DNA of 64,000 nt from Octopus vulgaris (lineage: Eukaryota), in the NCBI GenBank assembly GCA_951406725.2, contig OX597814.1:110608001-110672000 (forward strand), read 5' to 3'. A program made the translations under genes and the position numbers. Position 1 is the stretch's first letter, and each line of letters starts with the position of its first letter. This document shows, piece after piece, positions 1-64,000 of the stretch. The notes below the pieces were generated by a model. The model did not search any database. It worked only from the letters and a program-made list of their open reading frames with translations, and had not been told where the DNA came from.

Positions 1-653
1 AAATGGATATTAAAGGATAATGATGACATTTTATATACATATACAGGAAGGACTCTACTGTCGTTAGACGACAATTGAGGGTTCGACAGTTTCTTACCGG
101 ACAACCACACACATGATTTGTTTACAGTGATCAAATGTTTGTGTAGACATAAGCCGACTCCCTCCATCTTATCAACATTACCTGTGCAGGTGCAATGGGT
201 GCCACATGTCAGATGTCTAAATAATCGCAGAGCAATGTGAAATGAAGTGCTTTGCTCAAGAGCACAACACAACTGAATTTTGTTGAAGCAAGTTTTCTTT
301 GGCTTAGGGTTAGGGTTAACCTTTCTTGTTCTGACATGTTTCCATGTTTTCACAGAATATTAGAAATGAATGACATCACTTGTGTGATAGTAGCACTCAC
401 TTGCAACTACCATGTGAAAACAAGGACACACAGACACACATATATATGATAATCTTCTTTCAGTTTCTGTCTACCAAATCTACTCATAAGGCTTTCGTCA
501 GCCTGGGGTTATAGCAGAAAAATACTTGCTCCTGCTGCTCTGCTGTGGGACTGAACCTGAAACTATGTGGTTAAGAAGCAAACTTATTAACCACACAGAC
601 ATACCTGCACCACCAATTAAATACTGTTTTTTTCTTGTTGTTTTTATTTATAG

Positions 654-688
654 CTAATCTGGTACATCTTGGCTATACTGAAGTTGAG
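654..688 (+). CDS. UBE3B: UBE3B exon, first in window (gene continues upstream): xNLVHLGYTEVE
   Basis: tttatag|CT..GAG|gtgagt; 35 nt; similar to human UBE3B GNLLHLG; in frame with the downstream exons. Confidence 0.85.
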
Positions 689-767
689 GTGAGTTTTTAC
701 AGTTTTCAGTTTTCACCCTTTTTTCAGTGTCTTCATCCATACAAGCTAAGTTACTGAAATAAAAAAG

Positions 768-960
768 AAAAAAGTAGAGTTGTTTAGGGTTTCAAGTACA
801 CTTCTTTCAGAAACATTTTTTTCATGATCAGAACTGTTGAGGCATGGAATAAACTTTCCATATCAGTTGTTAGAATATTGCATTCTTCAAAAATTCCATG
901 CTTCTCTAAATTCACCAACAATACTCTTGACCTGCGTATGCACCCTTTCATTTTATGACC
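768..960 (+). mobile_element. CR1-like LINE 3' fragment; near-identical inverted copy at about 31826-32020
   Basis: Decayed RKHFF..R.VEAWNKL motif typical of CR1 3' ends. Confidence 0.55.
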
Positions 961-961
961 C

Positions 962-1345
962 TTAACCCTTTCATTACCAACCCAGCTGAAATCAGCTCTG
1001 GCTCTGAGTACAAATGTCTTATTTTCATAAGTTCTGAATTAAAATCTTCCACCAAACTTGAGTCACAACAGAAATACGGTATTGAAAAGGTTAAAACATA
1101 TAATGGAGAAACAATTCTTAACCCTTTCGATACCAACCTGCCTAAAACTGCCTCTGGCTCTGTAGTACAAATGTCTTATTTTCATAAGTTCTGAATTAAA
1201 ATCTTCCACCAAACTTTAGTCACAATTAATGTTCCTAACACTAGCTGAATGATAACAAAGTTATTTTACTGAATTCTTTGTTATGTTTAAAGTAATTGAA
1301 AGAAACATAGAGCATCTCAAAATAAATACATAACGAAAGGGTTAA
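962..1345. mobile_element. Two adjacent piggyBac-like MITEs (962-1094, 1118-1345)
   Basis: TTAA|CCCTTT..AA(A/G)GG|TTAA ends; related elements at about 20758-20976 and 31605-31826. Confidence 0.7.
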
Positions 1346-1529
1346 TGTTCACTTTTTTGTCTTTTTGTATTATTTTCTGTACACTGTGAATGCACTTCTA
1401 GCTTTCATTGCTGTCTTTCTTTATTTGACTTCTTTCTCCTTTCTGTCTCCTCTTTTAACCTTTTCTGACTAGTTCTAATGCACCTGAAAACTGTATATAA
1501 TAATTTCATTAATTCTATTATGTTATTAA

Positions 1530-1650
1530 GAGTGCTTAAGAGGAATCAGATATAGTATGCAAGAAAGAAGACTGCACTGGTATGGACAGGTGATGCATAT
1601 GGATAGTGACAGCTGTTTAAAGAAGTACTGACCACTAAATGTGGCTGGAG
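1530..1650 (+). mobile_element. RTE LINE 3' coding fragment
   Basis: Translates as GIRYSMQERRLHWYGQVMHMDSDSCLKK; related pieces near 7100-7230 (-) and 35195-35245. Confidence 0.6.
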
Positions 1651-2009
1651 CTATATTTTTAGTAATATATTAGTAATATTCATTTATTAATTATTAAGAT
1701 ATCTAATATTATTATGGAAATTTTATTACTTAATATGATATATAATCTATTTTCATTAAGTTCATAGCTTGATTAATTGGCAATTATTTTCACATAATAT
1801 CTACATTCAGTTTTATCTTAATGTATTGTTGTATATTTATTTATATATTGCTTTTTTACATTGATTTTTGTATTTTGTTTTAAAATGTTATGCCGTAGAT
1901 TGACAAATGATTATTTAGTATGAAATATAATTGGTTTATGTTATCAATACATTTTGTTTGTTATCAAAGCTTTACTGCTCATTGATACAATATTTCTTAT
2001 TTTTCCCAG

Positions 2010-2039
2010 GGTTTGGTTGAAAATACTTTAAAATTTATG
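2010..2039 (+). CDS. UBE3B: UBE3B 30-nt microexon: GLVENTLKFM
   Basis: ttttcccag|GGT..ATG|gtaaga; phase 0-0; fills the gap corresponding to human VLEEETDGFV. Confidence 0.8.
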
Positions 2040-3604
2040 GTAAGATTAATTTTTTTGTTTAAACATTAGTTACCGGACTTACAAAAAATGTTAACTATCA
2101 TCATCATCAACATCATTTTTTTAACACCCAACTCTTCTGTGCTTGTGTCAGACAAGACTATATTGAAGCAGGGTTTTTTAATGTCTGAAGCCCTTGCTGG
2201 TGCCAACTCTCACTTGTTTCCAAAGTTGGTAATAATCCTCCAGTTTGTTGGAAAATGAACAGCCCAGACATGGTTTCACATACAACTGGAAACAATTGAC
2301 CCTATTTGAATGCACCTTTTATTTATAGACAGCAAATGCTGTGGGGAAACTCAAACTCTGTCTCTCTCACTGATGCACATACATATATCATCCTTTAATG
2401 TCCGTTTTCCATGCTGGCAAGGATTGGGTGGTTTGACAGGAGCTGGTGATGTTGGGAACTCTAATTGTCTGCATTGGTATGGTTTCTACAGCTGGATGCC
2501 CCTTCCTAATGCCAACCATTTAACAGAGTGTACTGGGGGCTTTTTACTATCAGCACCAACAGGATCAGCAAGCAATTTGCCAGACAAAACTCATGAGAGG
2601 TGGTGGTGGGGGGTTTAGTATTGAAGGGAGGGGGCTTCATGCCAGTTGAGAGATTAATGGTATAGCGCTACAAGAACAGGTGTCTTGCTGTTGAGTAGAT
2701 ACATTGGATACCCCAGGTGGAAAAGAAAGGAGAATAATATAAAGACAAGAATAGCCATCGTCCTTATTATTAAGGTGGTGAGCTGGCAGAAATGTTAGCA
2801 CAACAGACAAAATGCTTAGCAGCATTTTGTATGTTTTTACATTCTGGGTTCAAATCCTCCTATGGCTGACTTTGCCTTTCATCTTTTCAGGGGTCAATAA
2901 AATAAGAACCAGCCCCTTCTCCAAACATTTCAGGCCTTGTGTCTGTAGTAGAAAGGATAATTATTATTATTATTATTATTGAGTGAGAGAGTAGTACATG
3001 CCATCAAAGTGACACTGGGGTAAAATATATGAAGCCCAGTATACCCATCATGACTACCCATCTGATAAGGGTTCACCAGGCACATGCATCACAACCATAT
3101 GTGCATGACATGGTGATCTCATATCAAAATAAACTGTGCATGACCTTGTAGGAGGGGCCCAGTTAGAATTTTCTTCAGGTCGAGTAGGCCATCCGGCTCA
3201 AAAGGTCCCTGAATAAGGTTTGTTTAAGAATGGTGAACAAAATACCCATGTTTCCAAAGGTAAATTATTCAAACCCCAAAGAATTCATCTCAACACATGG
3301 CTATGATACTCTCCCACTACTTCTGCTTGTGATCAGAGATGCACATATCGTCAGCCACTAAGGGACATGGTCAACTGTTTAACGTCAAACAACTGACAAG
3401 CAAATCTGTGTTATTAAGCAGAATATTTGCTGTAGCCCATCTTTTTATACCAAGACAAAACATGTACTTCATAACACTTCCTATCAGTTAAGATCAGAAA
3501 CCACGAGAGCCTCTGCCTGGTACTGCATCAGGGCTCATCATCATCACCATCATCATCACCACCATTGCCATCATCATCATCATCATCATCACCACCACTA
3601 CCAT

Positions 3605-3635
<31 letters not shown>

Positions 3636-3900
3636 TGAGGTTGTGTTGTAACTCTTGGGGTCTTGCATGCATTGCTGGCTTGCTACCTGCAGCCTATGGT
3701 ACCATGTTATCTGTTCTTTTCAACTTTCCTGATTATTCTGGCCATGCCAAGGAGGTAAATCGTTTGTAACAGTTCTACTGGGCACTCTATTCTAATTTCC
3801 TTTATATTCCTCTTGGTGCCTTCTGATATTGTCTCCAAGGACCCAACAATAATTGCCACTATCTTCACCTTCATTTTCCATAGCCGGGTTATTTATTTTG
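3636..3900 (-). mobile_element. Dong/R4-type (RLE) non-LTR retrotransposon 3' end with a (GAT)n tail; second copy at about 24555-24735
   Basis: Minus strand [40 protein letters not shown], the characteristic R4-clade C-terminus. Confidence 0.65.
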
Positions 3901-4109
3901 TACATAAGAGGGTTGTATCTATCTATTTTTACACCTTCCTTCTTGACAGTTTGTGGGTCAAAGGGTTATGCTTAGTCTTTACACCTATTTTGTGTTATTA
4001 TTTATTGCTATATAATTTATTATCTAAAATGTTATCTTTGTTGTCTTCCTATAAAACCGAAAGTGAACTGAAAATTCTCACAAATTCTACTTGGCTCGTA
4101 TTTTTTCAG

Positions 4110-4222
4110 AACGTAATGATATATTTATTGGACAGTTGTAAAAAATACGTCCAAAGCAAGAAATCGAACCTGACATTGTGGCACCCTGTTTTAGGTTGGT
4201 TCTCCCAAAACACAGACCAAAG
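4110..4222 (+). CDS. UBE3B: UBE3B exon: [37 protein letters not shown]
   Basis: ttttttcag|..|gtcagt; matches human [24 protein letters not shown]. Confidence 0.95.
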
Positions 4223-4349
4223 GTCAGTAGTGTTTGTTGTAGTAAATGCACTTGTGCATTTGTTTGTAAGTTATTGTGAGTGTGCCTTCTTTTTATGTTG
4301 TGATCATCAGACCATAAATCTTCCATAAACTTAAACATCTAGCAATCAA

Positions 4350-4766
4350 CATTATTTACATTTGATGGATATTTGTCCTCATCTTGTTTGTTGTTAACAC
4401 GTTTCGGCTGATAAACTCTCCAGACTGCATCAGGTATCTTGGGGAAATTTCGGTATGAAAGAAGGATAGGAAAATATTAGATTTATAAGCCCTAAAATTC
4501 ACTCTATAATTGCCGGTGGGCATATGGCGTAGTGGTTAAGAGTGCGGGCTACTAACCCCAAGATTCCGAGTTTGATTCCAGGCAGTAACCTGAATAATAA
4601 TAATCATAGTGGCGAAGAAGAAGAAAAATACCTTAGGGATGAGAACCCAGGTTTGAAATTTCCCCATGGCACTTGAAGGCTGGAGGGTTATCAGCTGAAA
4701 CGGCAAATATCCATCAAATGTAAATAATGTAAATAATTCCTCATCTCTTAAATATAGAACCGTATT
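4350..4766. mobile_element. Palindromic PLE-type non-autonomous element, family 1 (tRNA-like head plus hammerhead-like motif)
   Basis: 13-bp TSD atctagcaatcaa (4337-4349, 4767-4779); inverted arms; tRNA-like head at about 4517-4590. Confidence 0.75.
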
Positions 4767-4916
4767 ATCTAGCAATCAAGTATTTCAAAGGTCAATAAGG
4801 CTGGCCTTCTTCAAGGGCTTGTGTAGGGAGCATTCTTCTCTATTGAGACTTCTCCGTATTGCTTGTCAGATATTATAGCCATAAACTGTTCCAAGAATTA
4901 TATGTTCTCTAATGCT

Positions 4917-5370
4917 GAAGATTATTTGCCAATGTAACATGGCAGTCCTGGTTTAGGATGAATGTTGCTGTAATTTAGCCTCAGGAGGCGTCGTTTCCAA
5001 CTTGCTATACAACACAATCTGTGTCCTTATATTTAGCACCCCCACTCATTTCAAAACACTATCTGTGTATCATGATTTCCAGGTTATTTTCTGTCATTAG
5101 CACGGAATAGTTGTTCGGCTAGATGAAGAGAATTGTACTGATGAAGGGAAATCGCAATGCACAAATATTGTTTTGAGCTGTGTGGGAGTGCTAAATGCCC
5201 TTGTTTGAAAATATAAGGATACAGATTGTGTTGTTTAGCCAGCGGGAGACAATGTCTCCTGGGGCTAAATTACAGCAACATTTGTCCTAAACCAGCACTG
5301 CCATGTTAGCAAATAATCTTTACTCGAGAGTACTGTTGCTGAATATCTCTCGTTGAGAAATTTACAGAAT
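4917..5370. mobile_element. Palindromic PLE-type element, family 2, copy 1
   Basis: About 180-nt inverted arms; homologous to 6267-6725 and 56268-56630; decayed ctgatga..gaaatcgcga motifs. Confidence 0.65.
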
Positions 5371-6266
5371 TCACATGGTTTTGATTCTGTTGCTTGTGAC
5401 ATTGGGAAAGGCATGAATATCACAACTTCTATAAATTTTGATTTATTATAAAAACAATTAAAATTCACATTGGAACAGGAAGTTCCAATTTCTTCAAATA
5501 TGTTTCATTAATATTATACATATTTTAAGTGTTGAGCTGGCAGAATTGTTAGCATGTTGGACAAAATGTTTAGCGTCATTTTGTTTGACTTCACGTTCTG
5601 AGTTCAAATTCAGCCAGGGTTGACTTGGCCATTCATCCTTTCAGGGTCAATGAGATAAGTACTAGTTGCATACTGGGGTCAATGTAATCAACTTACCCTC
5701 TCTCCCTGAACTTGCTGGCCTTCTATTGTAATATTTGTAAAAGTCTGAAACAGATATAAGTGAATATCAGTTCTTTATTTATTTATTATTTTTTTGTTAA
5801 AGTACGAAATTTCAGACAATACAGATATTTGTGTAATACAATCATCATCATCATTTAATGCCTGTCTTCCATGCTGGCACGTGGCTTAGTGGTTAGGATG
5901 TTGGACTCATGATCGTAAGATTGTGGTTTCAATTCCTAGACCAGGCGATGCATTGTGTTCTTGGGCAAAATACTTCATTTCACCTTGCTCCAGTCTACTC
6001 AGCTGGCAAAAATGGGTAATCCTGTGACGGATTGGTATCCCGTCCAGTAGGGGAAGATATACACCACTGAAACCGGGAAACCGGCCCTTATGAACCTGGC
6101 ATGGCTCAAGAAGGAAACATTTAGTTTTTCATTCTTCCATGGGTTGGACACTAATAAAATATATTTTAGGGAACTACAACTTTCTGTTACTTCTACCTTG
6201 AAAATGTAAATCTTAATTGCTTTTATAATTAATAATCATTCATTACAAATATCTTTTTTGTTTTTT

Positions 6267-6725
6267 GGAGTAAAGATTGTTTGCCAACATAACATGGTAG
6301 TCCTATTTAGGACAATTGTTGCTGTAATTTAACCCCAGGAGACATCGTCTCCAGCTGGCTATACAACATGATCTGTGTCCTTATATTTTTGAACAAGGGA
6401 ATCTAGCACCCCCACTCAGCTCAAAACAATATCTGTGTATCGCGATTTCTGGGTTATTTCTCTTCATCAGCACAATAATTGTTCAGCTAGAGGTGGTGAT
6501 ACACAGATTTTGTTTTGAGCGTAGTGGGGTGCTAGATTCCCTTGTTCAAAAATATAGAGATTACAGACCATGTCATATAGCCAGCTGGAGATGATGTCTC
6601 CTGGGGCTAAATTACAGCAACATTCATCCTAAACAAGGACTGCCATGTTATGAAGGCAAAAATCTTTACTCCAAAGTACTGTTGCTGAATATCTCTCATT
6701 GTGAGATTTAAAAATAGTAATTTCC
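6267..6725. mobile_element. Palindromic PLE-type element, family 2, copy 2, with a hammerhead-like motif at 6434-6474 (-)
   Basis: Long inverted arms; TSD-like atctttttt..gttttt on both sides; minus strand UGUG-CUGAUGA..GAA-AUCGCGAU-A-CACA. Confidence 0.7.
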
Positions 6726-6762
6726 ATCTTTTTTTTTTTTGTTTTTAATTTTCTCTCTTCAG

Positions 6763-6917
6763 TTTACATGAAGCCATGCCATATGTTGTGAAACAACTAC
6801 AGCTTCTGTGGAGTAGCAAAATGATTCGATTACTGTTTAATGAATTGCTTGAGTATGTTGATGCCAATAAACAAACACAACAACAGACCAAGTCCAGTGC
6901 CTCTTCACCAACTAAAG
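6763..6917 (+). CDS. UBE3B: UBE3B exon: LHEAMPYVVKQLQLLWSSKMIRLLF..SPTK
   Basis: ctcttcag|..|gtgagc; similar to human LNESMHLITKQLQFLW; phases consistent (155 nt). Confidence 0.93.
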
Positions 6918-7745
6918 GTGAGCATCTTAGGTTTCCACTTTTATCATTGTCACCACTATCAGCATTTTACATCCATTTTTCTTCTGTGTTTGCCTGGATT
7001 GGATGGGTTTCCTCTGGTACAGAATATTGCTAATTATTGCAATTCTTTATCATTTCCTTCATGGGGTCCTGTTTCTTGAGATGAGTTTTATACTACTGCC
7101 TCCAGGTCTTCCTTGGTCCTTCTTTTTCATTGGTTCCTTCAATTTAGATTACTCGACACTTCTTTACCCAACATCATCCTCCATATACACCTCATGGCCA
7201 TCCCAACTCAGACGTTTCCCTTGCCACACTACATCTGACTCCCTTCATACCCAGTTTTTCTCAACTATACCCATTTTTTTTAGTGATCACCTGACCACAG
7301 ACCATTGTACCCTATCAAGGGTCTTCCCCAAATCAACAACTGCTAGATATTGGGGCTTGCAATTTGTGAAGAATTTCTCCTGTAAGTTGTCTCATTAAAA
7401 AGAGGGAATCACTGATACCTATCCTGGCACAAACCTTAAACCTCCATTGCTCCTAAACCAACTCCCTTCCTAATCAATCATGCTACAACTCTTTTTCTAT
7501 TTACATTTATAACCTGGTACATCAGTTTCATTCCTCTTTATTGCCTCTCACTTGAGCATCTCCTCTGTCCTTGCAGCCAATTGATGAGGATACTGCTGTA
7601 CCAGTCATTAAGTGTGACCCATTCCTGTACTTTTTAATTATCCATGTATATGACTAGTGTATTTACTACATTGTTGGATAATTTTCAACTTCTCAGCAGC
7701 TATCTCTGGTCCTGTTTTTTTTTTCTTTCTGCCTTCATATCCCTG

Positions 7746-8045
7746 TGGAGGCACATGGCCTAGTGGCTAGAGCAGCAGACTCGTGGTCGAGGGATCACGG
7801 GTTTAAACCTCAGACCGGACGATGTGTGTGTTTATGAGCAAAACACCTAAGCTCCACGTGGCTACGGTAGAAGGTAATGGCGAACTTCTGCTGACTCTTT
7901 TGCCACAACTTTCTCTCACTCTTTCCTCCTGCATCTTGCAGCTCACTTGCGATGGACCGGTGTCCCGTCCATGTGGGGAACCTATACGCCAAGGAAACCA
8001 GAAAACCGGCCCTTATGAGCCAGGCATGGCTCGAGAAGGAACTTC
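7746..8045 (+). mobile_element. tRNA-derived SINE; related copies at 5876-6120 and 14843-15090
   Basis: A box tggcctagtgg; B-box-like ggtttaaacc; shared gaaaccggcccttatgagcc tail. Confidence 0.7.
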
Positions 8046-10119
8046 ATATCCCTAATGGTCAACTATATCAGTTTCACTAGTTGGTCCTTCCATTGGGTCT
8101 ACTTGGAACAGTCCATCTCTCTCCCACCTTTACTCTTCATTAACCTGTCTTAGTAGCATTTCCATACTCCTACATCGCCCCCTCCCCATGATATCCTGAT
8201 TCCTACTGATACGCTGCCTTGCAATCCAGAACAGCTCACACCTCTGATAGCAAACAATTGTTATTAGTGGTGACCCTTTCAGTGCAGGTATCACTTAAAA
8301 GCCCCCAGTCCACTCTGCTGAGGGGTTGTTGTTTGGAAGGGCATTCAGCTTTAAAAATCTTGCACATACACATCCTTGTCATTATTTAACATCTATTTTC
8401 CATGCATGGAAGGTGGCCATTAAATGACGATGATGATGTTTAAGGATATGTCAACCCTAAATAAGTGATCAATGTTCCAGCCATGATCATCTCCCCTTCG
8501 AACATTCATAAATGAGCCTTAGTGTTAACACAGCAGTTTGGACCACCAAATTTCACTTTTCAAACTAAAGCCCAATGAAGAAAGAATATCCTTTACAAAA
8601 ACCCAAACTACCATCCACTTTTACACTGTTTTTGACTATTTTCTAACCAGCAGAATTGTCTTTTATTTTTCTATGTTTTATTTGTTGCAGTCATTTGACT
8701 GCGGCCAGGCTGGGGCACTGCCTTGAGGAATCTTAGTCAAACAAACCAGTCCCAGTACTTATTGTTTTTGAAAGCCTATTCGATCAGTTCCTTTTGCTGA
8801 ACTGCTAAGTTATGGGGGTGTAAACACACCAACACTGGTTGTCAAGCAGTGGTGGAGGACAAAGAGACAGAAAGACACACACTCACCCCCACCCCCCAAA
8901 CACACTCACTCATACATACATACATACATATATATATACATCATCATCATATATAATGATAATAATAATAATAATAAAATTATTGTGTACAGTGTTCAGG
9001 TGCACTACAACTCATCAAAGGTGCATGTATAGTACATAGAATTGTCTATAAAAGACAGGAAAGTGAACAGTGTATGAGTCATGGTATACATGTGTGCATG
9101 CGTATGAAGTGTGGGGGGGTATCAGGTGTAGAGTTGGTAAATTTCAAGAAGCATGGATGTTTTAAAGGATGCAGTGTCTTGGCAACTAACAACTGATGCT
9201 GGTAGTTTGTTCCATGCTTCAGCAACTCTGACAGGCTTCTTTCAGTTTCTATCTACCAAATCTACACACAAGGCTTTGATCGAACTGAGGCTACAGCAGA
9301 AAACACTTGCCCAAGATGCCACACGGTGGAACTGAACCCAGAACTATGGGGTTGGGAAGCAAACTTTTTGTCACACAGCCACACCTGCATTTTTTTATGT
9401 CATGGAAGAACACCTCCTTTCTGTAGATGATGTGCATTCATAACACGTGCGATTCACCTCTGTAAGGGGAATTCAAGATACTGTGATGTTTTGATCATAT
9501 TTTGTGTCTCTTCCCTTATTAAACTTCTCAGGGGGGTAGACGAGAGGAGTTCCTATGATCTCTATAGGTTCTCCCAGTTTGGTGATATTGATGTGGTTGA
9601 TCTTCATCTTATTCAAGATGAAAGATGTTTGTAAGGAGGAGAGCTTTCTAAAGGTTTACAGTTCTAGAGAAAGGATTAGCAGATAGCTAGTTCAGAAGAG
9701 CAGAGGCCATTATAGTAGTGGTAGAAGAAGCAAAGAGAGGAGATAGTGTATCTGCAGGCCTTTGGAAATTAGTCAAATTAGAGTGTTTGTGTGTGTATGT
9801 GTAGCTGCAGTTCTTTTTTTAGAACTTTGTCGAGAGTTTCCAGTTGAAATTATTTTAAGAAATCTTTTTAAGGAATTTTAGGGGTAGGGCAAGAAATAAT
9901 AGAATGATTCTGGTGGGGATTGTTCAAATTGTTTCAATATTTTGACTTTCAGTGATTATAAGTGAAGAAAATTCATTTGTTATAAGTAGAATTGTAATAT
10001 ATATTACTAGTGATAAAATAGTTGTAAGAATAAATTTGGAATAATCATGGATGAAAATTAGTTGTTCATCATAAAATCCTAATTGTCCTCGTTGGGGTCG
10101 TATATTAAATAAGGCTCCT

Positions 10120-10380
10120 GTTCTTTGGCAATGCAGATTAGCAATGTTGTGATGTTTCTGTGTATAATAAGGTTGGGGACCACAAGAAATTATCAGAGAT
10201 TATGAGACTTAACATCTAGAGTAGGTTTGGGGATTTATATTGCTTCCCTGATATATTGTGTGGTGATTGAATCTTCATCTTTCTGAGTATTTCCCTTTCA
10301 GATTTTAATCGAAACTCCTTCACTCAAATGTATTCTTTTACTGTGAACGAGTTTAGTAATCTAAAAAAGATTGGTAAGTT
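10120..10380 (-). mobile_element. Highly decayed RLE-type non-LTR fragment (zinc-knuckle region)
   Basis: Broken frames LKSE..DSITTQYIRE..IISCGPQPYYTQKHHNIANLH, resembling LK.ETEG..QD..HIISGC..Y..RHN.IA. Confidence 0.35.
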
Positions 10381-10880
10381 TTATTATTCAGAGACGTTTC
10401 TAGTTGCCCCTCACTTAATACACGCACCTCAGTGTTTCTTTATTTTAGACTTTTAACCTTTAGTATCTGTTCAGTTTTTGTTGTTGTTGTTGATGTTGTT
10501 ATCTTCACTTTTCTTCCACAATCAAGGTGGTTATCCTTTATTTAGATTTAATTGCATAACCATGACACTTGAGAAAATTTTAAAATTGTTTCCATTCCTT
10601 TACCTGCTTCACTTCCTGTTGGTATTTCTTTGTTAGAGTTCTAATTACTAATCTCACCTGAAACCATTCTGCAGCTAATTTACTTTATATACTTGAAACA
10701 GCCTTAGATTAAAATAATGATATCATAATATATAGTGTGTGTGTATATATATGCCAGTTGGATTGCCAGACATAGTGTTTCAACCTGATTTGGTTTTCTC
10801 TTTCACAAATACCCCAGACATTCTGAGCCAAGCAGAAAATATTTGTTCTGTTATAGAAATCAGTAAACAAAACATTTACT

Positions 10881-11263
10881 ACAGTTCTATATTTGAGAGA
10901 TGAAGAAATTATGTACATTATTTATATTGTTTACATTATTTACACTTGACGGATATTTGTCCTCATCTTGTTTGTTGTTAACATAATGTTTCGGCTGATA
11001 TACCCTCCAGCCTTCATCAGGGTATATGGTGTAGTGGTTAAGAGCGTGGGCTACTAACCCCAAGATTCCGAGTTCGATTCCAGGCAATGACCTGAATAAT
11101 AATAATGATAATAATAATAACATCAAAAAATACCATAGGAATGAGAACCCAGGTTCGAAATTTCCCCAAGACACCAGATAAAGGCTGGAGGGTATATCAG
11201 CCAAAATGTGTTAACAGTAAACAAGATGAGGACAAATATCTGTCAAATGTAAATAATGTAAAT
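10881..11263. mobile_element. Palindromic PLE-type element, family 1, second copy
   Basis: 12-bp TSD aaaacatttact (10869-10880, 11264-11275); same arms and tRNA-like head as 4350-4766. Confidence 0.78.
10981..11021 (-). ncRNA. Minimal type I hammerhead ribozyme-like motif
   Basis: Minus strand reads CUGAUGA-A-GGCUG-gaggguauau-CAGCC-GAA-ACAU-U-AUGU. Confidence 0.6.
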
Positions 11264-11607
11264 AAAACATTTACTGATTTGTGAAAAAGCTAACCAGGTT
11301 AGAATTGAATTACTGTAACCACTTGGAATAGCATTAGATTAAGATACCATTCATCCATTTACTCTACCCTCAATCCGTGCTAGGATTGTTGGGGTAGAGT
11401 CCTCAAGCATCTCCTCCTTAGCATCCTGTCAGAAGCACCTGTCGTTACACACTCCTGCTGGATTCCCAAGCTTGACCAGCTGAGACCATGGACATCATCC
11501 AACAATCTCATCCTTGATCTACCCCTTGGTCTTATACCGGTTGGCTCGGCTTGAAGAGTTCATCGTGATCCCTTCTTGTGACATTCTAATCACAAGTCTG
11601 CAGTCCC

Positions 11608-11664
<57 letters not shown>

Positions 11665-11723
11665 TTGTTTATAAAAATCACCTGAATTTACTCTTCATCC
11701 CTATCATCCTTTTTATTTTGAAG

Positions 11724-11879
11724 GCCTTCTGAAAAAAGCTCTAGAAAAAGCCTCTTCAAAGAACACTTGTGCCAAAATCAAACTTGGTAGTCACGTTGCC
11801 AGAGCCACCTGCCTACCTTGTGATCTATATCAACAAGCCATCAATACTTTAAGCCAACTCAGATTAGACATACTTGGAG
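11724..11879 (+). CDS. UBE3B: UBE3B exon: GLLKKALEKASS..CDLYQQAINTLSQLRLDILG
   Basis: ttttgaag|..|gtaagt; similar to human [29 protein letters not shown]. Confidence 0.93.
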
Positions 11880-12124
11880 GTAAGTCAAATGTTTCACCTG
11901 ACACACTTTTTCTTTACTTTTATTGTATTTTTTGTTTGTTTTCTTTCTAAATCTTCAATTCTTACTCTAGTTTCTTCTTCTTTTGTCTTTTGTTTTTTCC
12001 TCCATATTTAACTGTCTTTCTTTTCACTTCTTTCCCACATAACCAGTTCCTTCATGACTTCCCAATTTCTTCAGTATTGTGTAAAAAACCTTTTTTCAGT
12101 ATTGATTGGCATTTATTAAAGGAA

Positions 12125-12430
12125 TCGGTCAAGAGAAATTATCTAAAGTACTGTATTTATTGATGTGGTTGTGAAGTGAACTTCTTAAGCATTTGGCCAC
12201 ACTTCACTCTCTCTCTCTCACACGCGCACATACAAACACACATGTAATGTAGTCATTGGTTATTAAAGGTTATATATGGTTATTAAATGAGTTGGTCAAG
12301 AGAAATTATCTATTTATTGATGTGATTTTGAAGTGAACTTCTTAAGCATTTGGCCATATTTCACTCACTCTCTCTCTTTCTCTCTCTCGCACACACACAC
12401 ACACACACATTTAATGTAGTCATTGGTTAA
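12125..12430. repeat. Local tandem duplication (unit about 165 bp)
   Basis: ggtcaagagaaattatcta..gaagtgaacttcttaagcatttggcca..aatgtagtcattggtta occurs twice. Confidence 0.8.
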
Positions 12431-13608
12431 TGGTCATGGTCAGTCAGAAAGTTCTTGTTGCTGGTCAGAAAGTTACCTGTTATGCTCTTAGCAATATAAG
12501 CAACTCCACAGACCAGCTGGTTGGAGGCACATAACCTCTTTATTAATGGAGGCAGGAATATAGACTTGGCCAGCCAGGTTTGTGAAAAAAACTCTGAAAT
12601 GAAATTCTTCAAAGTGGACTTATGAACAACTGACCTGATTGGCCCATTACAAACCTGTAACTAACTGTAACTATTGTTCACTGGTTGTTATATAAGATAA
12701 ATAAAAACGTTTGCTTCACAACCATAATGCCCCAGGTTCAATCCCTTTCTGTGACTTTTTGGGCAAATAAAGAAAGAGATAATATATCTAAGTTAATAAT
12801 GTTTAAGGTGGTGAAATGGAAGAATCATTAGAGCATTGGATGGAATGTTTTGAAGTATTTATTCTGTTTGAGTTCTGGGTTCAAATTTCACTGAGGTCAT
12901 CTTTACGGTCCATACTTTCAGAGTTGATAAAACCGTACTTATCTTGAGTGGTGGATTGGCAGAATTGTTTGAGGGTTGGTCAAGATGCTCTGCAGTATCT
13001 ATAGGACTCTTTCTTTTATGATGGCAGTGCTTGTAATGGCATTTGGGGAACTAGTGCCTAGCAGTATTGGCTCTGACACAACCACTTTTCATTTTGATAA
13101 ATATTGGTAGAATGGAGAGGAGACAACTGACATGCTCGGACACCTGCAAGTCTTCTTCAAAAAATGCTGTTGCCAGTGCTGCTGGACTGACTCCTGTGCA
13201 GGTGGCATGTAAAAAACACCATTTCGAGCGTGGCCATTGCCAGTACCGCTAGACTGGCCCTCGTGCCGGTGGCACATAAAAGCACCCACTACACTCTCAG
13301 AGTAGTTGGCGTTAGGAAGGGCATCCAGCTGTAGAAACTCTGCCAGATCAGATTGGAGCTTGGCGCAACCATCTGGTTCGCCAGTCCTCAGTCAAATCGT
13401 CCAACCCATGCTAGCATGGAAAGCGGACGTTAAAGGTTGAGGATGATGATTGCACATAGATGTACAGATGCATGGTCAGCCTTGTCCAACAGAGGGAGCC
13501 ACCTCCTATATATTTATTTGCTTCATTGTTAATGTTCATAAACCATTGTTTATCATCAAATGTTGTTTACCATTTATTATTTATTTATTTTTGTCTGTCA
13601 TCTTCCAG

Positions 13609-13783
13609 GTCTTAGTTACAACAAAGTTCTCCTTCCAATATTGTGGAAATTTCTTTGTGACTTAGGCCCAAGCTGTGGCCTTAAAGTGTTTCTAGAATTG
13701 TTCCCTCAGAGCCCCAACACCACCTTACATCCTGTGTTTAGCCTTCTTTCCTTGTTTTCTGAGTCAGCTGGACACTTGATCAC
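13609..13783 (+). CDS. UBE3B: UBE3B exon: GLSYNKVLLPILWKFLCDLGPSCGLKVFLE..HLIT
   Basis: tcttccag|..|gtaagt; similar to human [30 protein letters not shown]. Confidence 0.95.
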
Positions 13784-14301
13784 GTAAGTATCTCACATAC
13801 ACAAGGTTTAATTTGTTTTACATCATCCATTTAATTTATTTACCAGAGAATTATAAAAACTTGTCTTTCTTTGCCCTCTACATTGTAACCCCACTAATTT
13901 CTTCAACTATATTGCCATCCTTAATGCTATTGCATATATCCATCAAATAGTCAAACTTAATAATTTACATTATAAGCACAGGTGATTGTGTCGCGTAAAA
14001 AGCACCGGCACTGGTGGTGCCACGTAAAAAGCACTGATGATGGTGCCATGTAAAAAGCACTGGTGATAGTACTACATAAAATGCACCCAGTACACCCTGT
14101 AAAGTGGCTGGTGTTAAAAAGGGCATCAAGCTGCAGAAACCATGCCAAAACAGACAATGGAACCCGGTGCAGTTCCTGGCCTTTCCAGCTCCTGTCAAAC
14201 TGCCCGATCCATGCCAGAATAGAAAATGGGCCATGATGATGACGATATTAGGTGTTGATGTTATATATGTTGTAAATTGATTCTAATGGTTTATTGTGTC
14301 A

Positions 14302-14335
<34 letters not shown>

Positions 14336-14388
14336 CATTATCATCATCATCATTTCTTCTAATTTCTTTCTTTTTCCCTATTGTCCAG

Positions 14389-14507
14389 CACCCTTGATGA
14401 CATTGAGATGTATGAACAACAGCGCATGTTTTCCATTGATGACTATATCAAAATGAGTGACTTCCTCAATCATTTCGTCTTCAAAGTCATTTGGAATTCG
14501 TTAATAG
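14389..14507 (+). CDS. UBE3B: UBE3B exon: TLDDIEMYEQQRMFSIDDYIKMSDFLNHFVFKVIWNSLI
   Basis: tgtccag|..|gtacag; similar to human ILDDIEVYEEQ..FLNSFVFKMIW. Confidence 0.95.
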
Positions 14508-14688
14508 GTACAGTACCAACGTTTGCATTATTAACACCTAATAATTTTTTCTTCTGTTTTTCCTTCAATTTATAATTAATTGATGCTTTGCGATGGCTGC
14601 AATTTGTTCATACTACTACCACCACTACCACCACTACTACTACTACTAATGCTGCTTTTTTTTTCTTCCCACTTTTTCCTAATCACAG

Positions 14689-14803
14689 ACTTTCAAGTGA
14701 CCGGCTCTTGTAATGTCTTTAGCGCTGCTCGTAGCCTGCTAATGATTCTTTATGAAAGAGATAGTCGTCGGTCATTCACTCCCAAGGACCATTGGCTAAT
14801 TCG
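14689..14803 (+). CDS. UBE3B: UBE3B exon: DFQVTGS..LLMILYERDSRRSFTPKDHWLI
   Basis: aatcacag|..|gtaagt; similar to human [20 protein letters not shown]. Confidence 0.95.
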
Positions 14804-15645
14804 GTAAGTTTAATATTTAAATGTTCTTATCTCACATTAAGTGGAGGCATGTGGCTTAGTGGTTAGGGTGTCAGCATCATGATCGTAAGATTGTGGTTTT
14901 GATTCTTGGACCGGGCGACGCATTGTGTTCTTGAGCAAAACACTTCATTTCATGTTGCTCCAATCCACTCAGCTGGCAAAAATGAGTAACGCTGCAATGG
15001 ACTGGCGTCCCGTCCAGCTGGGGAACACATACGCCATGGAAACCGGAAAACAGGGCCCATGAACCTGGCTAGGCTTTACAAAGGGCGCATTTATTTTTAT
15101 TTATCTCACATTACTTGGTTTCATTGGTTTCACTTATTGACTGACAGATCGGACACTAAATTACTATAATTCACAAAATCCTTTCTACTGTAGGCACAAG
15201 GCTTCTTCTGGCGCTGGTGTCACATGAAAAGCCCCCATGTTGGTTCCTACCACATAAAAAGGAGTGGCAGTGGTGCTGGTGCCATGTAAAAAGCACCCAG
15301 TACACACTGTAAAATGGTTGGCATTAGGAAGGGCATCCAGCTGTAGAAATCATGTCAAACAGATAAATGTAGCTTGGTGCAGCCCTCCAGCTTGCCAACT
15401 CCTATCAAACTGTCCAACCCATGCCAGCATTGAAAACGCATGTTAAATGATGATGACGAGGATGGGGCTAGTGAAATACCTCAAACCCAGTGCTTAACTG
15501 GTACTATTTTTTTTTAACCCAAAAGGTGAAAGGCTAAGTCCACCTGTGTGGAATTTGAACTCAGGACATAATGAGTAGGGAGAAATACCACAAAGCATTT
15601 TGTTCTGCACAGTAATGTTTCTGCCAGCTCAGCAACCTGATAACG

Positions 15646-15682
<37 letters not shown>

Positions 15683-17346
15683 TAACAACAACAATAGTAA
15701 TAATGATCCTTTCTACTGTAGGCACAAGGTTGGAAATCTTTCTCAAGTAGTACTTATTTGATTGACCCTGAAAGGATGAAAGGCAGAATTTGAGCTCAGA
15801 ATGTACTGAGTCAGAAGAAATACCACAAAGCATTTTCCCAAAGCTCTAACAATTCTGCTAGCTTGCCGCCTTTCCACAATCCACATAATACAGTCTACAA
15901 ATGCACGAGTTGTTTGTTTATCGTTCAATGAGAGGACAGCAGTAACTTTCACAAATGCACATGCCCTAACCACTATTTAGCACAATATTAACCAAGACAA
16001 CACTAAAACTGTTCATTCTTGTGATGGCAGTCAACCTTCTAGTCGACTGCCATCACAGGAGGAAAAAACCAAGGAAGCTGTATTTCCTTAGTTTTAACTA
16101 TTTGCTAATACTGTCGGTTGGTCACAACTCCTGAAAGAAGTGTCACAGAATTTTGGTGATAGGAGGGTGGGGTGGGGGTGAGGAGTGGTTTGAACATAGT
16201 GTATAGAGTCTGAGAAGATGCCACAAGGAATCTTTTTGGACATTCTTATATTTCCTCAATCCACTGCTCTGGATTTTATTTTTTTATCAGCTCTGAAAGA
16301 ATGAAAAGCAAAGTTGAGTGGAGGGGTATTTGAACTCAGAGCACGGAGAGTCCGAACAAATACTGTGAGACATTCTGTCCAGCACTCTAACCAGTCTGCC
16401 AATTTGTCACCTCTGCAAATTCCCATGAGGATTACATTTGGAGTGAAGTTTATTATTGGGGTTCATGTTTTTCTTTTTGTCTTGCAACATGCTTCGGTGA
16501 TCCTGTCAATGATGGTGCCAGGTTAAAAACACCAATGCTGCTGCCATGTAAGGAGCACCGGTGCTGGTGTCACATAAAGAGCCCCCAATACAGTCTATGA
16601 AGTGGTTGGTGTTAGGGAGGTTATTTAGCTATAGAAACCTTGCCAAAATAGACAATGCTGCCTGGTATGGCTCCCAGACTTGCCAGCTCCTGTCAAACCA
16701 TCCAACCCATGCCAGCAAGGAAAATGGACATTAAATGATGATGAGTTCTTAGTTTGGAAAGGCATAGGCACAGACAGGTGGTTAAGAGGCTTGCTTCCAA
16801 ACTACGTGGTTTTGAGTTCAGTCCCATTGCATGACACTTTGGGCAAATGTCTTCTACTTATTATGCCTAGTTGGAAAAATTCTTTGTGAATGGGTTTTAT
16901 AGACAGAAGCTGAAAGAAGTCCATCGTGTGTGTGTGTGTGTGTGTGTTTACATTTGCACTTTTCTTTAAAAAAGTTGCTCAGCTACAAACGATAATGTTG
17001 TCATTTTCCTTGTCAACAAATCTTTTGCTGTCTTTGCACATTTAAAGATGTGTAAAATAAGGAAAATTCATTACATGAATAACAAATGAGGGTTAGCTTC
17101 AGCGGGAGCATTCAGCTGTAGTATGCTGCCTTGAGAAGTCATGCCCAGCCTTTATCAACATGGAATAATAACTGATGTAAAAACAAGGTGGCTTGGTTAG
17201 AAAGAGTTATGTTTAACATAGAAAATGAGAACAATATTAGAGAGAGGGGCATTCAGTTTTTGAAGAATGTGGGTTAGATGTGATGACAACATGAAGACAG
17301 TCATGTTACTTATGATGCTGATGATGTTCTTTTTTCATTTTTGTAG

Positions 17347-17446
17347 AGATGTGAAACCATCGACTATAATTTCTGAACTGGAAGCTGGCAGAAAAAATGC
17401 TCAATTTATTATGCAAAAGATTCCACACATTATACCATTTAGTGAG
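17347..17446 (+). CDS. UBE3B: UBE3B exon: DVKPSTIISELEAGRKNAQFIMQKIPHIIPFSE
   Basis: tttgtag|..|gtaact; similar to human DLKPS..AQLILQYIPHVIP. Confidence 0.95.
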
Positions 17447-18312
17447 GTAACTATTTTATTGTTTGTCCTCGTTGTACTATTTAGCGTGGTCATAAATATC
17501 AAATGGAAATTGTAGTTGTGATACCTGTGCCGGTGGCACGTAAAAAGCACCGACTGATCGTGGCCGCTGCCAGCCTCCCCTGGTACCTGTGCCAGTGGCA
17601 CATAAAAAGCACCCACTACACTCATGGAGTGGTTGGCGTTAGGAAGGGCATCCAGCTGTAGAAACACTGCCAGACCAGACTGGAGCCTGGTGCAGCCTCC
17701 TGGCTTCCCAGACCCCGGTCGAACCGTTCAACCCATGCTAGCACGGAAAACGAACATTAAACGATGATGAGGATGATGATGATGATGATTGTTATATTGA
17801 CTTCATGGTTCAGAATCCTTCTGAATGTGAAAAATCAAAAATAAAGCCTGTTAATGTTATGTTACTAAAGTAAATATTTCTCATACTTTTAATTAATTAG
17901 AGATTCACTTAAGCAGTGTTGAATGAAATTTAAATGTGGACAGTTGTCCATTGGTGGTGTGAGGTCATACAAAGACCCCCTCCACTACATATATAAACAA
18001 CAGGCTTCTCTCTGTTTCCATCTACAAAATCCATTCACAAGGCTTTGGTTGGTCTGATGCTATAGTAGAAGACACTTGCCCAAGGCAGCACACAGTAGGA
18101 CTGATCCCAGAACCATGTAGTTGGAAAGCAAACCTCTTACCACACACCCATACCTGGACTTATGGCAATCTTGACTTGCTTTTCTTTCTTCGTTCTTATT
18201 TTCTTCTCATTGCTTTGTTATTTGTCTTCTTGTTTTTCTTCCCCTTCCTTTTCTTTTCCTCACATCTTTTATTTTTGAAGAAATCATCATCAAATTTATT
18301 CTCTTGTTGCAG

Positions 18313-18432
18313 CGAGTAGTTTTGTTCCGAAAATATGTTATGAAGGAGAAAGATTTCCTTGGACTTACCGAATCTGTGTGTACATCTCCACAGTCGACAC
18401 TAATAACAATCCACCGGTCTCGTATAGTCGAA
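18313..18432 (+). CDS. UBE3B: UBE3B exon: RVVLFRKYVMKEKDFLGLTE..ITIHRSRIVE
   Basis: gttgcag|..|gtgagt; similar to human RVLLFRTMVTKEKEKLGL..ITIRRSRMLE. Confidence 0.95.
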
Positions 18433-19031
18433 GTGAGTCTAATTTTATATAATTCCACTGCCTCAAATTTCTGGATTTCTTTAACTTTTAATTTATTTTT
18501 ATTTATTTTTGTTTTCCCATGTAAACCTTTGTTACTGTAGAAGAAATGAATATTATAATATTCACCTCAGGTTATATCATGCTGATGATTTCAAATAAGG
18601 ATGAAATGGTACTATACGTTACCATCTATGGTTAGAAATTTAAAGATTTTTGTAATGAGTAAAAAGAAAAAAAAAAAAAATATACACACACACTAATGCA
18701 GGAACAATATTTGCTTTGGAGAGCAAACCCAGGCCCTACCCAGGTTGTTCAATGCATTTTCATCACCCCCAACCTTCCACAATTTTTGGGAGTGCACTTG
18801 TTCCCCTAGCACCCTGTTCCTAAGCCTGATTTAATATGTATATTCTGTACATCTCCTTCATTCTAACTTCTAATCAGGTCACGATTGATTTAGAGGTGAT
18901 TGTCTCCTTCACAGTAACTGGTTGTCAAGGGAGACCATGTATTTGAATATTACAATATCTATATCATTATTTGCATTATCTCATCATATTACTGATTCTT
19001 TATCTTTTGCATTACTTTTCCTGTTTAATAG

Positions 19032-19109
19032 GATGGCTACAGACAGTTAGCACAATTACCTGCTCGCAACCTCAAAGGTGTTATCAGAGTAAAATTTGTA
19101 AATGAACAG
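19032..19109 (+). CDS. UBE3B: UBE3B exon, start of HECT domain: DGYRQLAQLPARNLKGVIRVKFVNEQ
   Basis: ttaatag|..|gtgagg; similar to human DGYEQL..KGVIRVKFVNDL. Confidence 0.95.
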
Positions 19110-19265
19110 GTGAGGTGTTGATATGTTTTTGTCTTTTTACCCCTTAAATTATTTCTCTCTCTTCCTACTTCCTTCCTCCATCTCTCTCCCTCTCTGTCTC
19201 TCTTTCTCTCTATCTGCCTCTCTCTCTCTTTCTCTTTGCCTCTCAAGTTGTTGTAGTGGGGGTGC

Positions 19266-19296
<31 letters not shown>

Positions 19297-19747
19297 TGCA
19301 GCCACTGAGAGACAATAGCATAACTTTATGAATCCCTTGTGGTGGGTACTTTAGAACCTCAAAAAGGCTACAAGGAGCTACCCTTCTTCTGAATAGCCAT
19401 GTAGTGTATTTTGGCACCGTGGGCAAGTATCTTTTACTTTAGCCCTAGGTCAACCAAAACCATATGAGTGGATTTGGTTAACAGAAACTGAAAGAAATCT
19501 GTTGTGTGTGTGTGTGTCTCCTTGTCTTGACATCATGTGATAGTTGTAAATGAATGTCATTCACTTCCAATATTCTGGCCATAGGGAAATATTATCTTGC
19601 TTGGAAACAGGTGAGGGCTTGCAACTGGAAGGGCATCCAGTTATAGAAATCATGCCAAAACAGGCAGTGGAATTTCTTGTGGCTCCTGGCTTTACTAGAT
19701 ACTGTCCAACCTATGTCAGCATGGAAAATAGATGCTAAATAATGACA

Positions 19748-19798
<51 letters not shown>

Positions 19799-20495
19799 TC
19801 ATCATCATCGTTTAACATCTGCCTTCCATGCTGGCATGGGTGGGACGGTTTGACAAGAGCTGATCAAGCAGAAATTTGCATCTGATTTCTGTAACTGTTG
19901 GCAGGATTTTTACAGCTGAATGCCCTTCCAAATGCCAACCACTTTACAGTGTGGGCTGGGTGCTTTTAAGTGGCACCTGCACTGACAAGGTCATGAACTA
20001 CTTGCAAGACCAAAAAAAAATATATATGTATTATATAAATGAAAGAAACATGACATCCCACCCACACAATAAACCTATACCTGCTGGGATACACAGTGTG
20101 GTCAACTTCATTAGGCAGAGGTATTTGTGTATGTGAAACAGTTGACCTGAGGGCTACACCCTGTTCCACCAACTACTACTGTGTTGCAAATTAGCCCTGT
20201 CAGAGCTGATCTGTAGCCACATACCAAAAACGACAACAAGAATCAGAAATTCAAAAATAGCATTAAATTCCATTGGCTTCGTCAGTGTAGGAGGTTTTTC
20301 AAAAGACAAGACCACTGGTCTTTTATCTTGGGACTATTTAATAATTTCAAAGAATTTATATTTTTAGGTTTCAGATAATAAGAGATTTAGTTAGTTAACA
20401 AGACATCATTTATGTATCTATAAAACAAAGATATTTACAATTTAAGCAACTGGTTCTATTATGTTTTAATATTTTTGTTTGTTTCATTTTGTTAG

Positions 20496-20594
20496 GGTTT
20501 AGATGAGGCAGGAATTGATCAAGATGGTGTATTTAAAGAATTTTTAGAGGAAACTATTTCAAGGGTATTTGATCCATCTTTAAGTCTATTCAAG
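20496..20594 (+). CDS. UBE3B: UBE3B HECT exon: [33 protein letters not shown]
   Basis: ttgttag|..|gtaaga; contains the UBE3B-type [16 protein letters not shown] motif. Confidence 0.97.
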
Positions 20595-21581
20595 GTAAGA
20601 AATTATTCTTCAAAATATAAGTAAACATGACAAATTCCTAATCTTAAACTGGTTTAATATGAGTTAATCCATCATGATGACTCTCTATCATTGCTTTCTT
20701 TGGTATCCTGTCAGTCATTATGGCCAGGATAAATGACTCTACTCAAGCATTTTTTTTCAACCCTTTAGCATTTAGATTACTCTGTCAGATGTGATACTTA
20801 TTTATTCAAATCATTTTGAATTGATCATGTAGCTTCAAGATTTTTATGGTGTGATTGTTTATTTTTAGAATAACATTGTCGGGTAGGTACAAGAGGCCAG
20901 ATCTGGTCAGCTTGAACATAAAACAAGGTAAAATATTTGGGCCAGATATGGCCAGTTTGAATGCTAAAGGGTTTAATATCTTTATTAGCATTTGTCGTGT
21001 TCACTCTTAACTTGACAAATGCTGAGTTTGGTTGCCAAAATACAATTTGAACATTGATTTTTTTATAAATCTTTTCAAATTAAGAATGAATAAAAAAAGT
21101 GCATCATTGTATGACTATGGAATTGTATCGTATGATGTACATACATGTATATAACGTGCGTGTGCTGCATATGTATTGTATATGTACTTGTGCATCAAAG
21201 TTAATGATGTAACTTGGAGTAAATTACGAAACAACTGTAACCATATGGAATATTAATTTTCTTTTGCCTCTCACATCTGTTTTTTGTTTTGTTTATATAT
21301 ATTTATATTACAACTCAATTTTCATTGACAGTGACAACAAAATACCTTCAAAATTTAAATACTACTTGGTCAGTATCTGGAGCTATTAATGGTTCATTTA
21401 ACCAACCAATTTGAGATGATGCTGTACCAGTTTTGTTTTACAAGGAAGATAAAAGAGAATTTCTGCAGTTGTATTTGTTCTTTGATTGTAGCAATTCCTG
21501 ATGGAAATAGTAGCTCTTTGGTTATAAATATTTTAAAGAAAAGCATTTAACGAAAGTTCATGTTTAAAATTTCCTTTGCAG

Positions 21582-21689
21582 GCAACTAGTGAACAGAAGC
21601 TGTATCCTTCATCAACATCCTATATTCAAGAAGATCACTTGGCACTTTTTGATTTTCTGGGACGGATGTTAGGAAAAGCTGTCTATGAG
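21582..21689 (+). CDS. UBE3B: UBE3B HECT exon: [36 protein letters not shown]
   Basis: ctttgcag|..|gtaaat; 108 nt; similar to human [21 protein letters not shown]. Confidence 0.96.
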
Positions 21690-22558
21690 GTAAATTTTTC
21701 TCAGAATGTATATCCTGGAGTGTTATCCATCATGACATGGGTAACTTTAAATATTATTAGATAAAGCAGCAAAAATGATATAGATATTCATTCTTCATAT
21801 GTTCCAGCAGACTCCAACATGAATTTGCTCATCATTCTTGTCTACAGAGAACAACTTATCTCTTTATTTCTCCTTTGTATAACACCTCTCTTAAATATTC
21901 CGTATTTTTCATGTCAAGACGAGACTATACATGCAAAAACACACACACACACACAATGGGCTTCTTTTCAGTTCCCCTCTACCAAATTTACTTACATTGG
22001 CCAGCTTGTTGCTATTGTAGGAAAAAAGATGCCCAAGGTGCAATACAGTGGAACTGAACCCAAGAGCGTATGGTTAGGAAGAAAGAGCTTCTTAACTACT
22101 CAGCTACAGCTTGGCCTGTGTGCATTCATGATTTTACTTTGTATCAGTTTTCCAATTAATGGGATAAGTAAATAAACTTATTAATTTCACAGTCCATCTG
22201 TTTTATATCGGCCTCTGGATTCAGTTTGATTCTTAATTGTAAGAGATGTTCTAAAATTTCTATTTTATATAATTTTAACATGGTCCAATTTAGGAGCATA
22301 AAGCTAATATTCGAGTCAAGACACATTGAGAATATAGAGTGATGCTATAATGATAGGGTAGAAATTATTAAATTTTCATCAATATAGTGTAGAAAACCAC
22401 CAAACTGAAACATCAGTAGATTGTTGATACCAGTGCCCCAGCATGGCCACGGCCTTTAGGTCTGAAACATCTAAAGGAATACAAAAAGCTATTCTGTGAA
22501 ATATTTGAAACGAAAATTTGCTTAGAAAAATTTCTGATCTGGCTTTGTTTGTTGACAG

Positions 22559-22696
22559 GGTATTGTTGTTGATGTGCCATTTGCACCGTTCTTCCTGACA
22601 CAAATTCTTGGCCATCAGCAGAGTTCAACCTACAGTTCCCTTGATGAATTACCATCTTTAGACCCAGAACTTGCCAAAAGTCTTTCATACCTCAAG
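22559..22696 (+). CDS. UBE3B: UBE3B HECT exon: [46 protein letters not shown]
   Basis: gttgacag|..|gtttgt; similar to human [26 protein letters not shown]. Confidence 0.96.
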
Positions 22697-22980
22697 GTTT
22701 GTATATACTTTACATTTATTCAGTAAACTCTGTAAATATTTCCCATCATTTTAACAAATGCATTTTGACACAATTCAATCTAACATAGATGAAGATTGTT
22801 TTAATTATAATTCTATATTTTCATGTTTCTTCACCACATCATCATTTCTGTCATGGCCACCGCCACCATCATCATCAATTAGTTTTAACTATGTGGCTTT
22901 AAAATCAGTCATTTACAAAATATAATGCCTGGTGTGAAAGCATGTTTTTGCTGTCCAGTTTCTATTTTTGATTTTAAAAA

Positions 22981-23460
22981 TCATCATCATCATCATCATT
23001 TAACGTCCGCTTTCCATGCTAGCATGGGTTGGACGGTTCAACTGGGGTCTGGGGAGCCCGAAAGCTGCACCAGTCCAGTCAGATCTGGCAGTGTTTCTAC
23101 AGCTGGATGCCCTTCCTGATGCCAACCACTCCGAGAGTGTAGTGGGTGATTTTATGTGCCACCGACACAGGTGCCAGACGAGGCTGGCAAACGGCCACGC
23201 TCGGATGGTGTTTTTTATGTGCCACCGACACAGGTGCCAGACGAGGCTGGCAGACGGCCACGCTCGGATGGTGTTTTTATGTGCCACCGACACAGGTGCC
23301 AGATGAGGCTGGCAAACGGCCACGATCGGATGGTGTTTGTTACGTGCCCACAGCACGGAGGCCAGTCGATGCGGTACTGGCTACGGCCACGTTCGGATGG
23401 TTTTCTTGTGTGCCACGTGCCACCGGCACTGGTACCACAAAGATACAAATTCCATTGATC
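22981..23460 (-). mobile_element. Octopus-type SINE with a (GAT)n tail and internal ~60-bp tandem units; representative of more than 15 copies (e.g. 13160-13450, 17495-17790, 25630-26140, 30188-30555, 46453-46900, 47310-47770, 55730-56062, 56980-57478)
   Basis: Shared ggcgttaggaagggcatccagctgtagaaa..tccaacccatgctagcatggaaa..ggacgttaaa(cg)atgatgat. Confidence 0.85.
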
Positions 23461-25261
23461 TTCAAAATATTTTAAAATAAACAAATAAAATCTGAAATTA
23501 GAATAAGTCCAAAGACTAGTAATTACTATTTATCAGATATAATATTTAAGAAAAAAATAACCCACTGCTACAGAGAAATTCACTATTTGAAACATTGATT
23601 TCATGCATTGGTACAAGGTCACAGATTTCTAATGTGAAGCCATAAGTCCTTTGAATCATCCCCAAGGGGGTGACCAGAAAAGGACTATAACTTGACTATA
23701 GCTGACATTGGTGGAATTCGAAATAAGGTCCTACTAATGTAGCCAAGTATCTCCTTCATAGTAAGAGGGCTACCTCTGTCCCTCTATCATACTCTAATCT
23801 CCACTCCATCTCTCAGTTGTGAGGTCTTTGTCTTGTGAGCCCATGGGTGCTGAAGCCATGTAAAAAGCACCTGTACTGGTTCTACGTATAAAGTACCTGT
23901 ACTGGTGCCATATGTAAAGCACTGGTACTGGTGACACATAAAAGGCCCCCAGTACACTCTGGGAAGTGGTTGGCATTAAGAAGGGCATTCAGCTGTAGAA
24001 ACCTTAACAAAGCAGACAATTGGAGTTTGGCGCAGCTCTCTGGCTTGCCTGCTTCTGTCAAACTGTCCAGTCCATAGCCATATGGAAAATGGATGTTGAA
24101 TGATGATGATGTTAAATGGATGGAAGTAGACATGGAAGATCATTTAGTTTCAACTTCTACCATTTCTGCTGATCCATTCCTTGGAAAATGGATATGACGA
24201 TCCCAGAGTATGTAATACCACTAACCAAGTCATTCAGTTATTGCTATTAAATTATCCATGTCAATTTTAATGATGTTAATATTCTTGATTAGTCTCTAAT
24301 CAGTTCTGATCATACAGACTTTTATGATTGAAGACATTACAACCATGGCCCTCTTGTCTCTTACCCAAGACAATATGCGTTCTTTTTTCTAGTGCATTTT
24401 TTTTCCTAAGATGTTATGCTCTGATTTGTTGGAAATTTAGCTGCTATTTTTATGCAGGTTGAGTGGTTACATACTTGCACCCTTGCTGCATAAAATATCT
24501 CTTGCTGTTCTTTCACAATCTCCATCAATATTGATGATATTATTTCTTTTTATCTCAGGTTTTGTTGTAACTCCTGGAGTCTTGCATGCATAGTGGGCTT
24601 GTTACCCACAACCTACGGTACAATGCTATCTGTTCTTTCCAACTATCTAATACTTTCCTGGTTATTCTGGCTGTGCCAAAGAGGAAAACCTTTTGTAACA
24701 GTTCTACTGGGCACTCTATTCTGATTTCTTTTATATAAACAGACAGCTTATTAATGGTAATCTATTTAGCATTTGCTAATTCTGCATTTCGATGCAAATT
24801 GTTTAGATTTACTAAATTCGTTGTTTTAATTCCCCAGCGTTTCAGGTTATGATTAGGTAAGACCATTTTATTTCTCAAGCAAAATTTAGACATTTTGTGA
24901 ACCAGCCATTGGGACATAAATTTGACGACATCTGTCCCAAAGCGTAAAATTCGCCATTTTATGCATATGCACAAAAATGACAATATGGGTTCACTACCAG
25001 ACTCTGCTCATGTTTTTGTCAAATTGATCTATTAATATAGATTTTAAATTTTAGAAAAATGTCGAAATTGATGAAAAATGTTTCATGGCTGTAAACAGAC
25101 ATCTTATTAAGTGTACTTTTTTACCAGGTACCTCAGCTAGTATTTCAAATAAGTGTCATCATCCATTTCCCCATCACATCCACCACCTTTTAGAACTTTT
25201 ACGAAAGTCAGTAAAAGTGAATCTATCTATCATCTGTTCTAATGATGTGCTTCTCTTTCAG

Positions 25262-25386
25262 CATTATGAGGGTGATGTCAGTGAATTAGATCTAACATTT
25301 TCCTGTGATGAAGATTGCATGGGTCGGCTTGAGACACACGAACTTGTACCTGGAGGAAAAGTTATTGGAGTTACAGATGAAAACAA
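25262..25386 (+). CDS. UBE3B: UBE3B HECT exon: [41 protein letters not shown]
   Basis: ctctttcag|..|gtaatt; similar to human [28 protein letters not shown]. Confidence 0.96.
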
Positions 25387-26260
25387 GTAATTGCTCTTTC
25401 ACTATTATTTATTCATCTCTTGAATATTATTTGAATTGTAGACTGGAACTATGTCAGACATCATACTGAACATCATCTGCCTCAGGTGTTCATGTTAACC
25501 CCTTCCTCACCATATTCCTCTTGAAATACACTGCCTTTGTTTAAATTAATTTTGTGAATAACAAAGAATTTAACAAAAACAATTTTGTCAATATTAAGCT
25601 GGTGATTGGAACATAAATTAACATGCCAGTGTTGCATGACCGGACCATTTAAGAGTACCCCTGATGTGTTGGGTAATATGATATGCTTGAGAAGACCTGT
25701 TCAGTCAAGTAAAACCAAAATCGTAGCTGTGGCCAGTGCCCCCTGACGGGCTCCTATTCCAGTGGCATGTAAAATGCATCATCCGAACGTGATTGATGCA
25801 AGGACTGCCTGACTGGCTCCTGTGCCGGTGACATGTAAAAAGCACCATTCAAATGTGGTAGATGCCAGGTCCACCTAACTGGCTCCTGTGCCGGTGGCAA
25901 GTAAAAAGCACTATCCGAACGTGATCAATGCCAGGACTGCCTGACTGGCCTCCATGCCAGTGACATGTAAAAAGTACCCACAACACTCTCAGAGTGGTTG
26001 GCGTTAGGAAGGGCATCCAGCTGTAGAAACACTGCCAGATCAGATTGGAGCCTGGTGCAGCCGCTGGCTCTCCAGACTTCAGTCAAACCATCCAACCCAT
26101 GCCAGCATGGAAAACGGACGTTAAATGATGATGATGATGATCACTTTAAAACATTGTTTGTACCAGATGTTTTACTCTGTTTTACTTTTCATTAATATGC
26201 TAATTATTTTTTATTAACATTTAATTAAGTTCTTACTTCATGCATTTGATTATTTTCCAG

Positions 26261-26443
26261 GATCCGTTATGTCCATTTGATGGCTCATTTTCGAATGTAC
26301 TGCCAGATAAAGGAGCAAACTGCTGCCTTCATCCGTGGGTTTCGATCAGTGGTTAACCATGAATGGCTCAATATGTTCTCAGCTCCTGAACTACAGAAGC
26401 TTATTTCTGGTGACAATAGAGATATTGACATAGAAGACTTAAG
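26261..26443 (+). CDS. UBE3B: UBE3B HECT exon: [48 protein letters not shown]
   Basis: ttttccag|..|gtaaga; 183 nt, phase 2-2. Confidence 0.96.
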
Positions 26444-26835
26444 GTAAGATATATTCATCATCATCATCATTATTATCATTTAACATCTGTTTCCATGCTA
26501 GCATGGATTGGACTGTTTGACAGGAGTTGGCACCAAGGTTCCAATTGTCTGTTTTGGCATAGTCCCTATGACCGAATGCCCTTTCTAACACCAATCACTT
26601 TACAGAGTGTACTGGGTGCTTTTTATGTGACACTAGTGCCAGTGCTTTGTACATGGCACTAGATCCAATGCTTTTTATATGGCACTAGCACAGGTGCTTT
26701 TTATGTGGCACCATCACGGGTGCTCTGTATGTTGTTGTTTTAACTTTTAGATATGTTTGTTTATATTAAGTCTGTTTCCATCTGTAGCGTTAAATATATA
26801 AACCTTGCATTTTATAGAAAACTGAGTTTATAACT

Positions 26836-27143
26836 TTACGGAGATGTACTTGCATAGCAAGTGACCTGATCTGAGATCGTGTGCTGGAATGAAAACAATT
26901 GCAGCGTGGAAGGTGTTTATAAGCCATTTAAGAAACACGCAAAAACCGTTAGATTCACTCAACATTTAAATTTAATTTGTCAAAATATTTTCGTCACTTT
27001 GAGACTGCGACCTGTTCACTGAGCACGGAATTTTGTCAGTGAACAGGTCGTGGTCTCAAAGCGACGTAAATATTTTGACAAATTAAATTTAAATGTTGAA
27101 GTGAATCTAATGGGTTTTGTGTGTTTACCTTCCAGGCTGCAAT
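26836..27143. mobile_element. Palindromic PLE-type element, family 3, carrying variant-core hammerhead motifs
   Basis: 13-bp TSD tgagtttataact (26823-26835, 27144-27156); about 90-nt near-perfect inverted core. Confidence 0.75.
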
Positions 27144-29219
27144 TGAGTTTATAACTACTACAAACTATTTGTGTGTATGTGTGTGGTAATTAAATACAGG
27201 CTTGTTATAGTGTAATATAATTGTTTCATATTAAGACTGTACCTGCAACCACATAGTTGGGAAGCGAGTTTCTAAGTCACACCACCATACCTGCGCCTAC
27301 ACAGTCTGTGTGTAGTAGTCTGCTGCTCATTGCAATACGATTTGGATTGCCTCCCTTGATCCTCTTTGACTCCACTCCCATCCAGCTTTTGAGTGACATT
27401 TTGTTTATTTAATATAATCTGGTATGTTTATACATGTGTAGCAGCTGCTTCATCTCATTATGTTTTTATGTCATAAGTAATGCACATGACATTTGTAATT
27501 CCTCCCAGAATCCTGGTGAAAGTTGATGTACTTCATGTTCAGTGTCAATGTCTCTTGACTGATGCCTGATGTATGTTGTGTATCATGGTAAAATTTGTTG
27601 TATAATGTGAGTGATACGAAGGATTGAATATCATATGTGATATCAAAAATACTTGTATATTGTATGTGATATCAAATATTGCTGTATATTGCTTGTGTAC
27701 TGTGTACCATATCAAACTAATGGAAACATAGTGTAGATGTAAATACTAAAATAACGTGTCATACCTAAAGATGAGTTTAATAATAATGATAATAATAACA
27801 ATCCTTAAGGCAGCGAGCTGACAGAATCATTAGCACGCCAGGCAAGATGCTTAGTGGAATTTTGTTTTTTATGTTCTGAGTTCAAATTCTGCCGATGTCG
27901 ACTTTGCCTTTCATCCTTTCGGGGTTGCATACTGGGGTCGATGTAATTGACTGGCTGCCTCCCCCCAAATTTTGGGCCTTGTGCCTAGAGTAGAAAAGAA
28001 TAATAACAATCCTTTCTGCTAAAGGCCTAAAATTTTGGGGTAGGGGACTAGTTGATTACATCAACCCCAATATTTCACTTGTACTCTATTGACCCCTAAA
28101 GGATGAAAAGCAAAATTGACCTCAGCAGAATTTGAACTCAGAGCGTAAAGACAGACAAAATTCCACTAAGCAATTTGCCTGGTGTGCTAACGATTCTGCC
28201 AACGTGCTGCCTTAATAATAATAATAATAACAATCCTTTCTACTGTAAGCACAAAGTCTGAAATTTTTGGGGGTTGGGTGCTGGTGAATTGCATTGACCT
28301 GTGGTCAACCAGTATTTAATTCATTGACCTCAAAATGCAAAGCTGAGCACAACAGAATTTGAACTCGGAACATAAAGATGGCATGCTAATGATTCTGTCT
28401 GCTCACCTCGTTAATGATAATCATCATTATCATCATTGTTGTTTAACGTCCATTTTCCATGCTGGCATAGGTTTGACTGGGGACTGGCAAGCCGTGAGGC
28501 TGCACCAATCTCCCGTCTGATCTGACAAGGAGATTGATGCCCTTCCTAACTCTGATTGTGTAGTGAATGCTCTTTACATGCCACCGGCACAGGAGCCAGG
28601 CGGACACTAGCAACGATCACATTCGGATGGTGCTTTTTACATGCCACTGACATGGGAGTCAGTCAGGGGGCACTGGCCCCAGCTACGTTATTGGTTTTAC
28701 TTGACTCAATAGGTCTTCTCAAGCATATCATATCGCCCAACGCATCAGGAGTATTCTAAACAGGGCTGGACATGTGTGACTGCGATCTCACTTTAGTTGC
28801 CGGGTCTTCTCAATCACAGCATATCTCCAAAGGTCCTGGTCTCCTGTCATTGCCTCTGTGAGGCCCAATGTTTAAAGGTCATGATGATTATAATAATGGT
28901 TTCAAATTTTGGCACAAGGCTAGCAATTTTGGGAGAGAGAGTAAGTCGATTACATTGACTCCTAGTGCTCAATTGGTCCTTATTTTATTGACCCTGAAAG
29001 GACAAAAGGCAAAGTCAACCCTGGCAGCATTTGAATTCAGAATGTAAAGTCAGAAGAAATGCAATTAAGCATTTTGTCTGGTGCGGTAACAATTCTACTA
29101 GCTTACTACCCTAATTAAAATAATTACAACAACAACATAATGTGAGCAGTTATAATGTTCTTACCAGTACCTCCAGTTGTCAAAGTTTCTAATCATTCCC
29201 TGTTTTTCCTTCATTGCAG

Positions 29220-29331
29220 ACGTCATACTCAGTATTATGGTGGCTATCATAACAACCACAGAGTAATCAACTGGTTATGGGATATCGTGGACCATGACTT
29301 TAGTGCTCATGAGAGAAGTCTTTTCCTTAAA
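29220..29331 (+). CDS. UBE3B: UBE3B HECT exon: [37 protein letters not shown]
   Basis: cattgcag|..|gtgagt; similar to human [22 protein letters not shown]. Confidence 0.96.
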
Positions 29332-29497
29332 GTGAGTTGCTTCTTCGATTTCAGTGGTCAGCTAATATTTGGTGGCAATCAAAGAGATCAATATTTGAAG
29401 ATGATTACACAGATCAATGGTCATACAATTGCTAAACGATTTAATGATGTTTTTAATTTTATGTAAATTATGAATTCCATGTAAATATTTTCATATA

Positions 29498-29692
29498 CAG
29501 TAATCCCTTGACTATCAGGGGTGTTACATTCCAAAACACCTCACAATAGGTGAAATAGAAACAGTATTGTACTGTATATTTTTTTTAATTATTTTTATAA
29601 TTTGTGTATATTTTACTATAAATGCAAAACACCACCACAGAGGAATTGATGTAAGCTTAAATAATAAACTGTGATATGGCAAGGGATTGCTG
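29498..29692. mobile_element. Tigger/pogo-like MITE
   Basis: TA|CAGTAATCCCTTG..CAAGGGATTGCTG|TA. Confidence 0.65.
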
Positions 29693-31374
29693 TATTTTAG
29701 TTCTTTTTATGGATATTTTCTCTAGTTTTTAAAGCATTCTTCTTACCCCCTGTCTGTCTGTCTGACTCTCTCTCTGATTTACAGATAATGCATTCCATCT
29801 TTGGTCTAGTCTTCCTCAACAGATATTGTTCAGGCCTACACATTCATGGTCAGTCTTGACCAATAGTGAGTGGCCCTTCATTTAGTTATTTTATTCACTA
29901 TTAAAATAATATTGAAAGGAATTCAATATCAATGAAAGCTAATTGGACAACCATTAGCATGTCTGATGTTAATCTTGGGATTTAAGTCTATCTGAGTGAA
30001 GGCACATGGCTAAGTGGTTAGGGCTTATTCAGCTCATGATCTTAAGGTCGTGAGTTCGATTCCCAGCAGCACATCGTGTCCTTGAGCAAGACATTTTAAT
30101 TCATGTTGCTCCAGTCCATGCTGCTGGCAAAAATGATTTGCCCCTGTATTTTAAAGGGCCAACCTTATCACATCCTGTGTCAAATAGAATCATCATCATG
30201 ATTTAACGTCCACTTTCCATGCTAACATGGGTTGGACGATTGACTGAGGGCTGGTGAACCAGATGGCTGCTCCAGGCCCCAATCTTGATCTGGCAGAGTT
30301 TCTACAGCTGGATGCCCTTCCTAACGCCAACCACTCCGAGAGTGTAGTGGGTGCTTTTCACGTGCCACCTGCATGGGGGCCAGTCAAGCAGTACTGGCAA
30401 TGACCTCACTCGAATCTTTTTACACATGCCACCAGCACAGATGCCTGTGAAGCGACGTTGGTAACGATCATGCTCGAATGGTGCCCTTTTACGTGCCATG
30501 GGTACGGAAGCCAGTTGGCTGCTCTGGCAACGATCACAACGATCACACTCAGATGAAAATTACATTAAGGGTAGGTACATGTGTCTGTGGAGTGCTCAAC
30601 CACTTGGCAAGTTCATGAGCCTGCTGTTCTGTTGATTGGATCAACTGGAACTTTCATCATTGTAACTGATGGAATGTCAGAGAAATTTAATGTCTAATAA
30701 AGAAGTCATACAGACATGCACAGGCCTATTGAGTGCAACAGGAGAGCCTGTGGTTCTCATAAATAATCTGGGTTGAATTTCTTCTGTAAGCTTTCAAAAC
30801 TGGCTGTGTTTTGAGGCTGGCTCTTCACCTTTCCTCACATATCCTATCGTTATTGTCCGTTTCTGTAATGTTTCCTTTAGAAATCATTGTACACTCTTAA
30901 AATAATTACAATTTTATTCCATTCCATAAATTTGTCCTTTGGTTCAGTGATTGAAGCTCTTAGACTCAATCCTGAGGTTGATTCCTACCACACTACTTGT
31001 AATAAGTCATTCCATTCAGAAATACAATAAAATATGTTTCATTTTTCACTTATAAGTGCAACATCATCATCATTTAATGTCTGCTTTCCATGCTGGCATG
31101 GGTTGGACAATATGACAGGAGTTGGCAAGCCAGAGGGCTGCACCAAGCTGGCTTTTGTTGAACTATCCAACCCATGTCAGCATGGAAACAGGCATTAAAT
31201 GACAATGATGTATTCATAAATAAAATATTTTGTATTCAGAAATATATGTCTTGTTTTTAAGTACTGTACACATGCCTATTGTGGCTGTTGTGTTGTTACT
31301 TATAATTGTGAATTAAACGACCAATTATTTTATTCTTTATTCTGACACGTGTCTTTTTTCTTTTCCTTTATTAG

Positions 31375-31467
31375 TTTGTCACAAGCTGTTCTAAACCTCC
31401 ACTGTTAGGTTTCTCCACACTCGATCCTGCATTTTCCATTCGGTGTGTAGAAGTTAGTGATGATCAG
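31375..31467 (+). CDS. UBE3B: UBE3B HECT exon: [31 protein letters not shown]
   Basis: tttattag|..|gtaaga; near-identical to human [25 protein letters not shown]. Confidence 0.97.
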
Positions 31468-32201
31468 GTAAGACTTGCTGAATAAATATATATCGGCTGG
31501 TTGGTTGGTGTTGATAATGATAGTGGTGGTGGTTGAAGCAAATGTTATTTTGTGTTGTTAAATTGGTGATGGTAGAGCAAAGAGGAATTTGAAATTAGAT
31601 CAAACTTTCGTTACTGTATTTATTTTGAGATGCTCTGTGTATCTTTCAATTTCTTTAAATATAACAAAGAATTTAGTAAAATAACTTAATTATCATTAAG
31701 CTAGTGTTAGGAACAAATTGTGACTAAGGTTTGGTGGAAGATTTTAATTCAAAACTTATGAAAACAAGACATTTGTACTACAGAGCCAGAGCTGGTTTCA
31801 GCAAGGTTGGTAAGGAAAGGGTTAAGAGTCATAAAATGAAAGGGTGCATACGCAGGTCAAGAGTATTGTTGGTGAATTTAGAGAAGCATGGAACTTTTGA
31901 AGAATGCAATATTCTAACAACTGATGTGGAAAGTTTATTCCATGCTTCAACAGTTCTGATCATGAAAAAATGTTTCTGAAAGAAGTGTACTTGAAACCCT
32001 AAACAACTCTACTTTTTTTTTGACAACTGATGTTGGTGTGTTTACGTCCCTATAATTTAGTGGTTTGGTAAAAGAGACCGATAGAATAAGTACTAGGTTT
32101 ACAAAGAATAAGTCCTGGGGTAAGTTTGTTTGACTAAAGGTGGTGCTCCAGCATGGCTGCAGTCAAATGACTGAAACAAGTAAAAGAAGAATTAAAAAAG
32201 A

Positions 32202-32242
<41 letters not shown>

Positions 32243-32501
32243 TGATGGACTCTCCCACCATTAGACGATGTATGAGGGTTTGACAATTTCTTACTGAACA
32301 ACCACACAGATGATTTGTTTATAGTAATCAAATGTTTGTGTACACATAAGCTCACTCCCTCCATCAAATCAACATTACCTGAACAGGTGCAACGAATGCC
32401 ACATGTCAAATGATGAAACGATTGCAGAGCAATGTGAAATGAAGTGCTTTGCTCAAGAACACAACCCAATGCCCGGTCTGGGAATCGAACCCACAATCTC
32501 G

Positions 32502-32555
<54 letters not shown>

Positions 32556-33565
32556 TCATCATCATCATCATCGTTGTTTAATGTCCACTTTCCATGGATT
32601 GGACAGTTTGACTGAGGACTGGCAAGCCAGAAGGCTGCACCAGGATCCACTCTGATCTGACAGGGTTTCAACAGCTGGATGCCCTTCCTAATGCCAACTA
32701 CTCTGAGAGTATATATATATATAATTGTGTGCGTGTGTGTGTGTGTGTTGTCCCCCTTGCCTTGACGTTGCATGATAGTTGGAAGTGAGTGTCACTGTCA
32801 TGTAAGCAGTGTCCTTTGTTTTCAATATTATGTCCAAACATGTCTCATCATGAGGTAACACACCCTCACTTGGCAACAGGTCAGGTATCCAGCCATTGAA
32901 TAATCCAATAAAAATTCTGTCCAATGCATGTGAGCATAGAAAACTGGGCATTAAAATGATGATGATGATGATAACAACCATCACAGCTGCCATGAACCAC
33001 TCAATGCTCTGTTGGAAACCTGTTGTTCACCAGTTGCAATAGAAATAATAAATTTAAATCATATTGTTGCTATTATGTTCAACTGTCGGATGTCCAAATT
33101 TGACCAAATGTGTTTTTTTTTTTCAATATTTAATTTTGCTTGCAATAGCCAATTCTTTTGGTCAAACTATCGTATCTCCAGCTGCTTTAGATATGAAAAT
33201 TGTCAACGGCTTAGCATTTTTCAAAAGTGTGGTAAGTCCCACATACAACAGTTTCTGACTGAAAATATCACACATGCATGGAGCTACAATTTTATGCACC
33301 CAACAGAGTATTATTGTGAAGCTGAAATTGTTGCTAATGTAAAAAGAAATGGAATGGTGAAACTATTTTTGCATTTTCTGAAAAAGCAACATTTTGGACT
33401 TACGACACTTTTGCATAATAGCAACGATATAGAGTTAGAGCAATCTCATGACTGGGGCTTTTGATAAAGACTTGGTGAAGATGTCTAGGTAGAGTTTTAG
33501 GGGTTTCTGAGAGTTAAAACTTTTTTTTGTACATTGTTCATTCTTTAATTTTCTGTTGTTTCTAG

Positions 33566-33757
33566 GACACCGGGGATACTGTTGGCAGCGTTCTTAAAGG
33601 ATTTTTCAATATACGTAAAAAGGACCCCATTGGTCGTTTACCAACATCTTCAACTTGTTTCAATCTTCTTAAACTGCCTAACTACCAGAAGAAGAGCACT
33701 TTGAAGGAAAAATTACGATATGCCATTCATTCAAACACTGGCTTTGAGTTATCTTAG
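33566..33757 (+). CDS. UBE3B: UBE3B last coding exon: [38 protein letters not shown]; catalytic Cys codon at 33656-33658
   Basis: tttctag|GAC..TAG; HECT C-lobe motif [15 protein letters not shown] and GFELS terminus. Confidence 0.98.
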
Positions 33758-34738
33758 CCTTTGTGTGTCACGAATGCACAAAATGTCGTTTCAGTTGACC
33801 GTCTGACAGAATACAGCATGGATGTGGAAAATAGATCTACATTTGTTCATGTGAGTAAGAAAAATGAGAATATATTTACAAAGCTAAAGAAAAAAACACA
33901 CAAAAAAAGAAATACATTCCTAAAGCTTTACTTTAAAAAAAAAATGAAAAACATTTTGTGAACTTTTCAGACATTTCAAATAAAAGCAATAATTTTTTTA
34001 TTCAATATGGAAGTAATTAGCAACGTTGGTGAGAGTGATTGGCACTGTAGATTCTTATATTCTGTTTACCCTCTGTTGTTCTGATATTATTAATTCTTTC
34101 CATCTTAAAGAACATAAAAAGAAACCACATGAGGAGTGAAACCAGCCCTAAATACATATCACATACAAATTTATTTTTCTACTCAAAATTTAAAATGCTT
34201 AATTTTTTTTTCTTTTGGTTATTTCCATTACATTTGTTCATAAATTTGCCTGAATCAACAACACTAAAATTCAAATAAATAAATAAATAAAATATATCAG
34301 GTAACATTATTAAAAAAACCCCATTGGAGAGAAATAAATTTGTATATGATGTGTATCTAAGACTTCATCAGATTCATGTGCTGTGAATATTTTGGTACTT
34401 AATGTTGAAACAACCATTGCTGTATGATGTAAGCAGAAATATTTGAAGTGGTCAAACTTCAAAGTATGTCTTTTATTGATTTGCTTTGAACCGAATCTTA
34501 GTGTAAGGAATCACAACTGTACATAAAACAAATCTGAATATTACCTGACTGAGATTAAGAGGATTAGCAAAGACATTTTGTCACTACATGACAGAGCTCA
34601 AAATAGTAGGAAATGTACCAAAGAGATACATTTTCTTGATGTTTTCTTAAACTGAAATGGTTGTAGATTAGCCAGGTAAGTACTTGGTGTGTCATCTTTG
34701 TGTAGACTGTCATTGTGTTAAACAAAAGAAAATGGAAA

Positions 34739-34744
34739 AATAAA
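34739..34744 (+). promoter_or_regulatory. Probable distal poly(A) signal of UBE3B (about 1 kb 3'UTR); alternative AATAAA hexamers near 33979 and 34274
   Basis: AATAAA followed about 20 nt later by a U/GU-rich tract (ttttacgtattgtctatgtgtgtg); repeat-free sequence ends soon after. Confidence 0.5.
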
Positions 34745-35854
34745 TACAATTATAAAAACTATTTTACGTATTGTCTATGTGTGTGTATATCCCCTACTGC
34801 AAGAAACCTGCTCTCTTCTAGACCCGTCTATCTGACTTTAATTCCTCAAACCATGGCTTAAAACTTCTTCCCTCTCTACTGTAGCTCTACTCAATTGAAG
34901 AGGATTTTAGTGATGTGAGCTGCATGGAAACCTCACTAGTGCTGGTGCCATGAAAATAAAGTACCCAGTTATACATTGTAAATTGGTTGGCATTATGAAG
35001 GACATTCTGTCATAAAAAACCATGCCAAAGCAGACATTGGAGCATGATGTCCTCAGGCCTGTTGGATCCTGTCAAATTATCCAATCCAATTCAGTAAGGA
35101 ACATGGTTGCTAAACAGTGGTGAAGATGATGATGTGTATAAAACAGAATATTCTAGAGCATGCAAAGGAGGAGAGAAAGAGAGAGAGAGAGAAAGAGGGT
35201 AGCACTGGTATGGGCATGTGATGTGCCTGAAGGATGAGTGAGGAAGCATGAAACAGGAAAAAATGGTAAAGATTAAAATATGAAAGAAAGTGTCAGAACA
35301 AGTGTTTTTGTTGGAGAGAATATGCATGTCTTCTTACATTATGCAAATGGAGCTAGAAAGAGAAATAAAGATGGTGGTAACATGGTGTCAGCATGAGCCA
35401 TGTGGGCGGAAGAGGAGAGGTGGGAAATGATTGTAAGAGTGAGGAAAAGTTAGAGGTGAAGTAGGGCTAATATACTGAATGATGAAGAATGGTTCAGAGG
35501 ATAACTATGATGAGTTGGAGGGAAGATAAGGGAGAGTAAGGTGATGACTGTAGAGATTGAGGGTGAATGGGAAAAAAGGGTGGAGGGGTGATGGGTGATA
35601 TGTATGAGTTGGAAGGTTGGGAAGAATAGGAACTGACTGGCCATACAAAAGAGGTGAAGAGCAGCAGAATAAGTAATAATACAGCAGATAAAAGAAAGAT
35701 TAGAAGGGAGGTAACATGTGGGTGGTTGCAAGAGTGTGAAGAATGCTCAAATGCTTTTCATGTGCCAGTAAGGCGATGCTGACAACGATCATGCTCAGAT
35801 GTGCTTTTAACGTTCCACTGGCATGAGTGCCAATCAGGTGGTACTGTGTATCTA

Positions 35855-35889
<35 letters not shown>

Positions 35890-36449
35890 TCTATACATCC
35901 TCCTCTACTGCTAAAGCTACTTTCAAGGCTGTTTGATTCAAAATTCATATTTAAATTATAAGAATGTTGTCATTGGTTTATAGTAGTTCTCAATGGCAAT
36001 TATTCTTAAACTCCGTTTTTAAGGCCTAAAGGACTATAATAAATAAGAAGGGACTGGGAACTGAACCCTAGTGAATTCCTACTTAGACATTAAATTCATC
36101 ACTATACACAGTGTTAATTATCATGCTACTGACAATACCCCTGTACATGCTTTGTGTGGATCTCACAAGTTATTCATCTACCCCTATCTTTATCTGTAGA
36201 CACCAGATCAGAAAGTGAAGGGCCCTGTCCAAGGCTTTACCTTGGCCAATGCATGTTCAGTGGCTTACTTGTAGCTAAATACTTCTTCTGCAGTCGTCTT
36301 ATTAGGAAGAGAGCATCTGAGTATTTTCCTCTGGCACAAATCCAAATTGTAATTATGTAATTTAATTTTTTCTCTAATTAATCAACTTCTAACTGTTTTC
36401 ATAACTTTCATGATGCTGCAATTTGATACCTCTGTAATTTCTTCTTTGT

Positions 36450-36910
36450 CCTTTTAACAGTTGAGTATGATATCTTTGGATATGACATCCTGATTAACCA
36501 TGAAGGTAACTAAGCCATGTCCTTCACCCCTAATTCTGTTAAGCATTTCAGCATGAATTCCTGATGGTCCAGGGACTCTTCCTGCTTTCGTCACATCTTT
36601 AATTGCTTTATGTAATATACTGCTGTCAGCTAGAATGGTTAAAACTCTTTGATTGGTCCACACTGGGAAGACCTTTCTCTCATGCCTTTTCAGAATTGCT
36701 AAATGCAAGTGTCAATCTGTACACACTTTTCCTAAAGCATCTCAATTCTGTCTGATACACCCTCTTGCAACCTGGAATGTCTCGTGCCATAGAATATTGG
36801 CAAACCTCTTAGTTTCTGCTTCTCCCCTTGCTAAATAAACCTGTTGCCTAGCTTCTTTTCTAGTTACCTGGTATGATTCTCCAGTACCCCTCTTCTTCCA
36901 ACCTGTCTCT
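36450..36910 (-). mobile_element. RTE LINE internal fragment (region preceding RT)
   Basis: ORF 36454-36708 KAIKDVTKAGRVPGPSGIHAEMLN..LVTFMVNQ resembles KAIKxMKxGKAPGPSGIxAEMLK. Confidence 0.65.
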
Positions 36911-37339
36911 TTGCTTTTATGATGAAGGGTTAAATAGAATCCAGTAATAAATAATGTACTTATTGAAGGTTAATAATGTAGTCCTACAATCAAAGTCAGA
37001 GCTTCAAGATGGACTTCACCTCTTAAAGCTGTATAGCTTCTGCTAGCCTACACATACATATGCAGGCTTGAGTAAGATTTTTGTAGAAGATTGTCAACTG
37101 CCTATATGTGCAGTCTCCACTCTCGATGTGACCAATATTGTTCAAAGGAAAAGCTGATACCACTCAACACTAGCATCTTTACAGGCGATGCTGTCAGAAT
37201 CAAAAAGACGAGGACAATACCACAAGGCATCTTGCTTGACACTCTTCTGTTCTGAAAAACCATCATCCTGGATTAGCTCTTTTTTGTTTTTTTAAATCAA
37301 CCCTGAAAGGATGAAGTATCAGGTTGACCCTGGAGGAGT

Positions 37340-37652
37340 CAGTTAAAGTTGAGACAGTGTCACGTGACAAGTTGCTGGAGCCTAGCGGCAGGTATTTAAA
37401 GGGAAAAAATTTGACAAGTCAGTCAGTCACCGGCTGACACTCGCTGACGATACATCAAAGAGGCCAAGAAACAGAAGAAAGAAGACATGCACCCAACACC
37501 AGAGCTGAAGACACCTCCGAAAGGGAGGGCTCTGCCACGTCAAAACGGTAGAGTAGGGGCCGAAACCGGACGTGGTTCCTCCTGATGATGTCTTGAGCTA
37601 ACTGGATCCTATAAAGGAGCTGTTGTGGTAGCAGACCACGAAACACGGTTGT
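37340..37652 (+). mobile_element. CpG-rich insertion resembling a Penelope pseudo-LTR, with two CTGANGA..GAAAC cores
   Basis: TATA-like tatttaaa, cagtcagtc, ctgaaga..gaaac and ctgatga..gaaac; interrupts a SINE. Confidence 0.45.
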
Positions 37653-38863
37653 AATTCTTGGATGCAGAGCACAGAATCAGAACAAATATGCAGGATATTC
37701 CATCCTATGTTCTAATAACCTTTCTATTCTGCTGCCTTTTAGAAGCCTTATTCAACTGAATAAACAAGTTTCTACATTGAATTGTTGCTAGCCCTGTTAA
37801 ATATTATGGTCATATGACCATCAGATTGAGTCACATGACTGTGTCCTTAGTGGAGATTTAGGCATAAGCTTAACAGCTTCAGTTCTGAACCTCAAAAAAA
37901 AACTTAAAAAGCTTGTTTTCAAGTTTTGTAAGTTGAAAGTTTCTAGGTGACTTTACTTGGGCTGGTGTCACAGGAAAAACACCCGGTATCAGCGATAAAG
38001 TAGTTTGTGTTAAGAAGGTGGCACGTAAAAAACACTATCTGAACGTGTTCAATGCCAGGCCCACCTGACTGGCTCCTGTGTGGGTGGTACATAAAAAAAG
38101 CACCCACTACACTCTCGGAGTGGTTGGTGTTAGGAAGGACATCCAGCTGTAGATCAGATTGGAGCCTGGTGCAGCTGCTGGCTCTCCAGACATCTGTCAA
38201 ACCATCTGACCCATGCAAGCATGGAAAACGGATGTTCAACACTGATGATAAAGGCTATCCAGCCATAGAAACTATACCAAAACTGACATTGGAGCCCAGT
38301 ACAGTCCTGCAGCACGTTGGACCGTGTCCAACTGTCTGACCCATGCTAGCTTGGAAAAAAAAGATGTTAAACAATTATGATGGGCCTAATCGTATCCAAA
38401 TCCATCACTGTCAGCATTAACATTACAAGTATATCTTAGCACAATTACCTCACCTGTACAGAATTAACTTCTCACGACTCAGTCGTGCCTATTCTTACAC
38501 ATCCAACACACATTCCTCAACAATTCCCTGAATTCACTTCCCTGTATCGCTACACTTTATTTTAACATAGAGATACCATTTCTCTAAACGTTCCTTCTTC
38601 TATCAGACATTGGCTAACAATCACAAGACTAGTTCTGTTCAGCTGCACTGACACTCGGACTTTGAATCACTATGACAACAATGTCATATTATTTTTGTTA
38701 GGCACAAGAGTGGGAGGGGTAAGGAGCTTGCTTCCCAACCACATGGTTCTGGGTTCAGTCCCATTGCGTGGCACCTTGGGCAAGTGTCTTCTACTATAGC
38801 CTTGTGAGTGGATTTGGTAGACGGAAACTGAAAGAAGCCCGTCGTGTGTGTGTATGTCTATAT

Positions 38864-38897
<34 letters not shown>

Positions 38898-39909
38898 GTG
38901 TGTGCCTGCGTTTGTCCCCCCGCCACATCGCTTGACAACCGATGTTAGTGTGTTTATGTCTCTAACAAAAGAGACCGATAGAATAAGTACTAGGCTTACA
39001 AAGAATAACTCCTGGGGTCAATTTGTTCGACTAGAGATGGCGCTCCAGCATGGCCGCAGTCAAAGAAAAATGAAGAATGTATAATGTTGACAAAATTTAG
39101 AGGAATTGTGGATCGTTTCCCTCTACACTGCATCCGCGACTGTTACCACCAATCACAACTTGGAACAATTTCCACTTTTTTTTTTTTAATAACATGTATG
39201 TTTGAAATAGTCAACAGTTTTGAAAACGTATTTCTGCAAAATGTCGTTTAAACATTTATATTTTAAAGTGAGTTTTGAGCAATCGGGAAGTGGAAAAAAA
39301 AAAAAAAAGGATCCGAAATTCTGTCAAAAGATGTTATCAACACACTCGTAATCTCCACCCTCGGAAGCGAATCTCTGAAAAATTTCATTAAAAAAAAACA
39401 TGTAAGCGCAGTCGCGGCTGTGTGGTAAGGTTTGTGAGTGGATTTGGTAGACGAAAACTGAAAGTCTGCCGTATATAAGTGTGTGTGTGAGTCATTGTGT
39501 CCCCAACTACCGTGTAACAACCGGTGTTGGTCTGTTTACGTCCTCGTATCTTTGCGGTTCGGCAAAAGCGACCGATTGAATAATTACTAGGCTTAAAAAA
39601 AGTATAAGGATTAATTCGTTCGATTAACATACTTCAGGGCGGTACCCCAACATGGCCGCTGTCAAATGATTGAAACAGGTATGAAGATAAAAGGGAAAGA
39701 AAAGGAAATAAAGTCGGGGAAATGGCACCAATCTGTTGTTAATACCAAAGGTTTTATCTTGTCATACTCATATCACTCTGATTTTGAATCACGTTAAAAA
39801 TACAAGTGTCTAAGGAATACTCAGCCACTTGCATGTTATTTTAACGAGTCGGACGTTTAGATGACCGAACGACTGAATGCTCGTCGTCGACACCAACAAA
39901 AGATCCATC

Positions 39910-40081
39910 GGTATTACTTAAGAAGAGTGGTCCCGGTGCGCGCACTCGCACAAGCTAGTCGTGACTAGTCAATCCTACAACGACTACCTAGCAAACTAAA
40001 TAAAACACAAAATAAGGATCGACTAGTCACGACTAGCTAGCGCGGATGCGCACACCGGGACCACTCTTCTTAAGTAGTACC
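39910..40081. mobile_element. Merlin/MULE-like MITE with about 65-bp TIRs
   Basis: GGTATTACTTAAGAAGAGTGGTCCCGGTG..CACCGGGACCACTCTTCTTAAGTAGTACC; 9-bp TSD agatccatc/agatctatc. Confidence 0.75.
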
Positions 40082-40973
40082 AGATCTATCTTTACTTCTC
40101 TGAGAATACCGTAGTTATGCGTTTGTACATGGATAGCAGATCAATCTTGTACTTCAACGGCGTAAAAAGTATTATTCCCCTTTGATGAGATAGAGTGGAG
40201 GAGCTTGTTAATATTTTTTATGTATTTACTTATTTAACGAGTACTTTGTGTATTGACAATTATAGCACAATAGAAAATGTACTTTGAACTCTACAAGCTA
40301 AAACATTTATGTATTACATTAAAGAAAGAAAAAGAAAGGTCGATGGTTTATTCTTTAAAATATTTTTATTCGCATTCCCACCTTCGAATAGAAAGTTAAA
40401 TATAAAAATATATTAGTGAATTAAAACTAATGTGATGACTACTGCAGTTATTATATGTATAGAGATTATATTTGAAGAAAAATGTAAAAGTCATCGAAAT
40501 GCTCAATGCTTTTTTTTTTTTAATTCAATTTGTCTACTTCAGTCAGATAAAGGAATAACAGATAAGAAATAGTGGTGAGTGCATGCACACACACAAACAC
40601 ACGTATATATACGCACACATATCTCGGGTCTAAAAGCTGTTTTGTTAATCCACGAAAAAAAAAAACAACTGATAAAACAAAGTCTTTTTAACATTATGAA
40701 TTCATTCGTCAGAGATACACAGGAATTTTTGGCAATCCTTGAGTTTATGTCTCCGCCATCACCTTACTAGCAAGCAGCTGCTTTTGTGATGTTTGACGGC
40801 TTCTTTACGCTTCATCGTTTTGAGGTTAATAAAATAAAGTACCAGTCAAGTACTGGGTTCGATAGTATCAATTAATTCCTTCCTATCAAAATTGCTGGCC
40901 TTGTGTCTGCCTTAAATCAACCGAAATCGAATGTCAGGTGAAAGGGAAAATAGAAACATTAAGTCAAGGGTGG

Positions 40974-41027
<54 letters not shown>

Positions 41028-41076
41028 GATATCTTACAAAGACAGAGACTGAAGAGATATATAAACAAAAATGTTG

Positions 41077-41082
41077 TTTATT
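41077..41082 (-). promoter_or_regulatory. Probable poly(A) signal of TECR
   Basis: AATAAA on - about 300 nt after the stop, followed by a U-rich element (ttttgtttat). Confidence 0.55.
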
Positions 41083-41384
41083 AATTCTGTATAACTGATA
41101 AAATTATAACAATTCAATGAAAGTAGCACAAAACAAATGAACATGAAGACACTGCAAATAAGAAAAAACAAAAATGACTTCGATTTTTATGTAGAACGAC
41201 AAATTGTGTTACATTAAATATCACCAGAATTGGTGCAGTTCAGAGAACATTAAGAAAATGCCAAAATTTACAAATCAAATGTGATAATGTTAATTAAACA
41301 ATAAGTTTTCTTTTTCTAAACAGAACACTGAATTGAATCTACATGACAATTCATTTTAGATTTTCACAAATGGAAGTTGTACGT

Positions 41385-42299
41385 TTAAAAGATAAATGGG
41401 ATAATGGCCTTACGCTTTTTTGGATAGTTTTTGAATTCTTTCCTGCTGTTAGAGAGTTTGGCGCGGGCCCAGACGGCCATCTGATACAAACCGGCAAGAG
41501 CAAAAAGTTGAGCAGGTAAGCACTGGGTCATTATAGAAAAGGATTGCCAGGCAATATATTCATAGGTGTAGTTAGGACAGGCTACCAAGCTAAACAGCCA
41601 AGTAAAAGGATTTGTTCCGGGATATGGGATCATACGAACTTTGGAATTTTTCGGCCGTAAGTTTCTGAATGCGAGGTGAATAGAAAAGTTTCCAAGTTCA
41701 GCCAGAATGAATCCAGTCAAAGCGCCATAGATTTGTAGGTCGCCAAACATTGGGGGTGTGTAGAGAGGATGGTTCACGTAGTAAGCGACGAAAGCAGCGA
41801 AACCCCAGTAGTAAAACGAATTCTTAAAGATGTTACGAATTGGCATGGTTGCATGAGAGAAACGGTGTACGAATAGGGTTTCCAATAAACGTTTGACAAA
41901 ATGGAATATATAGCAACCGGCAGCAAGGTTCACGACAAAATCTTTCGGATCATTAGCAGCATCAACATCATAGATGAATGAAGGACGCATGTAAAATATA
42001 GCGTAAATGACAGGAGGACCAGCATATTCAGTTAGGAAGACTGTTGTCCATCCTACTTGTGGACCAAGGTCTTTAAAATAGAGGACAGCCTTTTTATCAA
42101 ACCCTAAAGTCGATAAAGTTTCCTCGTCGCGTAAAATTCGCCCGCGTGGTTCTTTGCGGAATGAATGTCTTGCCAGAGAAAGTTTGGAATTAAGCTTCTT
42201 ATATTCAAGTTTAACATCATGGATTGTTGATGACTGTTTCAGTGAACTAAAAGAAATAATACTTTTCCCGGTTTTGGCATTAATAATATCCACTTCCAT
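41385..42299 (-). CDS. TECR: Very-long-chain enoyl-CoA reductase (TECR/Tsc13, steroid 5-alpha-reductase family), intronless, 304 aa
   Basis: Ubiquitin-like N-terminus; motifs FKDLGPQVGWTTVFLTEYAGP, KRLLETLFVHRFSHATMP, YYWGFAA, GNFSIH, CPNYTYE and C-terminal IIPFIF; start context ACCATGG. Confidence 0.97.
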   Translation of the reverse strand: MEVDIINAKTGKSIISFSSLKQSSTIHDVKLEYKKLNSKLSLARHSFRKEPRGRILRDEETLSTLGFDKKAVLYFKDLGPQVGWTTVFLTEYAGPPVIYAIFYMRPSFIYDVDAANDPKDFVVNLAAGCYIFHFVKRLLETLFVHRFSHATMPIRNIFKNSFYYWGFAAFVAYYVNHPLYTPPMFGDLQIYGALTGFILAELGNFSIHLAFRNLRPKNSKVRMIPYPGTNPFTWLFSLVACPNYTYEYIAWQSFSIMTQCLPAQLFALAGLYQMAVWARAKLSNSRKEFKNYPKKRKAIIPFIF

Positions 42300-42820
42300 G
42301 GTAATTGGCGAGAGGAAGACTTGGGACTTCGACAGAAATCGAACAAAGCGACAGGATTACGGCTGCCGAAGAAGCTACGTTAGGATACAAAGCAATAGTT
42401 TCGGAGGATATCTTTGTGGAGAAACTTCAAGTTAATGTCGTTTTGGGAAAATCTTTCTTAAATACACTGATATGAAATCAGAAATATTATTCTTTTCTGT
42501 TTTGAGAAGTCATTAGAAAAATATGAATACAAAATATTGAAACTTTAGAATACTTGCCTTCGCATTTTTTAAACAAAAATCTGGACAGTGAAATTAAAGG
42601 GAGAAAATTGCTAGAATGAATAGATTGCTAAGTAATGATTATATTTAGAGTTATTCCCACTTAACGTAAAAGAATTCAAGGGGAAAATCTTCATCAATAT
42701 AGTCGTGGTCATCGTCGTCTTCTTCTTCTTCTTCTTCTTCTTCTTCAAGCCCTGTCCCTCCAGAGCTAACCAATGATCAAAAGCAGCTTTTTTTTCTCTC
42801 TCATTCATAATGCATTGAAG

Positions 42821-42853
<33 letters not shown>

Positions 42854-43915
42854 TTTTTTTTAAGACAGCGGAAAGCGGTTTCAGAGACATTTGGTTGCTA
42901 CATTTAGCAGACCATACGATCATACAGCTGCTCCTAGTGTAAGCTGTTTGAATTCAAATTTCGTCACAGCCAACCCTGATTAAGCTTATAAGACCAGAGG
43001 CGCTCCAACTACGACCATACTCATCTTTATTTTGAGACAACAGGGTGAAAATTGATGTAAATCAGGCTGCCAATCCCAGCAGTTTGAGCTACCGTGTAGA
43101 AACGTACTCGTTCACACACAATATTTTATCCACAAGTATTTTAGCATTATAAGTCATTATACATTGGAAGAAAAATGAAAATGAGGGGAAAATGGACTAG
43201 AATAGTTCTAATATTGTATAATTATTGAGTCAGTACTAATAAATGTTGTTGGATTTTAGCAAATGCATCGCAAAATGTTCAGTAAAAAGCCCCCAGCAAA
43301 ACGTCAGTTACATTTAAAAGGAACAATTCTCGAAGGTCTGAATAAAATGCTTTCATATTATTTTTATCCCATAATGTTGTAGTTGTTCAGTTTTGACCTC
43401 CCACCAATCTGGTTCTAGCTTTCTAGTATGTTGATTCCAAATTTTGGCACAAGGCCAGCAATCTCGGGGGAGGGGATTACCTCGACCCCAGTACTCAATT
43501 AGTACTTAATTTATCAAGCCCGAAGGGATGAAAGACAAAGTCGACTTAGATGGAATTTGAACTCAGAACATGAAGACGGACGAAATGCCGTTAAGTATTT
43601 TGCCCAGCGTGCTAACAATTCTCCCAACTCACTACCTTCCAGTTTCCGAATATATTGTTCTTGCAGCTTACATCTTGCTTCCATTAATTACCCTCTTTGT
43701 AATTTGTGTCGTAATTTAGCTGCCTTGTCCTTTCTGCAATGTTCTTTTCTTCTAGCAGGGTCTGTAGTTGGATGCCGTCCTCGGAGAAACCAATCTTGAT
43801 GTTTTTTTCACCGGTTTGCCAAGGACTCGTTGAGCTGTCCCATATGTAAACAAAATCTTATCGGAAATTGTTCTTAATGCGGACAATATTTATGTACCTG
43901 TGTGTATGTGTGTGT

Positions 43916-43957
<42 letters not shown>

Positions 43958-44054
43958 ATGTTCTCCTTACTGGAGTTCAACTAGTTCCTAGCAAAGTGAC
44001 AAAACATTTAGAGTTAAGAGAGTTCCTGGGGTTAGTAAATCTGTGGTTGAATTA

Positions 44055-44467
44055 GTACGTACGTACGTACGTATGTTTGTATGTATGTATGTATGTATGT
44101 ATGTATGTATGTATGCATACTTGTATGTATGTGTGTGTGTATGTATGTATGCATATATGTATGTTTGTTTGTATGCATACTTGTATGTATGTTTGTATGC
44201 ATACATGTATGTATGTATGTATGTTTGTATGCATACTTGTATGTATGTATGTATGCATACTTGTATGTATGTATGTATGTATATATGTATGTTTGTTTGT
44301 ATGCATACTTGTATGTATGTTTGTATGCATACATGTATGTATGTATGTATGTATGCTTGTATGTATGTTTGTATGCATACTTGTATGTATGTATGTATGT
44401 ATGTATTATGTATGTATGCTTGTATGTATGTATGTATGTATGTATGTATGTATGTATGTATGTATGC
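44055..44467. repeat. Compound (TATG)n microsatellite array
   Basis: About 410 bp of tatg/tgca/tact variants; source of the MYVCMY and HTYI pseudo-ORFs. Confidence 0.95.
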
Positions 44468-44510
44468 TCTGACAGTTGTTTCGATTCAGTAATATTTAGA
44501 TAATTAATTT

Positions 44511-44675
44511 ATAAAATTAAAATCATTATAAGATGAATCTCTTCCGAGGTAGCAAAGATATACCGATTAGAAGTAAATGTTAACGGTTTGTAGCCGTTAT
44601 TTCAACATGTATTTCTAATCGGTATATCTTTACTACTCCTGAAGAGATTCACCTTATAATGATTTTAATTTTATA
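44511..44675. repeat. Palindromic insertion with about 75-nt arms
   Basis: aaaattaaaatcattataagatgaatctcttc..gaagagattcaccttataatgattttaatttt. Confidence 0.8.
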
Positions 44676-44723
44676 TATATAATGATTTTAATTATATAAA
44701 TATATATATATGTGTGTGTTTGT

Positions 44724-44758
<35 letters not shown>

Positions 44759-44763
<5 letters not shown>

Positions 44764-45492
44764 TGGATCTTGCATGCATGAAGTGGATTCGATCCGCCAC
44801 AACCAAATTTAAATTAACACTGCAACAGAACTTTTCCCACGATGGAACAATGATTTTTCTCTGACAGCAGTTTTATATTTTCCGGATACCTTTGGCTAGG
44901 CCGAAATAATGTCTTCACCACTTGACCCTTTCTAACCTCTTCTACTTCATCAAAAGCTAGAATAGAGATAACAAGACCACCAACTAAATCTATTGTTCTC
45001 AATGATATATCTATCCTTCTAGATAGTTATATAAGCAAGCATACCCCAAGCAAAAATTAGTTCGTCACAGTCGGTGACGACTCAGCTAAGTCTGGCTGAC
45101 CAGCTAGAACATTGGTCAGAGGGAGAAATGGAAGTTTACTGCCAGCAACTGTGAGACAACGTTCCACACCCTACAATTCTCACTAGCTCTAATTCTATTC
45201 TCCTACAACATCATTCTATCTCTCTCGGTAATTACTACTACTAAACAATGAAGAGGACACTATAACAAACTTTACTTCGCATGCTTTTGGATGTATCAAA
45301 ACCTTCTCGTCGACGCAAGGTATTGTTACGGTAAATAAATACTTTCTTAAAACTTCATGCATTGTCTATCTTTCACATCTTACAACATGCAATAATAACA
45401 ATAACTTTTTATCGTCACATTTGCTGATTTCGACTCATCAGAATATTGTGTACCTAATCAATCTAAAACCGTTACAATTGGTGACCGTCGAC
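44759..45492 (+). mobile_element. Gypsy-like LTR (44759-45476) followed by a primer-binding-site-like motif
   Basis: TGTAGTGG..CCGTTACA termini; internal AATAAA near 45335; TGGTGACCGTCGAC 2 nt after the LTR end (cf. TGGTGACCCCGAC). Confidence 0.6.
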
Positions 45493-45570
45493 TTCAACTA
45501 AAAACTTTATCGTCACACCAGCTGACTCCTGACATATCTTCATAATATGTACCAAATCAACATAAAGCCG

Positions 45571-45601
<31 letters not shown>

Positions 45602-45612
45602 CATACATACAT

Positions 45613-45708
<96 letters not shown>

Positions 45709-45899
45709 GGGGAGAGAGATCGACGTGTTGCTTAGAGGTTAGGGTAATCAGCTCACGACCTTACGGTCGTGATTGTGGCAACGTGTTTTGTCCTTGAGCA
45801 AGACACTTATTTGACATTGCTCTGGTCCACTCAGCCCTCGTCATCATAACCAACGGAGTGTCAGATATCAACGAAACAGCGAAGGACATTTTCTATAAC

Positions 45900-46440
45900 A
45901 ATGGCAACGGAGCTTATGTGACGATATTGCCTGCATCAACCACTAAATCTCAAAGGGTTCTTTTACAAGGCGTGACACCTTTATCCTGATTCGATTCAGG
46001 TGGGTGTCAGTGAAATTCTGTGATTTCGAGCATCCCAGAACTTTCAACAGCGACCTGCATGAAAATACATATATCTGTCAATGGCTTGTTTTAGTTATCT
46101 TCCACTTCTGTCCAAAGCGGATGCTAGCTTTCATGTTTACAACCGAAGCCAAAAGACTGGCACTAGAGACTGTGTCACAACACGCAGCATCTCAGATGAG
46201 CAACATTCCTCACTCGAACGGAAAAAGGGTTCTATCACTTCTGGACACCGACCGTCACCGTAATGAAGGCCAATGGATTTCAGTTGTAATAGAAATTGGC
46301 TGCATCGATGTTCCTCTTAATAACATCGTTCAATGTACTGTAGCTATGGAGAAATGTCCTGCATTGTAACGACAAGAGCGCGAGTGCAGTCCGAACATGT
46401 CAACAGTTGTTTCACTGCAGCATTTATGTGACTTACACAC
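45900..46440 (-). mobile_element. CRE-clade (RLE) non-LTR retrotransposon remnant
   Basis: Frameshifted CKSHKCC..VDMFGLHSRSCRYNAG..LNDVIKR..GL..GDGRCPE..DAACCDT..VAVESSG matches the CRE zinc-finger plus PD..D endonuclease pattern. Confidence 0.6.
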
Positions 46441-48040
46441 AATAATGCTGAGATCATCATCATCATCGTTTAACGTCCGTTTTCCATGCTAGCATGGGTT
46501 GGAAGATTTTGACTGAGGGCTGGCAAACCAGATGGCTGCACTAGGCTCCAGTCTGATCTGGCAGTGTTTCTACAGCTGGATGCTCTTCCTAACGCCAACC
46601 ACTCCGTGAGTGTAGTGGGTGCTTTATACGTGCCACCGGCTGGCAACGACCACGATCGGTTGGTGGTTTTTACGTACCACCGACAAGGAAGCCAGTCAAG
46701 GCGGTGCTGGCATCGGCCACGTACAGATAGTGCTTTTTACGTGCCATTGGCGCAGGTGCCAGGGGAGGATGGAAACGGCCACGAACGGTTGGTGCTTTTT
46801 ACATGCCACCGGTCAAAGCGGCGCTGGCATCGGCCACGTACGGATGGTGCATTTTACATGTCACTGGCACAGGTATCGCAACCACAATTTCCATACTGAT
46901 TTATCCATTACTGGATGATCCAGAAAGTGAAGCAACAGGCCAGCAGCGATCGCCTTCATAAAATAAAAGTAAAATAATGTTCAGTAGTAGTTGGCTAAAC
47001 TCGGCGATGAAATGAAACTCTAAGATTTTTTTTCTCCACGAAACTGAAAGTTTATTTTGAAATTGCTCGTGTATGGAAAAAAATTGTTGCTCTTGTTACG
47101 CGGCAAGAATCTGTGAGAATTGCAGACAGCATCATTTACATTGATAAAGTGATTGAAGGAAATAATTTCGTACGATATATTTATAGGCAATCTTTTGTTT
47201 TGACTCATATTTATACGATGAACAATGAAAGCACAATTAATTCATAATTAATCAGCGGTATGGCTGTAACGAACCAATACGTTTGGTTAATCACCATACA
47301 TTACCAGTATTATCCCAATTATTGGGATGTAGCCAGCCCACTTATGCATACCTTTCCATCTTGGGACACAAAACTCTGCTTGCGAAGAACTGTTGAGGCA
47401 AGTGAAATCGAAATCGATCAAAAATCAATGAAAATTGTAGTTGTGATACCAGTGTCGGTGGCACGTAAAAGAACCATCCGAACATGGCCGTTGCCAGCGT
47501 CACCTCGACTGGCCTCCGTGCCGGTGGCACGTAAAAACCACCTACCGATCGTGACAGTTGCCAGCCTCCCCTGGCACCTGTGCCGGTGGCACGTAAAATG
47601 CACCTACTACACTCATGGAGTGGTTGGCGTTAGGAAGGGCATCCAGCTGTAGAAACACTGCCAGATCAGACTGGGCCTGGTGCAGCCTCCTGCCTTCCCA
47701 GACCCCAGTCGAAACGTCCAACCCATGGAACGCGGACGTTAAACGATGATGATGATGATGATGATGATGATATTTAAAAAAATTAAACTGTAATAAATCA
47801 AAAACATTTTATTTTTAAAAAATCGATTTAACAATTAGTAATTTGTTGCATCATGATTCTGTCGCTTTTATTTCATTTCAAGGAAAACAATTCTTCATTT
47901 TCGTCAGTGCCAGCTTTCTGTCATATTACAATCTCTGACGACTTCAGTAGTTTCACTTTCGTAATCATAAAAGGAAACATCGCCTTAGATAATATCCAAG
48001 GTTGTCTCTGATAGTGTAGATATGTTTTACTATAGGCTGT

Positions 48041-48598
48041 GGCAAGACTTCCGCCCCCACCCCACCCTTTTTAAAAACTTTTCGGCTATACGAGTCTGCA
48101 AAAAAAAAATTGGCAAAAATCGACATTTCTAAATTACCACCCCCACCTCACCCCCATTTCCTTCATTTTAAACTTTTTTCAGAAGTTTTTCTCTCTCAAA
48201 ATATGCGGAAAAATACGGAGATTATGATTCTGAAAAAAATTTCCAAAAATCATAGTAAAATTTTTTTTTTAAGAATTTTTTTTTCTAAATATGCAGAAAA
48301 ACACGGACATCAGGATTCGGACAAAAATTTCAAAACATTTCTGTACTTACCGTTACGGTTTTATGGTTAGGGTTAGAGTTAGGGTTAGGGTTAAGGTTTT
48401 AGGGTTAGTGTTGCAGAAAAAAGTAAAAAATGAAGTTGGGGAGGAAATCAGGGTGGGGAAATTTTCACAATGCCGATTTTTGGCAATTTTCCGGAACCTC
48501 CGTATCCGAAAACGGGGATTTTTGGCAAAAAAAAATTTTTGAATAAACAAATTTAGGAGAAAATGGTGGAGTTGGGGGGGGGGAGCGGAAGTCTTTCC
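48041..48598. mobile_element. MITE with GG termini and an internal (TTAGGG)n tract
   Basis: TIRs GGCAAGACTTCCGC / GCGGAAGTCTTTCC; TSD-like taggctgt/taggctac; telomere-like repeats at about 48366-48407. Confidence 0.65.
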
Positions 48599-48751
48599 TA
48601 GGCTACTTTCCACACAAGGAACCAACGCTAGCTAATTATAAAAGACTCCAATAAATTTTAAATGACAAGTAACCATTAATTTATCGCCGTTTAAATTTTT
48701 AATATAAATTCGTTTCAGTTATATATTTCAATATCTCTTAAAAATGAACCC

Positions 48752-49634
48752 GGTCAAACTAAAGCGTTTGACCCGGTCATAAAAACTAAAAAAATAGTGT
48801 AATATGTGTAAAACAACTTGCTCTAAACGAATATGACAAAAAAAAAATGCGCGCTCGCGAAAGGGGTGGAGGAGAGGACCCGGAAAATTCACATCTTTAG
48901 TCCATGGCCTTTAAACTATAGTGTTTGACCCGGGCCGGAAAAAAAGAAAAAAGAAAGTGTAATTGGTGTAAAACTACTTGTTCTAAACGATTATCAAGAA
49001 CACACACACACACACAAAGAGAAATGGTTGGTTCAAGGCAAGTGTGCATTGAACTGAATTTAAATAAGCAAGAAAGATAGTATCAAAGAAAAGGCCATAG
49101 CACCATCTTTAGTATCTGTTGTTGTTATTATTATTATTATTATGGAGTTGAATGTGTGTGTGGTGAAGTTATTAATTATCAATATCAATACATTAACCAA
49201 CACCATTGAAGTGAAATAATAGTTTCTATACTTTTGGTTTGGTACTGCTGAATTGAGTCAAAGACTATATAATACAAGTCAGCAGAAAAAAAGAAGAAGA
49301 AAAATGCGATATCCATAACAGTAAAGAAATAAGACCTCCCCCAAACAGTAACCCTTGTGTTTAAAATCTCCCGAACAAAAAGAAGAGAGGATGTTTGGCT
49401 ATGGACTACCTTGATCTTTCTATGTTGTGGTTTAGCCACTATTTACACTATTTTTTTTGTTTGTTTTGTGCTCGGGTCAGACGCTTTCGAAAATTCACGA
49501 TGTGAGTCATCCCCCCCCCTTTTCGCGAGCGCGCATTTTTTTTGTCATATTCGTTTAGAGCAAGTCGTTTTACACTTATTACACTATCTTTTTTTTGTTG
49601 TTTTTATGACCGGGTCAAACGCTTTAGTTTGACC
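48752..49634. mobile_element. Long-TIR (about 115 bp) DNA element, MULE/Merlin-like, just upstream of the BolA start
   Basis: GGTCAAACTAAAGCGTTTGACCCGG.. inverted at both ends; perfect 8-bp TSD ATGAACCC (48744-48751, 49635-49642). Confidence 0.8.
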
Positions 49635-49727
49635 ATGAACCCGGTTTTATATTTATAGAAGAATTATTTATATGTCACCGGTTATCAGAAAGTGGTGAAT
49701 CAGACCAACTTTTTAAATTCATTTATT

Positions 49728-49743
49728 ATGAGTTTTCTTTCAG
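49728..49743 (+). CDS. BOLA1: BolA-like gene coding exon 1: MSFLS(G)
   Basis: ATG AGT TTT CTT TCA G|gtatgt; phase 1 fits the next exon; lies in a CpG-rich promoter-like zone. Confidence 0.65.
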
Positions 49744-50306
49744 GTATGTTATTTGTCTGTTCCGTTCCCAGATTTCTATTATAACCAATATTTCGGTTTA
49801 CTTATAAGAATACATCGCAACAACAAATATCCAATGTGCTAAAATATATTTTAGCGGCGTAAAATCTTCCTGGTCACCTTTCGGAGTTTTGTTTTACTTT
49901 TCGCCACGGACAGAAGTCCAAAAATGTTTTTGTGTGGGAAAAAGGATCGTATTAAAACTGACGCAAGGACTTTGGCTTATTTCGTTATCTAAGCGACAAA
50001 AACAACAACAACAACAACGTGCAAAAGCATAACAAAAAACATTGCCTGGCATACCTTTAATATATTTCTATTTTCATAGGCATAACTACATATTAGTGCC
50101 CCTCGACCTTGTTCCCTCATAGCTTTCTAAAAAATGCATATTTTAAAATGAAATTTTGCATAGCTACGTTTCGGAGAGCATAGATTAAAATTATGCTACT
50201 AAAAATGAAACATCTTGCGAAAATACGTTTTTGAGATGGTAGATTATGTAATATTCATGTTTCAAATGTATACATGTATATGCGCACATCTCTCTCTCTC
50301 TCACTC

Positions 50307-50349
<43 letters not shown>

Positions 50350-52346
50350 ATAGTTATCGCCAAGTTAATATGGCAGTCCAGAAATATAGGACGAATGCTG
50401 TCGTTGATTAGCTCCAAGAGGTCATCGAACCTGTGTCCGTTATAACCTTCGAACAGGGGAGGTCAGGCATTTGCAGACTAGTTTCAGGGTATTTGCCCTT
50501 TATTAATGCAGAGCAGCCGAACCCAGCAGGTGTCGCTACTGACTGTCTGTTCGAAGGAATAATTACCTTGGAATACATCCACTGGTTTTCAAAAAGAGAA
50601 GTATTGATATTTCTAAGTCTCTCTAAAGGATAATTTCACACTTTGGCACAAGGCCAGTTATTTCAGGGGAGAGGGTAGGCAATTATGTTGACCCCAATGC
50701 TCAACTGGTATTTATTTTATCGTCCCTGAAAGCATAAAAGGTGAAGTGAACTGCAGTGGAATTTGAACTCAGAATACGAAGCGGGCAAAATACCATTAAG
50801 CATTTTGTCCGGTGTGCTAAAGATTTTTCCAGCTGGCCACCTTGATGATAATGATTAATATTATCATTTACACTTTTCAAAAATGTATCTGTGCAAAACT
50901 TCATCAAAAAGATACGCATCAGGAAACAAAGTCGATGATGTGGGAAGGCAGTCTGGTTATGCTTGTAGACCTTTAGGGATATGTAATACAGAGAGTCTGT
51001 GTCATCATCATCATTGTTGTATAACATCCGCTTTCCATGCTGGCATGGGTTGGACGGTTTGACTGAGGACTGGCAAGCCAGTGGGTTGCACTAGGCTCCA
51101 GTCTGATTTGGCAAGGTTTCTACAGCTGGATGCCCTTCCTTATGCCAACCACTCTGAGAGAGTAGCAGGTGCTTTTTACGTGCCACCAGTATGGGAGCCA
51201 GTCAGGTGGCACTGGCTATGACTACGCTTGAAAGGTGCTTTTTATGTGCCCCCAGCACAGGTGCCAGTCAAGCAGCACTGGCGTCGACCACACTCAAATG
51301 GTGCTTTTTACGTGTCACTGGCACAGAAGCCAGTCAAGTGGCACTGGCATCACGCCTTTTATTATACTTTTCGTTTATGGAAATTCATAGAGGTTCTTGC
51401 TCTGACAAAAAGGAAAAAAAATATTCTTTTTTAGCTCATCTTTTAGTAACTGGGCTAAGGCAAACCCACAACCCATTACAGGGCTTCTGAGACTAGTGAT
51501 AGGGAAGGAAGATGGTATCCTCAAACTGAGGAGCTGGCTCAAATGCTTGACAGATATTGATTAACCCTAGATCAACCCTGGTTAAGCAGACCTATGATCA
51601 TTTCTGCCATGGCTGTCCTACCTTTTAGTACATCCAAGATAACACTGGCCAATTGATCCGTCCGTCCTTTTTAAAGTTGGATTTGAATTTAGGAAATTTC
51701 ACTGTTATTTCTATGATAACAGGCATTGCAGCTCCCCCTTGTTGGTTCATCAATATTCAAGTGTTTACTGCTGGTTGGTTTGACTGTTTAACTGCAATTG
51801 AAAGTAGAGGAGTGTTAGTCTATTGTTTATTTTTTTCTAATTTATTTCCAATTGGGAAATAAAAATCTAGTCCAGTGGTTCTTAACCTGTTTTTTTTTTT
51901 TTTTGTAGCACCCCACTCCTTTAAGTTGTTATGCCTATCACCCAGCTAAGTGGTGAGTGAGGTATCATGACTAAATATCATCGTTATCATTATTTAGTGT
52001 CCGTTTTCCATGCTGGTATGGATCAGACAATTTGACTGGAACTGATAAGCTGAAGAGCTGTACTAGGCACCAGTCTGATTTGGCTTGGTCTCAACAGCTG
52101 GATGCCCTTCCTAATGCCAACCACTCCAAGCGTGTAGTGGGTGCCTTTTACATTGGATAGCATTATTTTGGATATAGTCTAGGATGTCTGAGTGGGTAAC
52201 AACAGTACCATCTTAGATGTGGGGGCAGAGTTCCATTGTGAGTCTGACAGGAGCTTTATAACGAGGTTAGTAATTGCTGGGTGAAGTGGGGGGCATTGAA
52301 ATATATTCTGACCCTGAAGAGATGCTGCCTGAGGATCCAATTAGGG

Positions 52347-53034
52347 CAGGGGTCACCAAACATTTTTCATGGTGGGCCAGATAACTGAGAGAATGACGAG
52401 TGCAGGCTGCATAACCATTTTGTTCAATGCAATATAGTGAATACACAAAAAATAAAGACAACCAAGGAAGGGCATCCAGCTGTAGAAACATTGCCAGATT
52501 AGACTGGAGCCTGGTGCAGCCTTCTGGCTTCCCAGAACCCCGGTCGAACCGTCCAACCCATGCTAGCATGGAGAACGGACGTTAAACGATGATGATGATG
52601 ATGATGATGAACATATTTATTTACCAAAATGTTATCAAAGGAGGCGACATTAGCAAAAAGATAGTTATATAACACCCAGTGTGCACATATCTGAATCTCA
52701 CAAACTAAGCAGCAAAAATGGTTTGTGAGATTTGTGAAACTGGTGTTTAGCTATTAAGATATCATCAATATTTGCTTTGGAATTGCTGCATTCAACCAAG
52801 AGAATTGCTTTCAAATGTTCATCAGTGAATCTTGTTTGATGTGCTGACTTCACATTCTTCGTTTTTGAAAATGTTTGCTGACAGATATGAGTTGTTCCAA
52901 ACACTGATGCCATACCAGAGGCAAATGAACTCTCCTTGCAGGTATTTACACGAAAGGTACAGTGCAGTGGTGGGCCGGATGAACTGTCCTCATGAGCTGA
53001 ATCTGGCCCACGGGCTCTTGTTTGGTGACTCCTG
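52347..53034 (-). mobile_element. Internally deleted hAT (Buster/SPIN-like) element with a transposase C-terminal remnant, interrupted by a SINE
   Basis: TIRs CAGGGGTCACCAAAC / GTTTGGTGACTCCTG; 8-bp TA-centred TSD aattaggg/agctaggg; ORF 52698-52913 FGTTHICQQTFS..RFTDEHL..HQFHKSH resembles the hAT dimerization domain. Confidence 0.8.
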
Positions 53035-53962
53035 AGCTAGGGTGACAGCCTGTGTTGGTTGACCATATGCATCATGGTCATGGCAGATGAGGAAGTATTT
53101 CACGGAGATGGAAACTTACTTGGACACTGCCTGGAGGGTTGTCTTGTAGGATCCAAGCAGATATCAACAAATGGTGGGCACAGCAATGCACTGCAATGAT
53201 TACAGGAGAGCTCACCGCCATCAACTCACCATGAAGAAAGTTCACTGAGAGGAAAATTTACCACACGTACGCACACACACACACAAACAAGGATACAAAC
53301 ATATGCGCACATAAGGATACACATCTTAGAAGAACAGAATGGAGTAGGTGGAGCAAGAACACACACAAAAACGAAAAGTATCGCTGAAGAGGTCACAGAT
53401 GTGTGACAAAAAATTTCTGGACAATGGACATGAGTTAAAAAAATAAAATAAGAAAAGGAATAAATGAGTGAAGAAAAAATGTATAGTGTGTAGGTTTATT
53501 TGGCAAAAAAAGAAAAAGAAAAGTGACCGTCCCAAAATACAGCAATATCCATAGTATCTCACCATTAATAGTTAAAGACTATTTTATTGAAAAAAAAAAT
53601 GAAAGTAATGGAGATCAAAACGTGCAATCAGGAACATTTCTTATGGGGAATTTTCCCTGCAGTGAACTGATGATGGTGAACTTACAGACATGCACTGCAG
53701 CGGTACAAGACCCCTTACCTGACCTGAAGAAGAAAATTAGTGTTTGTGTTACAGTCTTTGCTAAAATGTGTGTGTGTGTTTCCAGAAGAGAACCTTATTT
53801 ATGGTCAACTTATTTATGTAGCAACTTTGCGGGTTCTAGTTCCATGTTGGTACATTGTTCAGGTTTAAGGCGTTGGGGTATGATATTATTTTCTTGATAT
53901 GTGTAATGATTGGATCTTTGTACTGTTGAAAGTCATGTGATTTTTATCTCATTGATTTCTAG

Positions 53963-54027
53963 GTGTTCTACGTAGCTGTCAACCCATAAGGTTCTATGCA
54001 GCAAAACAGCACCAGAAATTGGCTCCT
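53963..54027 (+). CDS. BOLA1: BolA-like exon 2, mitochondrial presequence-like: VLRSCQPIRFYAAKQHQKLAP
   Basis: atttctag|GT..CCT|gtaagt; basic with no acidic residues; joins in frame to give APVESKI (cf. BOLA1 GPVEAAI). Confidence 0.75.
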
Positions 54028-55244
54028 GTAAGTTCATCACTTTTTCTTGGAAAACTATTAAAAATGATAATTTTTTTAGATATTATTTATTTTTACAAAC
54101 ATTTCATTAATTTCTGGATAAACATCAGCTTCTTGTTATATCAAGAGCCCTTCCTTAATCTATCCTCCACCTCTACCTCCTAACATTTTGTGGGGGTGCA
54201 CTTTGAACATCCTGAAAAACTGAAAAACTTCATTGTCAAAACAAATGAGTGTAGAGATATTTCTAAAATGATTTGAAATATTATTTGTCCATTATTAGAT
54301 TTATCCTTAGCGGTATTTCGTCTGTCTTTACATTCTGAGTTCAAATTTTGCTGAGGTGGACTTTGTCTTTCATCCTTTCGAGGTCGACAAATTAAGTACC
54401 AGTTGCGTACTGGGGTCGATCTAATTGACTGGCCCCCTCCCCAAAAATTTTGGGCCTTGTGCCCAGAGTAGAAAAGAATATTTGGTTTCAATCTGCCAAG
54501 GTCGACTTTGCCGTTCATCCTTTCAGGATTGATAAATTAAGTACCAGTTGCATACTGGGGTCAATCTAATTGGCTGGCCCCCTCCCCACAAATTTGTGCC
54601 TTGTGCCTAGAATAGAAAAGATTATTGGATTTATCTGATTTTATTGATGTACAAATATATTAATAATAATTATTATTATATCCATGTTTTGATATTAAGA
54701 CTGAAAAAAATCGACCCAGTTTGTAAAAAATTTTGGATCTGGGTTTGCACCCCTGAAGCAAATTTCATTCCTGCACTTATGACTGAACCTGCTTAAAATC
54801 AAGCAGTCAATACTTGCAAGATAGACAGAATTACAGAGGGAGGATTTCTGGGGAGGAAAGACGAAGTTCAAATCTTGCTGAGGTCAAATTTGCATTTAAC
54901 TCCTCCAGGGTTGATAAAATAAATATCAGTTGAACATTGGAGTCGATGGTTTTAACTAATCCCTTCCCATCAAAATTACTAGCTTTGTACCAAAATTAGA
55001 AATAATTATTCTTATTATTGGCAGAAACAGTAGAACACTGGATAAAATGCCTTGTGGTGTTTATTCCAGCACTTTGTGTTCTGAGCTCAAATCCCACTAA
55101 AATAAACTTTGCTTTTCATCATTTGGGGTTCAACAGAATAAAATACCAGTCAAGTACTGGAGTAAATAGTACTGACCCCTCAAAATTGCTAGCCTTCAGC
55201 CAAATTTGAAACTGTTATTATCATCATCATCATTATTATTAACG

Positions 55245-55700
55245 TGGTGAGCTGGCAGAATTGTTAGCACACTGGACATAATGCTTAGAGGTATTTCATC
55301 TGTCTACACTTTCTGGGTTCAAATTCCACCGAGGTCAACTTTGCCTTTCATCCTTTTAGAGATCAATAAATTAAGTACTTGTTGAACACTGGGGTCGATG
55401 TAATTGAAGAGCACCCCCAACACCCAAAATTCCTGGCCTTGTGCCTAATTTTGAAACCATTATTATTATTATTATTAAGGTGATAAGCTGGGAGAATTGT
55501 TAGCAGATGAGGCTAAATGTTTCATGGCATTTCATCCATCTTTACATTCTGAGTTCAAATTCCTTTGAGTTTGACTTTGCCTTTCATCCTTTCAGGGTCA
55601 TCATCATCATCATCATCAAAACCAGTCGAGTGCTGGGATCAATGTAATCGACCTTACTCCCTCACGCGAAATTGCTGGCCTTGTGCCAAAATTTGAAACC
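55245..55700 (+). mobile_element. Two tandem tRNA-derived SINEs (ggtgagctggcagaa.. family); more than 12 other copies, e.g. 2775-2960, 27805-28215, 54305-54625
   Basis: A-box-like tggcagaattgttag; B-box gttcaaattcc; shared gactttgcctttcatccttt core. Confidence 0.8.
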
Positions 55701-56153
55701 ATTATTGTTATTATTATTATTATTATCAAATTCGATGACTGGCATCCGTGCTAGTGGAGCGCTAAGAGCACCATCCGAGCATGATCGTTGCCAGAGCAGC
55801 TAATTGTCTTCCATGCCAGTATACGTAGAAGACACCATTCGAGTGTGATTGTTGCCAGTGCCGCCTGACTGGCCCTTGTGTTGGTGGAACGTAAAAGCAC
55901 CCACTACACTCTCTGAGTGGTTGGTGTTAGGAAGGGCATCCAGCTGTAGAAACTCTGCCAGATCAAGATTGGAGCCTGGTGCAACCTTCTGGCTTGCCAG
56001 TCCTCAGTCAAATCGTCCAACCTATGCTAGCATGGAAAGCAGACGTTAAACAATGATGATGATTGTTATTGTTATTAGTAGTTCTGTCTTGAAAATTTTA
56101 TTTTTGTTTCTAAACGACTTTTTTTTTATCATTACTTATTTCTTTTATTTTAG

Positions 56154-56195
56154 GTTGAGAGCAAAATCCTAGAAAAACTAGAGAAATACTTCAAG
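56154..56195 (+). CDS. BOLA1: BolA-like exon 3: VESKILEKLEKYFK
   Basis: ttttag|..AAG|gtttgt; corresponds to BolA helix 1 (E. coli IEEKLRAAFQ). Confidence 0.85.
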
Positions 56196-56267
56196 GTTTG
56201 TAAAACAATTTTGAGGACTTTATCTTACCTCTGAAATAGAATAGGGAGAAAGAAGTCTAAAACTACT

Positions 56268-56630
56268 ATCGAGTAAAGATTATTTGCCAACATAACATGG
56301 CAGTCCTGGTTTAGGACAAATGTTGCTGTAATTTAGCCCCAGGAGACATCATCTCCAGCTGGTCTATATGACACAATCTGTGTCCTTATATTTTATAACA
56401 AGGGAATCTAGTACCCCCACTCAGCTCAAAACAATATCTGTGTATCACGATTTCCAGGTTATTACACAGATATTGTTTTGAGCTGAGTGGGGGTACTAGA
56501 TTCCCTTGTTCACAAATATAAGGTTATAGATTGTATCGTATAGCCAACATATGTTATGTTGGCAAATAATCTTTACTCCAAAGTAGTGTTGCTGAATATC
56601 TCTCATTGTAAGATTTACAAATAGTAATTT
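56268..56630. mobile_element. Palindromic PLE-type element, family 2, copy 3
   Basis: Inverted arms; 12-bp TSD-like pair tctaaaactact (56256-56267) and tctagaactact (56631-56642). Confidence 0.7.
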
Positions 56631-57686
56631 TCTAGAACTACTTTGTTTTCAGGATTTCAAGATGTACATTGGAGAGATCCAGTGTGATTGTGTTCATTTT
56701 AAAAGTTTCAGGAGTTACATCTTGTGAGTGAAGAATTTGTAAATTGGTTCTGGCTCTGTACTTTGTCTTCAGGCAAACATTAACATCATCTTGTCTCAAT
56801 CTATTTTGTTTCATTCATTAGTCAGAGGAAGTGATTGGCTCTCACAGATATATTGGATTCTCCTCAGAGGAAATGTTAATTGTTGGTGAGTAAATATAGG
56901 TCAGTAAGGAGAAGAGAGTTTTAAGAGATATATAGTCATGGGGTGGAAGGATTGGCATTCAGATTACTGTCAATTGCAATGCTTGAGATATGCTGTGACT
57001 GTGAAGACCTGACAAATGAAGTGAGTTCATGGCTCGCAGGACGGCCTGCTGTGCTAACCTTGGATCGTAGAGTGACCCACTGTGCTTGAGGAGACTTATT
57101 GAGTCAAGTACGTCAACATGAACATCAAAATAAGAATCAAATGGAAATTGTAGTTAAGATACCTGTGCCGGTGGCACGTAAAAAGCAATGTCTGAATGTG
57201 GCAGATGCCATCGCCGCCTGACTGGCGTCCGTGTCGGTGACATGTAAAAGTACCAACCGATCGTGGCCGTTTGTCAGCCTCCTCTGGCCCCTGTGCTGGT
57301 GGCACATAAAAAACACCCTCTACACTCACGGAGTGGCTGGCATTAGGAAGGGCATCCAGCTGTAGAAACACTGCCAGATCAGACTGGAGCCTGGTGCAGC
57401 CTTCTGGCTTCCCAGACCCTGGTCGAACCGTCCAACCCATGCTAGCATGGAAAACGGACGTTAAACGATGATGATGTTGTTTTGAATTAAACATGTATGA
57501 CATTGTTGCTCCAAGACTTTGATGATGTGATTGTTTATTTGTAGAATAATACTGTAGGGTGGTATGAGAGGCCTCTCTCTAATATAAAACAGACAGAATA
57601 TTTGAAGAGGATATGGCTGGTTTAAATGCTAAATTTTCTTTGTCTGATTAACTTTATATGATGTTGTCTCTTTTCTTGCTTTCTAG

Positions 57687-57738
57687 CCTCAACACTTACA
57701 AGTTGTAAACGAAAGTTATATGCACAATGTACCTAAAG
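57687..57738 (+). CDS. BOLA1: BolA-like exon 4: PQHLQVVNESYMHNVPK(G); remaining exons probably beyond the window
   Basis: ttctag|..G|gtaaat; BolA signature LxVxNESxxHNVPxG. Confidence 0.92.
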
Positions 57739-58491
57739 GTAAATATTCTCCCTCTCCTTGTCACCCTTTCATCATGCTGCATTACTTGCTTTAACTATAT
57801 TCATTCATTCATTCATATTACATCTGTTTTTTCATGCTACTTTTCTCATGTATTTTATTAGTGCCACCTGGCTGGCTCCCATGTAGGTGGCACTTAAAAA
57901 GTACCATTCAAGCATGGTTCTTGCCAGTACCGCCTGACTGGCCCCTGTGCTGGTGGCATGAAAAAAGCACCCACCACACCTTCAGAGTGGTTGGCATTAG
58001 GAAGGGCATCCAGCTGTAGAAACCTTGCCAAATCAGAATGGAGGCTGGTGCAGCCACCTGGCTTGCCAGCCCTCAGTCAAATCGTCCAACCCTTGCTAAC
58101 ATGGAAAGCAGACGTTAAACGATGATGATGAACTACTAGAACCTTCCCCGAGTAATGAAAAACCTTCCTGCCAAATTTGGTACAGATTGATCCAGTGGTT
58201 TGGCTGTGCATAGAGGACACGCACGCACACACACACACACACACACACAGTGAATTTTTGTATTTGTTGTGTGGTTGAGAAGTTTACTTCCTAACCATGG
58301 CATTTCAGGTTCAGTCCCACTGCATGACATCTTGGACAAGTGTCTTTGTCTCTAGCCCTGGACTAACCAAAGCCTTGTGGGTTGATCTGGTAGATGGAAA
58401 CTGAAAGAAGCCTCATATATATCATCATCAACATTTAACATACGTTTTCTATGCTGGCATGGGTTGGACGGTTTGATAAGTGATGGCAAAA

Positions 58492-58538
<47 letters not shown>

Positions 58539-58560
58539 AAAGAGAGAGAGAGAGAAGGGG

Positions 58561-58760
58561 AGAAAGAGATAAGATGAAATACACAGAAGATTTGTTTTAC
58601 AGGATTTAAGGGTATATTAGAGCCATGATAATAAAGATATTACACAATTTTAACAAAACCTTATTTTGTACAAAATTGTGTAATATCTTTATCATGGCTC
58701 TAATATACTCTTAAATCATTTAAAACAAATCTTCTGTGTATTTCATCTTATCTCTTTCTC
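58561..58760. repeat. Palindromic insertion with about 90-nt arms
   Basis: agaaagagataagatgaaatacacagaagatttgtttta..taaaacaaatcttctgtgtatttcatcttatctctttct. Confidence 0.8.
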
Positions 58761-58809
58761 TATTTATACCCACCACATGTGTTTCCTCACTAAACTATTT
58801 TCTACCCTT

Positions 58810-58845
<36 letters not shown>

Positions 58846-58906
58846 TACATACTTAAATTTAGAACGATGAAATGAATGTTCAACACAGCATTGGTGGATA
58901 AATAAT

Positions 58907-59206
58907 TTCTTTATTTGTGAATTAAGGCTACCATTGGTTTCATGTTAAGAAGATTAGGAAAATATCCAAGTATCTTAACAATTTTTCAAGCCAATCATAT
59001 GGAGAAAGGTGTTTGCTTCCATTTTGGAGAACAATCTCGTTTCATTCACAGGATTTCTCATAAATTTGCATGATTAAAACGAGAATGTTTTCCAAAACGG
59101 CAGCGAACACCTTTCTCCATGTGATCAGTTTGAAAAATTAAGATACTTGGATATTTTCCTACACTTAACATGAAACCAATGGTAGCTTTAATTCACAAAT
59201 AAAGAA
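58907..59206. repeat. Palindromic insertion with about 135-nt arms
   Basis: ttctttatttgtgaattaaggctaccattggtttcatgttaag..cttaacatgaaaccaatggtagctttaattcacaaataaagaa. Confidence 0.8.
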
Positions 59207-59393
59207 TATATACTCTTTACTCTTTTACTTGTTTTAGTCATTTGACTGTGGCCATGCTGGAGCACCGCCTTTAGTTGAACATATCAACCCCAGGACTTAT
59301 TTGTAAGCCTAGTACTTATTCTATCGGTCTCTTTTGCCAACCAGCATCGGTTGTCAAGCGATATTAGGGGGATAAACACACACACACAAACAC

Positions 59394-59441
<48 letters not shown>

Positions 59442-60467
59442 GCACATATATACGACGGGCTTCTTTCAGCTTCCGTCTACCAAATCCACTCACAATGCTT
59501 TGGTCGGCTTGAGGCTATAGTAGAAGACACTTGCTCAAGGTGTCACGCAGTGGGACTGAACCTGGAACCATGTGGTTGGTAAGCAAGCTACTTACCACAC
59601 AGCCACTCCTGCGCCTATATATGTATGTATTTATATAAATTAAGTAGAAAATGGAGAAATCTTGATCAACAACAATTGGCTAACACCGATTATTATTTTT
59701 TAATACAAAACTTTATCCCATCTAACAGTTATTTCTGCTTCCAATGTCCTACGGTGTTGCCATTGAAAATTCTGAGAATAATATTCGTCATATTTTGTAA
59801 CACATCCGATCTGGAACAGGCACATGTATGCCCAGGGTTAATATAGGTAATTATACCGGTAGTAAAAACGGATATTTTTATCCCTTAGATGATTATTCCA
59901 ACCTCTAAATCTACTAACCTATATATATATATATATATATATATGCATGTGTGTGTTATTGACATCATCATGTGATACTTATAAATGGGCATCATTGTCT
60001 GTCATATAAACATTTCCAATCTTCCATGGAAATATGGAAACCTAAGGAAACAGGTGTGAGTTGGTGGCGGCTTGCCATAAATGCTACGTGACCCGTTTAA
60101 GCATGGTGAAGTGGATAATGACAATGATAGACGGAACTGCATTGCACATTTCGTAGCTTCCCATGTTTCCACAGAAAATTTGAAACAAAGGCACACATTT
60201 ACCTCTGTGATGTTAATAGAAAAACACGAACATACACACACACGCTACCATGTACAACACACATAAACACATTATGCATATAAAGGGATTCTTTCAGTAT
60301 CCATCTACCATATCAACTCATTCTGGGGCCATAGTAGAAGACACTTCCCCAAGGTGACATGCAACGAACTCAAAGCAATCTGATTAAGAAGTAAACTTCT
60401 TAAGCACACAACCATACCTGCACCTACAAAATGTTATTAAAAAATATATATATATACTATATATACT

Positions 60468-60855
60468 AGGTGTAGGAGTGGCTGTGTGGTAAGTAGCTTG
60501 CTTACCAACCACATGGTTCTGGGTTCAGTCCTACTGCGTGGCATCTTGGGCAAGTGTCTTCTACTATAGCCTTGGGCTGACCAAAGCCTTGTGAGTAGAT
60601 TTGGTAGACGGAAACTGAAAGAAGCCCGTCGTATATATGTATGTATGTATATGTTTGTGTGTCTGTGTTTGTCCCCTCAACATCGATTGACAACTGATGC
60701 TGGTGTTTAAGTCCCCATAACTTATCATTTCGGCAAAAGTGACCGATAGAATAAGTTCTAGGCTTACAAAGAATAAGTCCTGGGGTCGATTTGTTTGACT
60801 AAAGGCGGTGCTCCAGCATGGCCACAGTCACATGACTGAAACAAGTAAAAGAGTA
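60468..60855 (+). mobile_element. tRNA-derived SINE with an internal microsatellite; other copies at 445-610, 38715-39065, 59210-59615
   Basis: gtggctgtgtggtaag..ggttcagtcc..gcaagtgtcttctactatagcc..ggtagacggaaactgaaagaagcccgtcg. Confidence 0.8.
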
Positions 60856-62417
60856 CACATGGTTCCAGGTTCGGTCCCTCTTGGGAGGTTATTTTCTACT
60901 ATAGCCTTGAGCTGACCAAAGCCTTGTGAGTAGATTTGGTAGACCGGAAATGAAAGAAGCCCATCATATGTGTGTGTGTGTGTGTCTCCCACCACCGCTT
61001 GTCGACCGGTGTTGGTGTATTTATGTCTCTGTAACTTAGAAGTTCAGCAAAAAGGACTGATAGGATAAGTTCCAGGCTTTAAAAGATAAGCACTGGGCTC
61101 GCTTCATTCGACTAAAAATTCTTCGAGGTGGTACCCCAGCATGACTGAAACATGTAAAAGATAAATGATTGAACAATTCCATCAATCCACTGCCCCAGAC
61201 TATTTCCCTTCTTTCTTGACTTCAGAAGAATAAAAGGCAAAACACCAATTGACCGTAGTGGAATTCGAACTTAGAATATAAAGAGGTGGAGCAAACATCC
61301 CATAGCCTTAGACTTCAACAACTCGACCACGTCGCTAACCTCGTTAGATCTCATCTGATAACTCAATTTGTTTTTGGTACGCTTTGCAAAGTTCTTGAAG
61401 TGAAGTCGCGTGTTGAAACCTGTTGTTGTATTTTGGGAGGGATATTTTGCAACGCAACCGCTCTGTTTCTTTTTTCTTTATTACTATTATTTGTAAACTA
61501 ATTAATTAATCGATTGCTTGACCAATCATTTAAACGGTCAGTTGGTTTGTCAATCCTTTCTTTTCTGTTCACGACTTCATCAATGACCTTTCTTCTTCTG
61601 TTCGTTATTATTACCTCCCTTATAAGACTTGTTCTCTCCCTTCCACATATCTTGTTTTGTGGAATTTCAGTAACACTCCTGTTAAATAAACTGGGTCTCT
61701 TAAACGTAAAAAAGTTCTTATGTAAATATCACCTATTATAACATAGCTAGATTTTCTAAAATATCTAACTTCATCCTTCAAAAATTACACGCTCCTGACG
61801 TGCCTATATTCACGCATCATTTTTAATGTTCACTTTTCTGTACACAAAGTACCATGAAATCCTTTCTCAACTTTTCTTGCTGTCTTCCTCTACATTTCGC
61901 CCGTCTTTGTGTTCTGATCTCAAATTCTGCTGAGATCGATATTCCCTTTCTTCCTTTCGGTGTCGACAAAATAATTGCCAATCAAGTACTGGAGTCAATT
62001 TAATCGACTTCCCCTCCCCACAGAAACTGTTGGCCTTTGCTAAAATTTAAAACCGTTATTGCGAAGAGGGCGAGCTGGCAAAATCGGTATTTCGTCCTTC
62101 TTGCCTTTCATCCTTTTGGGGTCGATAAAATATGTACCAGTTGAACACTGGGGTCGATGTAATCGACTCATCCCATAATGGCCTTGTATCAAAATTTGAA
62201 ACCATTAATTATTATTGCGAAGGCGGCTAGCTGGCAGAATCGTTAGCATGCTAGATAAGATACTTAGCAGCATTTCGCCTTTTACGTTCCGCCGAGGTCG
62301 ACTTTACCTTTCTTCCTTTCATAAATATCAGATGAGCACTGGGGTCGATCGACTGATCCCCACCACCACCACCTTCAGAAAATTTCAGGCCTCGTGTTTT
62401 TAGTAGAAATTATTATT

Positions 62418-63283
62418 GGTACATTTTGGTTATCTCACCTCATTAAAATAATTGGGTTACCTCCCACCGTTTTATGAGAAATGCCGGTACTTTTGGTTAT
62501 CTCCCTTAACTAGGAAAATTATTTAACCCTTATTAAAACAAAAAAGCGAAAATGAAAAGATGAAACATCTTATTGAATCTGATATTTTTATAACAAATCA
62601 TACAAAACTAAAAAGATTAATAAACATGAAAACTGAAAAAATTAAACATCTTACTGAATCCGATAACATTTTTATAATAAATCAGACCATGCCTATTGAG
62701 GAAGCCAAACGTCAAAAATGTGCTGAAGTATTAAACCTATTTCTTCACTACCCACAAAGGGCTACACACAAAGGGGACAAAGAAGGCCAGACAAAGGGAT
62801 TAAGTCGATTACATCGACCCCAGTGCGTAACTGGTACTTATTTAAACGACCCCGAAAAGATGAAAAGCAAAGTCGTCCTCAGCATAATTTGAACTCAGAA
62901 CGTTAAAGACAGACGAAATACCTATTTCTTTACTAACCACAAGGGGCTAAACACAGAGAGGACAAACAAGAATAGACAAACGGATTAAGTCGATTACATC
63001 GATCCCCAGTGCGTAACTGGTACTTATTTAATCGACCCCGAAAGGATGAAAGGCAAAGTCGACCTCGGCGGAATTTGAACTCAGAACGTAACGGCAGACG
63101 AAATACGGCTACGCATTTCGCCCGGCGTGCTAACGTTTCTGCCAGCTCGTCGCCTTGCAGTATTAAATCAAAAGGATTTCATCCAATCTCTTGTCGCCAC
63201 ATAAACTCATTTTTTTAGTGGGAGATAACCCAGTTTTTTAATGGCAATTTTTTAATGGGGGTGAGATAACCAAAAAGTGGCGG
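62418..63283. mobile_element. TIR element with a 9-bp TSD, containing nested young SINE copies (about 62733-63156, -)
   Basis: ttttggttatctcacc..ggtgagataaccaaaaag inverted ends; ATTATTATT on both flanks. Confidence 0.6.
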
Positions 63284-64000
63284 ATTATTATTGTTTGCTC
63301 AGTTTATTTCCTTTGGGTTGGAGCTTTTTCTTTTGCTTTTCCTGTCAAAATATTTAATAAAAAGTTGCGTCCCTTTACGTTGTTTACTGTTCAAATTTTG
63401 TCGTCGCTTTTTATCTTTATGGGACTCAATAAAATAACCACTTGTGAAATACTCGCTTCTGTTTAAGCGACTTTTTCCGCCTCCAAAATTTGTCGCTTTG
63501 TGATTATGTTATAAATCTATTTAAAACCACGAAAGATTTACCCTATTATACAATTTGTTTGAAATTTCTTTTGTTGTTATGTATAATATGGAATTCTAAG
63601 AAACCTACTTCTCACGCACTCAGCAACATGACTCAGCCATTCCAACGAAGTCGGGAATTTTGATTAAAATCCTTTCTTATAATTCCCAAATTTTTCCTTC
63701 ATTTACTTTTCTAGTTGATTTGCAATTAAAACTCATCTGTTTTTCAAGAACGTTCTGTTCCAAATTAAAATATCAAACACTTCACAGAAAAACGTTGACA
63801 AACAAAAACTTTCTTGACATTCTGACTAAGTCCAAATTACCTCATTAAAGACACTAATACACTTGACTCTACCCAACTTTTATGAACTAAAAGAGGAAAA
63901 ATCTGGTTACATTTTTATTGAGTCATTTCCTTGCAGCTGTTTTATTTTGTCTCCTGTTCTTTTTTCAGGACCAAACTATAAGCATCTCTCTAAATGTTGA

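What the first reader, a model, noticed from the sequence alone, without database searches (positions are those of the whole stretch)
26836..27143. Palindromic retro-insertion carrying a hammerhead ribozyme with a swapped G3:C8 catalytic core
Seen: the right arm (27032-27082, +) reads UUUGUCA-GUGAACA-G-GUCGU-ggucucaaa-GCGAC-GUA-AAUAUU-U-UGACAAA. The left arm (26976-27022, -) reads UCA-GUGAACA-G-GUCGC-agucucaaa-GUGAC-GAA-AAUAUU-U-UGAC. Together they give a full type I hammerhead topology: 7-bp stem I, 5-bp stem II, GAA, a self-palindromic stem III (AAUAUU) and a UUU cleavage triplet. The core is GUGAACA instead of CUGANGA, so C3 and G8 are both exchanged. Known: positions 3 and 8 form a Watson-Crick tertiary pair that tolerates compensatory swaps, and minimal hammerheads with a palindromic stem III that work as dimers are typical of Penelope-like elements. 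Inference: this is a natural covariant-core ribozyme family that CUGANGA-based searches would miss. The element has a 13-bp TSD.
Basis: partly seen in the sequence, partly recalled or inferred. Interest (0 to 1): 0.85.

Follow-up and report, generated by a model that had tools for sequence, protein, structure and literature searches.

The report
Penelope hammerhead with swapped core pair
This palindrome is two head-to-head end fragments of a Penelope-like jumping gene whose thousands of copies carry a hammerhead-ribozyme motif with two paired core letters exchanged (G3:C8) where sister families keep C3:G8; the family motif likely still cuts RNA slowly but this is untested, and this particular copy is probably dead.

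Summary
Observation confirmed. Window 26836-27143, between 13-bp target duplications, holds two head-to-head copies of a 209-nt unit with thousands of genomic matches. The unit is the terminal repeat of a GIY-YIG/RT Penelope-like element (PLE): it follows the ORF and 3' UTR and runs on into the ORF start. G3:C8 is the family state (58 of 63 arms, none C3:G8) and persists in a young ORF-intact subfamily where only loop 2 changed. Related PLE families in the same genome and an outgroup carry the same motif with C3:G8, with compensatory stem changes, so this is a natural, derived covariation. I found no published natural G3:C8 hammerhead (one key paper unavailable); this scan noted two similar motifs on other DNA. 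Cleavage is untested. Against it: 5' ends of copies do not pile up at the cut site, and a sister family thrives with A9C. An excess 5' G suggests short copies are reverse transcripts of capped, uncut mRNA ends. The window copy is likely inert (A13U; truncated stem I; opposite strands). New variant of a known kind.

The parts
26823..26835 (+). Target-site duplication, left copy (13 bp)
   Evidence: family TSDs cluster at 10-14 bp
26836..27022 (-). Left arm: PLE terminal unit positions 22-209, 5'-truncated, with tail
   Evidence: 94% to a representative copy, L047
26836..26895 (-). 60-nt tail (unit 150-209), between the two preferred 3' ends; it is the start of the PLE ORF
26836..26927 (-). First ~30 codons of the PLE ORF (ATG at 26927-26925)
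   Evidence: same ATG opens the ORF in tandem copy L276:5334
26976..27022 (-). Hammerhead motif, left: core, stem II, GAA and stem III intact; stem I 5' strand cut to 3 nt
27022..27143 (+). Right arm: unit positions 8 to about 150, no tail, 18-nt deletion after 27126 that removes the ATG
27032..27082 (+). Hammerhead motif, right: 7-bp stem I, G3-U-G-A-A-C8-A9, extra G, 5-bp stem II, G12-U13-A14 (private A13U), AAUAUU, U17; predicted cut between 27075 and 27076
27144..27156 (+). Target-site duplication, right copy

Best explanation
The insertion is two head-to-head, 5'-truncated copies of the terminal repeat of a GIY-YIG/RT Penelope-like element, and that repeat carries a minimal type I hammerhead motif whose C3:G8 pair has been exchanged to G3:C8 in this lineage; the family motif likely still self-cleaves slowly as a dimer or with protein help (untested), while the window copy is probably inert. 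Shown: copy family, linkage to the ORF, the swap as family state, C3:G8 in sister families, the two 3' ends, the fixed 5' end, the excess 5' G. Inferred: a Pol II promoter (TATA-like run near -30) starts a capped mRNA 23 nt before G3. The PLE protein nicks AT-rich DNA on both strands and starts reverse transcription inside its own ORF at about +150 and +208. Running to the capped end, it yields short cDNAs with an extra G. Two such cDNAs join 5' to 5' and give palindromes with one tailed arm, as here. In full-length tandem transcripts the two motifs would pair through AAUAUU and cut after UUU, releasing unit-length RNA that may circularise and template the long ORF+UTR copies.
For: Unit directly follows ORF and 3' UTR on the same strand in L236, L238 and in 6 of 6 long-ORF loci L274-L279. 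In L276 it runs on into the ORF. The protein has RT motifs (read from the translation) and GIY-YIG over the Pfam cut-off. G3:C8 in 58 of 63 arms sampled downstream of the motif, none C3:G8. Old versus young subfamily: 5 fixed changes in 9 loop-2 positions, 0 in 42 stem/core positions (the loop changes may be one event). Family B (57% aa), family C (L312, EN remnant upstream) and outgroup L310 (41% aa) all have C3:G8. Over 13 motifs the 3/8 columns pair in 13 of 13 (CG 8, GC 2, UG 2, UA 1), 5 pairs change on both sides, and 0 of 500 shuffles reach the covariation score (related rows, not a p-value). Of 11 invariant core positions only 3 and 8 differ, and they stay complementary (about 1 in 165 for two random hits, my arithmetic). 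The C3G/G8C double mutant partly restores cleavage in a PLE hammerhead (PMC11167929). 5' G: 299 copies versus 113 with A or T, where the element templates C or T; L1 shows the same cap-derived G (PMC11702581). One tailed arm in 25 of 29 palindromes (hand count).
Against: No cleavage data. Only 2 of 97 arms begin at unit 60-64, the predicted cut site, against 49 at 1-12, so inserted copies come from uncut RNA. The young subfamily of family B has C at position 9 in 78 of the first 100 listed matches, so core damage is compatible with high copy number. Hammerhead mutants do not affect insertion in vitro. The AAUAUU duplex is barely stable (-0.2 kcal/mol). Stems and core are not significantly more conserved than the rest of the unit outside loop 2 (0 of 42 versus about 6 of 141). 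Reaching G3:C8 needs two transversions through intermediates that are dead in vitro, which implies a period of weak selection. Only 2 G:C rows, from one lineage, support the swap.
Confidence: 0.62

Rival explanations
1. The motif descends from a hammerhead but no longer cuts. The fold is kept for another job (5' UTR structure, protein binding, promoter) or by short divergence time, and the complementary 3/8 state is a relic or a structural requirement only.
For: No 5' ends at the cut site. Successful sister subfamily with A9C. Hammerhead dispensable for insertion in vitro. Weak stem III duplex. Low activity is reported for all metazoan PLE hammerheads.
Against: All other core positions are intact across two subfamilies while loop 2 changed. 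The only two core changes are mutually complementary. The double swap is functional in an engineered PLE hammerhead.
Confidence: 0.32
2. A chance look-alike inside a foldback element (MITE or miRNA-like hairpin), unrelated to hammerheads.
For: Rfam returned only below-threshold miRNA-hairpin matches. Single arms fold no better than shuffles (z -1.6 to +0.9).
Against: 44 of 94 sampled insertions are single arms. The arms are unequal. The unit sits behind a PLE ORF. Sister families have the canonical CUGANGA core in the same frame.
Confidence: 0.02
3. On the side point of the 5' end: the short copies come from a spliced RNA. The upstream ACTAAC...pyrimidine...AG is an intron acceptor, as in D. 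virilis Penelope, and the extra G is the end of exon 1 rather than a copied cap.
For: Long copies have a branch-point-like word, a pyrimidine run and AG just before the unit. The Penelope intron ends at helix I.
Against: No base is conserved upstream of the G in 30 of 30 copies examined, so exon 1 would be only 3 nt long. A TATA-like run lies about 30 nt upstream. No splice joint could be seen, but the laid stretch began only 70 nt upstream, so this is not a real test.
Confidence: 0.15

Closest known systems
Minimal type I hammerheads of metazoan PLEs (min-HHR; Cervera and de la Pena 2014, PMC4209133)
   Same: In the pLTR; extra nucleotide between 9 and 10.1; G10.1-C11.1; GAAA; palindromic stem III; U17 common; opposite-strand pairs 100-700 bp apart; mostly solo truncated copies.
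   Different: G3:C8. The rows of their Fig. S3 alignment that I read are C3:G8, U3:A8 or U3:G8, none G3:C8. The extra base is G, against their consensus H, though G occurs in two published rows.
PAc (Poseidon, Anolis) hammerhead and tail mechanism (Frangieh et al. 2024, PMC11167929)
   Same: Two internal RT start sites in the ORF 5' end define the tail; both strands are primed; AT-rich targets; uncut RNA is the template; engineered C3G/G8C is partly active.
   Different: Here the swap is natural, the tail is 60 nt rather than 30-40, the ORF starts downstream of the motif, and the protein has a cysteine linker before the EN.
Natural core variants of hammerheads (Perreault et al. 2011, PMC3088659)
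   Same: Natural covariation at positions 3 and 8.
   Different: They report U3:A8 only in the passages read.
Neptune/Nematis clades of C-terminal EN+ PLEs (Craig et al. 2021, PMC8557442)
   Same: RT followed by a cysteine linker and GIY-YIG; partial tandems; inverted 5'-truncated copy; tail; (TA)n bias.
   Different: Clade not placed by a tree here; the octopus families listed in that paper's supplement are Naiad and Hydra types.

Membership tests
PLE minimal type I hammerhead | Stem I of 4-7 bp closing the motif | tested here: met
   7 bp in family A; two pairs change on both sides across families
PLE minimal type I hammerhead | Literal CUGANGA core | tested here: not met
   GUGAACA; 0 of 63 arms C3:G8
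PLE minimal type I hammerhead | Watson-Crick pair between 3 and 8, with U4 G5 A6 A9 | tested here: met
   G3:C8 in 58 of 63 arms; paired in 13 of 13 motifs across families
PLE minimal type I hammerhead | Extra base 9/10.1, G10.1-C11.1, stem II | tested here: met
PLE minimal type I hammerhead | G12 A13 A14 A15.1, U16.1, H17, palindromic stem III | tested here: met
   family majority; not met in the window's plus arm (A13U)
PLE minimal type I hammerhead | Located in the pLTR of a PLE | tested here: met
PLE minimal type I hammerhead | Self-cleavage after position 17 (dimer or protein-assisted) | not testable with these tools
   indirect test by copy 5' ends gave no excess at the site
Rfam hammerhead families | Covariance-model match | tested here: not met
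   no hammerhead among 20 matches at E<=10
EN+ Penelope-like element | One ORF with RT and C-terminal GIY-YIG | tested here: met
   1025-aa frame in L274 with RT motifs read from the translation, GIY-YIG 25.5 bits; homologs named RT-domain proteins; Pfam has no RT hit
EN+ Penelope-like element | Partial tandem pLTRs, inverted 5'-truncated copy, optional tail | tested here: met
Neptune or Nematis clade | Zn-finger-like linker before EN and RT phylogeny | tested here: inconclusive
   cysteine linker (CX3CX2C) seen; no tree with reference elements was built
Non-LTR retrozyme | Short head-to-tail tandem units each with a hammerhead, no ORF | tested here: not met
   copies are solo or head-to-head and belong to a coding element

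The most novel reading that the evidence does not exclude
An active, naturally selected G3:C8 hammerhead: a transposing PLE lineage crossed a two-step fitness valley in the ribozyme's catalytic base pair, helped by U17 (which avoids a G3-C17 mispair), and such swapped cores form a recurrent class that descriptor and Rfam searches miss. Its thousands of capped, 5'-end-only copies would also record in vivo that PLE reverse transcription starts inside the ORF on both target strands.
Probability: 0.45. Interest if true: 0.68.

Novelty: new variant of a known kind. Interest (0 to 1): 0.5.

Why it matters
The 3:8 pair positions G8, whose 2'-OH is essential for catalysis. The G:C swap was known as an engineered partial rescue; in the papers searched, nature had shown only U3:A8. 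A high-copy natural G3:C8 family, with near-identical C3:G8 sisters in the same genome, gives a ready matched pair for asking whether PLE hammerheads are under selection for cleavage, which is an open question. It also shows that CUGANGA descriptors miss whole families, which bears on reports that some PLE clades lack hammerheads. The anatomy of the short copies supports the internal-initiation model of PLE insertion with genomic counts.

Tried and rejected
Rfam scan: only below-threshold hairpin matches, including mir-317, taken as chance. The 781-aa GIY-YIG family first found is not the parent: its one match to the unit, in L204, is a separate nearby insertion. A pile-up of 5' ends at the cut site was sought and not found; the starts at unit 65-78 (8 of 97) sit at a TTAAATTTAA palindrome. 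Apparent within-family covariation in stem II is CpG decay and was not counted. A U3:A8 subfamily in this clade is not established: the TA rows are mixed with TG and CA singles. Expression: no RNA holder listed; the runs laid were contigs of uncertain kind, so no start, end or strand could be read. Those contigs, from four organism labels, cover the motif and list no variant at 4% or more in the core, but 5 rows were hidden and an 80% likeness filter applied, so this is weak. The metagenome scan gave 2 loci of 66 candidates, one ending before the motif. No PDB relative. In 26 of 30 loci found by protein (L244-L273) the motif was not within the 1.5-kb flank; it lies about 1.5 kb downstream, so most were cut off; 4 of 4 that reached it had G3:C8. 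Lunse et al. on PLE hammerhead variants (PMC5785218) is not held and was not seen; it may list such cores. Supplement file 1 of PMC4209133 and part 3 of file 2 were not read.

Full report
Observation. A 308-bp insertion at 26836-27143 lies between 13-bp direct repeats. It consists of two unequal arms joined head to head at 27022. Each arm carries a hammerhead-like motif on its own strand. The plus arm has a full 7-bp stem I but GUA for GAA; the minus arm has GAA but only 3 nt of the stem I 5' strand. Single arms fold no better than shuffles, and Rfam gives no hammerhead match, so the case rests on comparison. The host is probably an octopus: the best named homolog of the element's protein is from Octopus vulgaris (58%), and the window's SINE-like repeats look octopod (recalled, not tested).

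The family. The arm is a 209-nt unit. Two short patterns give 2184 and 3737 exact genomic matches, against 0 for reversed controls (these count arms, not insertions). From loci L001-L175 I took 314 arm hits, dropped 56 duplicates and 45 arms of a secondarily amplified composite, and kept 213. Part of that sample was chosen by motif-containing queries, so I recounted in the 97 arms from loci anchored downstream of the motif: of 63 that span it, 58 are G3:C8, 5 have a single change and none is C3:G8; 47 have all 11 core positions intact. The 3' ends are bimodal: 47 arms end at 204-209 and 39 at about 150 (14 of these read as 134-136 through an alignment artefact). The 5' ends stop at a fixed limit: 49 of 97 start within positions 1-12. 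Of 94 insertions, 50 are palindromes and 44 single arms; 23 have a 10-14 bp duplication, 10 have other lengths, and 61 sit in simple repeats or gave none by my crude search. In 25 of 29 palindromes one arm has the 60-nt tail and the other lacks it (hand count).

The parent element. Five sampled copies shared sequence upstream of the unit, and that extension has 964 matches at one mismatch. Following it upstream led through about 1 kb of microsatellite-rich 3' UTR to a GIY-YIG domain on the same strand. A protein search returned frames up to 1025 aa; all 6 long-ORF loci fetched carry the unit downstream. [quoted passage not shown] In L276 the unit precedes the ORF as well, and the tail is simply the first codons of the ORF. 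This is the architecture described for EN+ PLEs (PMC8557442, passages) and for the PAc tail (PMC11167929, parts 1-2 of 4). The linker points to Neptune or Nematis; I built no tree.

Is the swap a real covariation? The young, ORF-intact subfamily differs from the older one at 5 of 9 loop-2 positions and at none of 42 stem and core positions (47 young arms; the loop change may be one event, and the rest of the unit differs at only about 6 of 141, so the contrast with the rest is not significant). A sister family B (57% aa over RT-EN) has the same motif at the same place with C3:G8. A pattern that excludes G3 and C8 gives 4739 matches against 3 for the control. Of the first 100 listed, 18 have A9, 78 have C9 and 4 have T9. 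Family C (L296/L312) has the same inner stem I and the same stem II 5' strand as ours, with N7=A and U17, and differs in the core only at 3 and 8; it lies 370 nt behind an EN remnant of the same clade. A metagenome relative at 41% has C3:G8 too, so G3:C8 is derived. In 13 aligned motifs (13 of the 16 small loci plus family A and B examples were available; I used 10 small loci and 3 examples), columns 3 and 8 pair in every row, five pairs change on both sides, and slid structures score far lower. Caveat: the G:C state is one lineage, two rows, and several small-locus rows are old decayed copies.

Does it cut? Not tested. For: the only two changed core positions are complementary; the engineered C3G/G8C double mutant partly restores cleavage in the PAc hammerhead and in model hammerheads (PMC8495972, passage). 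A G3-C8 variant is said to work better without C17 (PMC3884650, passage, data not shown there), and family A has U17 where old family B has C17. Against: 2 of 97 arms start at the predicted cut site; family B's young subfamily is abundant with A9C; the AAUAUU duplex is marginal; metazoan PLE hammerheads are slow and dispensable for insertion in vitro. I put slow dimer- or protein-assisted cleavage at about 0.6. The window copy is almost certainly inert: A13U on one arm, truncated stem I on the other, motifs on opposite strands, and a predicted -167 kcal/mol hairpin for any read-through transcript.

How the short copies arise (inferred). Long copies template C or T just before AGATG (42 of 42), yet short copies have G there 299 times against 113 for A and T together in an AT-rich genome, with nothing conserved further upstream in 30 copies. 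An extra 5' G marks copying of the mRNA cap in L1 insertions (PMC11702581, passage). A TATA-like run lies about 30 nt upstream. The simplest reading: transcription starts 23 nt before G3, the protein starts reverse transcription at one of two sites inside its ORF, as PAc does, and runs to the cap. Priming on both target strands gives two cDNAs that join 5' to 5'. A splice-junction origin of the G is less likely but not excluded.

Comparison with what is known. Everything except the swap matches the minimal hammerheads of metazoan PLEs (PMC4209133, parts 1-2 of 4 and parts 1-2 of supplement file 2). Natural 3/8 covariation is published as U3:A8. Six full-text searches for a natural G3:C8 core or an octopus PLE hammerhead of this kind found only engineered mutants; subscription papers are largely missing and Lunse et al. 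(PMC5785218) could not be read. Two earlier notes of this scan describe G3-C8 motifs behind PLE RTs in other genomes; I did not check them, and they are not independent support. Other papers consulted: PMC6765202 (passages), PMC3088659 (passages), bioRxiv 10.64898/2026.07.22.740005 (part 1 of 5).

Verdict. It is a new natural variant of a known ribozyme in a known kind of element, with activity unproven. Interest 0.5.

Noticed in passing
L280:6384-6433 (+), L281-L286, L293; Sister PLE family B (1312-aa frame with a long Asn-rich insert) has C at hammerhead position 9 in its young, abundant subfamily (78 of the first 100 listed matches), while older copies keep A9.
   Followed up: partly
L183, L185, L186, L189, L194, L200, L284: Other hammerhead-like motifs in this genome with U3:A8 and an ACAUGU palindrome, some downstream of a 781-aa GIY-YIG PLE family; also a canonical motif with a long stem III in L187.
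   Followed up: no
L064, L065, L076-L078, L091, L106 and others: One palindromic copy (unit 8-147 / 28-209) was amplified again inside a larger repeat that shares at least 700 bp of flank; 45 of 258 arms sampled.
   Followed up: no
L096:1603-1946: 343 bp between the two arms include a stretch that reads like a C2H2 zinc-finger linker (motif recalled), possibly a host RNA captured by template switching at the 5' end.
   Followed up: no
L206:1-720: A truncated ORF of a different PLE family is joined directly to this family's 3' UTR: a nested insertion or a chimera.
   Followed up: no
window 41385-42356 (-): Intronless 323-aa frame with TECR_N and Steroid_dh domains (trans-2-enoyl-CoA reductase-like); single-exon gene or retrocopy.
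   Followed up: partly
window 25732-25978, 26615-26732, 27779-28440: 26-bp and 66-bp tandem arrays and inverted SINE-like repeats flank the insertion; they look like common octopod SINEs (recalled).
   Followed up: no
window 62735-63106: Two tandem 185-bp units, SINE-like.
   Followed up: no
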